A DNA stretch of 64,000 nucleotides, from positions 1,932 to 65,931 of the forward strand of contig JBFHDX010000005.1 of the NCBI GenBank assembly GCA_041584475.1. Direction: 5' to 3'. Below the pieces are notes generated by a model that had not been told where the DNA came from, did no database searches, and worked only from the letters and a program-made list of their open reading frames with translations. The number at the start of each line of letters is the position of its first letter. Positions within the stretch are counted from its first letter, which is position 1. This document shows, piece by piece, positions 1 to 64,000 of the stretch. A program made the position numbers and the translations under genes. This stretch comes from Alphaproteobacteria bacterium (GTDB lineage Bacteria > Pseudomonadota > Alphaproteobacteria > UBA8366 > JADFVY01).

Positions 1-159
1 GAGCTTCTCGGTCCCCCGGTGAAGCAGGCCGATGTGCGGGTCGACGCGTTCGATGACCTCGCCGTCCATTTCCATGACCATGCGCAGCACGCCGTGCGCT
101 GCCGGGTGTTGCGGCCCGAAATTGACGGTTAGGTTCTTGATGTGACTTTCGGCGGCCAT
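1..159 (-). CDS. nuoD: NADH-quinone oxidoreductase subunit D, N-terminal fragment (continues beyond window start)
   Basis: Reverse complement of 1..159 reads [53 protein letters not shown], the conserved NuoD N-terminus. Its ATG (157..159) overlaps the nuoC stop (159..161) as ATGA. Follows nuoA-B-C in operon order. Confidence 0.9.
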
Positions 160-794
160 CACGCGCCCTCCCCTTCGGCCTGCTCTTCGGCCTTCTGCTC
201 CGCCTTTTCGTCACCGGGCAGCTGTTGCGTCATTCCCTCCCACGGGCTGAGGAAGTCGAAGCTGCGAAATTCCTGCGTCAAACGCACAGGCTCGTAGACA
301 ACACGCTGCTGCTCCTCGTCGTAGCGCACCTCGACATAGCCGGTGAGCGGGAAATCCTTGCGCAGGGGATGTCCTTCGAATCCGTAATCGGTGAGAATTC
401 GGCGCAGATCGGGATGGCCGCTGAAGAACACCCCGTACAGGTCCCATGTCTCGCGCTCGAACCAGCCTGCCGTCGGATACAGCGCGGTGACCGACGGTAC
501 CGGCTCGTCCTCGGCAACGCAGACCTTCACGCGGACGCGCTGGTTGTGCCCGAGGCTGAGCAGGTTGTAGACGACCTCGAAACGCTTCTCGCGCTCCGGA
601 TAGTCGACGCCGCAGATATCCAAGAGCATCTTGAACAGGCACTGCGAATCGTCGCGCAGGAACCGCATGACCCGCGGCAGCGATTCCGGCCTCGTTACCA
701 GGACCAGTTCGTCGTTGATCAAGCCCTGGCTGTCGAGTTCATCCGACAGGTGGCCGGCGATATAGTCGCCAAGATCTGCAAGAGCCTGGTTCAT
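159..794 (-). CDS. nuoC: NADH-quinone oxidoreductase subunit C
   Basis: ORF 159..944(-). Internal start [11 protein letters not shown] at 794. Conserved 30-kDa subunit blocks ([66 protein letters not shown]). Lies between nuoB and nuoD. Confidence 0.9.
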
Positions 795-810
795 GCGCCG
801 CGGCCGGCCC

Positions 811-1368
811 CTAACGGATGATCGTCTCGGTTCGACGGATCTTCTTCTGCAGCTGAAGAATGCCGTAAATGAGCGCTTCGGCCGTGGGTGGACAGCCGGG
901 AACATAGATGTCGACCGGCACGATGCGGTCGCAGCCACGCACAACGGAGTAGGAATAGTGATAATAGCCGCCGCCGTTTGCGCACGAGCCCATTGAGATT
1001 ACCCAGCGCGGCTCGGCCATCTGGTCGTAGACCTTGCGAAGGGCCGGTGCCATTTTGTTCGTCAGCGTTCCGGCGACGATCATGACGTCGGACTGCCGCG
1101 GTGATCCGCGCGGCACAACGCCAAAGCGGTCGAGATCGTAACGCGGCATGTAGGCTTGGATCATCTCGATGGCACAGCAGGCGAGCCCGAAAGTCATCGG
1201 CCACATCGAGCCGGTCCGCGCCCAGTTCGCGGCCCAGTTGATCACCCCGGCCGCCGACGTCATCAAGAAGCCTTTTTCGTTGAGCTCCTTCCCGATCGTG
1301 CGCGAGAGCTGCTCTGGCGTCGTGTCGGCCGCCGGCACGACGCCCGGTTCGGTCGTCCCTACTCCCAT
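811..1368 (-). CDS. nuoB: NADH-quinone oxidoreductase subunit B
   Basis: ORF 811..1593(-). Start chosen at MGVGTTEPG (1368), overlapping the nuoA stop. Conserved PSST-type motifs: [44 protein letters not shown]. Confidence 0.88.
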
Positions 1369-1730
1369 TCCAACCCTCCCATCTTCCACTCGTATATGAA
1401 GCCGACGGCGAATACGGCGAGGAATATCACGGCCGACCAGAAGCCGAAGACGCCGATGTCGCCGTGCGGAAGCGTCACCGCCCACGGAAACAGCAACGAG
1501 ATATCGAGGTCGACGATGATGAACAGGATGGCGACCAGATAGAATCGGACATCGAACCGGTGGCGGGCATCTTCGAAGGCCTCGAACCCGCACTCGTAGG
1601 CCGACAGCTTCTCCGGATCGGGTCGCTGACGCGCGATCAGCCAGCTCAACAGAGGAAGCACGCCTGAAACGACGATCGCGACCAGGAGAAAGATCAGGAT
1701 CGGCAGGTATTCGCGCAGCAGATCGTCCAT
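1359..1730 (-). CDS. nuoA: NADH-quinone oxidoreductase subunit A
   Basis: 123-aa membrane protein with the signature [10 protein letters not shown]...[19 protein letters not shown]-like block. First gene of the nuo operon. Confidence 0.9.
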
Positions 1731-1992
1731 CGATCGCCCCTAGATATTCTTGGCCTTCCCTTTGTCGGGTCCTTGCCCCGGACCCGTTGGCGGCGGCACT
1801 ATAGGACTCGTTGCCGCCGATGCAAAGGGCAAATCAGCCCTGTTTCCCGTCTGTTCGCGGAGATTTTATTGCAGTGCAAAAGCGATTCGGACGCTTCGGA
1901 ATTGACAACCGCGGGCGACACCCGTGGCGGCCGAATGGCGCCACGGCGCGGGACACGCGCACGCTTCGTCGTTCGACTCCGGTCGCGGCCAA

Positions 1993-2280
1993 ATGTCGCA
2001 GAAGCGCGGACCCGTAACCCTTTACGGGCTCTATGGGTTCACGCACGGCGGCGCTCGCGTGCTGACCATCATGAGCCCGGACGGTGCGACCGCGGCGCTG
2101 AGCGCGGTCGAAGCGGGCGTTGACGTCATCGTTTACTCCGGAACGGGGCAGCTCACGCGTTACCAGGAAAAGCGTTCGGGAGCCCTGCGGCGGCTGGTCC
2201 GGCAGAACGCGGTGGAGGTTCTCTCCAAGGAAGACTGGGATGGCAAGAAGAACGAACTCGGCGATGCCGTGTTCCGCTGA
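1993..2280 (+). CDS. Hypothetical small protein (95 aa from MSQKRGP)
   Basis: ORF 1924..2280(+). GC-rich third positions by eye. No recognisable family. Start uncertain (1924 or 1993). Confidence 0.35.
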   Translation: MSQKRGPVTLYGLYGFTHGGARVLTIMSPDGATAALSAVEAGVDVIVYSGTGQLTRYQEKRSGALRRLVRQNAVEVLSKEDWDGKKNELGDAVFR

Positions 2281-2507
2281 TCGCCCCTGCGGATCGGATC
2301 CACGGTCGCTGCCACAGCTGCCACGCCGAACGGACCGACTCCCAGCGCCCGCGCCGTGGCTTGAAACGGCAAGATTCAACTCGCACCAACGCCGTCGAAT
2401 TGCTACCGTCCAGCGCATACCGACACGCTGCGTAAACCGGAGGCGAGACCGGGCCCGTGCCCCCACTCTCCCGGCGCAGGCGTGCGATCGTCGGCCATGG
2501 AGGCAAG

Positions 2508-2981
2508 ATGCAGAAATCGCTGCTGATCGACCCCGCCAAATGCACGAGCTGTCTGCAGTGCGAAATGGCGTGTTCGCTCGAACATACCGGGGCCTTCAAC
2601 CCCGCGCGCTCACGGATCAAGATCTTCGAATTCGAGCACGGCGCACGCGCCATACCATATACCTGCACCCAGTGCGCTGAGGCCTGGTGCATGCACGCGT
2701 GCCCGGTCGAGGCGATCAGCAAGAACGCGACGACCGGTGCAATGGAAGTGGACGAGGCCGTCTGCGTTGGCTGCAAGGTCTGCACGATCGCCTGCCCGTT
2801 CGGCACGATCAATTACAATCCCGACAGCGGCAAGGTCATCAAATGCGATCTGTGCGGTGGCGATCCCAAATGCGCCGAGGCCTGCCCGACCGAGGCGATC
2901 ACCTACGTGGATGCGGCGTGGACGGGCTATGACCGCATGCGCGACTGGGCCGTGCGGACGCACGGCCAGCCCGACGCGTGA
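2508..2981 (+). CDS. 4Fe-4S dicluster-type ferredoxin subunit with four Cys clusters (AorA-like electron-transfer subunit)
   Basis: ORF 2457..2981(+). ATG at 2508 preceded by GGAGG. Four Cys motifs: CTSCLQCEMAC, CTQCAEAWCMHAC, CVGCKVCTIAC, CDLCGGDPKCAEAC. Lies directly upstream of the AOR gene. Confidence 0.8.
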   Translation: MQKSLLIDPAKCTSCLQCEMACSLEHTGAFNPARSRIKIFEFEHGARAIPYTCTQCAEAWCMHACPVEAISKNATTGAMEVDEAVCVGCKVCTIACPFGTINYNPDSGKVIKCDLCGGDPKCAEACPTEAITYVDAAWTGYDRMRDWAVRTHGQPDA

Positions 2982-3011
2982 CCCGCGACGATCTGCGAAG
3001 GAGTTAGCGAT

Positions 3012-4844
3012 ATGGGTTGGCAAAGGCAGATTCTCCGCGTGAACCTGACCGAGGCCCGTTCCGTCATCGAGCCGCTCAACATGGATTGGGCGCACGATTA
3101 CCTGGGCGAACGCGGCTTGGCGACGAAATATCTCAGCGAATTGATGAACCCGAAGGCGGACCCGATGGGCCCGGAAAACGTGCTGATCTTCGCAACCGGG
3201 CCGCTGACCGGCACGATGTCGTCGACGAGCGGCAGATATGCCGTGATCACCAAGGGTCCGCTGACCAACGCGATCGCCTGTTCCAACTCCGGTGGAAAGT
3301 TCGGAGCCGACCTGAAATATGCTGGATACGACCTTCTTATCGTTGAAGGAAAATCGCCAACGCCGGTGTACCTCCATATCGTCGACGACGATGTCCAGAT
3401 CCTGCCGGCCGACGAGATCTGGGGCACCACGGTCTGGCACACCGAAGAGCTTCTCAAGGCCAAGCATCAGAACCCGCTGCTCAAGGTTGCGTCGATCGGT
3501 GTCGCCGGTGAGCGGGGCGTGCGTTACGCCTGTATCGTGAACGACCTGCATCGCGCCGCCGGCCGGTCGGGCGTCGGTGCCGTCATGGGATCGAAGAACC
3601 TCAAGGCGATCGCGGTACACGGTACGAAGGGCGTCAGGGTCAAGGACCCGGCCGCTTTCATGGCGGCAGTGCGCGAGACGAAGGAACTGCTGGCAGCGAG
3701 CGATGGCCGCAAGAGTCTGACGAAGTACGGCACGAACGCGATGATGGACTCGATGCAGACCTTCGGCGGCCTGCCGACCCGGAATTTCCGCGAGGTTCAG
3801 TTCGAAGGTGCCGACAATGTGAACGCCAAGGCGATGCGGAGGGTCGGACCCGATGGACATCGCAATCTCTTGACGAACAAAGCGTGCTTCGGCTGCACGA
3901 TCGCCTGCGGCCGCATCGCGCACATCAACGAAAAGCACTTCACCATCGTCAACAAACCGAAATACCGACACGCGTCGGGTGGTCTCGAGTATGAGACGGC
4001 CTTCGCGTTCGGACCCATGGTCGGCGTCGACGACATCGATGCGCTGACCTACGCCGGCTTCATGACCAACGAGCACGGCTATGACCCGATCTCGTTCGGA
4101 GGCACGCTGGCGGCGGCGATGGAGCTGTTCGAGATGGGCGTGATCAGCGAGGCGGACACGGACGGCGTGCCGCTGAATTTCGGCAATGCGGAAGCGTTGA
4201 CGACCATGGCGGAGAAGACGGGTCTATACGAGGGATTCGGTCAGGTTCTCGGTCTCGGATCGCGGCTCATGTGCGAGAAGTACGGGCATCCGGAAATCGC
4301 CATGCATGTCAAGGGCCAAGAATTCGCCGGTTACGATTCGCGTGCCCTGCAAGGCATGGGACTTGGCTTCGTGACCAGCAACCGTGGTGCCTGCCACCTC
4401 AAGCATGACGTCTTCGCGGAGGACATGGAGGATCAGACCGGCCAGGGCAAAGCGAAGCCCTGCAAGGATTCGCAGGATCGCATTGCGATGATCGATTCGT
4501 CCGGCCTGTGCCTGTTTACGACGGCGGCGTGGGGCGTCACCGAGTTTCAGAAGCAGATCTCGGCAGCGTGCGAAGGCGACGACTGGACCGAGGAGCGGCT
4601 CGTCGAAATCGGCGAACGCATCTGGAACCTCGAGCGACTATTCAATCTCGAGGCGGGCATTACGGCCAAGGATGACACGTTGCCGAAGCGCTTGCTGGAG
4701 GAGCCCGCGCCGTCAGGGACCGCCAAGGGACGCGTCAACGAACTGACGAAGATGCTGCCCGAATACTACGACCTGCGCGGCTGGACGGCGGAAGGCGAGC
4801 CCACGACACAGACGCTTCAGCGTCTCGGCCTCGCGGAGCGGTAG
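3012..4844 (+). CDS. Aldehyde:ferredoxin oxidoreductase family protein (tungstopterin enzyme family, AorB-like)
   Basis: 610 aa. N-terminus MGWQRQILRVNLTE...EPLNMDWAHDYLGERGLATKYL...LIFATGPLTGT and internal blocks (NLKAIAVHGT, CFGCTIACGR, LEYETAFAFGP, GACHLK) are typical of the AOR family. Confidence 0.88.
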   Translation: MGWQRQILRVNLTEARSVIEPLNMDWAHDYLGERGLATKYLSELMNPKADPMGPENVLIFATGPLTGTMSSTSGRYAVITKGPLTNAIACSNSGGKFGADLKYAGYDLLIVEGKSPTPVYLHIVDDDVQILPADEIWGTTVWHTEELLKAKHQNPLLKVASIGVAGERGVRYACIVNDLHRAAGRSGVGAVMGSKNLKAIAVHGTKGVRVKDPAAFMAAVRETKELLAASDGRKSLTKYGTNAMMDSMQTFGGLPTRNFREVQFEGADNVNAKAMRRVGPDGHRNLLTNKACFGCTIACGRIAHINEKHFTIVNKPKYRHASGGLEYETAFAFGPMVGVDDIDALTYAGFMTNEHGYDPISFGGTLAAAMELFEMGVISEADTDGVPLNFGNAEALTTMAEKTGLYEGFGQVLGLGSRLMCEKYGHPEIAMHVKGQEFAGYDSRALQGMGLGFVTSNRGACHLKHDVFAEDMEDQTGQGKAKPCKDSQDRIAMIDSSGLCLFTTAAWGVTEFQKQISAACEGDDWTEERLVEIGERIWNLERLFNLEAGITAKDDTLPKRLLEEPAPSGTAKGRVNELTKMLPEYYDLRGWTAEGEPTTQTLQRLGLAER

Positions 4845-4848
4845 GCCG

Positions 4849-6105
4849 ATGGACCACGTCGTGCTCGGCGCTGGTCCGGCCGGCGTCATCGCCGCCGAGA
4901 CGCTGCGACGTGTCGATCCCGGCGGATCGGTCACGCTCGTCGGCGACGAGGCTCCTCCGCCCTATTCCCGGATGGCGATCCCCTATCTGCTCGCAGAGGA
5001 CGTCGACGAGCAAGGCACTTACCTGCGCCGTGATATGCGGCACTTCGATCGTGCGGGCATCATGCTCAGGCAGGACCGAGCGACGGGGATCGGGCCGTCC
5101 GAGCGCACGGTATCCCTCGCAAGCGGAGATACCTTGCACTTCGACAGACTGCTGATCGCAACGGGTTCTCGGGCGATCCGGCCGCCTATCACCGGCATCG
5201 ATCTGCCCGGCATCGAGAATTGCTGGACGCTCGAGGATGCACGAAGGATCGCCGCGCGGGCGGTCGCCGGGAAGCAGGTCGTGCTGATCGGCGCCGGTTT
5301 CATCGGCCTGATCGTGCTCGAGGCGCTTGCGGCGCGGAAGGTGGAGCTCACGGTTGTCGAGACGGCGGACAGGATGCTGCCGCGCATGATGGACGATACG
5401 GGGGCCGCCCTGATCAAGCGCTGGTGCGAAGCCAAGAACGTCCGGGTGCTGACGGGAACATCCGTATCCTCGATCGAGGAGCACGGAGAGGGTTTGCGCC
5501 TCGCGCTCGCCGACGGGGAGACGCTCACCGCGCACCTCGTCGTCTGCGCGACCGGCGTGCGGCCGAACCTCGATTTCCTCGACGGCTCCGGTATCGCAAC
5601 GGATGCGGGAGTCCTGGTGGACCGATCCCTGATGACCAATGTCGAAGGGATCTACGCCGCGGGCGATGTTGCGCAGGGACCTGAATTCCCCACGGGCAGC
5701 CAGGCGATCCATGCGATCCAGCCGACGGCAAGCGAGCACGGTCGTATCTCGGCGTTGAACATGGCCGGAATTCGCACCCCGTATCGCGGCAGCCTGGCGA
5801 TGAACGTGCTCAATACGCTTGGGCTTGTCTCCAGCTCGTACGGCCTGTGGGACGGCGTCGACGGCGGCGAGCGGGTCGTCGCCTGCGACGAACAGGCTTT
5901 CCGTTATCTCCGACTGGAATTCGACAAGGACATGCTCGTCGGGGCACTCGCCCTCGGTCTTACACAGCACGTCGGTGTCCTTCGCGGCTTGATACAGACA
6001 CGAACACCGCTGGGCACCTGGAAAGACAGGCTGCTGGAGGATCCGCACCTCGTCATGCATGCCTATCTCGAATGCGCCCAAGGCTCGACCGCACGCTTCA
6101 ATTGA
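4849..6105 (+). CDS. FAD-dependent pyridine nucleotide-disulfide oxidoreductase (AorC-like)
   Basis: 418 aa. Two Rossmann dinucleotide motifs (VVLGAGPAGVIAAE and VVLIGAGFIGLIVLE) plus AAGDVA. Starts 5 nt after the AOR stop. Confidence 0.8.
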   Translation: MDHVVLGAGPAGVIAAETLRRVDPGGSVTLVGDEAPPPYSRMAIPYLLAEDVDEQGTYLRRDMRHFDRAGIMLRQDRATGIGPSERTVSLASGDTLHFDRLLIATGSRAIRPPITGIDLPGIENCWTLEDARRIAARAVAGKQVVLIGAGFIGLIVLEALAARKVELTVVETADRMLPRMMDDTGAALIKRWCEAKNVRVLTGTSVSSIEEHGEGLRLALADGETLTAHLVVCATGVRPNLDFLDGSGIATDAGVLVDRSLMTNVEGIYAAGDVAQGPEFPTGSQAIHAIQPTASEHGRISALNMAGIRTPYRGSLAMNVLNTLGLVSSSYGLWDGVDGGERVVACDEQAFRYLRLEFDKDMLVGALALGLTQHVGVLRGLIQTRTPLGTWKDRLLEDPHLVMHAYLECAQGSTARFN

Positions 6106-6113
6106 TTGCAGGC

Positions 6114-6365
6114 ATGATCATCGCACTGAAGATGTCCGGTTTGCTCACGCGTTACCTTCCCGCCGATGCGAAGGATGGGCGGGCGGATATCGAGCTTCCC
6201 GAGGGCACGACGGTCGCGGGGCTGCTCCGCCAGCTGGGGATTCCGGGCGAAGGCTCTTATCTGATCGTCGTCAATGACTCGACCATTCCGCGCGACAAGC
6301 GGGCTGGGCACGTCCTTTCGGCCGGCGACGCGGTGGCCATCGTACCGCCACTGCGGGGCGGGTGA
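6114..6365 (+). CDS. MoaD/ThiS-family ubiquitin-like sulfur-carrier protein
   Basis: 83 aa from ATG 6114, in frame within ORF 5847..6365. Ends ...GDAVAIVPPLRGG, with the C-terminal Gly-Gly typical of MoaD/ThiS. Confidence 0.7.
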   Translation: MIIALKMSGLLTRYLPADAKDGRADIELPEGTTVAGLLRQLGIPGEGSYLIVVNDSTIPRDKRAGHVLSAGDAVAIVPPLRGG

Positions 6366-6387
6366 CGCCCGCGGGCGCGCGTACCAT

Positions 6388-6417
6388 TCAGCGGTCTGTA
6401 TCTCAGCGGTCTGTATC
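6388..6417. repeat. Perfect 15-bp tandem duplication (tcagcggtctgtatc x2)
   Basis: Direct reading: 6388..6402 is identical to 6403..6417. Located 23 nt after the MoaD-like stop. Confidence 0.9.
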
Positions 6418-6564
6418 GACATCCGCCAACTACGCCGGAGTTGGCCGGCGCCGCATGAATGGCCCATCGGCGAGAGGCCGGCCCGAGTTTCTCATGCCCC
6501 GACTGTTCCCGGTCGGCAACCGCCACAGGCCATGGTTTGAGGAGCAAATTACAGAGGCTTGTTA

Positions 6565-6641
<77 letters not shown>

Positions 6642-6748
6642 CGTATCGGCTCGGGAACGTCCATGTACTGCAGCGCCCGTCCGAGTGTCAAGCACGGTCC
6701 CCAGCGCCATCCCTCGCGATCGGAAGCCTGTGCCGTCTCCCGGGTGCG

Positions 6749-6824
6749 TGGTGGGCGATGACGGGCTCGAACCGCCGACCTTCCGGGTGTAAACCGGACG
6801 CTCTCCCGACTGAGCTAATCGCCC
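6749..6824 (-). tRNA. tRNA-Val (anticodon TAC)
   Basis: Reverse complement GGGCGATTAGCTCAGTCGGGAGAGCGTCCGGTTTACACCCGGAAGGTCGGCGGTTCGAGCCCGTCATCGCCCACCA. Anticodon loop TTTACAC, 7-bp acceptor stem, encoded CCA. Confidence 0.95.
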
Positions 6825-6860
6825 GCCTCACCGATTACAAGACGGCATGACTGAGAAAGC

Positions 6861-6897
6861 AACAGCCGGCCATCCGAGAATCGAATGGCCGGCTGTT
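6861..6897 (-). terminator. Stem-loop terminator downstream of hup (potentially bidirectional)
   Basis: 13-bp perfect inverted repeat, aacagccggccat (6861..6873) and atggccggctgtt (6885..6897). T-rich flank on both strands (GTTTTC on plus, GCTTTCTC on minus). Starts 20 nt after the hup stop. Confidence 0.6.
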
Positions 6898-6916
6898 TTC
6901 GTTATGTCAAGGACGA

Positions 6917-7189
6917 TCAGTTGACCGCTTCCTTGAGGCCCTTTCCGGCCTTGAACTTCGGCTGCTTCGACGCAGGAATATGGATACGGGCCCCGGTGCG
7001 CGGGTTCCGCCCCATCGATGCCTTGCGCTGCATGACGTTGAACGTACCAAAGCCGACGAGGCGAACGTCATCGCCACGCCTCAGTGCCTTGGTGATGCTA
7101 TCGAACACTGCGTCAACCGCCCGCGTGGCGTCGGCCTTCGAAAGGCCGGACTCACTGGCGACAGACGAAATGAGATCATTCTTATTCAC
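6917..7189 (-). CDS. hup: DNA-binding protein HU
   Basis: 90 aa from GTG at 7189: VNKNDLISSVASESGLSKADATRAVDAVFDSITKALRRGDDVRLVGFGTFNVMQRKASMGRNPRTGARIHIPASKQPKFKAGKGLKEAVN, a canonical HU sequence. The longer ORF to 7369 is an upstream read-through. Confidence 0.88.
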   Translation of the reverse strand: MNKNDLISSVASESGLSKADATRAVDAVFDSITKALRRGDDVRLVGFGTFNVMQRKASMGRNPRTGARIHIPASKQPKFKAGKGLKEAVN

Positions 7190-7391
7190 TGCAGAACCCC
7201 CTTCTGGACAGGGAATGGTGTGGGTCGTATTGCTTGTTAGGTCGTCTCCGGAAGACGGGCCTGAGTGTACTTGGGTTTGCCATCGGCCGTCAACGCCAGA
7301 ACCGCAGAAATCCTCGCTTTTCCACAACAAATGACGCCCCGGGAGGGGTCCAGGGGCGCCAATTTCCATTTCTCGTCGTCTTTTCGGCCGC

Positions 7392-9800
7392 TTAGTGGGT
7401 CGTCAGCGTGCCCCGATCGTCCGTTTCGCCCTGCTGAGCAACGGTTTCCGCGTCGGCCTTCCATTCGATCGCAGTCAGCGGTTCCACCAGTGCGTTTTCT
7501 AGAACTTGGTCGACCGTCGTGACTGCTACGATTTCAAGGTTTTCCTTAACGTTGTCAGGAATCTCGGCGAGATCCTTAACATTGTCGCTTGGAATCAGCA
7601 CGATCTTGATGCCACCACGCAATGCGGCAAGCAGCTTTTCTTTCAGGCCACCGATCGGCAGCACGCGGCCACGAAGCGTGATTTCCCCGGTCATCGCAAT
7701 GTCGCGCCGGACCGGAATGCCGGTCAGCACCGATACGATCGACGTCACCATGGCCGTTCCGGCCGACGGCCCGTCCTTGGGCGTCGCCCCTTCCGGCACA
7801 TGGACGTGGATGTCGGTCTTGCCGAACACCGGCGGTTCGATGCCGAAGGACGGGGCGCGGCTCTTGACGTAACTCTCCGCCGCTTGGACCGACTCCTGCA
7901 TCACGTCGCCCAGCTTTCCGGTCTTCAGCACCCGTCCCTTGCCCGGGACGCTTACCGACTCGATCGTGAGCAGTTCACCGCCGAACTCGGTCCAAGCCAG
8001 ACCGGTAACGACGCCGACGAGGTCCTTCTCCTCGAGTTCACCGTAGCGGTATTTGCGGACACCCGCGAACTTGTCGAGACTCGCCGGCGTCACCTCGACC
8101 GACTTTTCGTCGCCCTCGCTGAGCAGGATTTCCTTGATCGCCTTGCGCGTCAGGCTGGCAATCTCGCGCTCGAGGTTGCGAACGCCTGCCTCGCGCGTGT
8201 AGTACCGGATCAGATCGCGCAGAGCTTCCTCGGTAATGCTCCACTCATCTTCCTTCAGACCGTTCTGCTTCATCTGCTTGGGAATGAGGTAGCGAACGGC
8301 GATCTGCACCTTTTCATCCTCGGTGTATCCCGGAATCCGGATGACCTCCATGCGGTCGAGCAGAGGCTGCGGCATGCGCAACGTATTCGCCGTCGTGATG
8401 AACATCACGTCGGAGAGGTCGTAGTCGACCTCGAGATAATGATCCGCGAAGGTGCTGTTCTGCTCGGGATCGAGCACTTCCAGCAGGGCCGACGAGGGAT
8501 CTCCCCGCCAGTCGGCGCCGAGCTTGTCTATCTCGTCGAGCAGGAACAGGGGATTCGAAGATTTCGCCTTCTTCATTCCCTGGACGATCTTGCCCGGCAT
8601 CGAACCGATATAGGTTCGACGATGACCACGGATTTCCGCTTCGTCGCGTACGCCGCCGAGCGACATGCGGACGAAATTGCGCCCGGTGGCGCGCGCGATC
8701 GACTTGCCCAAAGAGGTCTTGCCGACGCCTGGCGGTCCGACCAAACACAGGATCGGACCCTTGACCTTGTCGGTCCGATTTTGCACCGCAAGGTACTCGA
8801 GAATACGCTCCTTCACTTTCTCGAGCCCGTAATGGTCATCGTCGAGGACCTTGTGCGCGACCTTCAGGTCGCGCTTGGTCTTGGTCGGCTTCTTCCAAGG
8901 AATGTTCAGTAGCCAGTCGAGGTAGTTCCTGACGACGGTGGCCTCCGCCGACATGGGACTCATCGAGCGAAGCTTCTTGAGCTCGGCTTCGGATTTCTCG
9001 CGGGCTTCCTTGGAGAGCTTGACCGAGCGGATCTTCGATTCCAGTTCCGACAACTCGTCGCGACCGTCCTCGGTCTCGCCCAGTTCCTTCTGAATCGCCT
9101 TTAGCTGCTCGTTCAGATAGTACTCGCGCTGGGTCTTCTCCATCTGCCGCTTGACGCGGTTGCGGATACGCTTTTCCACCTGCAGGACGCTGATCTCGCC
9201 TTCCATGAACGCGTAAACGCGCTCGAGCCGCTCCAACGTGCTCTCGGTTTCAAGCAGCTGCTGTTTGTCCGAGATCTTGAGCGTCAGATGCTGGGCGACG
9301 GTGTCGGCAAGCTTGTTCGGCTCCTCGATCTGGTTGATCGAGATCAGCACCTCCGCCGGAATTTTCTTGTTCAGCTTGATGTACTGCTCAAACTGCGAGA
9401 CCACCGCACGGCCAAGCGCCTCCAGTTCCTGGGGGTCCTCCTCGACCTCTTCGAGCGGGTCGGCATAGACCTGGAAGAAATGGGGATTGTCGGTGAACCG
9501 CCGGATCCTCGCCCGCTGTCCTCCTTCGACAAGCACCTTTACCGTGCCGTCCGGCAGCTTCAGCAGCTGCAGTACCGTGCCGATGGTGCCGACCGTGTAG
9601 ATGTCTGACGGCGTCGGATCATCCTGCGAGGCGTTCTTCTGGGTGACAAGCAGGATCTGCTTGTCGTCCTTCATGACGTCCTCGAGCGCCTTGACCGACT
9701 TCTCGCGCCCGACGAAGAGCGGCACGATCATGTGCGGAAAGACGACTATGTCACGTAGTGGCAGGACCGGATAGGTGACGCCGCGCGGAATTTCAAGCAT
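7392..9800 (-). CDS. lon: ATP-dependent Lon protease
   Basis: 802 aa. LON N-domain (YPVLPLRDIVVFPHMIVPLFVGREKS), Walker A GPPGVGKTS, and protease-domain catalytic Ser context PKDGPSAGTAMVTS. Confidence 0.95.
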   Translation of the reverse strand: MLEIPRGVTYPVLPLRDIVVFPHMIVPLFVGREKSVKALEDVMKDDKQILLVTQKNASQDDPTPSDIYTVGTIGTVLQLLKLPDGTVKVLVEGGQRARIRRFTDNPHFFQVYADPLEEVEEDPQELEALGRAVVSQFEQYIKLNKKIPAEVLISINQIEEPNKLADTVAQHLTLKISDKQQLLETESTLERLERVYAFMEGEISVLQVEKRIRNRVKRQMEKTQREYYLNEQLKAIQKELGETEDGRDELSELESKIRSVKLSKEAREKSEAELKKLRSMSPMSAEATVVRNYLDWLLNIPWKKPTKTKRDLKVAHKVLDDDHYGLEKVKERILEYLAVQNRTDKVKGPILCLVGPPGVGKTSLGKSIARATGRNFVRMSLGGVRDEAEIRGHRRTYIGSMPGKIVQGMKKAKSSNPLFLLDEIDKLGADWRGDPSSALLEVLDPEQNSTFADHYLEVDYDLSDVMFITTANTLRMPQPLLDRMEVIRIPGYTEDEKVQIAVRYLIPKQMKQNGLKEDEWSITEEALRDLIRYYTREAGVRNLEREIASLTRKAIKEILLSEGDEKSVEVTPASLDKFAGVRKYRYGELEEKDLVGVVTGLAWTEFGGELLTIESVSVPGKGRVLKTGKLGDVMQESVQAAESYVKSRAPSFGIEPPVFGKTDIHVHVPEGATPKDGPSAGTAMVTSIVSVLTGIPVRRDIAMTGEITLRGRVLPIGGLKEKLLAALRGGIKIVLIPSDNVKDLAEIPDNVKENLEIVAVTTVDQVLENALVEPLTAIEWKADAETVAQQGETDDRGTLTTH

Positions 9801-9917
9801 GGGCCCTCTAGCATCGTTGCCCGCACCTGCATCGGCACGGATCGGATTTCGGGAGTCGCCAATTAAGTGGCCGTTGCTCGCCGCGCATTCAAGCCCGGGG
9901 ACGCACGCACGCCAGGC

Positions 9918-11186
9918 TCATGCGCTGCTGCTGCCGACGTCCTCGCGCCGGTCGGAATAGATATAGAGTGGCTCGGCCCGGCCTTCCACGACCTCGCGAT
10001 TGATGACGATTTCCTCGACGGCCTCGAGTCCGGGCAGCTCGTACATGGGATCGAGCAGAATCGACTCCATGATCGACCGCAGTCCGCGGGCGCCGGTCTT
10101 GCGGGCGATCGCCTTCTGCGCAATCATACGCAACGCGTCATCCGTCAATTCCAGACGGACGTCTTCCATCTCGAACAGGCGCTGATATTGCTTCACCAGG
10201 GCATTGCGCGGCCGGGTGAGGATTTCCACCAGCGCCTCCTCGTCGAGATCGTCCAGCGTCGCGATCACGGGCAACCGGCCGACGAACTCGGGGATCAGGC
10301 CGAACTTGAGAAGGTCCTCGGGCTCGACGTCGCGCAGGATCTCGCCAACCTGGCGATCTTCCGGTCCGCGGACATCGGCGCCAAAGCCGATCGAGGAGCC
10401 ACGGTGACGCCCGGCGATGATCTTCTCGAGCCCCGCGAACGCACCGCCGCAGATGAACAGGATATTGGTCGTATCGACCTGGAGGAATTCCTGCTGCGGG
10501 TGCTTGCGGCCACCCTGTGGCGGCACGCTCGCGACCGTACCCTCCATGATCTTCAGCAGCGCCTGCTGGACGCCCTCGCCCGATACGTCGCGCGTGATCG
10601 ACGGGTTGTCGGACTTGCGGCTGATCTTGTCGACTTCATCGATATAGACGATGCCGCGCTGCGCACGCTCGACATTGTAGTCCGCTGCCTGCAGCAACTT
10701 CAGGATGATGTTCTCGACATCCTCGCCGACGTAACCGGCCTCGGTCAGAGTCGTGGCATCGGCCATCGTGAACGGCACGTCCAGGATGCGCGCCAGCGTC
10801 TGGGCAAGAAGCGTCTTGCCGCAGCCGGTCGGCCCGATCAGGACGATGTTCGACTTGGCGAGTTCGACGTCGTTGTTCTTGCCGCCATGGGCGAGGCGCT
10901 TGTAATGGTTGTGCACGGCCACGGAGAGGACCCGTTTGGCGTGCTCTTGCCCGATTACGTAATCGTCGAGTACCGAGCGGATCTCGGCCGGGGTCGGCAC
11001 GCCGTCACGCGACTTGGAAATCGCCGACTTGTGATCCTCGCGAATGATGTCCATGCACAGCTCGACGCATTCGTCGCATATGAATACGGTCGGGCCCGCG
11101 ATGAGCTTGCGGACTTCGTGCTGACTCTTCCCGCAGAAGGAGCAGTACAGCGTGTTCTTGGAGTCGCCTCCGGAAGACTTTGTCAT
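9918..11186 (-). CDS. clpX: ATP-dependent Clp protease ATP-binding subunit ClpX
   Basis: 422 aa. N-terminal zinc finger [27 protein letters not shown], Walker A GPTGCGKT, and the conserved [10 protein letters not shown] block. Confidence 0.95.
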
Positions 11187-11405
11187 CGAGTTCTATCCGC
11201 TTCGTTTCCTCGACTCGGCAATGTTACCGAAAGGTCGCCCATACCGACAATCCGAAAAACACCATAATCCGGGCCTTTTTAATATAGGTTTAACGATATC
11301 CGCGATAGCCCGGACTCGGGACACCGCTCGCAGAACGAGACCATACAAGTGCGGCGCACCGACATGAGAGGGAACCGCACGCAGCGGACGACCCGGCGGG
11401 TCCGC

Positions 11406-12062
11406 CTAATCGCCGCCCTTGCCCTCTCCCGCCGCGCTATCCGACGCGGGAATCGGCCGCGAGGTTACGACCTCATCGATCAGACCGAACTCCTTGGCCT
11501 CCTCCGGCGCGAGGAATTTGTCACGTTCCACCGCGGATTCGATGACCTCGAGCTTCTGACCCGTATGACGGACGAAGATCTCGTTCAGCCTCTGGCGGAT
11601 GCTCAGGATCTCCTTGGCATGGATTTCGATATCCGTCGCCTGTCCCTGGAAGCCGCCCGATGGTTGATGGATCATGATCCGGCTGTTCGGCAGCGAGTAA
11701 CGCTTGCCTTTGGCGCCGGCGCACAGCAGCAGCGCTCCCATCGACGCCGCCTGACCGATGACGACGGTCGACACGTCGGGCCGGATATATTGCATCGTGT
11801 CGTAGATCGACAGCCCGGAAGTCACCACCCCGCCCGGCGAGTTTATGTAGAACGCGATATCTTTGGTGGGGTTTTCAGACTCCAGGAACAGCAGCTGCGC
11901 ACATATCAGGCTCGCGACCGCATCGTTCACGCCACCGGTGAGAAAGATGATCCGCTCCTTCAGGAGCCGGGAATAGATATCGTAGGCCCTTTCGCCGCGA
12001 TTGGTCTGCTCGACGACCATCGGGACGAGCGTGTTCATGTAGATGTCGTGTCGGGTGGACAT
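11406..12062 (-). CDS. clpP: ATP-dependent Clp protease proteolytic subunit
   Basis: 218 aa with [36 protein letters not shown] (active-site Ser) and IMIHQP (His) motifs. Confidence 0.95.
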
Positions 12063-12099
12063 TCAAGTGTACCGCCGTTTCTGGTGTTGGTCCCGGCGC

Positions 12100-13557
12100 T
12101 CAGCCGGACTTCGTCTTCGCCGAGGCTTTCCCCGCCGTCTTGCCGGCGTCCGACTTCTTGGGACTTGATCCGGCCGACGCCTTGGGTTTTTTCGCCGCCC
12201 TCGACTTGGTAGCCCTGGCTGGCTTCGACGACGCTGTTGTCTGTTCCATCTTCAGCAGCTCGTCCATGGTGCCGATGCGCTCATCGATCTTGACCATTTC
12301 GAGGATGAAATCGGTGACCTTGTTCTCGAACAACGGAGCGCGCAGTTCGGCGAGCGCCTGCGGATTCCTCTGGTAGTGCTCGACCACGGATTGCTGCTGG
12401 CCGGGGTAACGCTGTGCTTCGGCTATTATTGCCCGGTTCAATTCTTCCTGCGTGACCTCGATATTGTTGCGCCGTCCGACCTCGGAGAGCAGCAGACCCA
12501 GCCTCACGCGCCGTTCGGCGATGGCACGATATTCGGCCTTCAGTTGCTCATCATCCTTGCCCGCATCGTCCTCGTCGATCTGACCCTGCTCGCGAGCCTG
12601 CTCGAACTGCTGCCAGATCGCGTCGAATTCGGCATCGACCATGCCTTCGGGCACGTCGAACCTGTGGAGTTCGGCCAAGGCATCGAGCAGCCTGCGTTTC
12701 AACGCGGTTCGCGACAACGCGACGTACTCGCGCTCCAGATTCTCGCGGACCGCCTGGCGCATGGCCTTCAGGTTGTCGAAGCCCATGCTCCCCGCGAGCG
12801 CATCGTCGAGCGGCGATTCCACGAATTCGCGCACCTCACGAACGTCGACGTCGAATTCGGCCTCCTTGCCGGCAAGTGAACGCTCCGCGTAGTCGGCCGG
12901 AAACGCGACCTTCGCGACCACCTTTTCACCCGGCTTGGCGCCGACGATCTGGTCCTCGAAACCGGGGATGAAGCGGCCGGAACCCAACTCCAGGTGAAAG
13001 TCCTTTCCTGCGCCGCCGGGGAATTCGTCGCCCTCGACGCGACCAACATAATCGATCACGACGACATCGCCATGCGCCGCCTTGCGGGGCTTGGACACGG
13101 GTTCCGTGCGCCGGTTCTGTGCGGCGATCCGTCGCAGGGACTCGTCGACCTCCTTGTCGGAGACCTTCACCGTGATCCGCTCGAGCTTGATCTTCGAGAA
13201 ATCCGCCGGCTCGAATTCGGGCATCAGCTCGAGCTGGATCTTGTATTCGAGGTCGGCTCCCTCGTCGTAGCTGGTGATCTCGATGCGGGGCTGCATGGCG
13301 AGGGTCAACCCGCGCTCGGCGATCGCCTGCGAGGAGGAATCGGAAACCGCGGCCTCGAGAACCTCGCCCATGACCGCCTTGCCATATCGTTTTTGCAACA
13401 GCGACAGCGGCGCCTTGCCCGGGCGGAAGCCAGGCAATGTCAGCCCGCGTCCGATCTCGCCGAGGCGCGCATCGACTTTCTCGCTGATGTCCTTGGCCGC
13501 AATCCGCACGATGAATTCGCGGCTCAAGCCCTCGTTCTTCGTCTCGGTAACCTGCAT
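12100..13557 (-). CDS. tig: Trigger factor
   Basis: 485 aa. N-terminus MQVTETKNEGLSREFIVRIAAKDI, FKBP-type middle domain (GFRPGKAP, FIPGFEDQIVG), basic C-terminal tail. Canonical position upstream of clpP-clpX. Confidence 0.93.
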   Translation of the reverse strand: MQVTETKNEGLSREFIVRIAAKDISEKVDARLGEIGRGLTLPGFRPGKAPLSLLQKRYGKAVMGEVLEAAVSDSSSQAIAERGLTLAMQPRIEITSYDEGADLEYKIQLELMPEFEPADFSKIKLERITVKVSDKEVDESLRRIAAQNRRTEPVSKPRKAAHGDVVVIDYVGRVEGDEFPGGAGKDFHLELGSGRFIPGFEDQIVGAKPGEKVVAKVAFPADYAERSLAGKEAEFDVDVREVREFVESPLDDALAGSMGFDNLKAMRQAVRENLEREYVALSRTALKRRLLDALAELHRFDVPEGMVDAEFDAIWQQFEQAREQGQIDEDDAGKDDEQLKAEYRAIAERRVRLGLLLSEVGRRNNIEVTQEELNRAIIAEAQRYPGQQQSVVEHYQRNPQALAELRAPLFENKVTDFILEMVKIDERIGTMDELLKMEQTTASSKPARATKSRAAKKPKASAGSSPKKSDAGKTAGKASAKTKSG

Positions 13558-13615
13558 GGGAACGTATGCTCGGTTAGAGTGGCCCTGTCACAGCCCCAAC
13601 CGCGCCGAAGCCGTG

Positions 13616-13700
13616 TGGTGCGGGCGGAGGGACTTGAACCCCCACGGATTGCTCCACTGGAACCTAAATCCAGCGCGTCTACCAGTTCCGCCACGCCCGC
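13616..13700 (-). tRNA. tRNA-Leu (anticodon TAG)
   Basis: Reverse complement GCGGGCGTGGCGGAACTGGTAGACGCGCTGGATTTAGGTTCCAGTGGAGCAATCCGTGGGGGTTCAAGTCCCTCCGCCCGCACCA. Long variable arm, anticodon loop TTTAGGT, encoded CCA. Confidence 0.93.
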
Positions 13701-13881
13701 TGCCCGGCCGGCCGTCGGTGTCGCGGCGCCCCTGTATAAGTACAGCGCCGGGGGCGGTCAAGTGAGGTAGGCGCACTCACGGGATTTTGCAAGACGGATC
13801 GGCGGACGCCAGTTGCAGGTGCCCGGACGACAACGTCGATGGGTTCAGCCTAGATGAGCCGTGGCAGCGGCAGTCTCGCCT

Positions 13882-14163
13882 TCAGGGGCTTTCCGCGCAT
13901 TGCTGATAGTTGTCGGCGAAGACCGATAGGGCGAGCACGCGTGGACCTTCGAAGGCACGGCCTCGCTCCTGGGCCCGTTCGAACTTGACCTCGTACTTCA
14001 CGTGCGGAATACCAAACTGATCTTTCGCGATTGAAAGTACGCGTGCCGTTTCGATCAAGTTATGCGAATGCTTCCTTTCAAACAAGGCGCCCTCGCATAT
14101 TTTTTCCCAAATATTTTCCCTTGATTCACGCCAGAATTTCATGGCACGTCCTACTGCTTCCAA
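13882..14163 (-). CDS. Orphan hypothetical protein in AT-richer islet
   Basis: ORF 93 aa (alternative start MKFW at 14142). N-terminal half uses many A/T-ending codons, unlike neighbouring genes. No family recognised. Confidence 0.35.
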   Translation of the reverse strand: MEAVGRAMKFWRESRENIWEKICEGALFERKHSHNLIETARVLSIAKDQFGIPHVKYEVKFERAQERGRAFEGPRVLALSVFADNYQQCAESP

Positions 14164-14356
14164 CGGACTCTTTTTTGCGTGTTTATTTTATTATTTTTGA
14201 CTTAGCCCGCTAGTTTGTAAATTTGCTTCAGTTTGACTTTGTCGACGCGTCGGCTCGCACCCAACCGGCAGTCGGCTAAGCCATTGAGAAACTACCATCA
14301 TTTTATTAACGAGACGTTGATCGGGAGGTGCCGCGGAAGACACGGATAAGTTGCAG

Positions 14357-15883
14357 TCAGCCGCCGTCGACTCCTCGCTCGGCCAGTGCCGCAAGCACCG
14401 CCGGCAGACCGTCGATAAGGTCCTCGGCAATCATTCCCGGCCCGAACCTGCGGGCCGCCTCACCATGCAGCCAGGCGGCGCAACACGCGCCCTCGAAAGG
14501 TCTCATCCCCTGCGCCAACAGGCCGACGGCGATGCCCGCGAGTACATCGCCGGATCCGGCGGTCGCAAGTGTTGGCGGCCCGTTGACATTGATCGCCAGC
14601 CGTCCGTCCGGCCCGGTGATCGTGGTGTCCGGGCCCTTCAGTAGGACGAACGCACCGGCCCGCACCGCCGCCTCGCGCGTGCGTCTGAGCCTGTCCGTCT
14701 CCACGCCAAGATCGGGAAAGATACGAGCGAACTCGCCTTCATGCGGTGTAAGAAGACACGGACCCTTGATCGCGCCAAAGAGGTCGGCCGGACGATCGGC
14801 AAACACGGACAATGCATCGGCGTCGAGGACGACCGGTTTGCCCGTCGCGAGCGACGCCAGCACCCGCCTTCGGGTGTGCCCGTCGACACCGTTACCCGGT
14901 CCGACGAGCAGCGCGCTGGCCCGCGGATCGTCGACGTGCGCGGCGAAATCGTCTTCGCTTTCCACGCGGGCAACCAGCGCCCCGGTCAGCGAAGAACGAT
15001 AGATGTCAACGGCCTCGGGTGGCGCAAGCACGGTTACCACGCCGGCGCCAGTGCGCCGCGCCGCCTGCGCCGCGAGCCGGGCGGCACCGGTCATTTCGCC
15101 ACCGCCGGCAACGAGCGCATGACCGCGCGAGTATTTGTGGTGATCCCAGCGTGGCCAGGGAAACGCATCGCCCCAGAGCCGTGGATCGTTCATCGTTTGA
15201 CGGGGCTGAACCCGCTCGAGGACCCGCTCCGGAATGCCGATGTCGGCGACGACGAGTTCGCCGCATCTATCACGGCCTGGATAGAGGAAGTGGCCCGGCT
15301 TGGCTCGGAAGAACGTCACCGTCACCTCCGCCCGCGGCGCGGCTCCCAGTACGGCCCCGCTGTCGCCGTCGATCCCACTCGGCACGTCGACGGCGATGCA
15401 GGGAAGGCCACGTACGCCGATCGCCTCGACGGTCGCACGGGCGTCGCCGGTCAGCGGCCGCGTCAATCCGGCACCGAAAATCGCGTCGACGACAAGCGAG
15501 GCATCGTCCAAGGCCGCCGGCCCCAGCGGCGCAACACCGCCGTCCCAGCGATCGGCGTTGAGCCGAGCATCGCCCTTCAGCGCCTCGCGCCGGCCAAGCA
15601 ACGCGACGCGCACCGGCCAGCCGGCATCCTGCAGCAGTCTGGCGGCGACGAACCCGTCGCCGCCATTATTACCGGGGCCGCAGAGGACGATCACCGGACG
15701 TTGCTGCCACCGCTCGAACACCGCCTGCGCCACCGCCTGTCCCGCAGCTTCCATCAACCGCTCGCCGGGCACCCCCGCCTCGATCGTCGCCCGATCGGCG
15801 CGCCGCATCTCATCGGTCGTCAACAGGACGGTCGCCGCCGGAAACGCGGGTTGCGCTGCCCCGCCGCGGCGTTTGCCCCTCAT
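14357..15883 (-). CDS. nnr: Bifunctional NAD(P)H-hydrate repair enzyme (epimerase / ADP-dependent dehydratase)
   Basis: Start at MRGKRRGG (15883), overlapping the upstream gene stop as ATGA. YjeF-N block (VLCGPGNNGGDGFVAARLL) and C-terminal carbohydrate-kinase block (TPHEGEFARIF, GSGDVLAG). Confidence 0.85.
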   Translation of the reverse strand: MRGKRRGGAAQPAFPAATVLLTTDEMRRADRATIEAGVPGERLMEAAGQAVAQAVFERWQQRPVIVLCGPGNNGGDGFVAARLLQDAGWPVRVALLGRREALKGDARLNADRWDGGVAPLGPAALDDASLVVDAIFGAGLTRPLTGDARATVEAIGVRGLPCIAVDVPSGIDGDSGAVLGAAPRAEVTVTFFRAKPGHFLYPGRDRCGELVVADIGIPERVLERVQPRQTMNDPRLWGDAFPWPRWDHHKYSRGHALVAGGGEMTGAARLAAQAARRTGAGVVTVLAPPEAVDIYRSSLTGALVARVESEDDFAAHVDDPRASALLVGPGNGVDGHTRRRVLASLATGKPVVLDADALSVFADRPADLFGAIKGPCLLTPHEGEFARIFPDLGVETDRLRRTREAAVRAGAFVLLKGPDTTITGPDGRLAINVNGPPTLATAGSGDVLAGIAVGLLAQGMRPFEGACCAAWLHGEAARRFGPGMIAEDLIDGLPAVLAALAERGVDGG

Positions 15884-16572
15884 GTGTCCCGGCTGCAGGC
15901 GCGCAGCGACTTGAGGGTTCGCGAGCGGAATTCCCGTCGATACAGCACCAGCATGACCAGGACGGTCGCGGGGAACAGCAGCAACGGATTGACGAACCAA
16001 CTCAGCGCAGCCATCGCGAAGTAATAAGACCGGACGCCGTGATTGAAATGCTTTGCCGCCAGCGAGGCTACCCGCGCCGCGGCGACCGCGTATCCACGAT
16101 GATCCTCGGGTGGCTCGGGAAACAGCGGCGCTGCGCCGATGAGCAGGGCGCAGTAGTTGAACTGACGCATCGACCAGGCGAACTTGAAAAACCCGTACAC
16201 GAAGATCAGCGTCATGACGATCACCTTGACCTCCCAGAGGGCACGCGATGTCGTGACGGCGAAGGGCACGTCGCGGACCACCGCCAAAACGGTCTCGGGC
16301 GCCCCGAGCACGGCAAACAGGCCGGCGAGGATCAGGATGGTGGTCGAGGCGAAGAAGGTGGCGTTGTTGAGGACGCTACTGACGATCTGCGTATCGATCA
16401 TCCGGTTTTCGCGGCCGAGCATGCGCATCATCCACTGCTCGCGGTGCCGCGACATGATGCCGATGAGGTTGCCGGCCGCCGCTGCGCTGCGCTCGGAATA
16501 GATCGTATATCCGAACCAGAGTCCGAACAGCCAAGCCACCGCGGCAACGTCAACTGGGCTGAAACTGGTCAC
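15880..16572 (-). CDS. DUF599-family membrane protein
   Basis: Multi-pass membrane protein with blocks typical of DUF599 as I recall it (HREQWMMRML, IDTQIVSSVLNNATFFASTTILILAG, FFKFAWSMRQFNY). GTG start at 16572 gives 230 aa and leaves a 150-nt divergent promoter region. ATG at 16707 is the alternative. Confidence 0.7.
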   Translation of the reverse strand: MTSFSPVDVAAVAWLFGLWFGYTIYSERSAAAAGNLIGIMSRHREQWMMRMLGRENRMIDTQIVSSVLNNATFFASTTILILAGLFAVLGAPETVLAVVRDVPFAVTTSRALWEVKVIVMTLIFVYGFFKFAWSMRQFNYCALLIGAAPLFPEPPEDHRGYAVAAARVASLAAKHFNHGVRSYYFAMAALSWFVNPLLLFPATVLVMLVLYRREFRSRTLKSLRACSRDT

Positions 16573-16721
16573 GCGACTGCTCCCGGCCGTTGCTCCGCAA
16601 GCGATTATGGCTGCAGCCGCAGTCGCGCTCAACCGGTGGCGTCGCCTCGCGCCGCCATTGCGGTCCGTGTGCGCCGCCATTACAAACGATGGATCGCCAC
16701 GGATCATCGTTCAGGCGCGAC

Positions 16722-17963
16722 ATGCTGGAACTTCCGGGTTTCGACACCGCGTTCGCCCGCACGTTCTTCCCTGCCCTCGACGAGAGCTGGGCCATGCTCG
16801 AGAACGCGGGCGGCACGCTCGTCCCGAGACAGGTCATCGGACGGCTCGAGGCGTATCTGCGGGAAAGCCAGGTGCAGCCCGGTGCACGATTTCATGCCTC
16901 CGCACTGGCGGCGGAACGAATCGCCGAAGGACAGGGAATCATGGCGCAGCTGCTGAACGCTGGGACCGATGAGGTGATGGTCGGGCCATCGACCACCATG
17001 AACGTCTATCTGCTCGCGCATGCCCTCCGACCGACGTTCCGGGAGGCCGACGAGATCGTCGTCACGAATCTGGACCACGAGGCCAACAACGGCGCCTGGC
17101 GACGTCTGGCCGATTCCGGACTGCAGATCCGGGAATGGCGGGTCAATCCGGACACGGCGGAGCTCGAGGAAGCCGATCTCGCCGCCTTGCTGACCGATCG
17201 GACACGCCTCGTCTGTTTCAGCCACTGTTCAAACATCACCGGCAGCTTTCAGGACGTGCGCGCACTAACCCGACGCGCGCACGAGGCGGGTGCCATGGTG
17301 TGCGTCGACGGCGTTGCCTATGCGCCGCACCGGTCGCTCGACGTGAGGGCGTGGGACGTCGATTTCTACCTGTTCTCGACGTACAAGCTATACGGCCCGC
17401 ATCTGGGAATCCTTTTCGGCAAGCGCGATCACCTTTTGCGGGCGGCAGGTCAGAATCATTTCTTCATCGGCGATCGCGACATTCCGCTCAAGCTCAACCC
17501 GGGCGGCCCGAACCACGAGCTCACCGCGGCGCTGACCGGTATCGCCGACTATTTCGACACGATGTATCGGCATCACTTCGGTGACGCGGGTCTCCCGATG
17601 CACGATCGGCTGCAGCAGCTCTTCGCCCTATTCGCGGAGCACGAGGAGCACCTCGCCGGACCACTGGTCGACTACCTCGTCGCGAACCCCAAGATTCGCC
17701 TTGTTGGACGACCAACGCCGGACCGCAATCGCCGCGCCCCGACGTTCTCGTTCGCCGTCAAGGGTCGCCGGGCGAGCGAGATCTCGCATGTCCTACAGGC
17801 GCTGGGTCTCGGCGTCCGCAGCGGCGATTTCTACGCTGCTCGATTGATCGACGCGCTGGGCCTGCGGCGCGAGGGCGGCGTGATCCGCACCAGCCTTGTC
17901 CACTACAACACGGCGGACGAAGTGGCACGCCTGATCGCGGCACTCGACGAGACGCTCGGCTGA
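16722..17963 (+). CDS. Aminotransferase class V / cysteine desulfurase-like PLP enzyme
   Basis: 413 aa from MLELPGF. Blocks VTNLDHEANNGAW, VCFSHCSNITG, DFYLFSTYKLYGPH (PLP Lys context) resemble class-V fold-type I enzymes. Confidence 0.75.
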   Translation: MLELPGFDTAFARTFFPALDESWAMLENAGGTLVPRQVIGRLEAYLRESQVQPGARFHASALAAERIAEGQGIMAQLLNAGTDEVMVGPSTTMNVYLLAHALRPTFREADEIVVTNLDHEANNGAWRRLADSGLQIREWRVNPDTAELEEADLAALLTDRTRLVCFSHCSNITGSFQDVRALTRRAHEAGAMVCVDGVAYAPHRSLDVRAWDVDFYLFSTYKLYGPHLGILFGKRDHLLRAAGQNHFFIGDRDIPLKLNPGGPNHELTAALTGIADYFDTMYRHHFGDAGLPMHDRLQQLFALFAEHEEHLAGPLVDYLVANPKIRLVGRPTPDRNRRAPTFSFAVKGRRASEISHVLQALGLGVRSGDFYAARLIDALGLRREGGVIRTSLVHYNTADEVARLIAALDETLG

Positions 17964-17997
17964 GGCGCTTCGTGGCGCCATGGCGCCAACCACCCGA

Positions 17998-18657
17998 TCA
18001 CGCGTCAGCCGCTTTATCCCCTGCCGGCTCCAGCGCAAGAGCCTGCTCCGCCGTGGGGCGGCGCATTGCAAAGACGGAATCGACAACTGCGTAATCCATG
18101 TATCCCAGTCGAGAGATCGGCTTTATGCGAGGGATATCCACCAGCCCCTCGGATAGCGCGGCGTCTTCGATGTGAATGCCGACGACCCGTCCGAGGACGA
18201 TGGCGTTGCGGCCCCCTTCCCGTCCGACCGGCAGATCGACGATCTGGTGCACCTTGCATTCCATCGCGATCGGCGATTCGGCAACGCGCGGCGGCGCGAC
18301 GAGCCGCGAGGGCGCAGCGGTCAGCCCGACGAGCGCCAGCTCGTCGACTTCCGGCGGCAGTGCGGCACAGCTGAGGTTCATCTGCTCGCGCAACGCCCAC
18401 GTCGCCATATTGGCAACGAACTCGCCCGTGCTCTCGCAGTTGGCCAGAGTGTCCTTCATGCCGTGCGGTTGCCGGCCGTTGTTCGAATACATGACCATCG
18501 GCGGGTCGCCGGCGACCCCGTTGAAGAAGCTGTACGGCGCAAGGTTCACGACGCCATCGCGATTCAGCGTCGTAATCCAGCCGATCGGCCGCGGCACGAC
18601 GCAGCTCTTGAAGGGGTCATGCGGCAGTCCGTGGGGTTTTCCGATTTCATAGAACAT
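17998..18657 (-). CDS. Flavin reductase family protein (FMN-binding split barrel)
   Basis: Start at MFYEIGKPHGLPHDPFKSCVVPRPIGWITT (typical N-terminus of this family), then NLAPYSFFN. ORF extends to 18738, but that extension has no family signal. Confidence 0.8.
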   Translation of the reverse strand: MFYEIGKPHGLPHDPFKSCVVPRPIGWITTLNRDGVVNLAPYSFFNGVAGDPPMVMYSNNGRQPHGMKDTLANCESTGEFVANMATWALREQMNLSCAALPPEVDELALVGLTAAPSRLVAPPRVAESPIAMECKVHQIVDLPVGREGGRNAIVLGRVVGIHIEDAALSEGLVDIPRIKPISRLGYMDYAVVDSVFAMRRPTAEQALALEPAGDKAADA

Positions 18658-18762
18658 CCAAGAATTCCTGTTGGTAGGCCGAATGTCGCCGGTATCGGCC
18701 AAGGCAATCGGGGGCGCGGTAATCATCAACGAGCCCACCGGGTGCGTGTCCGCTCGGCCGGC

Positions 18763-20325
18763 TCAAAGCTGCCCGTCGATCGGGAAGATGCTCATGAAGT
18801 TGGCGACGAAGCGCTCCCAGAGGCTGGCGTGCGGCTCGTGATCGAAGGTCTGCGGCTTGCCCTCGACCGGGCCGTGCCACAGTATCTGCTCCGAGCCCTT
18901 TTCGGTCTTGACCAGCTCGAGCCGGAAGGCCACCTGCTCGACCCGCTCGTCGAAGCGCCGGGCCATGGATTCGGCCAGTTGGGGCGACTGGATTACGACC
19001 CCGATCTCGGTGTTGAAATAGACCGCGCGGGGATCGAGGTTGAGCGAGCCGATGAAAACCGACTCGCGGTCGAGCACGAAGGATTTCGCGTGCAGGCTGG
19101 CAGTCGGCGACCCACCTTCCTGTCCCGCCTTGCGCTGCTCGTTCAGCAGTTCCGCGTTCAGCTCGTGGATCTCGACGCCGTCGCGCAATAAGGCCTTGCG
19201 GTATTTCAGATAGCCGGCGTGGACGATCTGCACGTCGTTCGAGGCCAGCGAATTGGTCAGGATCCGCACCCGCACCCCGCGTTCGCGGACGGCCCTCAGC
19301 GCTGCGACGCCCTCCTTTCCGGGCACGAAATAAGGAGAGAAGATGATCAGCTCGTCGCGCACCGCCTGCATGTGGGGACTCAGCTGCCCTAGCAGGTAGC
19401 GTTCGGATCTTCCCATCTCCTCGAGAAGTTTCTCCGGCGGATCGTAGACCACCTCACCGTCGCCCCAGTAATACTCCACCGCCTGGTTTCGTAACGCGTT
19501 CGCGAGATTCGAGTTGCGCAGCGCATCGAGGAAGTCGGAATCGGACTGCGCCTCGACGTATTCGGTCAGCCGCGCCCGCATCTCGCGGACCTCCTGCTCG
19601 CTTGGCTGCTTCGTCGCCAATACCGAGATCGGGTAGGCCAGCTCGCTGTTCCAGTATGCGTCGAACGACTTCGCGACCTGTCGTACGATCGGGCCAACCG
19701 CGACGACGTCAAGGTCGGCAAAGACGATTTGCGGATTGATCCCGAAATACTCGTTGCCGATATTGCGCCCACCGAGAACCGCGTAATGGTTGTCGACGTT
19801 GAATGATTTGTTATGCATGCGGCGGCCGGCCTCGCTCGATCGGGTCACGAATTGGGAGGCGCGGCTCACATTGCGTGCGAAGGGATTGAACAGCCTGATC
19901 TCAATGTTCGGATGGCTGTCCGCTGCAAGCAGGCCGAATTCGCTGTCGGCGACATCCATGTCGTCGACGAGCAGCCGCACGCGCACGCCGCGATCCGCCG
20001 CCTTGAGAAGCAGATCGACGAACAGGCGCCCAGTGAGATCTTTGTGCAGCAGGTAGTACTGAGCGTCGATGCTGCGCTCCGCCGCGTTGGCCAGAACGGT
20101 GCGGGCCACGAAAGCGTCGAGGCCGTCATTGAGAGGATAGAACCCGGACCGGTCGCCGCGACCCTGCCGTTTCTCGCGGCTCGCCCTGCCGAGCGTCGTC
20201 TGCTCGGTGTCGGCAAAAGCATACGATTCCGGTCGCTCGAAACCCTCGGGCAGCGACGCGCACGCGCCCGCCAGACACAGGACGAGAACCGCCGCCACCG
20301 CGCGATGTGAGAGTAGCCCGCTCAT
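18763..20325 (-). CDS. Phospholipase D family protein with two HKD motifs, N-terminal signal sequence
   Basis: 520 aa. HxKxxxxD motifs HNKSFNVDN and HAKSFVLDRE. Hydrophobic N-terminus AVAAVLVLCLAGACASL. Confidence 0.85.
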   Translation of the reverse strand: MSGLLSHRAVAAVLVLCLAGACASLPEGFERPESYAFADTEQTTLGRASREKRQGRGDRSGFYPLNDGLDAFVARTVLANAAERSIDAQYYLLHKDLTGRLFVDLLLKAADRGVRVRLLVDDMDVADSEFGLLAADSHPNIEIRLFNPFARNVSRASQFVTRSSEAGRRMHNKSFNVDNHYAVLGGRNIGNEYFGINPQIVFADLDVVAVGPIVRQVAKSFDAYWNSELAYPISVLATKQPSEQEVREMRARLTEYVEAQSDSDFLDALRNSNLANALRNQAVEYYWGDGEVVYDPPEKLLEEMGRSERYLLGQLSPHMQAVRDELIIFSPYFVPGKEGVAALRAVRERGVRVRILTNSLASNDVQIVHAGYLKYRKALLRDGVEIHELNAELLNEQRKAGQEGGSPTASLHAKSFVLDRESVFIGSLNLDPRAVYFNTEIGVVIQSPQLAESMARRFDERVEQVAFRLELVKTEKGSEQILWHGPVEGKPQTFDHEPHASLWERFVANFMSIFPIDGQL

Positions 20326-20849
20326 CCCCCAGGAACTCCATCCGGTTCAGTATTTGATCGGGCCGCAACGATTTCACCGGCCCGCCTCGCCGTCCGACGA
20401 TCACCGCGGTGTCACGATCGCAGATATTGACTTCGCGCCGTACATCAAATCCGCAACAGCGCCATCGGGGCCGTCATTCTAAAACGCCGGTTCGAATATC
20501 GTCCAGGAGACGCGGCGTATGGTCGCGCCCTTGCAGCGAGAACAACCCGGGATTCGCAGTTGCTCGTCGCCACGATTGCGCAGCTGTTCTGCGTCGAAGC
20601 CCGGCGATCCCCAGCGGTGTGTATCCAGTGATTGCTCGCTCAGAGAAGTACAATCGTTTCGGCGTTACGCTGCCCTCACCGGCGCCGGAATCGGGCGCCA
20701 CGGCGAATTCGCCGAAAGCCGCTTCCATTCTGCCCCTGCGGGCGCCGCATCTGTTCAATATGGGAGCCCGCCGCGGCAGATATCACGCCCACAGCGCACG
20801 GCGCAGGGCGGCCCCGATCGGATGCATCGACAGGTCTCGCGGGAAAATT

Positions 20850-20927
20850 TGGGGTGGCTGATGGGACTTGAACCCACGACCCCCAGATCCACAATCTGGT
20901 GCTCTAACCAGCTGAGCTACAGCCACC
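20850..20927 (-). tRNA. tRNA-His (anticodon GTG) with genome-encoded G-1 and C73
   Basis: Reverse complement G-GTGGCTGTAGCTCAGCTGGTTAGAGCACCAGATTGTGGATCTGGGGGTCGTGGGTTCAAGTCCCATCAGCCAC-C-CCA. Anticodon loop TTGTGGA. The extra 5' G pairs with C73. Confidence 0.92.
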
Positions 20928-20966
20928 GTCACGGTGCGCCTCTTTAGCGCCGGCATCGCCTCAACG

Positions 20967-22244
20967 TCAAGCGGGACGCGTTCGATCCGGGCTCAGCACC
21001 AGGCGGACGACCCGTCCGATCGACAGACCCTGGACGATGATCGAGAACAGCACCACACCATAGGTAATCACGAGGATGACCTCTTTCGAGGGTCCAGGGG
21101 GCAGCGACAACGCGAGAGCCACCGATATGCCGCCGCGCAGTCCGCCCCAGGTGAGCACTCTGATCGCGCCTCTCGTGTATTCCTCGCGGAGACTGAGAAC
21201 GCTCATGGGTAAGGCCACCGAAACGAGCCGTGCGGCGAGAACCAGAGGAATTGCGAGGATGGCGGCCAACAGGTTCGAAACCTCGAAGGCGAGCGCCAGC
21301 ACCTCGAAGCCGATGATCAGGAACAGGACGGAGTTCAGGATCTCGTCGATCAGGGACCAGAACTTCTGGACGTGATCGGCGGTCCTCTCGCTCATCGCAA
21401 AACGGGTGCCGTGATTGCCCATCAACAGGCCCGCCACGACCGCCGCAATCGGTGCAGAGGCGTGCACCGCATGCGCGAACGCTGTCGCCAGCAGCACCAG
21501 CGCAAGCGTGATTAGGACTTCGAGATTATGTTCGTCGATGGTCCGCATCGCTCGGTACGCCCCGTACCCGATGACGAGGCCGATGAGCGCACCGCCAGCC
21601 GTCTCGAGGACGAACAGCTCGATGACATCCAGCGCACCGAGGGATTCTCCGGCAGTACCGCCGACGGCAATCGCCAGCAATATCGAAAACACGACGACGC
21701 CGACGCCGTCGTTGAACAGGCTCTCGCCGGCAATCTTCGCCTCGAGCGTCTTGGGCACCTCGATCGTCTTGAGAATCCCGAGGACGGCGACCGGGTCGGT
21801 CGGCGAGATCAGCGCGCCGAAGACGAGGCACCAGATCAGCGGAATGTCGAAGCCGAGCAACGACAGCAGGAAATGGCTGCCGAAACCGACGATCGCCGTC
21901 GAGATCAGAATGCCCACGCTGGCCATGCTGCCGATCGCCCACTTGCGGCTCAGCAGGTCGTCGATGTCGACGTGCATGGCGCCGGCGAACAGGAGCAGGC
22001 TCAGCATCCCGTGCATCAACGTGTCCGGCAGATCGATCGCGCTCAGAATGCCGGTCGCGGTGGTGCGCAGATTCAGCTGCGGGATGACGGCGTCGGCGGC
22101 GATGGTGCCGAGCGAGGCCATGAAGGCGATGATGACGAGACCGATCGTGTGCGGCAACTTCAGCCAGCGGTGATTCACGTAGCCGAACACCGCCGACAGC
22201 GTCAGCAGCGCGGCGGCGAGATTGACGGCGTCAACGATGGCCAT
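20967..22244 (-). CDS. Cation:proton (Na+/H+) antiporter, CPA1-like
   Basis: 425 aa polytopic membrane protein. Blocks LFGALISPTDPVAVLGILK and ESLFNDGVGVVVF are typical of Na+/H+ exchangers. Confidence 0.85.
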   Translation of the reverse strand: MAIVDAVNLAAALLTLSAVFGYVNHRWLKLPHTIGLVIIAFMASLGTIAADAVIPQLNLRTTATGILSAIDLPDTLMHGMLSLLLFAGAMHVDIDDLLSRKWAIGSMASVGILISTAIVGFGSHFLLSLLGFDIPLIWCLVFGALISPTDPVAVLGILKTIEVPKTLEAKIAGESLFNDGVGVVVFSILLAIAVGGTAGESLGALDVIELFVLETAGGALIGLVIGYGAYRAMRTIDEHNLEVLITLALVLLATAFAHAVHASAPIAAVVAGLLMGNHGTRFAMSERTADHVQKFWSLIDEILNSVLFLIIGFEVLALAFEVSNLLAAILAIPLVLAARLVSVALPMSVLSLREEYTRGAIRVLTWGGLRGGISVALALSLPPGPSKEVILVITYGVVLFSIIVQGLSIGRVVRLVLSPDRTRPA

Positions 22245-22347
22245 CGGCTTTCCCCTACCCTCTCGCTATCATCGTATCGGAAGCGTATGCTCGCGCGCGG
22301 CCGCCATACCAGAGCATAAATCGCAACAAGCGGTAAACGGGAGGTCC

Positions 22348-23511
22348 ATGCTCCAGCTCGCTCAGTCGATGAGCCGCCTTGGGACGGAGTCCGCGTTCGA
22401 GGTGCTGGCCCGGGCGCAGAAGCTGGCTGCGCAGGGTCGCGACATCATCAATCTGGGGATCGGGCAGCCCGATTTTCGGACCCCCGATCACATCGTCGAG
22501 GCCGCGGTCAAGGCGTTGCGTGACGGCCATCACGGATACACGCCCGCAAACGGCATCCCTGCCCTGCGTGAGGCGGTTGCCGAGGATCTCGAGAACCGGT
22601 ACGGCGTGACGATCGACCCGGACGACGTCGTGATTGTGCCGGGCGGCAAGGTAACGATGTTTTTCTCGATCCTGATGTTCGGCGAGCCCGGTGGTGAGAT
22701 CATGTACCCGAATCCGGGATTTCCAATCTACGAGTCGGTGATCCGGTTCAGCGGTGCCAGGCCGGTGCCGATCGCCATTGAAGAGCAGAGCGGGTTCGCG
22801 TTCAGCGCCGAGGCCGTGCTTGACCAGATAACCCCGCGAACGCGCCTGATCATCATCAACAGTCCCGCCAATCCGACGGGCGGCGTCGTCCCGGAGGCGG
22901 AGATCGACCGGTTGGTTGCCGGGCTCCAGGAATACCCCCACGTCGCGCTCCTGTCGGACGAGATCTATAGCCGGATGCTCTATGACGGACGCGCGCATGT
23001 CAGCCTGCTCCGGTACCCGGAGATCCGGGACCGGCTCGTCGTGCTCGATGGCTGGTCCAAGACCTATGCCATGACCGGTTGGAGGCTCGGCTTCGCCGTC
23101 TGGCCGTCCGCATTGGTCGATCACGCGGTGAGGCTCTGCATTAACGACCACTCATGTGTCAACGCGGCAGCACAATATGCGGGCATAGCCGCACTCAAGG
23201 GCCCACAGGACAGGGTGCGCGAGATGGTCGCAGCGTTCGATGGGCGGCGGCGTATCATCGTCGAAGAGCTCAATGCTCTCCCGGGATTCCGGTGCGTCGA
23301 TCCGGGAGGCGCGTTCTACGCTTTCCCGAATGTCGCAGGAACAGGCATGACGGCACGGGAGGCGCAGGACAGGTTTCTCAACGACGCAGGCGTCGCGACC
23401 ATCGCAGGGACGAGTTTCGGCGCCTGGGGAGAGGGCTATCTGAGGTTTTCCTACGCCAACAGCACGGACAACATCCGCGAGGCCGTACGCCGCATCAGAG
23501 AGTGTCTGTGA
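22348..23511 (+). CDS. Class I/II pyridoxal-phosphate aminotransferase (aspartate aminotransferase-like)
   Basis: Start MLQLAQSMSRLGTESAFEVLARAQKL. Blocks INLGIGQPDF, NPANPTG and the PLP-lysine motif WSKTYAMTGWRLG. Confidence 0.85.
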   Translation: MLQLAQSMSRLGTESAFEVLARAQKLAAQGRDIINLGIGQPDFRTPDHIVEAAVKALRDGHHGYTPANGIPALREAVAEDLENRYGVTIDPDDVVIVPGGKVTMFFSILMFGEPGGEIMYPNPGFPIYESVIRFSGARPVPIAIEEQSGFAFSAEAVLDQITPRTRLIIINSPANPTGGVVPEAEIDRLVAGLQEYPHVALLSDEIYSRMLYDGRAHVSLLRYPEIRDRLVVLDGWSKTYAMTGWRLGFAVWPSALVDHAVRLCINDHSCVNAAAQYAGIAALKGPQDRVREMVAAFDGRRRIIVEELNALPGFRCVDPGGAFYAFPNVAGTGMTAREAQDRFLNDAGVATIAGTSFGAWGEGYLRFSYANSTDNIREAVRRIRECL

Positions 23512-23632
23512 GCATCCTGCCCTGCCCAAATCATGGGCATCTGCCGCATTTTTCGGCAGCCCCGCCACCCCCCGAACTCGATCATGAATTTCAAGCCATT
23601 GAAAACATTCGAAAAAAAAGCTCCTGCCGAAT

Positions 23633-23648
23633 TGGCACGCAGCGTGCT
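23633..23648 (+). promoter_or_regulatory. Candidate sigma-54 (-24/-12) promoter upstream of glnB
   Basis: TGGCACGCAGCGTGCT compared with consensus TGGCACG-N4-TTGCW. GG and GC are at the canonical 10-nt offset. Lies about 70 nt upstream of the glnB ATG. Confidence 0.55.
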
Positions 23649-23653
23649 ATTAG

Positions 23654-24055
<402 letters not shown>

Positions 24056-24136
24056 CGTCGCCCGTGCAAATCCTACCGGCCGGCGATCGATCGGCCACAC
24101 CAAGTCCCCCTAGACCCAACGACAGGGAAATAGATC

Positions 24137-25540
24137 ATGACTAAGAAAGTACTCGAGATGATCAAGGAAAACGACGTCAAGTACGTCGATTTCCGGTTCA
24201 CGGACCCGCGCGGCAAATGGCAGCACATCAGCCAGCATGTCTCGACCGTCGACGAGGATCTGCTGACCGACGGCATCATGTTCGACGGCTCGTCGATCGA
24301 GGGCTGGAAGGCCATCAACGAGTCCGATATGAGCCTCATCCCCGATCTCAAGACAGCGGTGATGGATCCATTCGCGGCGCAGCCGATGCTCGTTCTCTAT
24401 TGCGACGTCATCGAGCCGTCGACGGGCCAGCCTTATTCACGCTGCCCACGCTCCACCGCGAAGCGTGCCGAGGCCTACATCAAGTCCGGTGGTTTCGGCG
24501 ATACCGCATATTTCGGCCCCGAGGCCGAGTTCTTCGTATTCGACGATGTCCGGTTCGAGAATTCGATGAACCGGTGTTTCTTCGAGTTCGACTCCGATGA
24601 GGGTCCCTACACGAGCGGAAAGGTGTACGAGGAGGGCAACTGGGGTCACCGGCCGCGCATCAAGGGCGGTTACTTCCCCGTACCGCCCGTCGATTCCGCG
24701 ACCGATCTTCGCGCCGAGATGGTCAGCACGATGGCCGAGATGGGGCTGAGCATGGAGAAGCACCATCACGAGGTCGCCCCGTCGCAGCACGAACTCGGCC
24801 TCAAGTTCGACACCCTGGTGCGCTCCGCGGACAACATGCAGATCTACAAGTACGTCGTCCATATGGTCGCCCACGCCTACGGCAAGACGGCGACTTTCAT
24901 GCCCAAGCCGGTCTTCGGCGACAACGGCTCCGGCATGCATACGCACCAGTCGGTCTGGAAGGGCAACAAGAATACGTTCGCCGGGTCGTTGTATGCCGAC
25001 CTGTCGGAGAGCTGCCTGTTCTACATTGGCGGCATCATCAAGCATGCGCGCGCCCTGAATGCGTTCACCAACCCGCTGACCAACAGCTACAAGCGACTCG
25101 TCCCGGGTTTCGAGGCGCCGGTCCTGCTCGCCTACTCGTCGCGCAACCGGTCGGCCTCGTGTCGCATCCCGCACGCCGCCAGTCCGAACGGCAAGCGTGT
25201 CGAGGTTCGTTTCCCGGACCCGGGGGCCAATCCCTACTACGCTTTCTCGGCCATGCTGATGGCCGGCCTCGACGGCATAGAGAACCGTATCCACCCGGGT
25301 GACGCCATGGACAAGAACCTTTACGACCTGCCGCCGGAGGAACGCTACAACGTGCCGACGGTTTGCGGCTCCTTGCGCCAGGCGCTCGAGGCGATGGACG
25401 CGGACCGCGACTTCCTGAAGAAGGGCGACGTGTTCACCGACGACCAGATCGATGGCTATCTCGAGCTCAAGTGGGAAGAGGTCGTGCGCTTCGAGACCGC
25501 ACCGCATCCGATCGAGTTCGACATGTACTACAGCGTCTAA
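24137..25540 (+). CDS. glnA: Glutamine synthetase type I
   Basis: 467 aa. Blocks [39 protein letters not shown], and the adenylylation-site context NLYDLPPEE. Confidence 0.95.
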
Positions 25541-25568
25541 CCTCCCTCTCGGATCGAACGACCGGGGC

Positions 25569-25590
25569 GGGCCGCCCGAACGGGCGGCCC
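25569..25590 (+). terminator. GC-rich hairpin downstream of glnA
   Basis: gggccgcccg / cgggcggccc perfect inverted repeat beginning 29 nt after the glnA stop. No clear U-tract, so intrinsic-terminator status is uncertain. Confidence 0.45.
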
Positions 25591-25695
25591 GTCCGCATGC
25601 GGGCTTGCGTGCCAGCATCCGTTTGCCACCGGACGCCAAGCCGCTAGTATCCGCGACAATGTCTCGCCACCCTTGGGACGCAGGTTCGGCCCTCA

Positions 25696-26976
25696 ATGAC
25701 CCGTGCGATTGCTCCAATCGGCGCCTTGCTGCTCAGTACCGCGCTGCTTCTGATGGGCAACGGCCTGCAGGGCGTTCTGCTGCCGGTTCGAGGCAGCATC
25801 GAACGCTTTTCCGCCCTCGAGCTCGGTATTCTGGGTGGTTCGTACTTTCTCGGTTTCGCGCTGGGATGCGTGCATGGTCCGCGACTCGTGCGCAGGGCCG
25901 GGCATATCCGCGTGTTCGCGGCCATGGTCGCGGTCGCGTCCGCCATCGCGCTCGCCCACCCCCTGATCCTCTCGCCGCTTCTGTGGTGGCTACTGCGCGG
26001 CGTCACGGGTTACTGTTTCGCCACGCTCTACATGGTCATCGAGAGCTGGCTGAACGAGCGCTCTACCTCCGAGACCCGCGGCCTCGTTTTCTCCGTCTAT
26101 ACGATCATCAACCTCACGGTGATCACGGCGGGCCAGATGATGATCGCCTTCGGCGATCCAGCGGCCCTGCCACTATTCAGTATCGTTTCCATACTCATCT
26201 CGATTGCGGCGGTGCCCGTCGCCTTGAGCCAGGCCGCCGCCCCCGCCCCACTGCAGCAGGTTCGACTGCGGGTGTTCCGGATCTACCGCCTCTCACCGGT
26301 TGGTTTCGTCGGTTGCGTCACCATCGGCCTCACCAACGGCTCGTTCTGGTCGCTCGGACCCGTGTTTGCCCAGACCCTGACATCGGATGCCACCGGTGTT
26401 GCGATCTTCATGAGCGGTACGGTGATATTCGGCGCCCTGGGACAGTGGCCGCTGGGTCGAACCTCCGACCGGGTCGACCGGCGCAAGGTCATCGTCACGG
26501 CCTGCATCGGCGCCGCCGCCGGGGCGATCGGCCTCACGCTGTTTCAGGCATACGGCAATCTGGCAATTTACGGATTCGCTGCCGTGCTCGGCTTCTTCCT
26601 GTTCCCGATCTATTCGCTGGCCGTCGCCCATACCAACGACTTTGTCGGGCACGAGGACTACGTCGAGACGTCGAGCGCACTCCTGCTGCTCTACGCGCTC
26701 GGCGCCACCGTCGGTCCCATGATCGCTTCGGCCGTCATGGCCCTGATCGGGCCGACCGGTCTCTTCGTTTTCACCGCCGTCTGTCTGGCTCTGCTTGCGC
26801 TGTTCAGCGTCTGGCGCATGCTGCGGCGGACCACGGCGCCGGAGGAAAAGCGGCCCGATTTCGCGGATTCGATCCGCTTTGCTCAGACCGTGGCGGCGCT
26901 CGATCCGGTATCGGAGGACGAGTTCGGATCGGGTGACCCGGAAATGGGAGATCGAGAAGACAACGTGCCGCTGTAG
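25696..26976 (+). CDS. MFS transporter
   Basis: 426 aa, about 12 hydrophobic spans. MFS-like loop motif (GPRLVRRAGHIRVF) between TM2 and TM3. Confidence 0.8.
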   Translation: MTRAIAPIGALLLSTALLLMGNGLQGVLLPVRGSIERFSALELGILGGSYFLGFALGCVHGPRLVRRAGHIRVFAAMVAVASAIALAHPLILSPLLWWLLRGVTGYCFATLYMVIESWLNERSTSETRGLVFSVYTIINLTVITAGQMMIAFGDPAALPLFSIVSILISIAAVPVALSQAAAPAPLQQVRLRVFRIYRLSPVGFVGCVTIGLTNGSFWSLGPVFAQTLTSDATGVAIFMSGTVIFGALGQWPLGRTSDRVDRRKVIVTACIGAAAGAIGLTLFQAYGNLAIYGFAAVLGFFLFPIYSLAVAHTNDFVGHEDYVETSSALLLLYALGATVGPMIASAVMALIGPTGLFVFTAVCLALLALFSVWRMLRRTTAPEEKRPDFADSIRFAQTVAALDPVSEDEFGSGDPEMGDREDNVPL

Positions 26977-26979
26977 CGC

Positions 26980-27342
26980 CTAGCGGCGCAGCTCGACGCG
27001 CCGCTGGGCGCCACCGTAATCGTGCACGCTGTCGCGCGCCCGCACATGCACGAAGGTGATGATCTCGGGGATCTTCACGCCCGACAGCGACCGCGTGAAG
27101 GGCTGTTCATCGACATGGGGGTGGTACAATGTCCGCGTCCCCAGCACCATGCCGTCGGGAGCCACCACGTCCCAGGCGTCGGCGTAGTGGTCCCAGCCCT
27201 CATCGGCATGGCGTACGGTTACGTCGAAGCGCCACGTCTCCTCTCCCGTTCGTGTCGCCGAAACGTCGACGACGTCCGCCTCGCCGGCGAGGGCCAGCCC
27301 CGGCATGACCGCAAGCACGGCGGCAATGACAAGATCGCGCAT
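26980..27342 (-). CDS. Small secreted hypothetical protein, His/Asp-rich
   Basis: 120 aa from MRDLVIAAVLAVMPGLALAGEA (signal peptide). Mature part contains RHADEGWDHYADAWD and YHPHVDEQPF. No family recognised. Confidence 0.55.
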   Translation of the reverse strand: MRDLVIAAVLAVMPGLALAGEADVVDVSATRTGEETWRFDVTVRHADEGWDHYADAWDVVAPDGMVLGTRTLYHPHVDEQPFTRSLSGVKIPEIITFVHVRARDSVHDYGGAQRRVELRR

Positions 27343-27470
27343 CGATTGCTCTCCTCCCGGCAGCGGCCGCAATCCTAGACGAAGTTCCCGACCCGGACCG
27401 TCACAACGGCGTGAGGCGGGCCGAAAACCACTTGGCCTGCTCGCCCCGCTGCCGCACGTTAGCACGCGAC

Positions 27471-27869
27471 ATGACACCGGAGGTTTCGATGGAAGCGCAA
27501 CGCGAATCCAAGCCGGCGCCGGGTTTCGTCAACCGACCCGATTATCGCATCGAGATCGCGCCGGCCGGGCTCCGGGTCCGGGCGGTTCTGGGCGGCACTG
27601 CGCTGGCCGAGAGCGACCGGTGCCTCGTGCTGCAGGAGGCCGATTACCCGCCGGTGTACTACTTCCCGCGCGACGGCGTGCGCATGGAACTGCTGGCGCG
27701 AACCGACCGTCGCACCCACTGCCCGTTCAAGGGCGACGCGTCGTACTGGGCCGCGGCCGACATCGCTGACGTGGCCTGGAGCTACGAATCGCCGTACGAC
27801 GAGATGCGCGCGATCAAGCACTACATCGCGTTCTATGCGGATCGCGTAGCGTTGATCACCGACAGCTGA
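27471..27869 (+). CDS. DUF427 domain protein
   Basis: Blocks YPPVYYFPRDGV, THCPFKGDASYW, WSYESPYDEM and IAFY match my recollection of DUF427. Start could be 27471 or 27489. Confidence 0.7.
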   Translation: MTPEVSMEAQRESKPAPGFVNRPDYRIEIAPAGLRVRAVLGGTALAESDRCLVLQEADYPPVYYFPRDGVRMELLARTDRRTHCPFKGDASYWAAADIADVAWSYESPYDEMRAIKHYIAFYADRVALITDS

Positions 27870-27915
27870 CCGTTATCCGCCCATCCCGATCCGCAATCTT
27901 CGTTGCGATCGCCCG

Positions 27916-28308
27916 CTACACCCCGGCCACGGGCCTCGGTCGCCCGTCCGGGCCGATCGCGACATAGGTGAACAGCCCCTCGGTCACCTTCGCGCGGGCA
28001 CCGCCGGCCTCGCGGACGATCCAGGCCTGGGTGCGGATCGTTATCGAGGTCTGGCCGGTGCGCTCAATATCGCAGTAGCAGCACACCACGTCGCCCACTT
28101 TTACCGGCCGGTGGAAGACCATGGAGTCGATGGCGACGGTCGCCACCCGCCCTCTGGCCCGATGGCGAGCGACGATGCCGCCCGCGATGTCCATCTGCGA
28201 CAGCAGCCAGCCGCCGAAGATGTCGCCCGCAGGATTGGTGTCCGCGGGCATGGCGAGCGTTCGCAGAGCGAGCTCGCCCGTGGGCTTTCCGGTGTCCGTC
28301 GGCATCAA
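27916..28308 (-). CDS. Acyl-CoA thioesterase (hotdog fold, YciA-like)
   Basis: 130 aa: LRTLAMPADTNPAGDIFGGWLLSQMDIAGG...VATVAIDSMVFHRPVKVGDVV, typical of YciA-type thioesterases. Confidence 0.8.
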   Translation of the reverse strand: MMPTDTGKPTGELALRTLAMPADTNPAGDIFGGWLLSQMDIAGGIVARHRARGRVATVAIDSMVFHRPVKVGDVVCCYCDIERTGQTSITIRTQAWIVREAGGARAKVTEGLFTYVAIGPDGRPRPVAGV

Positions 28309-28417
28309 CGGGTCCTTCGCGACTGGTCGGTATGCATCCTACAAGATGTTGTGATGAGCGGCCACCTCGCCACAGCATCGTCCTTGCCAGCGGGTCCGCC
28401 GACCATATAATGCGCGC

Positions 28418-30424
28418 ATGGCGGATCTGTTTCAAACCGGGTCTGGACGCCCCCGGGGGGCTGCGGGTGACGATTCGTACTCGGCACGGCACATCGAGGT
28501 TCTTGAAGGGCTGGAACCGGTCCGCCGGCGCCCGGGCATGTATATCGGTGGGACCGACGAGCGAGCCCTTCACCATCTCGTGGCGGAGGTGGTCGACAAC
28601 GCGATGGACGAGGCGGTCGCCGGTCACGCGAACCGGATCGATGTCGAGTTTCATGACGACGGCGCGGTCACCGTACGCGACAACGGTCGCGGCATACCGG
28701 TCGATCCGCACCCGAAATTCCCGAAGAAATCGGCGCTCGAGGTCATTCTCACGACGCTTCATTCAGGCGGCAAGTTCAGCGACAAGGTTTACGCCACCTC
28801 GGGTGGCTTGCACGGCGTCGGCCTTTCCGTCGTCAACGCCTTGTCGGACCGGCTGACGGTCGAGGTGGCACGGGACAGGAAGCTGTGGCGCCAGGACTAC
28901 TCGCGAGGCACACCGCTCGGTCCGCTTGCCCACGAGGGGACCGTCAGCAATCGGCGCGGTACGACGATACGGTTTCACCCCGATCCGGAGATCTTCGGCG
29001 AATCGGCGGCCTTTTCGAGCGCCCGCCTTTATCGCATGGTACGGTCCAAGGCGTATCTCTACCGCGGTGTCGAGATTCGCTGGAACTGCGTCGAGTCCCG
29101 CCTGCCGACGGACGAGGAGATCCCGGCGCAGGCGTCGCTGCACTTTCCGGGCGGGCTCGTGGACTTCCTCGACGCCACCATTGCCTCGCGCGAGACGTTG
29201 ACTCCCGAGCCGTTCGCCGGGGAAACCGCCGCGCCCGACGGGGTCGGACGCGTCGAATGGGCGATCGGCTGGCCCGAGGACGGCGACGGCTTCGTCAGCA
29301 CCTACTGCAACACCGTGCCGACGCCGCAGGGCGGCAGCCATGAGACCGCGTTGCGCATGGGTCTGGTTCGAGGCCTCAAAGCATTTGGCGAGATGGCCGG
29401 CAACAAGCGCGCGGCGCAGATCCTGGCCGAAGACGCCATCGGTGAGGCCTGCGCCATGCTTTCGGTGTTCGTCCGCGAACCGCAGTTCCAGGGCCAGACG
29501 AAGGAGAAGCTCGTATCGCCCGAAGCTGCGCGGCTCGTCGAATCGGCGATAAAGGATCGCTTCGAGCTCTGGCTTGCCAACGACCCGACGTCGTCGGCGC
29601 GGCTTCTCGAGCGAATTATCGAACGCGCCGAGGAGCGCATACGCAGGCGCACCGCGCGGGAGCTCACGCGTAAGTCGGCGACCCGAAAGGTACGGCTACC
29701 GGGCAAGCTCGCCGACTGCAGCCGCAGCGACCGCGAAGGCACCGAACTGTTCATCGTCGAGGGCGATTCAGCGGGCGGCTCGGCAAAACAGGCGCGCGAC
29801 CGTGAGACGCAGGCGGTCCTGCCCCTGCGCGGCAAGATCCTCAACGTCGCCAGCGCATCCGCCGACAAGCTGGCAGGAAACCAGGAACTCGGCGATCTGG
29901 TTCAGGCGCTCGGTTGCGGCACCGGCAGCGAATACGACGACGCGCGTCTGCGATACGAAAAGATCATCATCATGACCGATGCGGATGTCGACGGTGCTCA
30001 CATAGCGGCGCTGCTGATGACCTTCTTCTACCGGGAAATGCCCGAACTGATCGAAAACGGGCACCTGTTCCTGGCGCTGCCGCCGCTCTATCGCCTGACG
30101 CAGGGGTCGAAGTCGGTCTATGCGCGCGACGACGCCCACCGCGCGGAGCTGCTGCGTACCGAACTCAACGGCAAGGGCAAAGTCGAGGTCAACCGCTTCA
30201 AGGGGCTCGGCGAAATGCCGGCAAAGCAGCTGCGTGATACGACGATGGCTCCCGGCAAGCGGATCCTGCTGCGCGTCGATATTCCGGACAGGCGCAATCC
30301 CGAAGAAGAAGACGATGCGCGGGAGACCGCCCGGCTTGTGGAGAGCCTGATGGGCCGAAAGCCGGAGCTGCGCCTCGCCTTCATCCAGGAACACGCCCGC
30401 TTCGTCGACGATGTCGACGTTTAG
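28418..30424 (+). CDS. parE: DNA topoisomerase IV subunit B
   Basis: 668 aa GHKL/Toprim protein (LEGLEPVRRRPGMYIGGT, VVDNAMDE, ELFIVEGDSAGGSAKQARDR, IIIMTDADVDGAHI). The shorter length and lack of a GyrB-type insertion favour ParE over GyrB. Confidence 0.85.
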   Translation: MADLFQTGSGRPRGAAGDDSYSARHIEVLEGLEPVRRRPGMYIGGTDERALHHLVAEVVDNAMDEAVAGHANRIDVEFHDDGAVTVRDNGRGIPVDPHPKFPKKSALEVILTTLHSGGKFSDKVYATSGGLHGVGLSVVNALSDRLTVEVARDRKLWRQDYSRGTPLGPLAHEGTVSNRRGTTIRFHPDPEIFGESAAFSSARLYRMVRSKAYLYRGVEIRWNCVESRLPTDEEIPAQASLHFPGGLVDFLDATIASRETLTPEPFAGETAAPDGVGRVEWAIGWPEDGDGFVSTYCNTVPTPQGGSHETALRMGLVRGLKAFGEMAGNKRAAQILAEDAIGEACAMLSVFVREPQFQGQTKEKLVSPEAARLVESAIKDRFELWLANDPTSSARLLERIIERAEERIRRRTARELTRKSATRKVRLPGKLADCSRSDREGTELFIVEGDSAGGSAKQARDRETQAVLPLRGKILNVASASADKLAGNQELGDLVQALGCGTGSEYDDARLRYEKIIIMTDADVDGAHIAALLMTFFYREMPELIENGHLFLALPPLYRLTQGSKSVYARDDAHRAELLRTELNGKGKVEVNRFKGLGEMPAKQLRDTTMAPGKRILLRVDIPDRRNPEEEDDARETARLVESLMGRKPELRLAFIQEHARFVDDVDV

Positions 30425-30585
30425 AATCGCGGAGCGGGCGCTCTCTTGTTTCGCTCTTCTTGCGACCCTTAACGCTGGCCCGCCAGCGTCGTTCCTATGC
30501 GACCAAAGTCCAATATATTCATCCTGAGCATTTTTCTATTATTTCTTGATGCTTCGCATGATGTGGTCCGGCGGACGGGGCTCTC

Positions 30586-31140
30586 GTGATGTGGCGTTTG
30601 ATGTTGACCGGTATCGCCGTTATGGCGCTTGCAGCCTGCGGCGACCAGATCGTCCAGGTAACAGGACAGAGGATGACCGGCTCTTACAATGCCGGTGAAT
30701 TCGGCTATGCCGCGGGAGGGCGCGACCTGCGAGTCATCGTTGTCGGCAACCCGTTCGGAGGCGATCAGGCCGCATTCCAGCGTGCGGTGACCGATGCCAT
30801 GCAGGGCCGCAATCATGGTCAGCAGACCAATTTCACTACCAACCCGGGGCCCAGCGCACGCGCCGACTACCGCGTGGTGATGGTATTCAACCCGCCTGGC
30901 AACCTGATCGCCGACAAGATATGCCAGAGCGATCCCGCGTCGGTGCCGACGACGCCCGGCGGGGGAACGGCGGTGACGCTCGTAGGTGTATTCTGTCGCG
31001 CCGATCGCAGCCTCACGCAGGTCCGCGGCGAGGTCGACGCCGCAGCAGGGATCGATGATCCGGTCTTCGCGGCGTTGGTCGGACAATCGACCCAGGCATT
31101 GTTTCCGAGCAAGCGACGTAAGCGCAAGAGCAGGGATTGA
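30586..31140 (+). CDS. Lipoprotein, copy 1 of a tandem three-member family
   Basis: GTG 30586 or ATG 30589. Lipobox ALAAC. Shares GNPFGGDQAAF, AVTDAMQGRN, TNFTT, YRVVM, FNPP, FCR and LVGQ blocks with the two downstream copies. Confidence 0.75.
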   Translation: MMWRLMLTGIAVMALAACGDQIVQVTGQRMTGSYNAGEFGYAAGGRDLRVIVVGNPFGGDQAAFQRAVTDAMQGRNHGQQTNFTTNPGPSARADYRVVMVFNPPGNLIADKICQSDPASVPTTPGGGTAVTLVGVFCRADRSLTQVRGEVDAAAGIDDPVFAALVGQSTQALFPSKRRKRKSRD

Positions 31141-31274
31141 ATCGGCAGAGCAGCCGGCGCGTAGACCGGCTGACCTGGACACAATGGCTGCACGAGGTTG
31201 ATGCCTTGGGATCAAACGGGCAAATAAACCTCGACAGACGGTGAGTTGGCATGGCGACAGGGGGCGAGTGAACC

Positions 31275-31916
31275 ATGCTGCGCAGCGTGCCGATGCTGAC
31301 CTCGATTGCCGCCGTCACGGCCTGTGCGGTCGGTGGTGCCGTCGTATCGACACACGTCGATATGAGCCCGACTTACCGCAGCGCATAATTCCGCTATGCG
31401 GTCGAACGCGGCGAGATGCGCGTGGTGATCGTCGGCAATCCCTTCGGATTGGAGCGAGCCGTTTTCGAGCGGGCGGTGACCGATGCGATGCAGGGCCGCA
31501 ATCTCGGTCAGCCGACCAACTTCATCACGACACCCGATTCGAGCGCGCACAAGAACTACCGGGTGGTGATGATCTTCAACCCGCCGACCGACCTGACGGG
31601 CACCCAGGCGTGTCAGCCCGATCCCCCTGTCGTGTCCCCACGAGCAACCGGCGGCGGAAGGCTGGACGTGTTCGCCGTGTTCTGCCACACCACCGAGGTG
31701 ATGACGCAGCTTGCGGCCGCCGTACCGGCTGCGGCGGGCCCCAATGACCCGATGTTCGTCGAACTGGTCGGTCAGACCACCCGCGCCTTGTTCGCGCAAA
31801 GGAGTCGATCCGCCACCGCAGCAAGTAACAGGTTGCATGCTGCGCCCGGCAAATCCGGTTCCCGCGATAACGAAATCGTGCCCGAGGGGACCTTCGTCGC
31901 GTCGCGGGACAATTGA
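31275..31916 (+). pseudogene. Lipoprotein family copy 2, interrupted by an in-frame TAA (31386..31388)
   Basis: ATG 31275 encodes MLRSVPMLTSIAAVTACAV... (lipobox), then TAA where the paralogs have Glu (YGAGEFSYA compared with YRSA*FRYA). The same frame continues into ORF 31416..31916. Only a signal-less fragment could be made from ATG 31416. Confidence 0.7.
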
Positions 31917-31977
31917 CCGGCGGCCTTGGCGAAACGTATTCTCTGCAACCGACCCAGAGTAAGGGAGCTGAGTATCG

Positions 31978-32559
31978 GTGCTGCAACACACGAGCCTGAA
32001 GTCGGTTTCCTTGGCCGCGCTGCTGATGCTTGCCGCCTGCGCTCCCGGTAACGTAAGTCTGTCACACGTGCACGTCGACGGGGTCTACGGGGCGGGCGAA
32101 TTCTCATATGCTGGGGCAGGACGTGATCTGCGCGTCGACGTCGCAGGCAACCCTTTCGGCGGCGATCAGGCCGCTTTCGGGCGGAAGGTCACGGATTCCA
32201 TGCAGGGCCGCCACTGGGGACCGCGGACCAACTTCACTACCACGCCGGGTCCAGATGCGAGAGACGCCTATCGCGTGGTGATGCTGTTCGAGCCGCCGGG
32301 ATCCCTCAACGGGGCAGGATTGTGCGAGATTGCGCCGTCGGCGCTGCCAACGGAGCCCGGGCAGGATGGTCTTTCGCTGTTCGGGGCGTTCTGTCGCGGC
32401 GACAAGGTGATGACCAGGATCAAGGGGCGGGTCTCCGGAGCAGCGGGACCCGACGATCCGGTCCTCAGGGAACTTGTCGGGCAGGTCACGACCGGCCTCT
32501 TCCCGCCCGAACGAAGCCGAAACAGGAGCAGCCGCTGCCGGATTCCGCTGAGCTGCTGA
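31978..32559 (+). CDS. Lipoprotein, copy 3 of the tandem family
   Basis: GTG start preceded by AAGGGAG. Lipobox MLAAC. Same conserved blocks as copy 1 (GNPFGGDQAAF, VTDSMQGRH, TNFTTTPGP, YRVVMLFEPP, FCRGD, LVGQVT). Confidence 0.75.
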   Translation: MLQHTSLKSVSLAALLMLAACAPGNVSLSHVHVDGVYGAGEFSYAGAGRDLRVDVAGNPFGGDQAAFGRKVTDSMQGRHWGPRTNFTTTPGPDARDAYRVVMLFEPPGSLNGAGLCEIAPSALPTEPGQDGLSLFGAFCRGDKVMTRIKGRVSGAAGPDDPVLRELVGQVTTGLFPPERSRNRSSRCRIPLSC

Positions 32560-32580
32560 GCAAACGCCGCGGTTTGACAC

Positions 32581-33285
32581 CTAAGGCCTGAGCAGCCAGT
32601 CGCGCATGAGCGCGGTTACAGCGTGCGGCCGCTCCATCGGTGACAGATGACCGCATTCCTCGACGATGCACAGGCGCGCACCAGAAATGCCGCCGGCGAG
32701 CTCCTCGTGCATGGCGACGGGAGTCAGTGCATCCTGGCGACCACACAGAACCATGGTGGGGAGGTCGATATTTACAAGATCCGGCCGGCTGTCGGGCCTT
32801 CCCATGATCGCCGCCTGTTGCCGTAGGAAAGCCGCCTGGCCAACGCGGCCTGCCATCGCCAAGATCGCACGCGCAAGGGGTTCCTCGGCTTGTCGGTCCG
32901 GATGGATCAGCAGAGGCAGCAATCGGGGGGTCACACCCTTGAACCGTCCCCGCCTCGCCAAATCGATGAGACCTCGTCGGCGTGAAGTCTGTTCCGGTGT
33001 GTCCGGCCGCGCCGACGTATCGAGCAAAGCCAGCCGCATGATCCTGTCTGACGCTTGCCGCGCGATCTCGAATGCGACATAGCCGCCCATGGAAAGGCCA
33101 GCAAGTGCAAACCGGTCGGGTGCCGCTTCGAGGAGTCGCGTCGCCATAGCCGCGACACTGTCGTCGCGGGTCAGGTCGGCGATCATGATCTCCGCGATAT
33201 CGTCCAAGAAGTCCGTCTGATGGGCCCAGAGTCCGCCATCACACAACAGGCCGGGCAGCAGCACGAGTGGAACACGCACAGTCAT
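32581..33285 (-). CDS. Alpha/beta hydrolase fold protein
   Basis: 234 aa from MTVRVPLVLLPGLLCD. Nucleophile elbow GLSMGG and C-terminal His context ECGHLSPMERP. Its ATG overlaps the upstream gene stop as ATGA. Confidence 0.8.
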   Translation of the reverse strand: MTVRVPLVLLPGLLCDGGLWAHQTDFLDDIAEIMIADLTRDDSVAAMATRLLEAAPDRFALAGLSMGGYVAFEIARQASDRIMRLALLDTSARPDTPEQTSRRRGLIDLARRGRFKGVTPRLLPLLIHPDRQAEEPLARAILAMAGRVGQAAFLRQQAAIMGRPDSRPDLVNIDLPTMVLCGRQDALTPVAMHEELAGGISGARLCIVEECGHLSPMERPHAVTALMRDWLLRP

Positions 33286-33824
33286 TTGATGGCCGGCAGT
33301 AGATCGCGAAACGCCCCTGTATCCGCGCGCCGCAGCCACTCGAACACGGTCATTTCGCTGGTGACTAGCCGAACGCCCTCGGCCTGCAGGCGCGTTTCGG
33401 CGACGACCTTGCTCGCGGGCCGCCGGCTCGCGGTGGCATCCGCCGCGACGAACACGGAATAGCCGGAGGCACGCAGATCGAGCGCGGTCTGCAGCACGCA
33501 GACATGGGCCTCGAGCCCGGCCAACACGATCTGGCTTCGCGCGAGTTCGTCGATCCGACGCACGAACGACGCCTCGCCGCACGCCGAGAAATGGATCTTC
33601 TCGATCACCGAGGCAGCCGGCAGCTTGCGGCGGACCTCGTCGACCGTCGCGCCGAGCCCGCGTGAATACTGCTCCGTCACCAGAACCGGAATGTCCAACC
33701 GCGTCGCCGCCGCCAGCAGCAGTCGGATATTCTTCAGGACATCGGCCGCCGAATCCATCGCCGGCAGCAGTCGCTCCTGCACATCGACGATCAGCAGCGC
33801 CGATTCTTCCGCATCGATCAGCAT
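33282..33824 (-). CDS. Isochorismatase-family (cysteine) hydrolase
   Basis: 180 aa. ALLIVDVQERL, VTEQY and GLEAHVCVLQTALDL (catalytic Cys context). Confidence 0.82.
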   Translation of the reverse strand: MLIDAEESALLIVDVQERLLPAMDSAADVLKNIRLLLAAATRLDIPVLVTEQYSRGLGATVDEVRRKLPAASVIEKIHFSACGEASFVRRIDELARSQIVLAGLEAHVCVLQTALDLRASGYSVFVAADATASRRPASKVVAETRLQAEGVRLVTSEMTVFEWLRRADTGAFRDLLPAIK

Positions 33825-34017
33825 GAGCGCCCCTGCCGACAGTTCTTGCGCACCATATCGACGGCCCTGCTGCCCGACAATGACGAAGCGGGAATTCGGG
33901 AAGCCGAACTTGTCGGGAACGATTGACAGTGCGCCGCAAGGCCTTATGATCCCCGCTCATTAAAAGTCCTAGAGGATTGCGCCGCCCGATGATGCGGCGG
34001 GAAAAACAGCAGGCGAT

Positions 34018-35421
34018 ATGAGCTTTTCCGAGCTGGGCCTTAGCGACAGCGTCTTGCGCGCCGTTGCCGAATCAGGATACGAGACTCCAACCCCAATCCA
34101 GAAGCAAGCGATCCCGCAGATCCTCATGGGTCGGGACGTTCTCGGCTGTGCGCAGACCGGAACCGGCAAGACTGCATCCTTCACGCTGCCGATGATCGAT
34201 ATTTTGGGTGAAGGGCGCGCCCGCGCGCGGATGCCGAGGTCGCTGATCCTCGAACCGACGCGCGAGCTGGCCGCCCAGGTCGAGAAGAACTTCGAGAACT
34301 ACGGCAAGTACTCGAAGCTCGCCACTGCACTGTTGATCGGCGGTGTATCGTTCGCCGACCAGGAGCGCAAGCTCGACCGCGGCGTCGACGTCCTGATCGC
34401 GACGCCTGGCCGCCTGCTCGATCACTTCGAGCGCGGCAAGGTGCTGCTCAACGACGTCGGATTCCTCGTCATCGACGAAGCTGACCGCATGCTCGACATG
34501 GGATTCATCCCCGACGTCGAGCGCATCGTCGGGTTGATCACCAAGGAGCATCAGACCCTCTTCTTCTCGGCAACCATGCCACCGGAAATCCGACGCCTGG
34601 CCGACCGGTTCCTCAAGCACCCACGCGAGATCAGCGTCACCCCTCCCGCCACCGTCGCCGAGACCGTCGAACAGGCCTTAGTCGTTGTGGCGCAGGCCGA
34701 CAAGCGCGCCGCTCTGCGGGCGCTCCTGCGGACGCAGCCGGTGACCAACGCACTCATCTTCTGTAATCGGAAGCGCGATATCGGCGTTCTGCACCGCTCG
34801 CTGGAGCGACACGGTTTCAGCGTCAGCGCCCTGCATGGCGACATGGAACAGTGGCAACGCATGGAGACGCTGGACAAGTTCAAGAAGAACGAGGTGGCGC
34901 TGCTCGTCTGCTCGGACGTCGCAGCGCGCGGGCTGGATATCGCCGGCGTCAGCCACGTCTTCAATTTCGACGTGCCGAGCCACGCCGAGGACTACGTCCA
35001 CAGGATCGGGCGCACCGGCCGCGCCGGCCGCAGCGGTCATGCATTCACGCTCGCAACGCCCGAAGACAGCAAATACATCGCCGCCATTCGGAAGCTCGTC
35101 GGCACCGATATCGCGCGCATCGACATCGAAGATGTCGCCGGCGCGCAACTCGAGGAGGAGGCCGGCAAGAGCCGGCGTCGCGGCCGAGGAAAGCGCGCGC
35201 GGGATAGCAAGGCCGCCTCACCACGACGCGACGAGAAGAAGAAACCGGAAGCGGTTGCTCGAGGCGACCGCAAGGGCGACGGCGATCGCCGCAAAGGCGG
35301 CAAGGGCCGGTCGCGGCGTGGGCGGCAGGATGTTGGTGACGCGCCGGATTACGGGGATACGCCATTCGGTGAAACCGACCTCGTGCCTGATTTCCTCAAA
35401 CGTCGCGTGAATGTTTCGTAA
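34018..35421 (+). CDS. DEAD-box ATP-dependent RNA helicase (RhlE-like) with basic C-terminal tail
   Basis: Q-motif GYETPTPIQ, AQTGTGKT, PTRELA, DEAD, SAT, HRIGRTGRAG. Arg/Lys-rich tail. Confidence 0.92.
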   Translation: MSFSELGLSDSVLRAVAESGYETPTPIQKQAIPQILMGRDVLGCAQTGTGKTASFTLPMIDILGEGRARARMPRSLILEPTRELAAQVEKNFENYGKYSKLATALLIGGVSFADQERKLDRGVDVLIATPGRLLDHFERGKVLLNDVGFLVIDEADRMLDMGFIPDVERIVGLITKEHQTLFFSATMPPEIRRLADRFLKHPREISVTPPATVAETVEQALVVVAQADKRAALRALLRTQPVTNALIFCNRKRDIGVLHRSLERHGFSVSALHGDMEQWQRMETLDKFKKNEVALLVCSDVAARGLDIAGVSHVFNFDVPSHAEDYVHRIGRTGRAGRSGHAFTLATPEDSKYIAAIRKLVGTDIARIDIEDVAGAQLEEEAGKSRRRGRGKRARDSKAASPRRDEKKKPEAVARGDRKGDGDRRKGGKGRSRRGRQDVGDAPDYGDTPFGETDLVPDFLKRRVNVS

Positions 35422-35450
35422 GTCACGCCTGACGCAGGGGACCGAGAGCG

Positions 35451-35693
35451 ATGCAGACCATTTTCGTGCAGGTCAAATGTGAACTCGGCCAAGCCTACGA
35501 CGTTGCCGATTCCGCCGTCCGCACCGTTGAGGAAGTCTCGGAAGTCTACTCTATCTCAGGACATTACGATCTTCTGATGAAGTGCTATCTGAATGCCGAT
35601 ACGGACATCGGGCATTTCGTTACGGGTCGCCTGCAGACGCTGCCGGGCGTGAAGGACACCTACACTACAATTGCCTTCAAGGCATTCGCCTGA
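35451..35693 (+). CDS. Stand-alone Lrp/AsnC-type ligand-binding (RAM) domain protein
   Basis: 80 aa: IFVQVKCELGQAYDVA...EVYSISGHYDLLMKC...FVTGRLQTLPGVKDTYTTIAFKAF, the typical AsnC_trans_reg fold pattern without an HTH. Confidence 0.7.
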   Translation: MQTIFVQVKCELGQAYDVADSAVRTVEEVSEVYSISGHYDLLMKCYLNADTDIGHFVTGRLQTLPGVKDTYTTIAFKAFA

Positions 35694-35985
35694 CGTTGCC
35701 GATGGGCGATTTGGCAGCCGGCATCGCGAAACGCGGGCCGTACGGCGCGCGCACGGCGAAGGAAATTACCCCGGTGACATGTCTGGACGGTGACGAGTCA
35801 ATATCGTGCAGCGGCGACAGGCCGAATCTGTTTCGCTTTCGTAACGAAACAGTCGGGGCGCGCGAGACAACCGGGAATCCCTGCTGCGGTGCATCGGGGA
35901 TAATGACCGACCACTCGTCGGCTGCCCGCCCCGCCTCGCCCGGCCGCCCGACCTCCGCCGCGTCGCGTGACGGAGAGGATGATCG

Positions 35986-36837
35986 ATGATCGATCTCGAC
36001 CCGCGGCTCAATGCCTACAGATCCGATCTGGCGGACTCCCGACTGCGCGGGCGCGTCGATGCGCCGCGGTTTGTGGATGGCCGTTGCTGCCGCGTCTCGA
36101 CCGGAAGCCTTCCCCTGCGCACCGCACCTTCCGCCAGTTCACCGCTCGCCAGCGAGCTTCTGTTCGGCGAGACGGTGTTGGTATTCGACATCCGCGACGA
36201 ATGGGCCTGGCTGCAGAACGAATTCGACTCTTATGTCGGCTACGGCCCCGTGTCTGGACTTTGCGATACCCTGCCCGATCGGACGCACACAGTCAGGACA
36301 CTCAGGACCTTTCTCTATCCGGAACCCGACCTCAAGACCCCGCCCCTGGAAATCCTCAGTCTCAACGCGTCGCTTGCGGTGACCGGGCAGCGCAACGGCT
36401 TCAGTGAGCTCGCAGGTGGCGGCTGGGTATGGTCGGATCATCTCGCGGCCTTCGGGGAGCACGAGCGAGACTTCGGCGACGTCGCCATGAAGTTCATCGG
36501 CACACCTTATCTCTGGGGCGGACGGACGAGTATCGGGCTCGACTGTTCCGCGCTGGTACAGCTGACGCTTGCCCGCTGCGGCGTGAATGCCCCCAGGGAC
36601 AGCGATATGCAGGCGCAACAGCTCGGTACACCCATCGCGTTCGAGAGTAGCGAGTCTGTTCTGCGCCGCGGCGATCTCGTCTTCTGGCCAGGCCATGTCG
36701 GAATCTGGCTCGAGCCCGGATCGTTCGTTCACGCGAACGCCGGTGACATGTCGGTGGTCGCGGCGCCTTTCGCCCAGGTCGTCGCGCGCATCGGTGATGC
36801 GACCGGCGACGACGTATCGGCGGTGCGCCGGATCTGA
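35986..36837 (+). CDS. NlpC/P60 (C40) peptidase with N-terminal SH3-like region
   Basis: C-terminal block GTPYLWGGRTSIGLDCSALVQ (catalytic Cys) ...GDLVFWPGHVGI...VHAN (His). Confidence 0.82.
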   Translation: MIDLDPRLNAYRSDLADSRLRGRVDAPRFVDGRCCRVSTGSLPLRTAPSASSPLASELLFGETVLVFDIRDEWAWLQNEFDSYVGYGPVSGLCDTLPDRTHTVRTLRTFLYPEPDLKTPPLEILSLNASLAVTGQRNGFSELAGGGWVWSDHLAAFGEHERDFGDVAMKFIGTPYLWGGRTSIGLDCSALVQLTLARCGVNAPRDSDMQAQQLGTPIAFESSESVLRRGDLVFWPGHVGIWLEPGSFVHANAGDMSVVAAPFAQVVARIGDATGDDVSAVRRI

Positions 36838-36839
36838 GT

Positions 36840-37421
36840 TCAATCCGTACAGTCCGGATCGGGCCTCCAGCGAGCGATCATGTCGGCCGCGCGCGACTTC
36901 TCGTCGGCCGTCATGCCGGTTGAGATTGCGGCATTGCGTGCGTTCGCCCAATCGTTTCCGGACTTGCCCGCGAGGCCAAGCCACAACGATGCTTGCACGG
37001 GATCGCGCTCGACCCCAATGCCGCGCGCATAAAAGTCACCGAGGTTCAGCTGGGCGATAACGTGACCGCACCGCGCGGCACGGCGATACCACCACGCCGC
37101 CGTCGCCTGGTTTCTTCGGACGCCGTTCGCTGTGGCGGTATTGCCGACGAGGCCCGAGAAGTAAAGGTCGGCGATCGCGGCCTGCGCGTCGCCGTCGCCC
37201 GATTTCGCGAGCGGGAGCCACTCCTCGTACGCTGCGCCGTAGTCGCCTGCGTCGTATGCGGCAAGGGCGGTTTCGAAATCGGCGCGGGCCGGCGCCGCGC
37301 CGCTGCCCGAGAGTCCGCCAATCAACAGCCATATCGCCGGTAATGCGCGTGCCAACCGGCCGCCGAAAAAGTGAGGGGCGGGCCGGGCAGCTTCCCGCCC
37401 CCCGAGGGAGGCTCCAGTCAA
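36840..37421 (-). CDS. Sel1-repeat (SLR/TPR-like) protein with signal sequence
   Basis: 193 aa. Hydrophobic N-terminus [22 protein letters not shown]. Sel1-type motifs ([49 protein letters not shown]). Its ATG (37419..37421) overlaps the stop of the upstream gene (37418..37420). Confidence 0.8.
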
Positions 37422-38569
37422 CGGATCCGATATTCGTCAGGGAGGAACATCATGCTGTCCTGATCCTCCGCGACGCTGGCGTGACACTCGTAGCAGAACC
37501 GCATGCCCGCCGAGTTCCTGCCATTGGTCACGCCGAAAACCGATCCGTTCGGCATTATCATCGTGTATTTCCAGTTGTAGCTGGCGTTGTTGAAGCCGGC
37601 CGGCATCTTCTCCATGATGAAGAGCGGCCCCGGCGATACCCGCCCTCTCGTGTTGACGGCGAAGCTGTCCTTTGCGAGGACAGAGCCTACGGGCATGGCA
37701 CCAGATTTCTCGAATGCACCATAGGCCCGCGCTTTGCCGTTCGCGAAGTTCTGCACGTAGCGCCCGCCATGCGTGGCCGACTGGTAGGCGACGCGGCTGT
37801 AGCGGCGCCAGCCCTGATAGGCGGCGGCGACGGCGTTGCCCGATTTGGTATAGGCCGCCTTCATCGGGCCCGAGACACAGTCATAGGCCTTCGCCGCCTC
37901 CGCCTCGGTCAGTTCAACCGTCGTGCCCGCAGCACACGGGTTGCACGGATTGGCAGCGCACGGATTGCAGGGGTTCGCGGCCGCGCACGGATTGCACGGA
38001 TTCGTCGCCGCACAGGGATTGCACGGGTTCTTGGCCGCGCACGGGTTACAGGGGTTCGCGGCCGCGCACGGATTGCACGGATTCGTCGCCGCACAGGGAT
38101 TGCACGGGTTCTTGGCCGCGCACGGGTTACAGGGATTCCGCATCGCCGTCCGGGCGAGGCGCGGAATCAAGCAGTTGACCGCAGCCGCCGCGCAAGGATT
38201 GGCGGCGCATGGGTTGCACGGACTGGCGGCAACGCTCTTCGGCGCGCACGGGTTGCATGGATTCGTCGCCGCGCAGGGGTTGCAGGGATTCGCTGCGACG
38301 GTCTTGGCCGCACAGGGATTGCACGGGTTCGCGGCCGCGCATGGATTGCACGGGTTCTTCGCAGCGCATGGATTACACGGGTTCTTTGCAGCGCATGGAT
38401 TACACGGGTTCTTTGCAGCGCATGGATTACAGGGTGCGCATGCTGCCAGGGCCTGGCCGGCCACGACGACGGAAGCACCGCTGATCGCGATACCAGCGGC
38501 ACCGGCGCCCAACGCCAGCGCCACCGGGATCACGGTGGAGGCCAGCATCCTTGCCTTAAGGGGATTCAT
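37418..38569 (-). CDS. Secreted fusion protein: about 170-aa CNPC/NPC cysteine-repeat region plus C-terminal cytochrome P460-like haem domain
   Basis: 383 aa. Signal-like N-terminus [26 protein letters not shown]...GQALA. Residues 44..212 are AA[KTA]-NPC-NPC modules (35 Cys by hand count). The C-terminal part has [41 protein letters not shown] and the haem c motif CYECH (37481..37495), which together match my recollection of the P460 family. Confidence 0.8.
37934..38440 (-). repeat. In-frame coding array of 9-nt NPC units, mostly as 27-nt AA[K/T/A]-NPC-NPC modules
   Basis: Spans the first Cys codon (aa 44) to the last repeat Cys (aa 212). Two blocks are separated by the unique segment [18 protein letters not shown]. 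Confidence 0.9.
37971..38132 (-). repeat. Perfect 81-bp tandem duplication inside the repeat array
   Basis: 37971..38051 and 38052..38132 are identical on direct reading (gggttcgcggccgcgcacggattgcacggattcgtcgccgcacagggattgcacgggttcttggccgcgcacgggttacag). Each copy encodes the 27-residue unit [27 protein letters not shown]. Confidence 0.9.
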
Positions 38570-38689
38570 TGAGTCCTCGCTTGATTGCCAGTGATTCGTC
38601 GGCGCCGCGCCGGAGAGCCGAGTCGACGGACGAAGTGCCCGCCGCTTTCTCTCCGGCGCGTGTCGATCAGCCTGTCGTTCCTCGCAAAC

Positions 38690-39010
38690 CTACTTGTTGG
38701 CCGCGCACGGATTGCACGGGTTGCAGGGGTTGCAGGGGTTGCAGGGGTTGACGGCGAGCTTCTTCACCGCGCAGGGGTTGCACGGGTTTGCCGCCGCGCA
38801 CGGATTCTTCGCCGCGCACGGATTACACGGGTTCTTGGCCGCACAGGGATTGCACGGATTTTTCGCCGCGCACGGATTGCTCGGGGCGCATGCAGCGAAT
38901 GCAGGCTTGCTGACGATCGCACCGGACAACGTCGCCGCGGTCATCCCGGCGCCGACGGCAAGTGCCAGCGGAATGACGGTCGAAGCAAGCAATCTTGACT
39001 TGTAAGGCAT
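38690..39010 (-). CDS. Small secreted CNPC/NPC cysteine-repeat protein (106 aa), paralog of the N-terminal half of 37418..38569
   Basis: ATG 39010 preceded by GAGGGAGGA. Signal-like [39 protein letters not shown], then [66 protein letters not shown] (14 Cys). Confidence 0.75.
38705..38890 (-). repeat. In-frame NPC repeat array of the small protein, including (NPC)x5
   Basis: Contains 9-nt units. ggggttgca recurs in tandem around 38721..38750. Confidence 0.85.
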
Positions 39011-39229
39011 CTGGGGTCCTCCCTCTTTATGATGTGCCGAAACCGGCATGAACGTCACGCCACGGACCGTCCCGCGGCGGACTGCAGTAGCGGTCAGACG
39101 GTACCGCCCCGCGCGCGGAGATGCGCATCAAGCCTGATAAACCTGTCGTGAGAGAACGTGAAGTTAGGGCACGCGTCCGCGCCGCAGCGCGCCGACGCCG
39201 ACTCGACGGACGGCCGTCGCGGCACCGCT

Positions 39230-40246
39230 TTATCGCGTCCCGACGGTCTCGACCGGTCCCGTTATGTCCCGCGGCACCAGCGCCGCAGCGGCGCGTACGA
39301 CCTCCGCGCCGGCTCCCTTGCCACGCGCATTCTCGCTGAGATAGCGTCGCCACGCCCGCGCGCCGGGCAAGCCGTTGAAGAGTCCCGTCATATGCCGCGT
39401 GATGCGGGCCAGAGGGACACCTTCCGACCGTTTCTCCTCGATATAGGGCAGCATCGCCTCGACCACATCGTGGCGCCTTGCGACATGATGCGGATCTCCA
39501 AAAATCCGCGTGTCGGCGCGCTGCAGGATCCATGGATTCTCGTACGCCGCGCGGCCGATCATTACGCCGTCCAGACGGCCACGCTGGCGTATTGCGTCGT
39601 CGAGCGAGCGGATGCCGCCGTTGAGCACGATTTTCAGGTGCGGAAAGTCTGCCTTGATGCGCTCCACATAGTCGTAGCGGAGCGGCGGAATCTCGCGATT
39701 TTGCTTCGGACTCAGCCCGGAAAGCCACGCTTTGCGGGCATGGATCACGAACGTCCGGCAACCACGCGCCGCGATCGTGTCGACGAAGGCCGCCAGGCCG
39801 TCGTACGAATCGCGATCATCGATGCCGATCCTTGACTTCACGGTGACCGGAACGCGCACACGTTCGGCCATCGCCGAGACGCAGTCTGCAACCCGCTCCG
39901 GCTCCGCCATCAGGCAGGCGCCGAACCGGCCGGCACTGACGCGTTCGCTCGGGCAGCCGACATTGAGATTGATTTCGCAATAGCCGAACGCCTCGCTGGC
40001 GCCTGCCGCCGCCGCGAGATCATCCGGATCGGAGCCGCCGAGTTGCAGGGCGACCGGCTGTTCGACGGAATCGAAATCGAGATGACGGAATCCGTCGCCA
40101 TGCAGGATCGCGCCGGCATGCACCATTTCGGTATAAAGCAGTGTCCGTCGCGTGATCGTGCGCAGAAACGCGCGACAATGCCGATCGGTCCACTCCATCA
40201 TCGGTGCAACGGACAGGCGCCGGTCGATCGCTTGGTTCGGCCTCAT
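39230..40246 (-). CDS. dusA: tRNA-dihydrouridine synthase A
   Basis: 338 aa from MRPNQAIDRRLSVAPMMEWTDRHCR. EINLNVGCPS (catalytic Cys), VTVKSRIGID, FVIHARKAWLSGLSPKQNREIPPL. The ORF extension to 40696 has no family signal. Confidence 0.9.
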   Translation of the reverse strand: MRPNQAIDRRLSVAPMMEWTDRHCRAFLRTITRRTLLYTEMVHAGAILHGDGFRHLDFDSVEQPVALQLGGSDPDDLAAAAGASEAFGYCEINLNVGCPSERVSAGRFGACLMAEPERVADCVSAMAERVRVPVTVKSRIGIDDRDSYDGLAAFVDTIAARGCRTFVIHARKAWLSGLSPKQNREIPPLRYDYVERIKADFPHLKIVLNGGIRSLDDAIRQRGRLDGVMIGRAAYENPWILQRADTRIFGDPHHVARRHDVVEAMLPYIEEKRSEGVPLARITRHMTGLFNGLPGARAWRRYLSENARGKGAGAEVVRAAAALVPRDITGPVETVGTR

Positions 40247-40336
40247 GGCCCGAATGTAGGCAAGATCCGACGCGACGAAAATGATCTTGGCCTCAAATCG
40301 TCGGACCCGTAGAACGGACCAACACGTCCGATACGC

Positions 40337-40939
40337 ATGAGGGGGGCTTCGGAAATGGCGAAGCCGCGTGCCTGGCAACGCATGTTGAGCGGCCGGCGGC
40401 TCGATCTGCTGGACCCCTCGCCCGTCGACGTCGAGATCGAGGATATCGCCCAAGGCCTTTCGCGCGTCGCCCGGTGGAACGGGCAGACATCCGGCGAATG
40501 GGCATATTCGGTGGCCCAGCACTCGCTGCTCGTCGAGACGGTGGCAACCTGCCTGGGACTTCCAGAACGTTGGCGCTTGGCCGCCCTGTTGCACGACGCG
40601 CCGGAATATGTCGTCGGCGACCTGATAACGCCGTTCAAGGCGGCCGTGGGATTTGACTACAGGACGCTCGAGGCACGCCTGGCGTCTGCGATCCACATCC
40701 GCTTCGGTCTGCCGGCGACGCTGCCGAAGACGGTGGTTTCACGACTGAAACGCGCCGACCGCTGCGCCGCGCGGCTCGAGGCTATCGCGCTTGCCGGTTT
40801 CACGGACGCCGAGGCGGGCCGTTATTTCGGTCGCTCGGCGGCGGTCGATTCCCACCGTATCGCACATCTCCTCGTCCCCTGGCCGCCTGCGCTCGCGAAG
40901 CAGCGGTTTCTCAACCGCTTCGCCGAACTCGGCAGTTAG
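40337..40939 (+). CDS. HD-domain phosphohydrolase (YfbR-like)
   Basis: RVARWNGQT...SVAQHSLLV...LLHDAPEYVVGDLITPFK, i.e. H...HD...D metal-ligand pattern. Alternative start 40355. Confidence 0.72.
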   Translation: MRGASEMAKPRAWQRMLSGRRLDLLDPSPVDVEIEDIAQGLSRVARWNGQTSGEWAYSVAQHSLLVETVATCLGLPERWRLAALLHDAPEYVVGDLITPFKAAVGFDYRTLEARLASAIHIRFGLPATLPKTVVSRLKRADRCAARLEAIALAGFTDAEAGRYFGRSAAVDSHRIAHLLVPWPPALAKQRFLNRFAELGS

Positions 40940-40951
40940 CGCCGCGAATCG

Positions 40952-41554
40952 CTACCGGGTGAAATAGATATCGACGCGACGATTGGCCGCTTCGCCTTCG
41001 ACGGCGCCTTCCCTGTAGGCCGGGTCCCGGTTCCCGCGCGCCACGAGCTCGACGCGGTCCGGCGGCACGCCCTGCTCGACCAGCGCGACGGCAACCGCCC
41101 TCACCCGCTCCGTCGCCAGCGCGACCGCCGCCGCGCGCGGTCCTCCGGTGGCAACCCGTTCGATACGCTGGCTGGTGTGGCCGAACAGCCAGACCGTCGC
41201 CCTCGACTGCTTGGCGTAGGCGGCCACCTGCTCGAGGACCGCGTGCGACCCGTCATCCAGCGCCGCGTCGCCCTTCGCGAACTGGATCGCCGCCATGTGG
41301 AGCGAACCTGCCGGAGGCCGCTCCGGCGTCGTGCCCGGCCTTGGCAGCGACGCGATCGGGTCTCCGTACTGTCCCAGGAGCCTGCGCCGCCGCTTTTCGG
41401 TTTCCTCCGGATCGGGGCGCGCGGGCACATCGCTGAGTCGCGGCCAGGGTCGATCGCCGCCGGGCACATCGTAGCGGGTACACGCGACCGGCAATGTCAG
41501 CAGCGCGACAGCGCAAAGCGCGGCGGCCAATCCGGTAGTGCGGAAACGGATCAA
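40952..41554 (-). CDS. OmpA-family peptidoglycan-binding lipoprotein
   Basis: Lipobox LPVAC. C-terminal OmpA-like block (FAKGDAALDD...LATERVRAVAVALVEQGVPPDRVELVARG...NRRVDIYF). Confidence 0.78.
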   Translation of the reverse strand: MIRFRTTGLAAALCAVALLTLPVACTRYDVPGGDRPWPRLSDVPARPDPEETEKRRRRLLGQYGDPIASLPRPGTTPERPPAGSLHMAAIQFAKGDAALDDGSHAVLEQVAAYAKQSRATVWLFGHTSQRIERVATGGPRAAAVALATERVRAVAVALVEQGVPPDRVELVARGNRDPAYREGAVEGEAANRRVDIYFTR

Positions 41555-41742
41555 TGTTCGGAATCCAATGACAAATCAGCCGATGACACCACGAATCTGG
41601 GGCTGGAAAATCCTACGAAATCCGTGCTATGTCCCGCCAGCGATTTTGGGGAGGGTCCGGAAGGCGGGCCGCGCGGCGTCCGTCCGGATGTCGGTGCGAG
41701 ACCCCATCGAACGAACCGATATCAGGGTGAAGGACGGAAGGA

Positions 41743-43539
41743 ATGGCGGACGACACACAGACTACGGAGCAATCGCCGGACCCGCTTGACTACACGCGCA
41801 CGATGGCGGCGATCGCCGAGCGCAGCCAGGCGCTCGTTCAGGATTTCCTCAATCGCCAGGCGGAGGGCGGCGGACTCGGTCACGCCGATCCGCTGAACAT
41901 CGGCGGCGCGTTCTTCGAGATGACGCGACACCTCATGAGCGACCCGCACAAGCTGGTACAGGCGCAGGTCGAACTCTGGCAGGACTACATGACGCTCTGG
42001 CAGAACGCGACTCGTCGCCTTATGGGGGAGGAGGTCGAGCCGACCATCGCGCCGTCGCATGACGATCGCCGCTTCAAGGATGCGGCATGGGAAGAGAACA
42101 ACGTCTTCGACTTCATCAAGCAGTCGTACCTTCTGACCGCTCGCTGGATGCAGAATACGGTCCGCGAGGTCGAGGGACTCGACGACAAGACCGCGAAGAA
42201 GGTCGATTTCTACACCCGCCAGTTTGTCGATGCGATGGCACCGTCCAACTTCGTCATGACCAACCCCGAGGTGCTCCGCGCAACGATCGAGTCGAAGGGC
42301 GAAAACCTCGTAAAGGGGCTTCAGAACCTGCTCGACGACATGGAGCGCGGGCAGGGACGGCTGAAGATCAAGATGACCGACATCGAGGCGTTCGAAGTCG
42401 GCAAGAACATCGCCACGACGCCCGGCAAGGTCGTCTACCAGAACGAGTTGATGCAGCTGCTGCAATATTCGCCTACGACCGATCAGGTCTACAAGCGTCC
42501 GTTGCTGATCATCCCGCCCTGGATCAACAAGTTCTACATTCTCGATCTGCGCGAGAAGAACTCGTTCATCCGCTGGGCCGTCGCGCAAGGCCATACCGTG
42601 TTCTGCATCTCCTGGGTAAACCCGGACGAGAAACTGGCCGAGAAGACGTTCGAGGACTACATGCACGAGGGCCCGCTGGCGGCGCTCGACGCGGTCAAAC
42701 GGGCGACCGGCGAAGACCGGGTGAATGCAATCGGGTACTGCCTCGGCGGCACGCTGCTCGCCAGCATCCTGGCATGGATGGCCGTTAAGGGCGACGAGCG
42801 TATCGCGAGCGCCACCTATTTCACCACCATGGTCGACTTCCGCGAGCCGGGAGAGCTTGGCGTCTTCATCGACGAGGCGCAGCTCTCGGCACTCGAGGAG
42901 CGGATGAGCGAGCGCGGCTATCTCGAGGGATCCGAAATGGCGACCACCTTCAACATGCTGCGCGCGAACGACCTGATCTGGTCGTTCGTCGTCAACAACT
43001 ACCTGCTTGGCAAGGATCCGTTCCCGTTCGATCTGCTTTACTGGAATTCGGATTCGACGCGCATGCCGGCGGCGATGCACGCCTTCTATCTGCGCAAGAT
43101 GTATGTCGAGAACAAGCTCGTCAAGCCGGGCGGTATCAAGCTCGGGGGTGTCCCCCTGGATCTGCGCGAGATCAAGACGCCCAGCTTCATCCTGTCGACC
43201 CGGGAGGATCACATCGCCCCGTGGATCTCGACCTACGAGGCGGTCAAACTCTACTCTGGGCCGGTTACCTTCACGCTCGCCGCGTCGGGCCACATCGCCG
43301 GCGTGATCAACCCGCCGGCGGCCGAGAAATATTCGTACTGGACCAATGCGCGGCGGAGCAAATCCCCCGACACCTGGCTTGCCGGGGCGACCGAGCACAA
43401 GGGCTCGTGGTGGCCCGAGTGGGACAAGTGGATCGCAAAGCAGGAGAAGGCGAAGGTCCCCGCGCGCAAGCCGGGCGACGGCAAGCTCAAGCCGCTCGAA
43501 GACGCCCCGGGTTCCTACGTCAAGGTCCAAGTGAGCTAG
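41743..43539 (+). CDS. phaC: Class I poly(R)-hydroxyalkanoate synthase
   Basis: 598 aa. PhaC N-domain, lipase-box-like GYCLGGT, and conserved WNSDSTRMP and FYLRKMY blocks. Confidence 0.92.
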   Translation: MADDTQTTEQSPDPLDYTRTMAAIAERSQALVQDFLNRQAEGGGLGHADPLNIGGAFFEMTRHLMSDPHKLVQAQVELWQDYMTLWQNATRRLMGEEVEPTIAPSHDDRRFKDAAWEENNVFDFIKQSYLLTARWMQNTVREVEGLDDKTAKKVDFYTRQFVDAMAPSNFVMTNPEVLRATIESKGENLVKGLQNLLDDMERGQGRLKIKMTDIEAFEVGKNIATTPGKVVYQNELMQLLQYSPTTDQVYKRPLLIIPPWINKFYILDLREKNSFIRWAVAQGHTVFCISWVNPDEKLAEKTFEDYMHEGPLAALDAVKRATGEDRVNAIGYCLGGTLLASILAWMAVKGDERIASATYFTTMVDFREPGELGVFIDEAQLSALEERMSERGYLEGSEMATTFNMLRANDLIWSFVVNNYLLGKDPFPFDLLYWNSDSTRMPAAMHAFYLRKMYVENKLVKPGGIKLGGVPLDLREIKTPSFILSTREDHIAPWISTYEAVKLYSGPVTFTLAASGHIAGVINPPAAEKYSYWTNARRSKSPDTWLAGATEHKGSWWPEWDKWIAKQEKAKVPARKPGDGKLKPLEDAPGSYVKVQVS

Positions 43540-43579
43540 GCCGGCGACCGCACAGCGTTAATGGGGGACCGGCGAGATC

Positions 43580-44071
43580 TTGCCGGCGATGGTGATGCCC
43601 GATCGCGCGTGGTGTCAGGCGCTGTGGGCTGGCCCGACCGCGGTTCGGAGGGCGCTCGGGATTAATTCCGACATGACAATAGTCGATCTGCGCTGCCGCG
43701 GTGGCTGGTTCGTGCTGCCGCTCACCCAGCTGATCGGTGGCAAGTTGTTGGCTCTCGCCTTCGATCCGCCATTCCAGGAGGCGGCGCACGCCAGGGTCGA
43801 CCGGACCTGGCGCTGGCTGCCGCTGCATTGTAGAGCGCGGATGGCCAGTTCGCGGTTGTCAGCTGGCATGCGATTGCGCGCAAGGAGACTACGGTCCTGG
43901 GTCAGTCGCGCGGGCTATCAGGCCGAAATGCGGATATCGCCGGATGCGATGCGCGATATCATCGAACCCGCTGTGTTCACGCTTGATACATTTGCAAAGC
44001 TTGCGCCCTATTATTACGGCGTTTTGTTCAGGCGTGACAATTCGGGGACGGAATTCGCGAAGCCAGAGTAG
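43580..44071 (+). pseudogene. Decayed class I SAM-dependent methyltransferase relic
   Basis: The ORF frame gives an MTase motif-I-like VDLRCRGGWFVLPL and a C-terminal EMRISPDAMRDIIEPAVFTL...YYYGVLFRR. The middle is Arg-rich nonsense. A second frame holds L*SADGQFAVVSWHAIARKETTVLGQSRG, which resembles the usual LKPGGRLAVV.W....EETTVLGQPRGP block and is preceded by a TAG. At least two frame changes and an internal deletion are implied. Confidence 0.5.
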
Positions 44072-44107
44072 ACTGATCCAGCGCCTGCGGTTTTGAATGA
44101 GCGGCGG

Positions 44108-44947
44108 TTATTCGAAGAGCTTCAGCGCGTCAGCGTGGCCTTGTTCTGCGGCACGGCGGAGCCATTTCTCACCTTCGGCCTGATCCTTAGGCACGCCACT
44201 ACCGTTATAATACATCAATCCGACGTTATACTGGGCGCGTGCATCGCCATTCGTCGCCGCCGCCCGCCAGAGCCGTACCGCCTCGGCAAGATCCTTCGAC
44301 CGGCCCTGGCCCTGATAATATAGCACACCTAGCGAGAATTGCGCCGCAGCGACATCTTGCTTGGCCGCCCGCTCCAGCCAGTTGGCGGCTTCCGCGTAGT
44401 CCCGGGGTACACCCTGGCCCCGCATGTACATATTGCCGAGATTATATTGCGCCTCGGGGAATCCTTGCAGTGCGGCCGCCCGATACCATGCCAGCGCCGT
44501 GCCGAAATCGGTCGCGACGACCTTGCCCTCGATGTACATGTTGCCAAGGTTGTTCTGCGCCAGGGCGTTGCCTTGATCGGCGGCCATCTTGAACCACTTG
44601 AACGCCTTCTTGTCGTCCTTTTTCACGCCGATCGCATTGCGATACATGACGGCAAGGTTCGCCTGCGCCTCGCCGCTGCCCTGCTCGGCGGCGCGCTTGA
44701 GAAATCGCAGTGCCTTGCCGGTATCCTGCTTCACTCCGATGCCCTGCAGGTAAAGTACGCCGAGGTTGGTCAGCGCTTCGGTGTCACCCTTTTCCGCGAG
44801 TGGTGTCCATATCTTTGCGGCGGTCTCGTAATCACCGCGTTGTGCTGCCCGCAACGCGTCGTCCAGCGCGTCGGCTCCGGCAGTTGCTGCCGCCAGCATT
44901 GCGCAAAGAAGGAGAACGACCGGAATCGTAACCACTCGTAAGGACAT
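44108..44947 (-). CDS. Sel1-repeat protein (about 7 SLR units) with signal peptide
   Basis: 279 aa. Repeated A.W..KAA.QG...AQ.NLG.MY..G.GV..D units. N-terminal VVLLLCAMLAAATAGA. Confidence 0.88.
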   Translation of the reverse strand: MSLRVVTIPVVLLLCAMLAAATAGADALDDALRAAQRGDYETAAKIWTPLAEKGDTEALTNLGVLYLQGIGVKQDTGKALRFLKRAAEQGSGEAQANLAVMYRNAIGVKKDDKKAFKWFKMAADQGNALAQNNLGNMYIEGKVVATDFGTALAWYRAAALQGFPEAQYNLGNMYMRGQGVPRDYAEAANWLERAAKQDVAAAQFSLGVLYYQGQGRSKDLAEAVRLWRAAATNGDARAQYNVGLMYYNGSGVPKDQAEGEKWLRRAAEQGHADALKLFE

Positions 44948-45135
44948 TTCAGTCTTCCCATTAACATGCCGGCGTCGGGCAGTGGGATTGCAGCTCGCCT
45001 GGAATCAGACGCCGGCTCCGCATTCAACCGCATTGGATAATCGGAATTGGGCCACTAAAATGACGTTAACGTTCGCGACGGACAGCCAGCATCCCGCATC
45101 GCTGGCCGATCAGGGCGAGAGGCCTCGGTGGCCTT

Positions 45136-45678
45136 TCAATCGCTGCGCAAGACACTGGTCCGCCCGGCAACGTATTCGCGCGACAGATCGAAATATAGTT
45201 TGGCCAACCGCTTGATTTCGGCCCGCTCAGCGTCGGTCAACTCGCGCATCCGCACCGCGGGCCGGCCGCCCCACAATTCGCCGGTCAGTACGCGCTTGCC
45301 CGGCGTCACCAGTGCACCGGCCGCGACCATGGCGCCGGTCTCGACCACCGCTCCGTCCATCACGCAGGCGTTCATGCCGACGAAGCATCCGTCTTCGAGC
45401 GTGCAATCGTGCAGCAGGACCATGTGTCCGACGGTCACGCCGTCGCCGATGCGGGTGCCGCGGCCGCCGGTCGTGACATGGATCACCGAGCCGTCCTGGA
45501 GGTTCGAGCGCGCGCCGATGCGGATCGTGTTCACGTCGCCGCGCAGAACGCAACCGAACCAGACGCTTGACCCGGGCCCGATCGCGACATCGCCGACGAC
45601 GCTGGCGCCGGGCGCGACGAACGCCCCCGCATCGATGCGCGGGCGGACACCACGGTATGGGACGATGAGGGGCCCCAT
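45136..45678 (-). CDS. Gamma-carbonic anhydrase-like / hexapeptide-repeat (LbH) protein
   Basis: 180 aa from MGPLIVPYRGVRPRIDAGAFVAPGASVVGDV. VWFGCVLRGDVNTIRIG..NLQDGSVIH, typical of the YrdA/PaaY family. Confidence 0.85.
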   Translation of the reverse strand: MGPLIVPYRGVRPRIDAGAFVAPGASVVGDVAIGPGSSVWFGCVLRGDVNTIRIGARSNLQDGSVIHVTTGGRGTRIGDGVTVGHMVLLHDCTLEDGCFVGMNACVMDGAVVETGAMVAAGALVTPGKRVLTGELWGGRPAVRMRELTDAERAEIKRLAKLYFDLSREYVAGRTSVLRSD

Positions 45679-45704
45679 GTGCGGCCGGCGGATCCTTGCG
45701 CCCC

Positions 45705-46763
45705 TCAGGGGAACAGGGCTTCCTGCTCGAGCCCAAGCGTCTCGGGCAGGTCGCACATCACGTTCAAGTTCTGGATCGCCTGTCCGGACGCGCCCTTGAC
45801 GAGGTTGTCGAGGGCCGACAGCACGATCGCCCGTCCCGGAACGCGATCGGCGAAGACCCCGATCAGGCAGTGGTTCGATCCGCGCACGTCGCGGGTCGCC
45901 GGCGCACGACCGGCGGGCAGGACGTGGACGAATGCCTCCGGGTCGTAGCGCGCAGCGAGGGCGACCCGCAGGTCCTCGGCGTCGGCACCGCCGGCGAGCG
46001 TGACGTAGATCGTCGCCAGGATGCCACGGTTCATCGGCATCAGATGCGGGGTGAACGACACGGTCACAGGTTCACCGGCCGCCACCGAGAGTTCCTGCTC
46101 GATTTCCGGCGCGTGGCGGTGGCCGGCGATACCGTAGGCATGGATGCCCTCGCTGACCTCGGCATGGAGCATACCCTGCTTCTCCCCCCTGCCGGCCCCG
46201 CTGACGCCCGATTTCGCGTCGATGACGATGCCGTCCGGCGCGATCAGGCCGGCGGCGAGCAGCGGCACCAATGGCAGCTCCGCCGCCGTCGTGTAGCAGC
46301 CCGGATTGGCTACCAGCCGCGCCGCCGCGATGTCGTCGCGGTAGATCTCGGTGAGCCCGTAGACCGCTTCTCGCTGTAGCTCGGGCGCCAGATGCGCGTG
46401 ACCGTACCACTCCGCATAGGTCGCCGTATCGCGGAGTCGGAAGTCCGCCGACAGGTCGATCACCAGCAGCGACGACGGCAGCTCCTTCACCACCTGCTGT
46501 GTCGTCGCGTGCGGCAGTGCGCAGAAAACGAGATCGAGCGACCCCCACTCGACGTCTTCGATTCGCGTCAGATCCGGCAGGGCCAGTCGCGCCAGATGCG
46601 GGAAGACCTCGCCGAGCGGCCCGCCGGCGTGACGGTCAGCGGTCAGACAGGCGATATCGACCGATGGATGGCGGACCAGGAGACGCACCAGCTCGGCGCC
46701 CGTGTAGCCGCTCGCACCGAGGATCCCCGCCTGTACCCTGCTTTCGCTCTTCCTGCCCAGCAT
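45705..46763 (-). CDS. argC: N-acetyl-gamma-glutamyl-phosphate reductase
   Basis: Start MLGRKSESRVQAGILGASGYTGAELVRLL. Active-site context NPGCYTTA. C-terminal DNLVKGASGQAIQNLN. Confidence 0.92.
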   Translation of the reverse strand: MLGRKSESRVQAGILGASGYTGAELVRLLVRHPSVDIACLTADRHAGGPLGEVFPHLARLALPDLTRIEDVEWGSLDLVFCALPHATTQQVVKELPSSLLVIDLSADFRLRDTATYAEWYGHAHLAPELQREAVYGLTEIYRDDIAAARLVANPGCYTTAAELPLVPLLAAGLIAPDGIVIDAKSGVSGAGRGEKQGMLHAEVSEGIHAYGIAGHRHAPEIEQELSVAAGEPVTVSFTPHLMPMNRGILATIYVTLAGGADAEDLRVALAARYDPEAFVHVLPAGRAPATRDVRGSNHCLIGVFADRVPGRAIVLSALDNLVKGASGQAIQNLNVMCDLPETLGLEQEALFP

Positions 46764-46796
46764 GACTGCGTTCCTAGCCGAAATGGAGACCAAACA

Positions 46797-46825
46797 AAAG
46801 GGCGTCCCGCGCCGGGACGCCCTTT
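46797..46825 (-). terminator. Rho-independent terminator of rplM-rpsI
   Basis: Stem gggcgtccc (46800..46808) and gggacgccc (46814..46822). On the minus strand the stem is followed by TTTTGTTTGG. Starts 24 nt after the rpsI stop. Confidence 0.75.
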
Positions 46826-46848
46826 GGCGACTGCATGCTCCGCCGCGG

Positions 46849-47340
46849 TCAGCGTTTCGAGAACTGGAAGCTTCGGCGCGCCTTGCGGCGGCCGTACTTC
46901 TTGCGCTCGACCATGCGATCGTCGCGCGTCAGAAAGCCGCCCGCCTTGAGCGCGGGGCGAAGGTCGGGCTCGTAATTGGTCAGCGCCCGGCTGATGCCGT
47001 GACGCACCGCGCCCGCCTGTCCCGACAGGCCGCCGCCCGTGACCGTGCACATGACGTCGTACTGGTCCTTGCGGTTCGCGGCTTCGAACGGCTGCCGGAT
47101 CACCATCTGTTGCGTCGGTCGCGCGAAATAGACGGCGACATCGCGCCCGTTGACGACGATCTGGCCGCTGCCCGGCTTGATCCAAACCCGCGCGACCGCG
47201 TTCTTGCGCTTGCCGGTGGCATAGGAGCGCCCGTGCTGGTCGATCTGAGGCTCCCGCGCCGGGGCCTCGTCGGCGATGCCGGTGGCGGCACCGAGATCCG
47301 CCAGATCCGTAACCGTCTGGGTTTCCGTCTCGTCGGCCAT
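46849..47340 (-). CDS. rpsI: 30S ribosomal protein S9
   Basis: C-terminal [19 protein letters not shown]...[28 protein letters not shown]-terminal acidic extension, as is common in alphaproteobacteria. Confidence 0.95.
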
Positions 47341-47341
47341 G

Positions 47342-47806
47342 TTATCCGATCCTCTTGTTCTTCGGATTCATTCCCGCGACATCCAGCAGCACCGGCTGCT
47401 GCGCCTCGTGCGGATGCGCACTGCCGGCGTAGACGCGCAGGTTTCGCATCTGCTGTCGGCCCAACGGACCTCTCGGGACCATGCGCTCGACCGCCTTGAT
47501 GATCACCCGCTCCGGGTGTGCACCGTCGAGGATCTTTCCCGCCGTGACCTCCTTGAGGCCGCCCGGATAGCCCGTATGACGGTAGTACTTCTTGTCCGCC
47601 AGCTTGTTGCCCGTCAGCCGTACCTTCTCGGCATTGATGACGATGACGTTGTCGCCGCAATCGACGTGCGGGGTATAACCAGGCTTGTGCTTGCCGCGCA
47701 GAATGTTGGCGATGATCGCCGCCATGCGGCCGAGCACCAGCCCGTCGGCGTCGACGAGGTGCCATTTCTTGTCGACCTCGGCCGGCTTCATCGTGTAGGT
47801 CTTCAT
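47342..47806 (-). CDS. rplM: 50S ribosomal protein L13
   Basis: 154 aa from [42 protein letters not shown]. The upstream ORF extension to 47929 was discarded. Confidence 0.95.
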
Positions 47807-48090
47807 GCCGTTGAGCATCGTCGTGGCCTCGCAGTCCCGAATTCCGAAAGCGTTGGATGGCGACATCGATCGGCCCGGCGGGCCGTCCCGACGCGGCGCT
47901 GTTCTATTGGAGCGTTGCGAGCGTGTCAACGGAAATCGATCGGGAAAATGGACAGCAAAACAATAAATTGCGTATGCGGTAATATGTTACCGTAATGCTA
48001 GCGCCTTGAATCGATGCCGCCTCCGCGAACGCCGTTTGGCTGCAACGACCCTGCCCGGCCCGGTCGCATTCCCGTGCGTCAGGACGTGCC

Positions 48091-48873
48091 ATGAGCCGAG
48101 CGTTCAGCCACGCCATCGTGCGTGCGCCCTGCCGGGCCATCGCCCGCGCATTGACGACGGCAGGTCTCGGCCGGCCAGACTACCTGCGCGCCCAACGGCA
48201 GCATGCCGCCTATGTCGCCGCGCTTCGGCGTTGCGGAGTCGACGTGATCGTGCTGCCGCCGCTCGAGGATTTCCCCGATTCGGCCTTCGTCGAGGACGTC
48301 GCGCTGCTGACCGGCCGGTGCGCGATCCTGACCCGCCCGGGCGCCCCAACCCGACGCGGCGAAGTTACGGAGATGGCCGGCACGCTGCAGGATTACTTCC
48401 CCGAGCTTGAACGGATCGAGCCGCCGGGCACCGTCGACGGAGGCGATATCCTCGAAATCGACGCCCGCTACTGCGTCGGCTTGACCGAGCGCACGAATGG
48501 CGACGGCGCGCGTCAGGCGATCGCGGTGCTGCGCCGAAACGGTCTCGACGGCGAGACGGTTGCCGTCGACGGCGCGCTGCACCTCAAGACCTGCGTCACC
48601 TACCTCGATGGCGGCGTCGCCCTGGCGTGGGCCGCCTTGCGCGACCACAGGTCGTTGCTCGGCCTGGACGTTATCGAGGTCCCCAAGTCCGAGGCCTACG
48701 CCGCGAACAGCCTGTGGGTGAACGGAACGGTCCTGTTGCCCGCGGGCCACCCGCGGACGGCGCGGTGCGTCCGCGACGCAGGCTTCCCGGTGATCGAACT
48801 CGAAATGTCGGAGTTCCGCAAGGCGGACGGCGGTCTCAGTTGCCTTTCCCTGCGCTTTACGCCGCCCGGCTAA
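48091..48873 (+). CDS. Dimethylarginine dimethylaminohydrolase-like amidinotransferase-superfamily enzyme
   Basis: 260 aa. AFVEDVAL, DGGDIL, LHLKT and C-terminal GGLSCLSLRF (catalytic Cys). Confidence 0.8.
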   Translation: MSRAFSHAIVRAPCRAIARALTTAGLGRPDYLRAQRQHAAYVAALRRCGVDVIVLPPLEDFPDSAFVEDVALLTGRCAILTRPGAPTRRGEVTEMAGTLQDYFPELERIEPPGTVDGGDILEIDARYCVGLTERTNGDGARQAIAVLRRNGLDGETVAVDGALHLKTCVTYLDGGVALAWAALRDHRSLLGLDVIEVPKSEAYAANSLWVNGTVLLPAGHPRTARCVRDAGFPVIELEMSEFRKADGGLSCLSLRFTPPG

Positions 48874-49310
48874 TCGCGGTATTCCGGCGGCGGGATCGAA
48901 TATGTCGCGGTTACGTGTGCGGCGGGTTCCTCCTCGCCCTCCGGTGTCAGGTTCACCTCGCCGACCGCGAGTCGCTTGCCGAGCTTGAGAATGCGTGCCT
49001 CGGCCAAAAGATCGCGACGACCCGGCTTACGCAGGAAGTTGATGTTCAGGCTCGTTGTCACCGCCAGCCGCACCGGGCCGATCATCCCGAGCACCATGGC
49101 ATACATCGTGAAATCGGCGAGCGCCATCATCGACGGGCCCGAAATCGTTCCTCCCGGCCGAATATGCGCGTCGTCGAATGGCAGGCGCGCCCGCGCCGTG
49201 CCATAGCCGATATGTTCGGTGACGAAGCCGTACCGTTCGACGAAGTTGGCCTCCTGCCGGCACAGCGCCTCGAAGGCCTCGATCGAGATGTGCGGTTGCC
49301 TGGCGGTCAT
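48870..49310 (-). CDS. PaaI-family hotdog thioesterase
   Basis: 146 aa. GGTISGPSMMALADF...TSLNINFLRP...GKRLAVGEV pattern. Confidence 0.8.
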   Translation of the reverse strand: MTARQPHISIEAFEALCRQEANFVERYGFVTEHIGYGTARARLPFDDAHIRPGGTISGPSMMALADFTMYAMVLGMIGPVRLAVTTSLNINFLRKPGRRDLLAEARILKLGKRLAVGEVNLTPEGEEEPAAHVTATYSIPPPEYRD

Positions 49311-49423
49311 GCCGTTTCGTTATGACCAATTGCGGCGGCGAAGCCAATATCCCTTGCAAGACGCGGCGCGAACGAAGAAAAGAATAAGCCGTGCGGGCAC
49401 CCGGCCGACGGAAGGAATCCAAG

Positions 49424-50230
49424 ATGACCGCGACGAGCAGAGTCAGACCACAGGGCGAACCGCTGCTGTTGCGCGAGGACAGCGGCGGCGTGACCCGGTT
49501 GACCCTGAACCGCCCGGAGGCCCGCAATGCCCTCTCGCTCGACCTGATCGCCGGGATCCAGGACGAGCTCGACGCCATCCGCGACGACCCGCACGTCAAG
49601 GTCGTCGTGATCGCCGGGGCGGGACCGGGTTTCTGCGCCGGCCACGATCTCAAGGAACTGCGGGGCAACGCGCAGCGCGAGTTCTACGAACGGACATTCG
49701 CCGCCTGCTCGCGGCTCATGCGCAGCATCGTCGCGCTGCCGAAGCCCGTCATCGCGCGCGTCCACGGTATCGCCACGGCCGCCGGGTGCCAGCTCGTCGC
49801 GACCTGCGACCTGGCGGTCGCCGAGCTGGGCGCCCGGTTCGCCACACCGGGGGTCAATATCGGCCTGTTCTGCTCAACCCCGATGGTCGCGCTCAGCCGC
49901 AACGTCGGCCGCAAGGCGGCAATGGAGATGCTGCTTCTCGGCGAGCTGGTGACGGCCGAGCGCGCGGTCGAGATCGGACTCGTCAATCGCGCGGTTCCCC
50001 TGGACGAACTCGATGCCACGGTCGCCGCCATGACCGAAGCCATCGTCGCCAAATCCCCACTCACGCTGTCGATCGGCAAGGAGGCCTTCTACCGACAGAT
50101 CGACCTGCCGCTCGGGGACGCCTACGACTATGCGAGCGAGGTCATGACCCGCAACATGCTCGCGCGCGATGCCTCCGAAGGGATCGACGCATTCATCGAA
50201 AAGCGCAAACCGGAGTGGCGGAACGAATGA
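49424..50230 (+). CDS. Enoyl-CoA hydratase/isomerase family protein
   Basis: 268 aa from MTATSRVRP. LNRPEARNALS, GAGPGFCAGHDLKE, ARVHGIATAAGCQL, EGIDAFIEKRKPEW. Confidence 0.88.
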   Translation: MTATSRVRPQGEPLLLREDSGGVTRLTLNRPEARNALSLDLIAGIQDELDAIRDDPHVKVVVIAGAGPGFCAGHDLKELRGNAQREFYERTFAACSRLMRSIVALPKPVIARVHGIATAAGCQLVATCDLAVAELGARFATPGVNIGLFCSTPMVALSRNVGRKAAMEMLLLGELVTAERAVEIGLVNRAVPLDELDATVAAMTEAIVAKSPLTLSIGKEAFYRQIDLPLGDAYDYASEVMTRNMLARDASEGIDAFIEKRKPEWRNE

Positions 50231-50730
50231 TGGACGACCACGCGACGACCCTCGATCATGAAACCTACAGCGACGACTATATCCGCGGAATTCTGAGCGG
50301 CGTGCGGACGATCGCCATGGTGGGCGCGAGCACCAACTGGAACCGGCCCAGCTATTTCGCAATGAAATATCTCCAGCAAAAGGGATTCCGTGTCATTCCG
50401 GTCAATCCGACGGCGGCCGGAAAGACGATCCTCGGCGAACGGGTCCACGCGTCGCTCGATGAAATCGGCGAGCGCGTCGACATGGTCGACGTCTTTCGGC
50501 CGGCGGCGGAAGCCCCCGCGATCGCCGAGCAGGCGATCCGCATCGGCGCCAGGGTGCTCTGGCTGCAGCTTGGAATTCGCAGCGACGAAGCCGCCCGCGC
50601 GGCCGAGGCGGCGGGGCTGAAGGTGGTCATGAACCGGTGCCCGAAGATCGAGTACGCACGGCTCAACGGCGAGCTGAGCTGGAACGGCATCAATTCCGGC
50701 GTGCTGTCCAGCAAACGACGAAGGATATGA
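50227..50730 (+). CDS. CoA-binding domain protein (YccU/YneT-like)
   Basis: MMDDHATT... IAMVGASTNWNRPSYFAMKYLQQKGFRVIPVNP...VDMVDVFRP...VLWLQLGI. Its start overlaps the hydratase stop (ATGA). Confidence 0.8.
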   Translation: MMDDHATTLDHETYSDDYIRGILSGVRTIAMVGASTNWNRPSYFAMKYLQQKGFRVIPVNPTAAGKTILGERVHASLDEIGERVDMVDVFRPAAEAPAIAEQAIRIGARVLWLQLGIRSDEAARAAEAAGLKVVMNRCPKIEYARLNGELSWNGINSGVLSSKRRRI

Positions 50731-50734
50731 GCGA

Positions 50735-52036
50735 ATGAGCGAGACCCGACCTGGCTTCGAGACCCTCTCGGTGCATGCCGGTGCCTCCCCCGACCCCGTC
50801 ACCGGCGCCCGCATGACCCCGATCTATCAGACGACCTCGTACGTGTTCGACGACGTCGATCACGCGGCCTCGCTGTTCAACCTGCAGGTTCCGGGATTCA
50901 TCTATTCGCGCCTGACGAACCCGACCGTGTCCGTGCTCGAAGAGCGCATGGCGGCCCTCGAGGCCGGCCGCGGCGCGACGGCGACCGCTTCGGGACACGC
51001 GGCGCAGATCCTCACGCTGTTTCCGCTGATGGCACCCGGCGACGATTTCGTCGCGGCGAGCAAGCTGTACGGCGGATCAATCAACCAGTTCGGTCACGCG
51101 ATCCGCAAATTCGGTTGGAGTGCGACGTTCGTCGACCCCGACGATCCCGAGAACTTCCGCTCGGCGATCGGCCCGCGGACCAAGGCGCTGTTCATCGAGA
51201 GTCTCGCCAATCCCGGCGGCATCGTCGTCGACGTCGAGGCGGTTGCGAACGTCGCCCGAGACGCGGGCATACCGCTCATCGTCGACAATACGCTTGCGAC
51301 GCCCTGTCTTTGCCGTCCAATCGAGCTGGGCGCCGACCTGGTCGTGCATTCGACGACCAAATTCCTGTCCGGCAACGGTACGGCGATCGGTGGCGTCGTC
51401 GTTGATTCCGGCCGTTTCGACTGGCTGCAGGGGGACAAGTTCCCGAGCCTCTCCAAGCCGGCACCCGAATATCACGGGCTGGTCTTCGGCGAGACCTTCG
51501 GTGACCTGGCCTTCACCATCTACGGCCATGCCGTCGGCCTGCGCGACCTCGGCCCGAGCCAGTCGCCGTTCAACGCCTGGCTCACCTTGCTCGGCATCGA
51601 GACGCTGGCGCTGCGCATGGAACGCCACTGCGCCAACGCGCAGGCGGTGGCGGAATGGCTGGAAACGCACCCGGCGGTGAGCTGGGTGTCTTACGCCGGC
51701 CTCAAGTCGAGTCCATACCATGCGCTGCAGCAGAAGATCATGCCCAGGGGCGCCGGGGCGGTTCTCACCTTCGGCCTGAAGGCCGGCTACGACGCCGGCA
51801 TCAGGCTCGTCGAGGGCGTCGAGCTGTTCAGTCATCTGGCGAATATCGGGGACACGCGGTCCTTGATCATCCACCCCGCGTCGACGACGCACCGGCAACT
51901 CTCCGAGGAGCAGCAGATCGTGGCGGGGGCCGGGCCCGACGTCGTGCGGCTGTCGGTAGGCATCGAGAGCATCGACGACATCATCGCCGATCTCGAACAG
52001 GCCCTCGAGCGGGCCTCGGCGAAGGCCGCGGAATAG
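50735..52036 (+). CDS. metY: O-acetylhomoserine aminocarboxypropyltransferase (sulfhydrylase)
   Basis: 433 aa. GFETLSVHAG, PIYQTTSYVF, YSRLTNPT, and the HSTTKFLSGNG PLP-lysine context. Confidence 0.9.
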   Translation: MSETRPGFETLSVHAGASPDPVTGARMTPIYQTTSYVFDDVDHAASLFNLQVPGFIYSRLTNPTVSVLEERMAALEAGRGATATASGHAAQILTLFPLMAPGDDFVAASKLYGGSINQFGHAIRKFGWSATFVDPDDPENFRSAIGPRTKALFIESLANPGGIVVDVEAVANVARDAGIPLIVDNTLATPCLCRPIELGADLVVHSTTKFLSGNGTAIGGVVVDSGRFDWLQGDKFPSLSKPAPEYHGLVFGETFGDLAFTIYGHAVGLRDLGPSQSPFNAWLTLLGIETLALRMERHCANAQAVAEWLETHPAVSWVSYAGLKSSPYHALQQKIMPRGAGAVLTFGLKAGYDAGIRLVEGVELFSHLANIGDTRSLIIHPASTTHRQLSEEQQIVAGAGPDVVRLSVGIESIDDIIADLEQALERASAKAAE

Positions 52037-52070
52037 TCCTCGGACGCCCCGCCCCGTCAACCGACGCGGT

Positions 52071-52259
52071 TCAGGTCGCGACTTCCTGGTGCGGGTGGCG
52101 GCGGTCACCGCGTTTGTTGGTCTTGCGGACATACGTGATCGCCGCCTCGGGCTTGCCGTGCTTGACGATCAGCGCAGCGATCAGTGCATCCTCCGCCTCG
52201 ACGGTGACGGCTTCCGCCTTCCGTCCGACCTTCATGCCGACGGTATATCTCAATGCCAT
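52071..52259 (-). CDS. Small hypothetical protein (62 aa)
   Basis: MALRYTVGMKVGRKAEAVTVEAEDALIAALIVKHGKPEAAITYVRKTNKRGDRRHPHQEVAT. GC-rich third positions. No family recognised. Confidence 0.4.
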   Translation of the reverse strand: MALRYTVGMKVGRKAEAVTVEAEDALIAALIVKHGKPEAAITYVRKTNKRGDRRHPHQEVAT

Positions 52260-52412
52260 GACGCCTCCTCTTGCGCGCGTTGACGATGCTGACGCCGCTG
52301 GCTCGAAGCCGTTCCCATCATGCACCAGACTATCTCCCCGCCCAAGGGGAAGCGCCGGTCGCGACGATTGTCGAACCGACCCCGCGGAAGTCCCTGACCG
52401 CGTATCCGCTTG

Positions 52413-52799
52413 CTATTCGTAGTGCGCGATCTCGATCAGGTTGCCGTCCGGATCACGGATGTAGACCGACCGCATCGGCCCCTCCGCACCGGTGCGGGCG
52501 ACGGGCCCCTCGACGATCGGAATTGCCGCCGCCTGCAGCTGGTCGATGACCGCTGAGATCGGGCTTTCGGTGACGAAGCAGAGATCCGCCGATCCCGGCG
52601 TCGGCCGCAGCGCCCTGGGGAAAAACTCGGCGCCTGCCCTGTGCAGGTTGATCTTCTGCCGACCGTAGGCGAGCGCGACGCGGCGTTCGGCGCCGAACTC
52701 GAAGCGCCGCATGCCGAGCGCGCGTGCATAGAACTCGCACGTAGCCTCGATGTCGGCGACCGTCAATACGAGGTGGTCGAGCCGTTCGACCGGGATCAT
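52413..52799 (-). CDS. VOC (glyoxalase/bleomycin-resistance/dioxygenase) family protein
   Basis: 128 aa. LDHLVLTVADIEATCEFYARALGM ... YIRDPDGNLIEI. Confidence 0.85.
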   Translation of the reverse strand: MIPVERLDHLVLTVADIEATCEFYARALGMRRFEFGAERRVALAYGRQKINLHRAGAEFFPRALRPTPGSADLCFVTESPISAVIDQLQAAAIPIVEGPVARTGAEGPMRSVYIRDPDGNLIEIAHYE

Positions 52800-52803
52800 C
52801 CCG

Positions 52804-54045
52804 TCACTCCGCGACCGCCGGCGCGGGGCTCGCCCGGCCCTGCGGCGGCAACATGAGGATCAACACCGAAATCGTGACCGCTGCGCCGCCAAGCCCGAGG
52901 AAGAACCATTCGAACTCGCCGGTCACGCGCTGCACGAAGGCGACGAGCTGTAGCGCCAGCGGGGCCGCCCCGAAGGCGAGCACGAACTTGGCTCCGAAGG
53001 CGAGCCCGTGATGGCGCTGCGGCGTGTAGCGTGCCAGCATCATGTTCTCGGCCGGAAGCTGGGCGGTGTTTGCGAGCACCGCCAGAAGGGCCGCGCCGAC
53101 GGCACCGAAACCCGCGGCCAGCGCCAGCGTCACCAGAAACAGCGTCTCCACGACCCAGGCGAGAAGATAGACCCGCTTCAAGGGATAACGATCGGCAAGG
53201 TGGCCGCCGATCAGCTGCATCAGGCCGCCGCCGACATACACGGCCGCGACGAGGGCACCGACCCGCGTGGCCCCGTCGCCCACGAAGTCCTGCAGGCGAA
53301 CGGCGAACAGTTTCGGCAGGGCGGCTTGCGTGCCGTGATAGACGAGACCGCCCATGAACATCGCCAGGATGAGGATGACGAAGGTACGCACCGTCCCGGC
53401 GGAACTGCCCGCCGCTCGCGTCTCCGCGGCGATCTTCGCGTCGGCGATTCGGCCGGCGCGCACGTAGGCGAGCATGACGGCACCGGTCACGATCGATACC
53501 GCTCCGGGCACGATGAACGCGGCGCGCCAACCGAAGACGTCGATCAACACGCCCGCGATCAGACCCGCGCCCGCGGAGCCCAGGCTTCCGAATATGCCGT
53601 TCACGGCAAGCAGCTTGCCCGTATTGCCGCGGGTGCTGCGCATCAGCCAGGGGATGCCGATCGGATGGTAGATCGCCGCGAACAGTCCGATGCCGGTCAG
53701 ACCGGCCATCATCGCCGTCGGCCCGGAGACAAGTCCGCACAGCAAGGCCGCTCCGCCCAGACCCAGGAAATAGACGACCATCATCCCGGGCACGCTCCAG
53801 ACGTCGCCGAGCCGGCCGGCCGGAAGCGCCGCCAGTCCGACCAGCAGCGATCCAAGCGTCCACAGGCTGACGAGCTCGTGATAGGGCATGTCCCATTGCG
53901 TCTCGAGCGTAAGCACGATGACGAAATAGAACGACGTGAACATGTGGATGTAGAGATGGCCGACGCACGAGAACATCAGCGCGGCGCGGTCGGATGGCGC
54001 CCTGCCGCCGGTCATTTCGCGCGGGCCCCGCTCGCTCGTCCGCAA
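52804..54045 (-). CDS. MFS transporter
   Basis: 413 aa polytopic protein. GRLGDVW and GHLADRYPLKR loop motifs. The overlapping ORF 52796..54073 in another frame is Arg-rich nonsense. Confidence 0.8.
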   Translation of the reverse strand: MRTSERGPREMTGGRAPSDRAALMFSCVGHLYIHMFTSFYFVIVLTLETQWDMPYHELVSLWTLGSLLVGLAALPAGRLGDVWSVPGMMVVYFLGLGGAALLCGLVSGPTAMMAGLTGIGLFAAIYHPIGIPWLMRSTRGNTGKLLAVNGIFGSLGSAGAGLIAGVLIDVFGWRAAFIVPGAVSIVTGAVMLAYVRAGRIADAKIAAETRAAGSSAGTVRTFVILILAMFMGGLVYHGTQAALPKLFAVRLQDFVGDGATRVGALVAAVYVGGGLMQLIGGHLADRYPLKRVYLLAWVVETLFLVTLALAAGFGAVGAALLAVLANTAQLPAENMMLARYTPQRHHGLAFGAKFVLAFGAAPLALQLVAFVQRVTGEFEWFFLGLGGAAVTISVLILMLPPQGRASPAPAVAE

Positions 54046-54069
54046 CCACGGACCCCGTCCCGGCGCTGC

Positions 54070-54387
54070 TCAACCGCCGGTCTCACGGCTGATCCACTCG
54101 AGATATTCCGGGTTCCCCTCGGCGATCGGCAGCGCCACGACGCACGGGCATTCGTAGCTGTGCAGCTCCTTCACCCGCGCGATCAAGGCTGGCAGCAGCT
54201 CGCTGCGCGTCTTGACGACTAGCACGCCCTCGTTTTCCTCCTGGACCTCGCCCTCCCAATGAAAGACGGACGTAATCCGGTCGAAGATGTTCGCGCAGGC
54301 GGCGAGCCGCGCGTTGACGAGGGCCCGCCCGATGCGCCGCGCCTCCGCGCCGTCGCCCGTGGTGATGTAGACAACGTTGAGAGACAT
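54070..54387 (-). CDS. cutA: Divalent-cation tolerance protein CutA
   Basis: 105 aa. LAACANI...SVFHWEGEV...E..L.VKT...H.YE.P pattern. Confidence 0.88.
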   Translation of the reverse strand: MSLNVVYITTGDGAEARRIGRALVNARLAACANIFDRITSVFHWEGEVQEENEGVLVVKTRSELLPALIARVKELHSYECPCVVALPIAEGNPEYLEWISRETGG

Positions 54388-54490
54388 GAACGCTACTCCA
54401 GAATGCGCCTCGCTTGTCGGAGTCCGCTTGGCGTTGCGATGCTTCTAGCCTACCATGCGATTGCCGCACAAGCAGGGGAACGAACCAGCG

Positions 54491-54790
54491 ATGCCGTCGA
54501 AGCCGCGTCTTGCCGTCGACAATACGGAAGCGAACGGCACCGCGCGTCCGCGGAAAGCCGGACGGCCGACGGCCGCCCAGCTGGCGTGGTTGCGTCGTGG
54601 GCTGGACCAACCCGGAGGCAAGCTTCCCCTGTTCGACGGGAACGGCCAGCGCGTCAACGAGCGCACGGTCCGCGCCTGCATCGAGCAGGGATGGGCGGAG
54701 CCCTGGTTCGACAATCCGATGAAGCCGAGCTGGCAGGTCTGCAAGCTGACCGGCGCGGGGCGGAAAATCCTCGGCGGCAGTATGGGTTGA
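54491..54790 (+). CDS. Hypothetical protein (99 aa)
   Basis: MPSKPRLAVDNTE...AAQLAWLRRGLDQPGGKLPLFD...CKLTGAGRKILGG. Coding-like composition. No family recognised. Confidence 0.45.
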   Translation: MPSKPRLAVDNTEANGTARPRKAGRPTAAQLAWLRRGLDQPGGKLPLFDGNGQRVNERTVRACIEQGWAEPWFDNPMKPSWQVCKLTGAGRKILGGSMG

Positions 54791-54809
54791 ATCGGCGGAC
54801 GCCAACCCG

Positions 54810-55274
54810 TCAGCGGGAGTATGTACCGATCAGCGTGACCTCGCCGAGCGCGTGATCGGCGGCGGCCGCCTCGACATCGCGGCACCCGGCATCGTCTTTC
54901 AGATCGAGCCTTTCGGCATCGAGCGCCAGCAACCGGAAGCGGTAATGGTGAACACCGTGCCCCGGCGGCGGGCACGGCCCGTCGTAACCGCTGCGGCGGA
55001 AATCGTTGACGCCCTGGCGCGGACCGCCGGGCGGATTCTCGCGGGCGTGGCCCTCCGGCAATGCCATCGCGTCGGCGGGAAGGTCGAACAGCGCCCAATG
55101 CTGCCACGTGCCGCCCGGCGCATCCGGATCGTCGCAAAGCAGCACGAAGCTGCGGGTTCCGGGCGGTACCCCGGACCATTCCAGCGGCGGAGAGAGGTTC
55201 TCGCCGGCGCAGGTGTGGCGGTCCGGGATGCGCCCGCCGGATTCGAACGCGCTCGACTGCAGACTGAACGCCAT
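54810..55274 (-). CDS. YbhB/YbcL-family phosphatidylethanolamine-binding (Raf kinase inhibitor-like) protein
   Basis: 154 aa from MAFSLQSSAFESGGRIP. SPPLEWSGVP, DPDAP.GTW.HW, GYDGPCPPPGHGVHHYRF.L.AL. Confidence 0.85.
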   Translation of the reverse strand: MAFSLQSSAFESGGRIPDRHTCAGENLSPPLEWSGVPPGTRSFVLLCDDPDAPGGTWQHWALFDLPADAMALPEGHARENPPGGPRQGVNDFRRSGYDGPCPPPGHGVHHYRFRLLALDAERLDLKDDAGCRDVEAAAADHALGEVTLIGTYSR

Positions 55275-55312
55275 GATCGCCTCCTCGACGACGGCCGGAA
55301 GCGATATTGCCG

Positions 55313-57436
55313 CTATTCTAGCACGAATTCCGATCGCGCGGTCTGCCCGTCGGCGTCCAGGATGGTGATGCCGACGTAACCTGCGCCGTCGGGACGCCAA
55401 TCGGTGCGACGCCGGTTCGCCGGTGCCGCAACGGGGTGGCCGTTTACGATCCAGCGCAGCGGTCTTCGACCGCCCTCGGCGGTCAGCGGCAACGAGGCGT
55501 AGCCGGACTCGCCGCGGACGAGCCTTATCGTCGCGCCATCGGGCGGGAACGTGACCGCGAGCGGCGGGCTGAGCCGACGCGCGAGCGACCGTGCCGGCGC
55601 CGTCGCGTCCCCTGGTGCCAGGCGCTTCAGGCGTTCGGGCAAGGCCTTGTTGCCGACGCTGAGCACGCCTTCGGGACGCCGCGGGTTCGCGGGTCGCCCG
55701 AAATCCGACAGCATGCCGAACACCTGGAACAGTATCGGAGCGGCGGTGGCCCGGCCGAAGCGGTCCGGGCTCGGCGAGCCGTCGGGTCGCCCGGTCCAGA
55801 CGCCGACGGTATGGTCGGCATCATAGCCGACCGCCCAGGCATCCCGGTAGCCATAGGACGTCCCCGTCTTGTAGGCGACGCTGCGGCGCTGACGCACGAC
55901 GCCGGGTTGGACGAAATCCGGCGGCGGAGGTGCATCCTCCAGGATGCGGGTGACATACCAGGCCGCGGCCTCACCGAAAATCGGCACGCCTCTCGACGAA
56001 GTCTGCGCGCCGCTCACGACGTTCAGCGGGCGCACCTTCCCGCCATCGGCGATTCCGGCGTACAGGGTCACCAGGTCGTGGAGCGTCAGGCCGGCACCGC
56101 CGAGCGCAAGCGGCAGCCCCGGTGCGCCCTCGCCTCCTGCATACCGGGGTGTGACGCCGGCCGCCCTGAAGCGGGCGTCAAGACGGGGTGGGCCGATCGC
56201 CTCCAGCACGGCGACCGCCGGGACGTTCAACGACTGCTGCAGGGCCTCGCGCACGGAAACCTCACCGTGATAGGCGCGTAGGAAATTCTCCGGCCGATAG
56301 CTGCCGAACCGGGTCGGCATGTCGATCACGACCGTCTCCGGATGGATCAGCAGGTCGTCGAATCCCATCCCGTATATGAACGGCTTGAGGGTCGATCCCG
56401 GTGACCGGATCGCGCGAATCATGTCGACCTGTCCCGCACGCGTGGCGTCGAAGAAATCGGCCGACCCGACGTAGCCGAGAACCGCCCTGCCCTCGTTGCG
56501 CACGACGAGGATCGCCATGGTCGCCTGCGGATCCAACGCCGCGCTCTGTATGCGTGCAAGGTGCTCGAGCGCCTTCTGCAGGCTGCCGTCGACCGTCGTG
56601 CGGTGCAGTCCGCCGCCGGACCGGCTTGCGGCCAACCGGCGTGCCAGGTGTGGTGCCAGGAACGGCATGTCGCGCCGCGCCGTCGGCACCGGGTCGGCAT
56701 ACGCCTCGGCGACGATTGCGTCGTCCAGGACGCCCCGCCGGGCGAGGACCGAGAGGACCTTATCGCGCGCTTCGCGGGCGCGTCCGGGATAGCGGTCCGG
56801 TCGCAGCGATTCCGGCGACTGCGGCAAGGCCACAAGCAGCGCGGCTTCCGACGGAGCAAGATGGCGCGGTTCCTTGCCGAACCACGCAAGCGAGGCGGCG
56901 CGGATGCCTTCGAGATTGCCTCCGTAGGGCGCAAGCGTGAGATAGAACGAGAGGATCTCGCGCTTGGAGTAGCGCAGTTCGAGCTGCATCGCTCGCAGCG
57001 CCTCGATCAGTTTGCTCGCAAACGTCCTCGGGCGCGGCTCGAAGAGCCGCGCGGTCTGCATGGTGATCGTCGACGCGCCCGACACGACGCGCCCGTGCCG
57101 CGCGGCCTGCGTCGCCGCCCTGGCCACGGCCAGCGGGTCGATCCCCGGATGATAGCGGAACCGCCGATCCTCGTAGGCGAGCAACATGTCGAGATAGCGC
57201 GGGTCGACATCCGCCGGATCGACAGGCAGGCGCCAGATCCCCTCCGCGGTCGTGAACGCCCTCAGAACCTCCCCGTCGACGTCCGCAACGAGCGTCGAGA
57301 CGCGGCCGAGGCGGGCAAGGTCCGGTGGGGCGATACGGTCGGCGGCGGCAATTGTCGCCAGCAATCCGAGCGCGGCAAGCCCGGCCCGTCGGATCCGTCG
57401 TGGGACCCCGAATTCCGGTGCGCGGCCGGACATCAT
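55313..57436 (-). CDS. pbpC: Penicillin-binding protein 1C (transglycosylase/transpeptidase)
   Basis: 707 aa from MMSGRAPEF (57436). GT51 motifs AYEDRRFRYHPGID, GASTITMQTARL and RYSKREILSFYLTLAPYG. Transpeptidase SPGSTLKP. The gene starts directly after the stop of the alpha-2-macroglobulin gene, which occupies 57438..57440. Confidence 0.88.
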   Translation of the reverse strand: MMSGRAPEFGVPRRIRRAGLAALGLLATIAAADRIAPPDLARLGRVSTLVADVDGEVLRAFTTAEGIWRLPVDPADVDPRYLDMLLAYEDRRFRYHPGIDPLAVARAATQAARHGRVVSGASTITMQTARLFEPRPRTFASKLIEALRAMQLELRYSKREILSFYLTLAPYGGNLEGIRAASLAWFGKEPRHLAPSEAALLVALPQSPESLRPDRYPGRAREARDKVLSVLARRGVLDDAIVAEAYADPVPTARRDMPFLAPHLARRLAASRSGGGLHRTTVDGSLQKALEHLARIQSAALDPQATMAILVVRNEGRAVLGYVGSADFFDATRAGQVDMIRAIRSPGSTLKPFIYGMGFDDLLIHPETVVIDMPTRFGSYRPENFLRAYHGEVSVREALQQSLNVPAVAVLEAIGPPRLDARFRAAGVTPRYAGGEGAPGLPLALGGAGLTLHDLVTLYAGIADGGKVRPLNVVSGAQTSSRGVPIFGEAAAWYVTRILEDAPPPPDFVQPGVVRQRRSVAYKTGTSYGYRDAWAVGYDADHTVGVWTGRPDGSPSPDRFGRATAAPILFQVFGMLSDFGRPANPRRPEGVLSVGNKALPERLKRLAPGDATAPARSLARRLSPPLAVTFPPDGATIRLVRGESGYASLPLTAEGGRRPLRWIVNGHPVAAPANRRRTDWRPDGAGYVGITILDADGQTARSEFVLE

Positions 57437-57437
57437 C

Positions 57438-60400
57438 CTACCTGGCGGGCGCAATCGTAACGACATCCATCGAGCCGCGCGCGAAGAACGTCGGCTGGTA
57501 CATGTCCTCCACATAGACGGCCGGCAATTTGTACGTACCCGGGGAGACCGCGCGCACCATGTAGGCGAGGCTGAACTGCCTGCGCGACCGACCCTCGAGC
57601 GCGAGCGCCGCCACGAACCGGTCGTCGCGCAGCTCCGTGTGCCGCGTGCGGCTGAGATCCGGCAGCCAGCGCATCTCGTCCGTGTCGCGTCCCCCCTCGA
57701 GGCTTGCGTTCTCGAGCTCGAACCCGGCCGGCAACAGGTCGACCACCATGGCCTGATGGTCGAGCCCGGTGATCGCCTCACCGTTGATGAGACCGACGAG
57801 AACATCACCCTGGCGCAGCTCGTCGAGGTCCGCGCGCTTGCCGTCGAGCGTGTAGAACGCACGGGTTACGCTGAATCCTTCGCGCTCCGCCCGCAGCTCG
57901 TCGCGCGGCACGCCGGTCAGGGTGACGCCCTGCCACAGCGGCTCGTCACCGTGGTTCGCGAGGTCGACGCCGTCGCGCAGCATTTCCGCGTCGAACCGCA
58001 GATAGACCGGTCTCGTGCTCTGCGGCAACGATCTTCCGGCGACGCTGACACGGACGGTTCCGGCCTCGCCCAACGCGCTTGCGGCAAGCAGCATCCAGGC
58101 CTTTTCCTGCGTGCTGAGATAGCGGGTCCGTCCCGCGCGTTCCGTCAGTTCCTGCACGACCGGTCCCCAGTCGCCGAGTTCGATGTTGGCGTAGGCCGAG
58201 AGATAGACGGTGGCGGCCATGTCCCGCAGGCCGGTGCCGTAATCCCAATACCACCAATCGCCCCAAAAGCGGCGCCCGCGATCCCATGACCGGCTCGCCG
58301 CACCGAGCGCCGATTCCGCGCGCTGGCGGTCGCCCGCGAGCGCCAGGGCGGCGCCGAGCTGGGCCCGAGCGAGCGCCGTCGGGACGCTGCCGAGATAGAC
58401 GTCGTGCACGTATCGCAGATCCGAAATGCGCACTTCCCCCGCGCGTGTGAGCACATAAAGCGCGTAGATGCGGGACGGCAGGTTGGCGCGGCTGTAATCG
58501 GCCGTCCGCACGCTGCCCGCCAGCCAGTTGATACCGCGCCGGTACGGATAATCCGGCACCGGATAGTCGAGCTCCCGCGCCTGCGTCAGGAAATCCATCA
58601 CATAGGCGCTCAGCCATTCCTCGCGATCGCTGGTCGGGCTCCACAGGCCGAACGAGCCGTCGGAGCGCTGCATCGCCAGGACGCGGCGCACTGCCTTCTG
58701 GACCTTGGCTCGCAGTGCCAGCGCATCCTCGGCGATACCAAGCGATGCGGCCACTTCGCCGACATAGAGCAGCGGCAGAGCCCGGCTCGTGGTCTGCTCG
58801 ACGCAGCCATAGGGATACCGGTCGAGCGATTTGAGCAGCTCCGCGAGGTCCATCTGCGGCCGCGTGCTCAACGTGACGAGCACTTCACCGGTGCCCGGTA
58901 CGAAATCTTCCAGCAGATCGCCGCTGAGCGTCTGCCGCTGCCGGGACTGCAGGCGGCGCACGACCTGTCGCGTGAGCACGGTCTGTGCAGGACGCACGGC
59001 GATATCCCAGTTGCGTTCGAGCCGCATCCCCTGCGGCCCCTGGATGACGAGCGCAAGGCCCCCGGTGCCGACCCGCTCACCAGTAAGGCTGAACGCCAGA
59101 TCGCTGCGTGCGTCCCGTTCCAGCGTGAGCGACGTTCCGCCGCCCCGCGCATCGACCGCACCAGAGGATTTCAGCGACACCCGGTAGGCGCCCGCCGGCC
59201 CGTCGACATTGTGCAATGCGACGGTCACCCGGCTCTCGTCGCCGGGTGCCAGAAAGCGCGGCAGCGTCACCTGGCTGACCACGGGATCGCGCACGAGCAT
59301 CGGCGCGTCGGCGGAACCCACCTTGTCGCGGCTCCAGGCAACCGCCATCAGCCTCAGCCGGCCGTTGAAGTCTGGAATCTCAAGGGGAATACGCGCCTGC
59401 CCGTCCGGTCCGACCGCGATGATTCCGGAAAACAGCGACACGGTCTTGACGCTGCTCGCGTCGAGCCCGCCGAGATGACGGCCCTCGGCCGCCTCATCGC
59501 CGCCCTGGCGGATCCTCGCCGGTCCGCCTTCGGCGGCGCGGATCAGGTGACCGTAGGCATCGCGTATGGCCACGCCGAGGCGCCTCTTGCCGTAATACCA
59601 GGTTTCGGGCGAAGGCGTCTCGAAGCCGGTGAGCTGTAATATCCCCTCGTCGACCGCGGCGAGCGTCAGATACGCCCGTCCACCCGCGGCGATGCCGGCG
59701 ACCGTCACCGGGATCTCGACCGTCTGGCGCGGCAGAATGCGCTCCGGGGCAGCGATCGTCACTTCGAGGGTCCGGTCGCTGTGGTCGCGCGCCAGCCAGG
59801 CAACGCCGATCGCGCGCGCCGGCTGGTGTTGTTCGCCCTTGCCGGCGGTACGGAACAGCGTTGCCGTGACGTAGGCGCCGGCGTCCCACGCTTCCTTGAC
59901 CGGCAGCGAAACCACGGTCCCCTCGCGCGGGACGTCGAGATCACGCGTCTCGTAGACCCGTCCGCCGGCGACCGTCAGCAGCACGCGCCCGGCAAAGGGC
60001 GGCCTGATATGCACCTTGGCAACGTCACCCACCCGGTATTTCTCGCGATCGAGCGACAGGTCCAGCGTGTCGGGCACGTCTGCCGCAACCGGCGACGAGA
60101 ACCAGCCGACCCGGAATCGCACACTGGTCGCAGCCTTGCCTTCCGGATCGTGGATTTCCAGTCGATATCTGCCCCAATCCAGCGTGAAGGCGAGACGCGC
60201 CGGCCCGCTCGCCGCGCTGAGCGAACCCGAATCGATCGTCGTCTCGTCGATCAGTACACGGTAGTCCCAGCGGTCGTCACGGGTGAACCAGTGGTACCGC
60301 CAGGTCTCCTCGAGCAGCTCGTAGACGAGCCCCTCCGTGGACGTTGTCGCACCGGCGGCATCCACGGCAACGATGTCGAAAGCGGCTTCCTGCCCCTGTT

Positions 60401-62204
60401 CGACCGACGCATCGCCAAAGCCCGGCCGGATGCCGATCATGCGCTCGCGGGAGCGGACCGGAAGACTGACCGTGCGTGCGACGGCGCGCCCGCCGGTCTC
60501 GGCGACCGCAAGCCGTACCAGGGCTCTCAGGGGGCGGGTGGTCTGGGGTGCCTCGTCGAGCCCTACCGGGATCGTTGCCCGGCCGTCGGCATCGGTCCTG
60601 ATCTCGGGCAGCGCCTCGCGGCGGGGGCGCCACTCCTCCTGGACGAGTCCGAACTTGTACCCGCGCAGCTCCGGATAGGGCTGCAGATCCTCCTGCAGCA
60701 CGATTTCCCCCTCGACGGGGAGATCCGATGCCGGCGCGCCGTAGAGGAATCTGGCGGTCAGTGCGACCTCGTTGTCGCTGCGTGGCGTCAACACCGGCAG
60801 CTTCGGCTCCAGCGTGACCTCCATGCGTTCGGGCACGAAATCCTCGACCTGGAAATGCCCGCGTCCGACCGGCGGCGCCTCGGGATCGACGAGGGCCTCC
60901 ACGGACCAGCGGCCCGTGCGTGCCGACGCGGACAGCGGCAACACCAGATGGCGGGCGCCCTCGCTTGCGTCGTCCGTCATCAGGACACTGTCATGTTCGG
61001 TGCCGTCCGGCCTGCGAATTCGCAACGTCAGCGGCAGCTCGTCGAGCGACAGGGCGCGCTCGTCGCGCAACATGGCGACGATATTGACGGTCTCGCCCGG
61101 CCGGTAGACGCCGCGCTCGGTGTACACGAAGGCATCGATCGGCCCGGCGCTGGGACGGCCGCCGACCCCGCGATCGGTCAGATCGAATGCCGGCCGCGTC
61201 AGGTCGAGAAAGCTGAAGGCGCCCGAAGGTCCGAAAGCCATCACCGCCCCGGGCGCCGCGCCGCCACGGCCGCGCAGCAGCCCCGGATCGAAGCGCGCCG
61301 CGCCGGCGGCATCGGTGGTCCCGCGGCCGAGGATTTCGTTGTTGCGCGCGACGAGGCGAACGTCGAGACCGGCCAGCGGCCGTGCCGACTGCAGCGAGCG
61401 CAGGAACACGTGCATGCCGTCACTGCCCGCATGGCTGGTCAAGCCGATGTCGGTTACCACCATCCACTGCGTCGCTTCGTAATAGACGTAGCCTTCGCGC
61501 TCGGCCTTGGGGATCGCCATCACGACGTAGATGCCGGGTTCCGGCTCCTTGAGAATCTCACCGACCGGCAGTGCCGTGCTGACCTTGCGGTTCTTCTCCG
61601 CCGGGATATCGATGGTTCCCTGCCAAACCAGCTCACCGTTCAGCGACGCGATGCGATCGGCATCCCAGCGCGACAGCAAGCTGCTCACGCGCCCCTGATT
61701 GATCTCGTTGACGAGGTTGCGGTCATTGATACGCAGGATCTTGACGGTTGCCTCGGCAACGTTGACCGCGTCGAGGGGCAACTCGCGCCTGCCACGGCCC
61801 GGGAGGATATAGGCGTTGCCCTGGAAGCTCAGACTTGGCTTGCGATCGGGGACCGAAACGTTGAACCGCTGCGTCTCTTCGAGCGATTTACCCGCGGCGT
61901 CCGGCAATCCCACCAAGAGCGTCGTGACATAGAGCTGGCCGTGTCCGACGCCGGCGGCGCACAAGCGCGTACCTCTGGCCGAGAAATCCGCCGCGAACTC
62001 AGGCTCGAACCGGATATAGTCGCCGTAGCGGACGCCGCCGCTCTCGTCCAGCGGGCGGCTGAACTGGAAACAGACGCGCGGCGTGTCCGTCTCCGACTCA
62101 ACGAAGACGTCGAGGAAGCGCAACTCGTCCCGCGCCGCCAAGGCCGGCGCAGTCAGAAACAGCAGAACCAGCGACCCGAGCAGCATCCTGCCAAACGTCG
62201 TCAT
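57438..62204 (-). CDS. Bacterial alpha-2-macroglobulin family protein (YfhM-like) with thioester motif
   Basis: About 1588 aa from MTTFGRMLLGSLVLLFLTAPALA (signal). Thioester motif GCVEQT (CVEQ codons at 58794..58805). Immediately upstream of pbpC. Confidence 0.88.
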   Translation of the reverse strand: MTTFGRMLLGSLVLLFLTAPALAARDELRFLDVFVESETDTPRVCFQFSRPLDESGGVRYGDYIRFEPEFAADFSARGTRLCAAGVGHGQLYVTTLLVGLPDAAGKSLEETQRFNVSVPDRKPSLSFQGNAYILPGRGRRELPLDAVNVAEATVKILRINDRNLVNEINQGRVSSLLSRWDADRIASLNGELVWQGTIDIPAEKNRKVSTALPVGEILKEPEPGIYVVMAIPKAEREGYVYYEATQWMVVTDIGLTSHAGSDGMHVFLRSLQSARPLAGLDVRLVARNNEILGRGTTDAAGAARFDPGLLRGRGGAAPGAVMAFGPSGAFSFLDLTRPAFDLTDRGVGGRPSAGPIDAFVYTERGVYRPGETVNIVAMLRDERALSLDELPLTLRIRRPDGTEHDSVLMTDDASEGARHLVLPLSASARTGRWSVEALVDPEAPPVGRGHFQVEDFVPERMEVTLEPKLPVLTPRSDNEVALTARFLYGAPASDLPVEGEIVLQEDLQPYPELRGYKFGLVQEEWRPRREALPEIRTDADGRATIPVGLDEAPQTTRPLRALVRLAVAETGGRAVARTVSLPVRSRERMIGIRPGFGDASVEQGQEAAFDIVAVDAAGATTSTEGLVYELLEETWRYHWFTRDDRWDYRVLIDETTIDSGSLSAASGPARLAFTLDWGRYRLEIHDPEGKAATSVRFRVGWFSSPVAADVPDTLDLSLDREKYRVGDVAKVHIRPPFAGRVLLTVAGGRVYETRDLDVPREGTVVSLPVKEAWDAGAYVTATLFRTAGKGEQHQPARAIGVAWLARDHSDRTLEVTIAAPERILPRQTVEIPVTVAGIAAGGRAYLTLAAVDEGILQLTGFETPSPETWYYGKRRLGVAIRDAYGHLIRAAEGGPARIRQGGDEAAEGRHLGGLDASSVKTVSLFSGIIAVGPDGQARIPLEIPDFNGRLRLMAVAWSRDKVGSADAPMLVRDPVVSQVTLPRFLAPGDESRVTVALHNVDGPAGAYRVSLKSSGAVDARGGGTSLTLERDARSDLAFSLTGERVGTGGLALVIQGPQGMRLERNWDIAVRPAQTVLTRQVVRRLQSRQRQTLSGDLLEDFVPGTGEVLVTLSTRPQMDLAELLKSLDRYPYGCVEQTTSRALPLLYVGEVAASLGIAEDALALRAKVQKAVRRVLAMQRSDGSFGLWSPTSDREEWLSAYVMDFLTQARELDYPVPDYPYRRGINWLAGSVRTADYSRANLPSRIYALYVLTRAGEVRISDLRYVHDVYLGSVPTALARAQLGAALALAGDRQRAESALGAASRSWDRGRRFWGDWWYWDYGTGLRDMAATVYLSAYANIELGDWGPVVQELTERAGRTRYLSTQEKAWMLLAASALGEAGTVRVSVAGRSLPQSTRPVYLRFDAEMLRDGVDLANHGDEPLWQGVTLTGVPRDELRAEREGFSVTRAFYTLDGKRADLDELRQGDVLVGLINGEAITGLDHQAMVVDLLPAGFELENASLEGGRDTDEMRWLPDLSRTRHTELRDDRFVAALALEGRSRRQFSLAYMVRAVSPGTYKLPAVYVEDMYQPTFFARGSMDVVTIAPAR

Positions 62205-62396
62205 GAGACATCCCCTTGTCGTCATCCACCCGAACGCGGGTTGCGATCGAAAGCATCCGCTCCAATCCAGGCAGACTGATGGCATTTGCTGGGCAACCCC
62301 GGAATGCGGTCGACTGCCTGAATTCCAGCGAAATTTAGCTTTCGCGACCTAAGGAGAGGTTAAGGGCAGCGACGTGCAGGCCCGTCCGATCGTGCA

Positions 62397-62789
62397 TCAG
62401 CCGGCACGATCGAGAAACACGTAGAGCCGAACGTCCCACTCTCGGAAATGTTCGATGAGCCATAGCTCGATGTCGCCCACGAACGCCGAGGGTTGATGCC
62501 CGCCCCGTTTCACCGCCAACAGCTCGAGATCGACGCGCCGTAGCAATCGCTCATGCTGTTCGACGTGGCGGTCGATGTCATCGAAGCGGGCGGCGCGCAT
62601 CGCGTCCTCCTCGACGGCGAAGTGCGAGGTGAAATGCGACAGGATGCGCCCGAGCGCTGCGGCGGCGGCATCGGGCGTTTCGCTCTCCCAAGACCTGGAA
62701 TAAAGCTCGTTGAAGAGATCAACGAGCTTTCGGTGCTCGTAATCGGCCGACGGTATGCCGATCTCGAGGTCGGACTTCCACTCGATCAT
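62397..62789 (-). CDS. Hemerythrin-like (bacteriohemerythrin) protein
   Basis: 130 aa. MIEWKSDLEIGIPSADYEHRKLVDLFNELY, HF..EE..M, H..QH..L and W...H. iron-ligand His/Glu pattern. Confidence 0.8.
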   Translation of the reverse strand: MIEWKSDLEIGIPSADYEHRKLVDLFNELYSRSWESETPDAAAAALGRILSHFTSHFAVEEDAMRAARFDDIDRHVEQHERLLRRVDLELLAVKRGGHQPSAFVGDIELWLIEHFREWDVRLYVFLDRAG

Positions 62790-63014
62790 GTCGGCTACTC
62801 CATGCTGCGCGTGCGCAAGTCACCGACGGTGTCCGCTTGACGCCGCCGGTCGCTCGGTGCCTCCATGTCGCGAGACCAAGTGCCGGTATACATTCGCATC
62901 CGGCCGGTCGTGGATGAAGTATACTACGAATTCGTGGTTTCGGGCAGGTAGCGGATCACCTATGTATGGAAGCAGTTACAGCAGACCCCGGAATTCCGGG
63001 ATACGGTGCGATTC

Positions 63015-63941
63015 ATGACGCATTCCACGCCCGAGTCGGTCGACGACACACTGGCGCTGCTGCGCGCGGGCGATTATGTCGCCGACCGCAGCCTGGCGAC
63101 CGCGCTTTATCTGTCGCTCAGCCTCACGCGGCCGCTCTTCCTCGAGGGCGAGGCCGGTGTCGGCAAGACCGAAATCGCGAAGGTGCTTGCCCGCACGCTC
63201 GGTCGCAGGCTGCTGCGACTGCAATGCTACGAGGGGCTTGACGTCGCCTCGGCGGTCTACGAATGGGACTACCCGCGGCAGATGATCGAGATCCGGCTCG
63301 CCGAGGCGGCGGGTGACCGTGACCGGGGAACGCTGACCGAGGATATCTTCTCGGAACGTTTTCTCATCAAGCGCCCGCTGCTCCAGGCGCTCGAGCCGGA
63401 CGTCGCCGGCCCGCCGGTATTGCTGATCGACGAGCTCGATCGCACCGACGAGCCGTTCGAGGCGTACCTCCTCGAGGTGCTCTCCGATTTTCAGATTACG
63501 GTGCCGGAAATCGGTACGATCCGGGCGAAGCAGCCGCCGCTCGTCGTAATCACGTCGAACCGCACGCGGGAAATCCACGACGCCTTGAAGCGCCGCTGCT
63601 TCTATTATTGGGTGGACTACCCCGACGCCGCGCGCGAACTCGAGATCCTGCGCGTCAAAGTCCCGGGAATCCAGGAGGAGCTCTCCGCCGAAATCGTCGG
63701 GGTCGTACAAAGGCTGAGGGAAATGGACCTGTTCAAGCTGCCCGGCGTGGCCGAGACGATCGACTGGGCGGAAGCGCTGATCCAGCTCGACCGCACCAGC
63801 CTCGATCCCGATGCCATCGACGACACGCTCGGGATCCTGCTCAAATACCAGGATGACATCTCGCGCATTCAGGGCAGCGAGGCGAACCGAATTCTGACGC
63901 AGGTCAAGTCGGAACTCGCCGCCGCGGGGGCGTCGCAGTGA
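63015..63941 (+). CDS. MoxR-family AAA+ ATPase (CoxD-like)
   Basis: Walker A GEAGVGKT, Walker B LLIDELDR, VVITSNRTREIHDALKRRC. Alternative start at 63006. Confidence 0.88.
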   Translation: MTHSTPESVDDTLALLRAGDYVADRSLATALYLSLSLTRPLFLEGEAGVGKTEIAKVLARTLGRRLLRLQCYEGLDVASAVYEWDYPRQMIEIRLAEAAGDRDRGTLTEDIFSERFLIKRPLLQALEPDVAGPPVLLIDELDRTDEPFEAYLLEVLSDFQITVPEIGTIRAKQPPLVVITSNRTREIHDALKRRCFYYWVDYPDAARELEILRVKVPGIQEELSAEIVGVVQRLREMDLFKLPGVAETIDWAEALIQLDRTSLDPDAIDDTLGILLKYQDDISRIQGSEANRILTQVKSELAAAGASQ

Positions 63942-64000
63942 CCGCGACCTTCGGCAGAAGCCTGCTGTCGGCCAACATCATGCAATTTGCGCGTACGTTG
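63938..64000 (+). CDS. VWA-domain CoxE-like protein, N-terminal fragment (continues beyond window end)
   Basis: GTG overlaps the MoxR stop (GTGA). VTATFGRSLLSANIMQFARTL resembles the usual N-terminus of CoxE/VWA partners of MoxR ATPases. Confidence 0.5.
   Translation, partial: MTATFGRSLLSANIMQFARTL

Follow-up and report, generated by a model that had tools for sequence, protein, structure and literature searches.

A predicted P460-type haem domain joined to Asn-Pro-Cys repeat arrays, and a repeat-only paralog, in an alphaproteobacterial locus

The window analyzed here, a stretch of 64,000 nucleotides, encodes on its minus strand two paralogous cysteine-repeat proteins, one of which ends in a P460-like haem domain, as an earlier note on this DNA had claimed and as the ORFs, cysteine counts, motifs and fold bear out. 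Work on P460s has dealt almost solely with those of nitrifiers and methanotrophs, small enzymes of one domain converting hydroxylamine to N2O or NO. The window protein belongs to a group in which a Lys-type P460 domain accompanies dozens of exposed cysteines, in about 580 loci, mostly labeled as heterotrophic marine Alphaproteobacteria. The reading tentatively preferred, from the combined analysis, is that a catalytic haem acts on tethered thiol arrays, most likely in the handling of inorganic sulfur.

The large protein (ORF 37418..38569(-), 383 aa) reads as a candidate export signal followed by two Asn-Pro-Cys (NPC) repeat blocks and a C-terminal haem c domain. It has 38 cysteines: 35 in residues 44-212, C231 alone, and two in CYECH (residues 359-363). 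Its N-terminus (residues 1-42, 38444..38569(-)) comprises a positively charged n-region (MNPLKAR), a long hydrophobic core and an AXA site (ALA/A), and periplasmic export is predicted from this sequence. The h-region, long and conserved, might instead anchor the protein in the membrane. LAAC within the signal can be read as a lipobox; lipoprotein anchoring was dropped, as only 25-32% of family members have a lipobox-like triplet ahead of their first Cys. The small paralog, encoded upstream of the fusion (ORF 38690..39010(-), 106 aa), consists of a signal (residues 1-39) and NPC repeats, carries 14 cysteines and ends in (NPC)x5. The N-termini of the two proteins are nearly identical, and the motif K-x-R-L-L-S-T-T-V-I-P is conserved in the homologues and the small paralog. 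Re-reading the sequence upheld the earlier note on each of these details: the 35 cysteines in two blocks, the 14 in the small protein, (NPC)x5, the sequence motifs it had listed as P460 hallmarks, and CYECH at 37481..37495.

The minus strand is taken as coding because of its Shine-Dalgarno (SD) sites, its GC3, SD sites at 48 of the 49 orthologue starts, and at least 1,495 homologous protein clusters with the same architecture as the fusion. GAGGA and GGAGGA lie ahead of the two ATGs (GGAGGA 7 nt before the small paralog's ATG at 39010), and GC3 is 0.77-0.79 in the two ORFs against 0.75-0.76 in neighbor genes. The alternative, plus-strand mirror ORFs (438 aa and 223 aa, with 'HGLHGF' repeats), had been raised as a possible refutation and was ruled out by GC3 (0.56 for the 438-aa ORF), SD sites and homologue conservation. 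Judged by sequence comparison, the recurrence of the architecture far exceeds chance, because the C-terminal CxxCH, the C-x-[VI]-P-R-L linker and the repeats recur in essentially all full-length homologues.

The C-terminal 169 residues (215-383, 37421..37927(-)) are modeled with a cytochrome P460/c'-beta fold, to which the family adds a specific N-terminal helix. The AlphaFold2 (AF2) model has a pLDDT of 92.9, and the top 10 Foldseek matches in the PDB are all P460 or c'-beta (E 3.5e-6 to 1e-2, probability 0.99-1.00; next match 0.33), including 6hiu (E 3.5e-6, TM 0.66), 7ead, 7s5o and 2je2. Alignment by hhalign with 18 canonical P460s (Prob 84%, E 7.5e-6) places the crosslink lysines together; PDB sequence and profile searches with the haem domain gave no match. 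The earlier note had called the C-terminus P460-like and proposed structure prediction and the Pfam profile as checks. The model, the top PDB matches and the aligned lysine agree with it; the profile check came out divided, with the window protein just below the gathering cut-off of PF16694 (26.2 bits, E 1.2e-5; cut-off 27) and its close homologues above it at 29-34 bits.

Several active-site positions can be assigned with varying confidence. The CYECH motif (C359, C362, H363; 37481..37495(-)) is invariant and aligns with the canonical P460 CxxCH, predicting haem attachment and a proximal His ligand, and a single C-terminal CxxCH occurs in 118 of 120 homologues. In P460s, the crosslink lysine (Lys70 in Nitrosomonas europaea, Lys78 in Methylococcus capsulatus) is bonded to the haem meso carbon, and a distal carboxylate (Glu96 or Asp102, respectively) relays protons and is needed for NH2OH oxidation, an activity that together with a Soret band at 440-460 nm characterizes P460s proper. 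The haem domain appears to keep the defining lysine position: K300 (LAKDSF, 37670..37672(-)) does not vary within the family and lines up with the likewise invariant lysine of the KEL motif, which is Lys70 in mature N. europaea P460 (the reference sequence being 99% identical to that protein). R270 is, by inspection, a candidate equivalent of Arg44. E320 (MEKM) is near-invariant and lies on the partner strand; a 9-residue indel leaves its alignment with Glu96 ambiguous, hhalign placing it 3 residues off. Cytochromes c'-beta (7ead, 7s5o, 6hih) share the fold and haem motif, and the N. europaea protein carries Met79 at the crosslink position (PMC11928373 Table 2). A minority of relatives also have Met there; in the window protein the residue is Lys instead of Met or Phe, which by sequence places that protein with the P460 type rather than c'-beta.

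The P460s of N. europaea and M. capsulatus (2je2/2je3, 6hiu) have the beta-rich fold in common with the window protein (Foldseek E 3.5e-6 to 4e-4, TM up to 0.66), likewise with a single C-terminal CxxCH, the aligned crosslink lysine, a plausible Arg44 equivalent and export (here predicted). However, identity is just 15-19%, the window family has a shorter loop following the Lys strand, which makes the Glu96 equivalent uncertain, and it adds the N-terminal helix, a putative docking linker, and poly-Cys arms of about 170 residues. Its hosts differ too, being heterotrophic marine Alphaproteobacteria instead of nitrifiers or methanotrophs.

Ahead of the haem domain, two Lys-rich NPC arrays, modeled as intrinsically disordered, flank a short conserved linker. 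Block 1 (residues 43-131, 38177..38443(-)) is built of NPC-NPC-AAK units and has pLDDT values of 30-48; block 2 (residues 145-214, 37928..38137(-)) mostly stays below 50 over residues 155-214. The latter contains an 81-bp unit repeated 2.3 times at 96% identity (TRF, 37950..38138), a recent duplication from which the arrays are judged to be still changing. The linker (residues 132-144, 38138..38176(-)) bears the C-x-[VI]-P-R-L motif found in nearly all full-length homologues, and is taken to be part of the haem domain's folded unit because its mean pLDDT in the model is 91 over residues 131-140 (72 over 141-150). Its cysteine, C133, co-occurs with the helix cysteine C231 across relatives, repeat-less ones included, and a C133-C231 disulfide is inferred.

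Across 109 family members, the repeats consist of A 24.5, C 21.5, P 16.4, N 14.8 and K 8.2%, with aromatic residues plus His at about 0.5% and acidic residues at 0.4%. The number of repeat cysteines ranges from 15 to 57 (block 1: median 14, range 6-32) with random parity (60 odd, 49 even), and Cys spacings are divisible by 3 in 82% of cases, both CxxC and CxxxxxC occurring. The random parity, together with the hypervariable repeat number and the disordered model, led to rejection of a disulfide ladder or rigid rod. A polyproline-II arrangement with Cys at every third residue was likewise rejected, ANPCA relatives with a spacing of 5 indicating that triplet phase is not essential, and the haem-regulatory Cys-Pro motif is inapplicable, the order here being Pro-Cys. 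The earlier note had likened CNPC to the CxxC of thioredoxin. Relatives, however, have units with only one Cys (NPCAAK or ANPCA), which makes CxxC dispensable and Asn-Pro-Cys, by sequence comparison, the conserved unit; the single-Cys units and the modeled disorder also spoke against a thioredoxin-like CxxC oxidoreductase, which was rejected. When the repeat was compared with annotated families, as the earlier note had suggested, Pfam and NCBIfam held no model for it, returning only spurious low-complexity matches to Amelogenin and Cornifin.

The earlier note knew of no described P460 member bearing a Cys extension or accompanied by a repeat-only partner; the combination proves not to be peculiar to this genome but to represent a very large unannotated family. 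None of the members carries an annotation by name, and literature searches on the repeat, on P460 with cysteine-rich sequence and on DUF6969 found nothing relevant. The roughly 580 fusion loci come from species-representative genomes, and many source MAGs from oxygen-minimum or redox-interface waters, e.g., Saanich Inlet, the Black Sea and the Arabian Sea. The system is also found in the isolate-derived genome of Denitrobaculum tricleocarpae and in named Pelagibius MAGs. NPC repeats occur N-terminal to P460 domains, to either side of a SoxA/TsdA/di-haem-peroxidase-type monohaem domain in sister proteins, at free C-termini, and alone as whole mature proteins; in one relative (P0492) the repeat interrupts the hairpin beside the crosslink lysine, and repeat-less members of the same haem subfamily exist. 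From this distribution, the repeat is taken to be a mobile module associated with catalytic haems.

Gene neighborhoods in other lineages appear to point to sulfur trafficking rather than metal resistance. There, NPC genes are found grouped with those for DUF6969, DUF302, a YeeE-family sulfur transporter and a formylglycine-generating-enzyme-like (FGE-like) protein, together a conserved, wholly uncharacterized gene set. DUF302, YeeE and DUF6969 accompany the small protein in 5 of 6 sampled contexts; in the reverse test, starting from DUF6969, 44 metagenome loci with a length of at least 6 kb included 31 with an NPC ORF, with P460-NPC (10) and SoxA-like-NPC (12) as mutually exclusive alternatives. 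The DUF302-YeeE pair is also reported within sox clusters of Sulfitobacter (PMC11034169). DUF6969 itself gave no match to the PDB by sequence. The FGE-like neighbor is a generic member of the SUMF1/EgtB/PvdO family, and the NPC protein as its substrate (CxPxR vs. CNPCA) is speculation. Of 81 loci, 22 have a neighboring gene for a class I cytochrome c, which may be an electron partner, and guanylate cyclase genes adjoin some loci. A search of the 64-kb window for YeeE, DUF302, DUF6969, FGE, cytochrome c, MsrB and Suf found none of them; the link to sulfur is therefore guilt by association from other lineages.

In the tentatively preferred reading, the haem would be a catalytic, low-potential center, and the arms and the free small protein would supply reactive periplasmic thiol arrays for it to act on. 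These thiols may serve as covalent acceptors or carriers of oxidized inorganic species, or as a tethered reductant, and the co-substrate would most likely be an inorganic sulfur species (thiosulfate or sulfane sulfur), comparable to the loading of the SoxY cysteine by SoxAX; repeat number would set capacity, not structure. SoxAX-SoxYZ likewise pairs a catalytic c-type haem with a flexible cysteine-bearing arm, a SoxA/TsdA-like domain bears NPC arms in the sister proteins, and the DUF302 and YeeE neighbors also occur in sox clusters. However, the window haem is P460-type, not SoxA-type, and the arms hold dozens of cysteines rather than one. Identity with a SoxY-type carrier was rejected, the GGCGG motif of SoxY being absent and no soxB, soxZ, soxCD or other sox structural genes being seen in the neighborhoods. 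Other observations also weigh against a sulfur role: 30-60 cysteines are far above what a SoxY-like carrier needs and would better fit storage or metal binding, characterized P460s all act on NH2OH or NO, the window lacks YeeE, DUF302, DUF6969 and FGE, and just 2-3 of the closest 80 genome loci have YeeE or DUF302. The lack of an unambiguous alignment for the distal carboxylate of NH2OH oxidation, and the fusions of relatives to signaling-type domains described below, which hint at sensing in those proteins, count against it as well.

If the haem does act on these thiols, this would be a new reaction context for a P460 haem, and the protein would be periplasmic poly-thiol of a new kind, which might matter for marine sulfur, N2O/NO or trace-metal chemistry. 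A bolder extension, put forward with little confidence, is that NPC arrays form a new class of periplasmic poly-thiol carriers, which tethered, interchangeable P460- or SoxA/TsdA-type haems would load or unload oxidatively with inorganic sulfur, or possibly selenium or nitrogen species, and which with DUF6969, DUF302, YeeE and FGE-like proteins would make up an undescribed chalcogen-trafficking system widespread in marine Alphaproteobacteria. A P460 haem would then have been recruited to non-nitrogen chemistry.

Among the alternatives, the one that survives best, though doubtful, is a periplasmic metallothionein-like buffer, in which the arms and the small paralog would bind Cu(I), Zn, Cd or Hg as thiolate clusters and the haem would be independent or would change the redox state of the metal. 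The arms have the composition of classical metallothioneins across the 109 members (about 21% Cys, Lys-rich, almost no aromatic residues or His, CxxC and CxxxxxC spacings), are modeled as disordered like apo-metallothioneins, and vary in repeat number as would suit a capacity function. Metallothioneins, SmtA/BmtA and Csp1 resemble them in very high Cys, Lys richness, scarcity of aromatics and His, and disorder without ligand, Csp1 itself being a folded four-helix bundle. However, homology is lacking (no metallothionein family of Pfam or NCBIfam was matched), and the window protein is haem-fused, predicted to be exported rather than cytosolic, and built of Asn-Pro-Cys units rather than CxC/CxxC clusters. 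Cys-based metal binders are unusual in the oxidizing periplasm. No cop, czc, mer or other metal-resistance or -transport genes were seen in the roughly 170 neighborhoods inspected or partner-screened, whose recurrent partner genes are sulfur-related or without known role. The best NCBIfam match of the downstream Sel1 protein, MerG, would favor metal, but it scores 48 bits against a cut-off of 350 and is a Sel1-repeat signal only.

Almost as likely, though also doubtful, is a hydroxylamine- or NO-detoxifying P460 with the arms as nitrosative/oxidative sink or tethered reductant, whose S-nitrosothiols or disulfides would be recycled by a DsbD/CcdA-type pathway. K300, R270 and the near-invariant E320 are in its favor, as are the oxygen-minimum and redox-interface origin of many MAGs, the cytochrome c adjacent in 22 loci, and the MsrB, Suf/Rrf2 and DsbD_TM genes of several contexts; moreover, the {FeNO}6 intermediate of canonical P460 is attacked by a nucleophile (PMC11928373), for which a thiolate could stand in. 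On the other hand, the Glu96-equivalent position is ambiguous, the same arms occur on a SoxA/peroxidase-type haem without known NH2OH chemistry, nitrification or denitrification genes are absent nearby, and upstream of the orthologues no FNR/NnrR-type box is enriched, only GC-rich k-mers.

That the P460-like domain senses a ligand (gas) in the periplasm instead of acting as an enzyme, with the arms modulating signaling, is improbable. In some relatives, the haem domain is joined to an adenylate/guanylate cyclase through a TM segment (P0406), to a caspase-like domain (P0443) or to a TIR-like domain (P0470), which suggests a sensor role in those proteins, and the guanylate cyclase genes beside some loci agree with it. 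However, the window protein is without an output domain, its Sel1 partner and small paralog are not signaling proteins, and Lys-type P460 hemes are catalytic in every characterized case (PMC11928373). Least credible is a passive low-complexity spacer or tether keeping the haem domain off the membrane, with the small ORF a non-functional duplicate: the modeled disorder, the placement of the repeats between N-terminal hydrophobic segment and haem domain, and the repeat-less members would allow it, but strict conservation of both Cys and the N-P-C triplet, with variable spacing and number, extends over at least 1,495 clusters, arms can also end a protein at a free C-terminus or make up the entire mature chain, and the small paralogs are a conserved family (571 clusters, about 90-130 aa) with their own SD and export signal.

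Directly downstream of the fusion lies a Sel1-repeat exported protein (36840..37421(-); Pfam Sel1, E 1.3e-10), a probable operon partner, whose start is uncertain (TTG at 37421, or 171 aa in the NCBI call). In 30 related loci, which represent two different synteny types, the next same-strand gene within about 100-150 bp of the fusion likewise encodes a Sel1 protein. No T-run terminator, Rfam match or sigma-70 promoter was found in the hairpin and upstream region of the locus; the intergenic region between the two NPC genes (38570..38689(-)) holds a stable GC-rich hairpin with a predicted RNA fold of -54.4 kcal/mol (z = -3.0). Automatic annotation often shortens the genes of this system; the small paralog is annotated as a gene by NCBI on the matching contig.

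Both cysteine-repeat genes described in the earlier note are present on the minus strand exactly as stated. The large ORF (37418..38569(-)) encodes a 383-aa product with 38 Cys: 35 within the repeats (residues 44-212), C231, and those of the haem motif CYECH (residues 359-363; 37481..37495). The small product (38690..39010(-), 106 aa) contains 14 Cys in all and has a C-terminal (NPC)x5, NPC being the Asn-Pro-Cys repeat unit. A Shine-Dalgarno (SD) sequence lies upstream of the ATG in both genes, and GC3 is 0.77-0.79 in the minus-strand frames and 0.75-0.76 in neighbouring genes, versus 0.56 in the long plus-strand mirror ORF. These features favour the minus strand, and the mirror ORFs, which had been named as a possible refutation, are rejected as genes and regarded as mere by-products of the repeat. 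Public annotation shortens or splits such fusion genes. NCBI's entry for this same locus (GCA_041611595.1) has the small ORF as a gene but gives the large one only 241 aa, from the internal Met143, with loss of the signal and block 1 (L001 4787..5512); the orthologue in Denitrobaculum tricleocarpae (L086 307..1485) is annotated as a P460 fragment of 167 aa. Of 49 orthologues, 48 keep the full-length start with its SD and signal peptide. Between the two genes, a 120-nt spacer (38570..38689(-)) folds into an extended GC-rich hairpin (-54.4 kcal/mol, z = -3.0) with no U-tract, which may act as an attenuator or in mRNA stability and so set the ratio of the two products.

The large protein consists of an export-signal-like N-terminus (residues 1-42), repeat block 1 (43-131), a conserved linker (132-144), repeat block 2 (145-214), and a folded haem domain (215-383), an order found in nearly all full-length homologues. 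Block 2 contains an 81-bp unit (37950..38138, 2.3 copies, 96% identity) encoding 27 aa, i.e., three NPCNPCAAx units, and this recent duplication indicates that the arm is still expanding. In an AlphaFold2 model built from a 47-sequence alignment, pLDDT exceeds 90 in the haem domain, averages 91 in linker residues 131-140, drops to 72 in residues 141-150, and is 30-48 over most of both repeat blocks, which are for this reason predicted to be disordered arms. The linker probably packs against the haem domain. Its Cys and C231, in the 'AYDC' helix, are jointly present or jointly absent across distant relatives, repeat-less ones included, and may form a structural disulfide.

Neither Pfam nor NCBIfam has a family for the repeat. 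Across 109 full-length relatives, the region spans a median of 149 residues, holds a median of 32 Cys (range 15-57), and is composed mainly of Ala (24.5%), Cys (21.5%), Pro (16.4%), Asn (14.8%), and Lys (8.2%), with ~0.5% aromatic residues plus His and 0.4% acidic residues. The Cys number is odd in 60 of these proteins and even in 49, a random parity that argues against an obligatory disulfide ladder. N-P-C is the dominant Cys context, and relatives assemble their arms from NPCAAK, with a Cys every 6 residues, or ANPCA, with one every 5, so that what is conserved is Asn-Pro-Cys, and not the thioredoxin-reminiscent CxxC (C-N-P-C) proposed earlier.

The assignment of the C-terminal part to cytochrome P460 was borne out by structure prediction and narrowly missed by the Pfam profile (PF16694), against which the domain scores 26.2 bits (E 1.2e-5), slightly short of the cut-off of 27; homologues pass with 29-34 bits. 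Searching the PDB with the haem domain, by sequence and by profile, gave no match. The AlphaFold2 model of the domain (pLDDT 92.9, pTM 0.89) finds cytochromes P460 or c'-beta as all ten best Foldseek matches (E 3.5e-6 to 1e-2, including 6hiu, 9hrk, 7ead, 7s5o, 2je2, 8gar, and 6e0z), the next match being noise. Profile-profile alignment of the fusion family with 18 canonical P460s (84% probability, E 7.5e-6) pairs the invariant K300 (LAKDSF) with the likewise invariant KEL lysine, equivalent to Lys70, the haem-crosslinking residue of Nitrosomonas europaea P460 (numbering from PMC11928373 Table 2; the reference sequence used is 99% identical to the database entry). Among 50%-identity representatives of the haem subfamily this position is Lys in most and Met in a few; Met occupies it in N. 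europaea cytochrome c'-beta (PMC11928373). Given its Lys, the window protein is, judged from sequence, of the P460 type. R270 is plausibly the equivalent of Arg44 in an alignment judged by eye; an indel covers the site of the distal carboxylate, Glu96, for which the near-invariant E320 is a candidate equivalent. The large protein can be firmly described as a P460-fold haem protein of the Lys type, with a predicted export signal and two poly-thiol arms modelled as disordered, accompanied by an arm-only paralog.

Clustering at 90% identity gives at least 1,495 clusters of the fusion, and 173 representatives at the 50% level have E < 1e-30. In species-representative genomes the fusion occupies at least 584 loci; nearly all of the best 80 lie in MAGs of marine Alphaproteobacteria (Rhodospirillales, Kiloniellales/Pelagibius, Sneathiellales), many of them sampled at oxygen-minimum or redox-interface sites. 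No homologue carries an informative name, a 2025 review of the P460 superfamily leaves fusions or repeats unmentioned, and our literature search found no described P460/NPC fusion, in line with the earlier note. The fusion is a real, widespread, undescribed P460-family variant that carries a poly-thiol module of Asn-Pro-Cys units, itself uncharacterised. Predicted exported arm-only proteins form a family of their own (571 clusters); a small paralog beside the fusion, as in the window, is found in only ~7 of 65 loci. Fusion neighbourhoods are of three types. In the window's clade the order is Dus, small paralog, fusion, and Sel1, beyond which NlpC/P60, AsnC, and DEAD occupy the opposite strand. 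In the second type, HAD, MsrB, DUF6969, and an FGE-like gene diverge from the fusion; in the third, Suf/Rrf2, with or without cytochrome c, precedes fusion and Sel1. In 30 loci the fusion is followed by a co-oriented Sel1 gene, and in 22 a class I cytochrome c adjoins it. If its TTG start is used, the window's Sel1-repeat gene (36840..37421(-)) abuts or overlaps the fusion stop codon; its best NCBIfam match, MerG (phenylmercury-resistance), scores 48 bits, far below the cut-off of 350.

Five of six sampled small-protein contexts contain an exported DUF302 protein, a YeeE/YedE-family transporter (PF04143), and DUF6969, often with a P460 fusion, an FGE-like protein, cytochrome c, or DsbD_TM. Conversely, among 44 metagenome loci of at least 6 kb fetched by DUF6969 alone, 31 carry an NPC-repeat ORF, making DUF6969 a near-dedicated neighbour of NPC-repeat proteins (L098-L177; also L085/L086, L091, L092, L094, and L096). 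Ten of the 44 contain the P460 fusion and 12 a ~270-aa SoxA-like fusion, never both. The latter (L094 5401..6219; L167 7125..7934; L119 6883..7737; L087 6001..6510) comprises a signal peptide and a SoxA/TsdA/di-haem-peroxidase-type monohaem domain with an NPCAAK arm on each side; its gene adjoins DUF6969, DUF302, and YeeE, and an invariant Cys in 'MVQFCM' is possibly part of His/Cys haem ligation. DUF6969 (PF22308) is His-rich and apparently cytoplasmic; sequence comparison with the PDB gave no relative, and we found no publication on it. The window's own 64 kb, when searched, lacked DUF302, YeeE, DUF6969, FGE-like, cytochrome c, MsrB, and Suf genes.

The arms may be functional thiol arrays acted on by a catalytic haem. 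Because they accompany two unrelated catalytic haem domains, also exist as free proteins, and cluster with a sulfur-compound transporter set, we tentatively favour, by analogy, a part in the oxidative handling of inorganic sulfur species, resembling SoxAX/SoxY in logic; DUF302 and YeeE pairs are reported within sox clusters of Sulfitobacter (PMC11034169). Metal buffering by the arms and, with nearly the same probability, detoxification of NH2OH/NO with the thiols as a sink are plausible but less probable. Metal-resistance genes were not seen in inspected contexts. That the repeats are passive spacers is unlikely. The function of the fusion is testable in D. tricleocarpae, a named species whose genome was deposited as an isolate assembly, not a MAG, and which is the source of one of the small arm-only proteins; Pelagibius may serve as well, should a cultured strain carry the fusion.

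The same haem subfamily includes repeat-less members. In some proteins the P460-like domain is the periplasmic part of an adenylate/guanylate cyclase, and in others it is fused to caspase-like or TIR-like domains (P0406, P0443, P0470), which suggests sensor uses of the fold. In one relative of 710 aa (P0492), whose remainder looks chimeric or frameshifted and is without CxxCH, an ANPCA array is inserted within the haem domain itself, in the hairpin loop directly after the crosslink-Lys strand.
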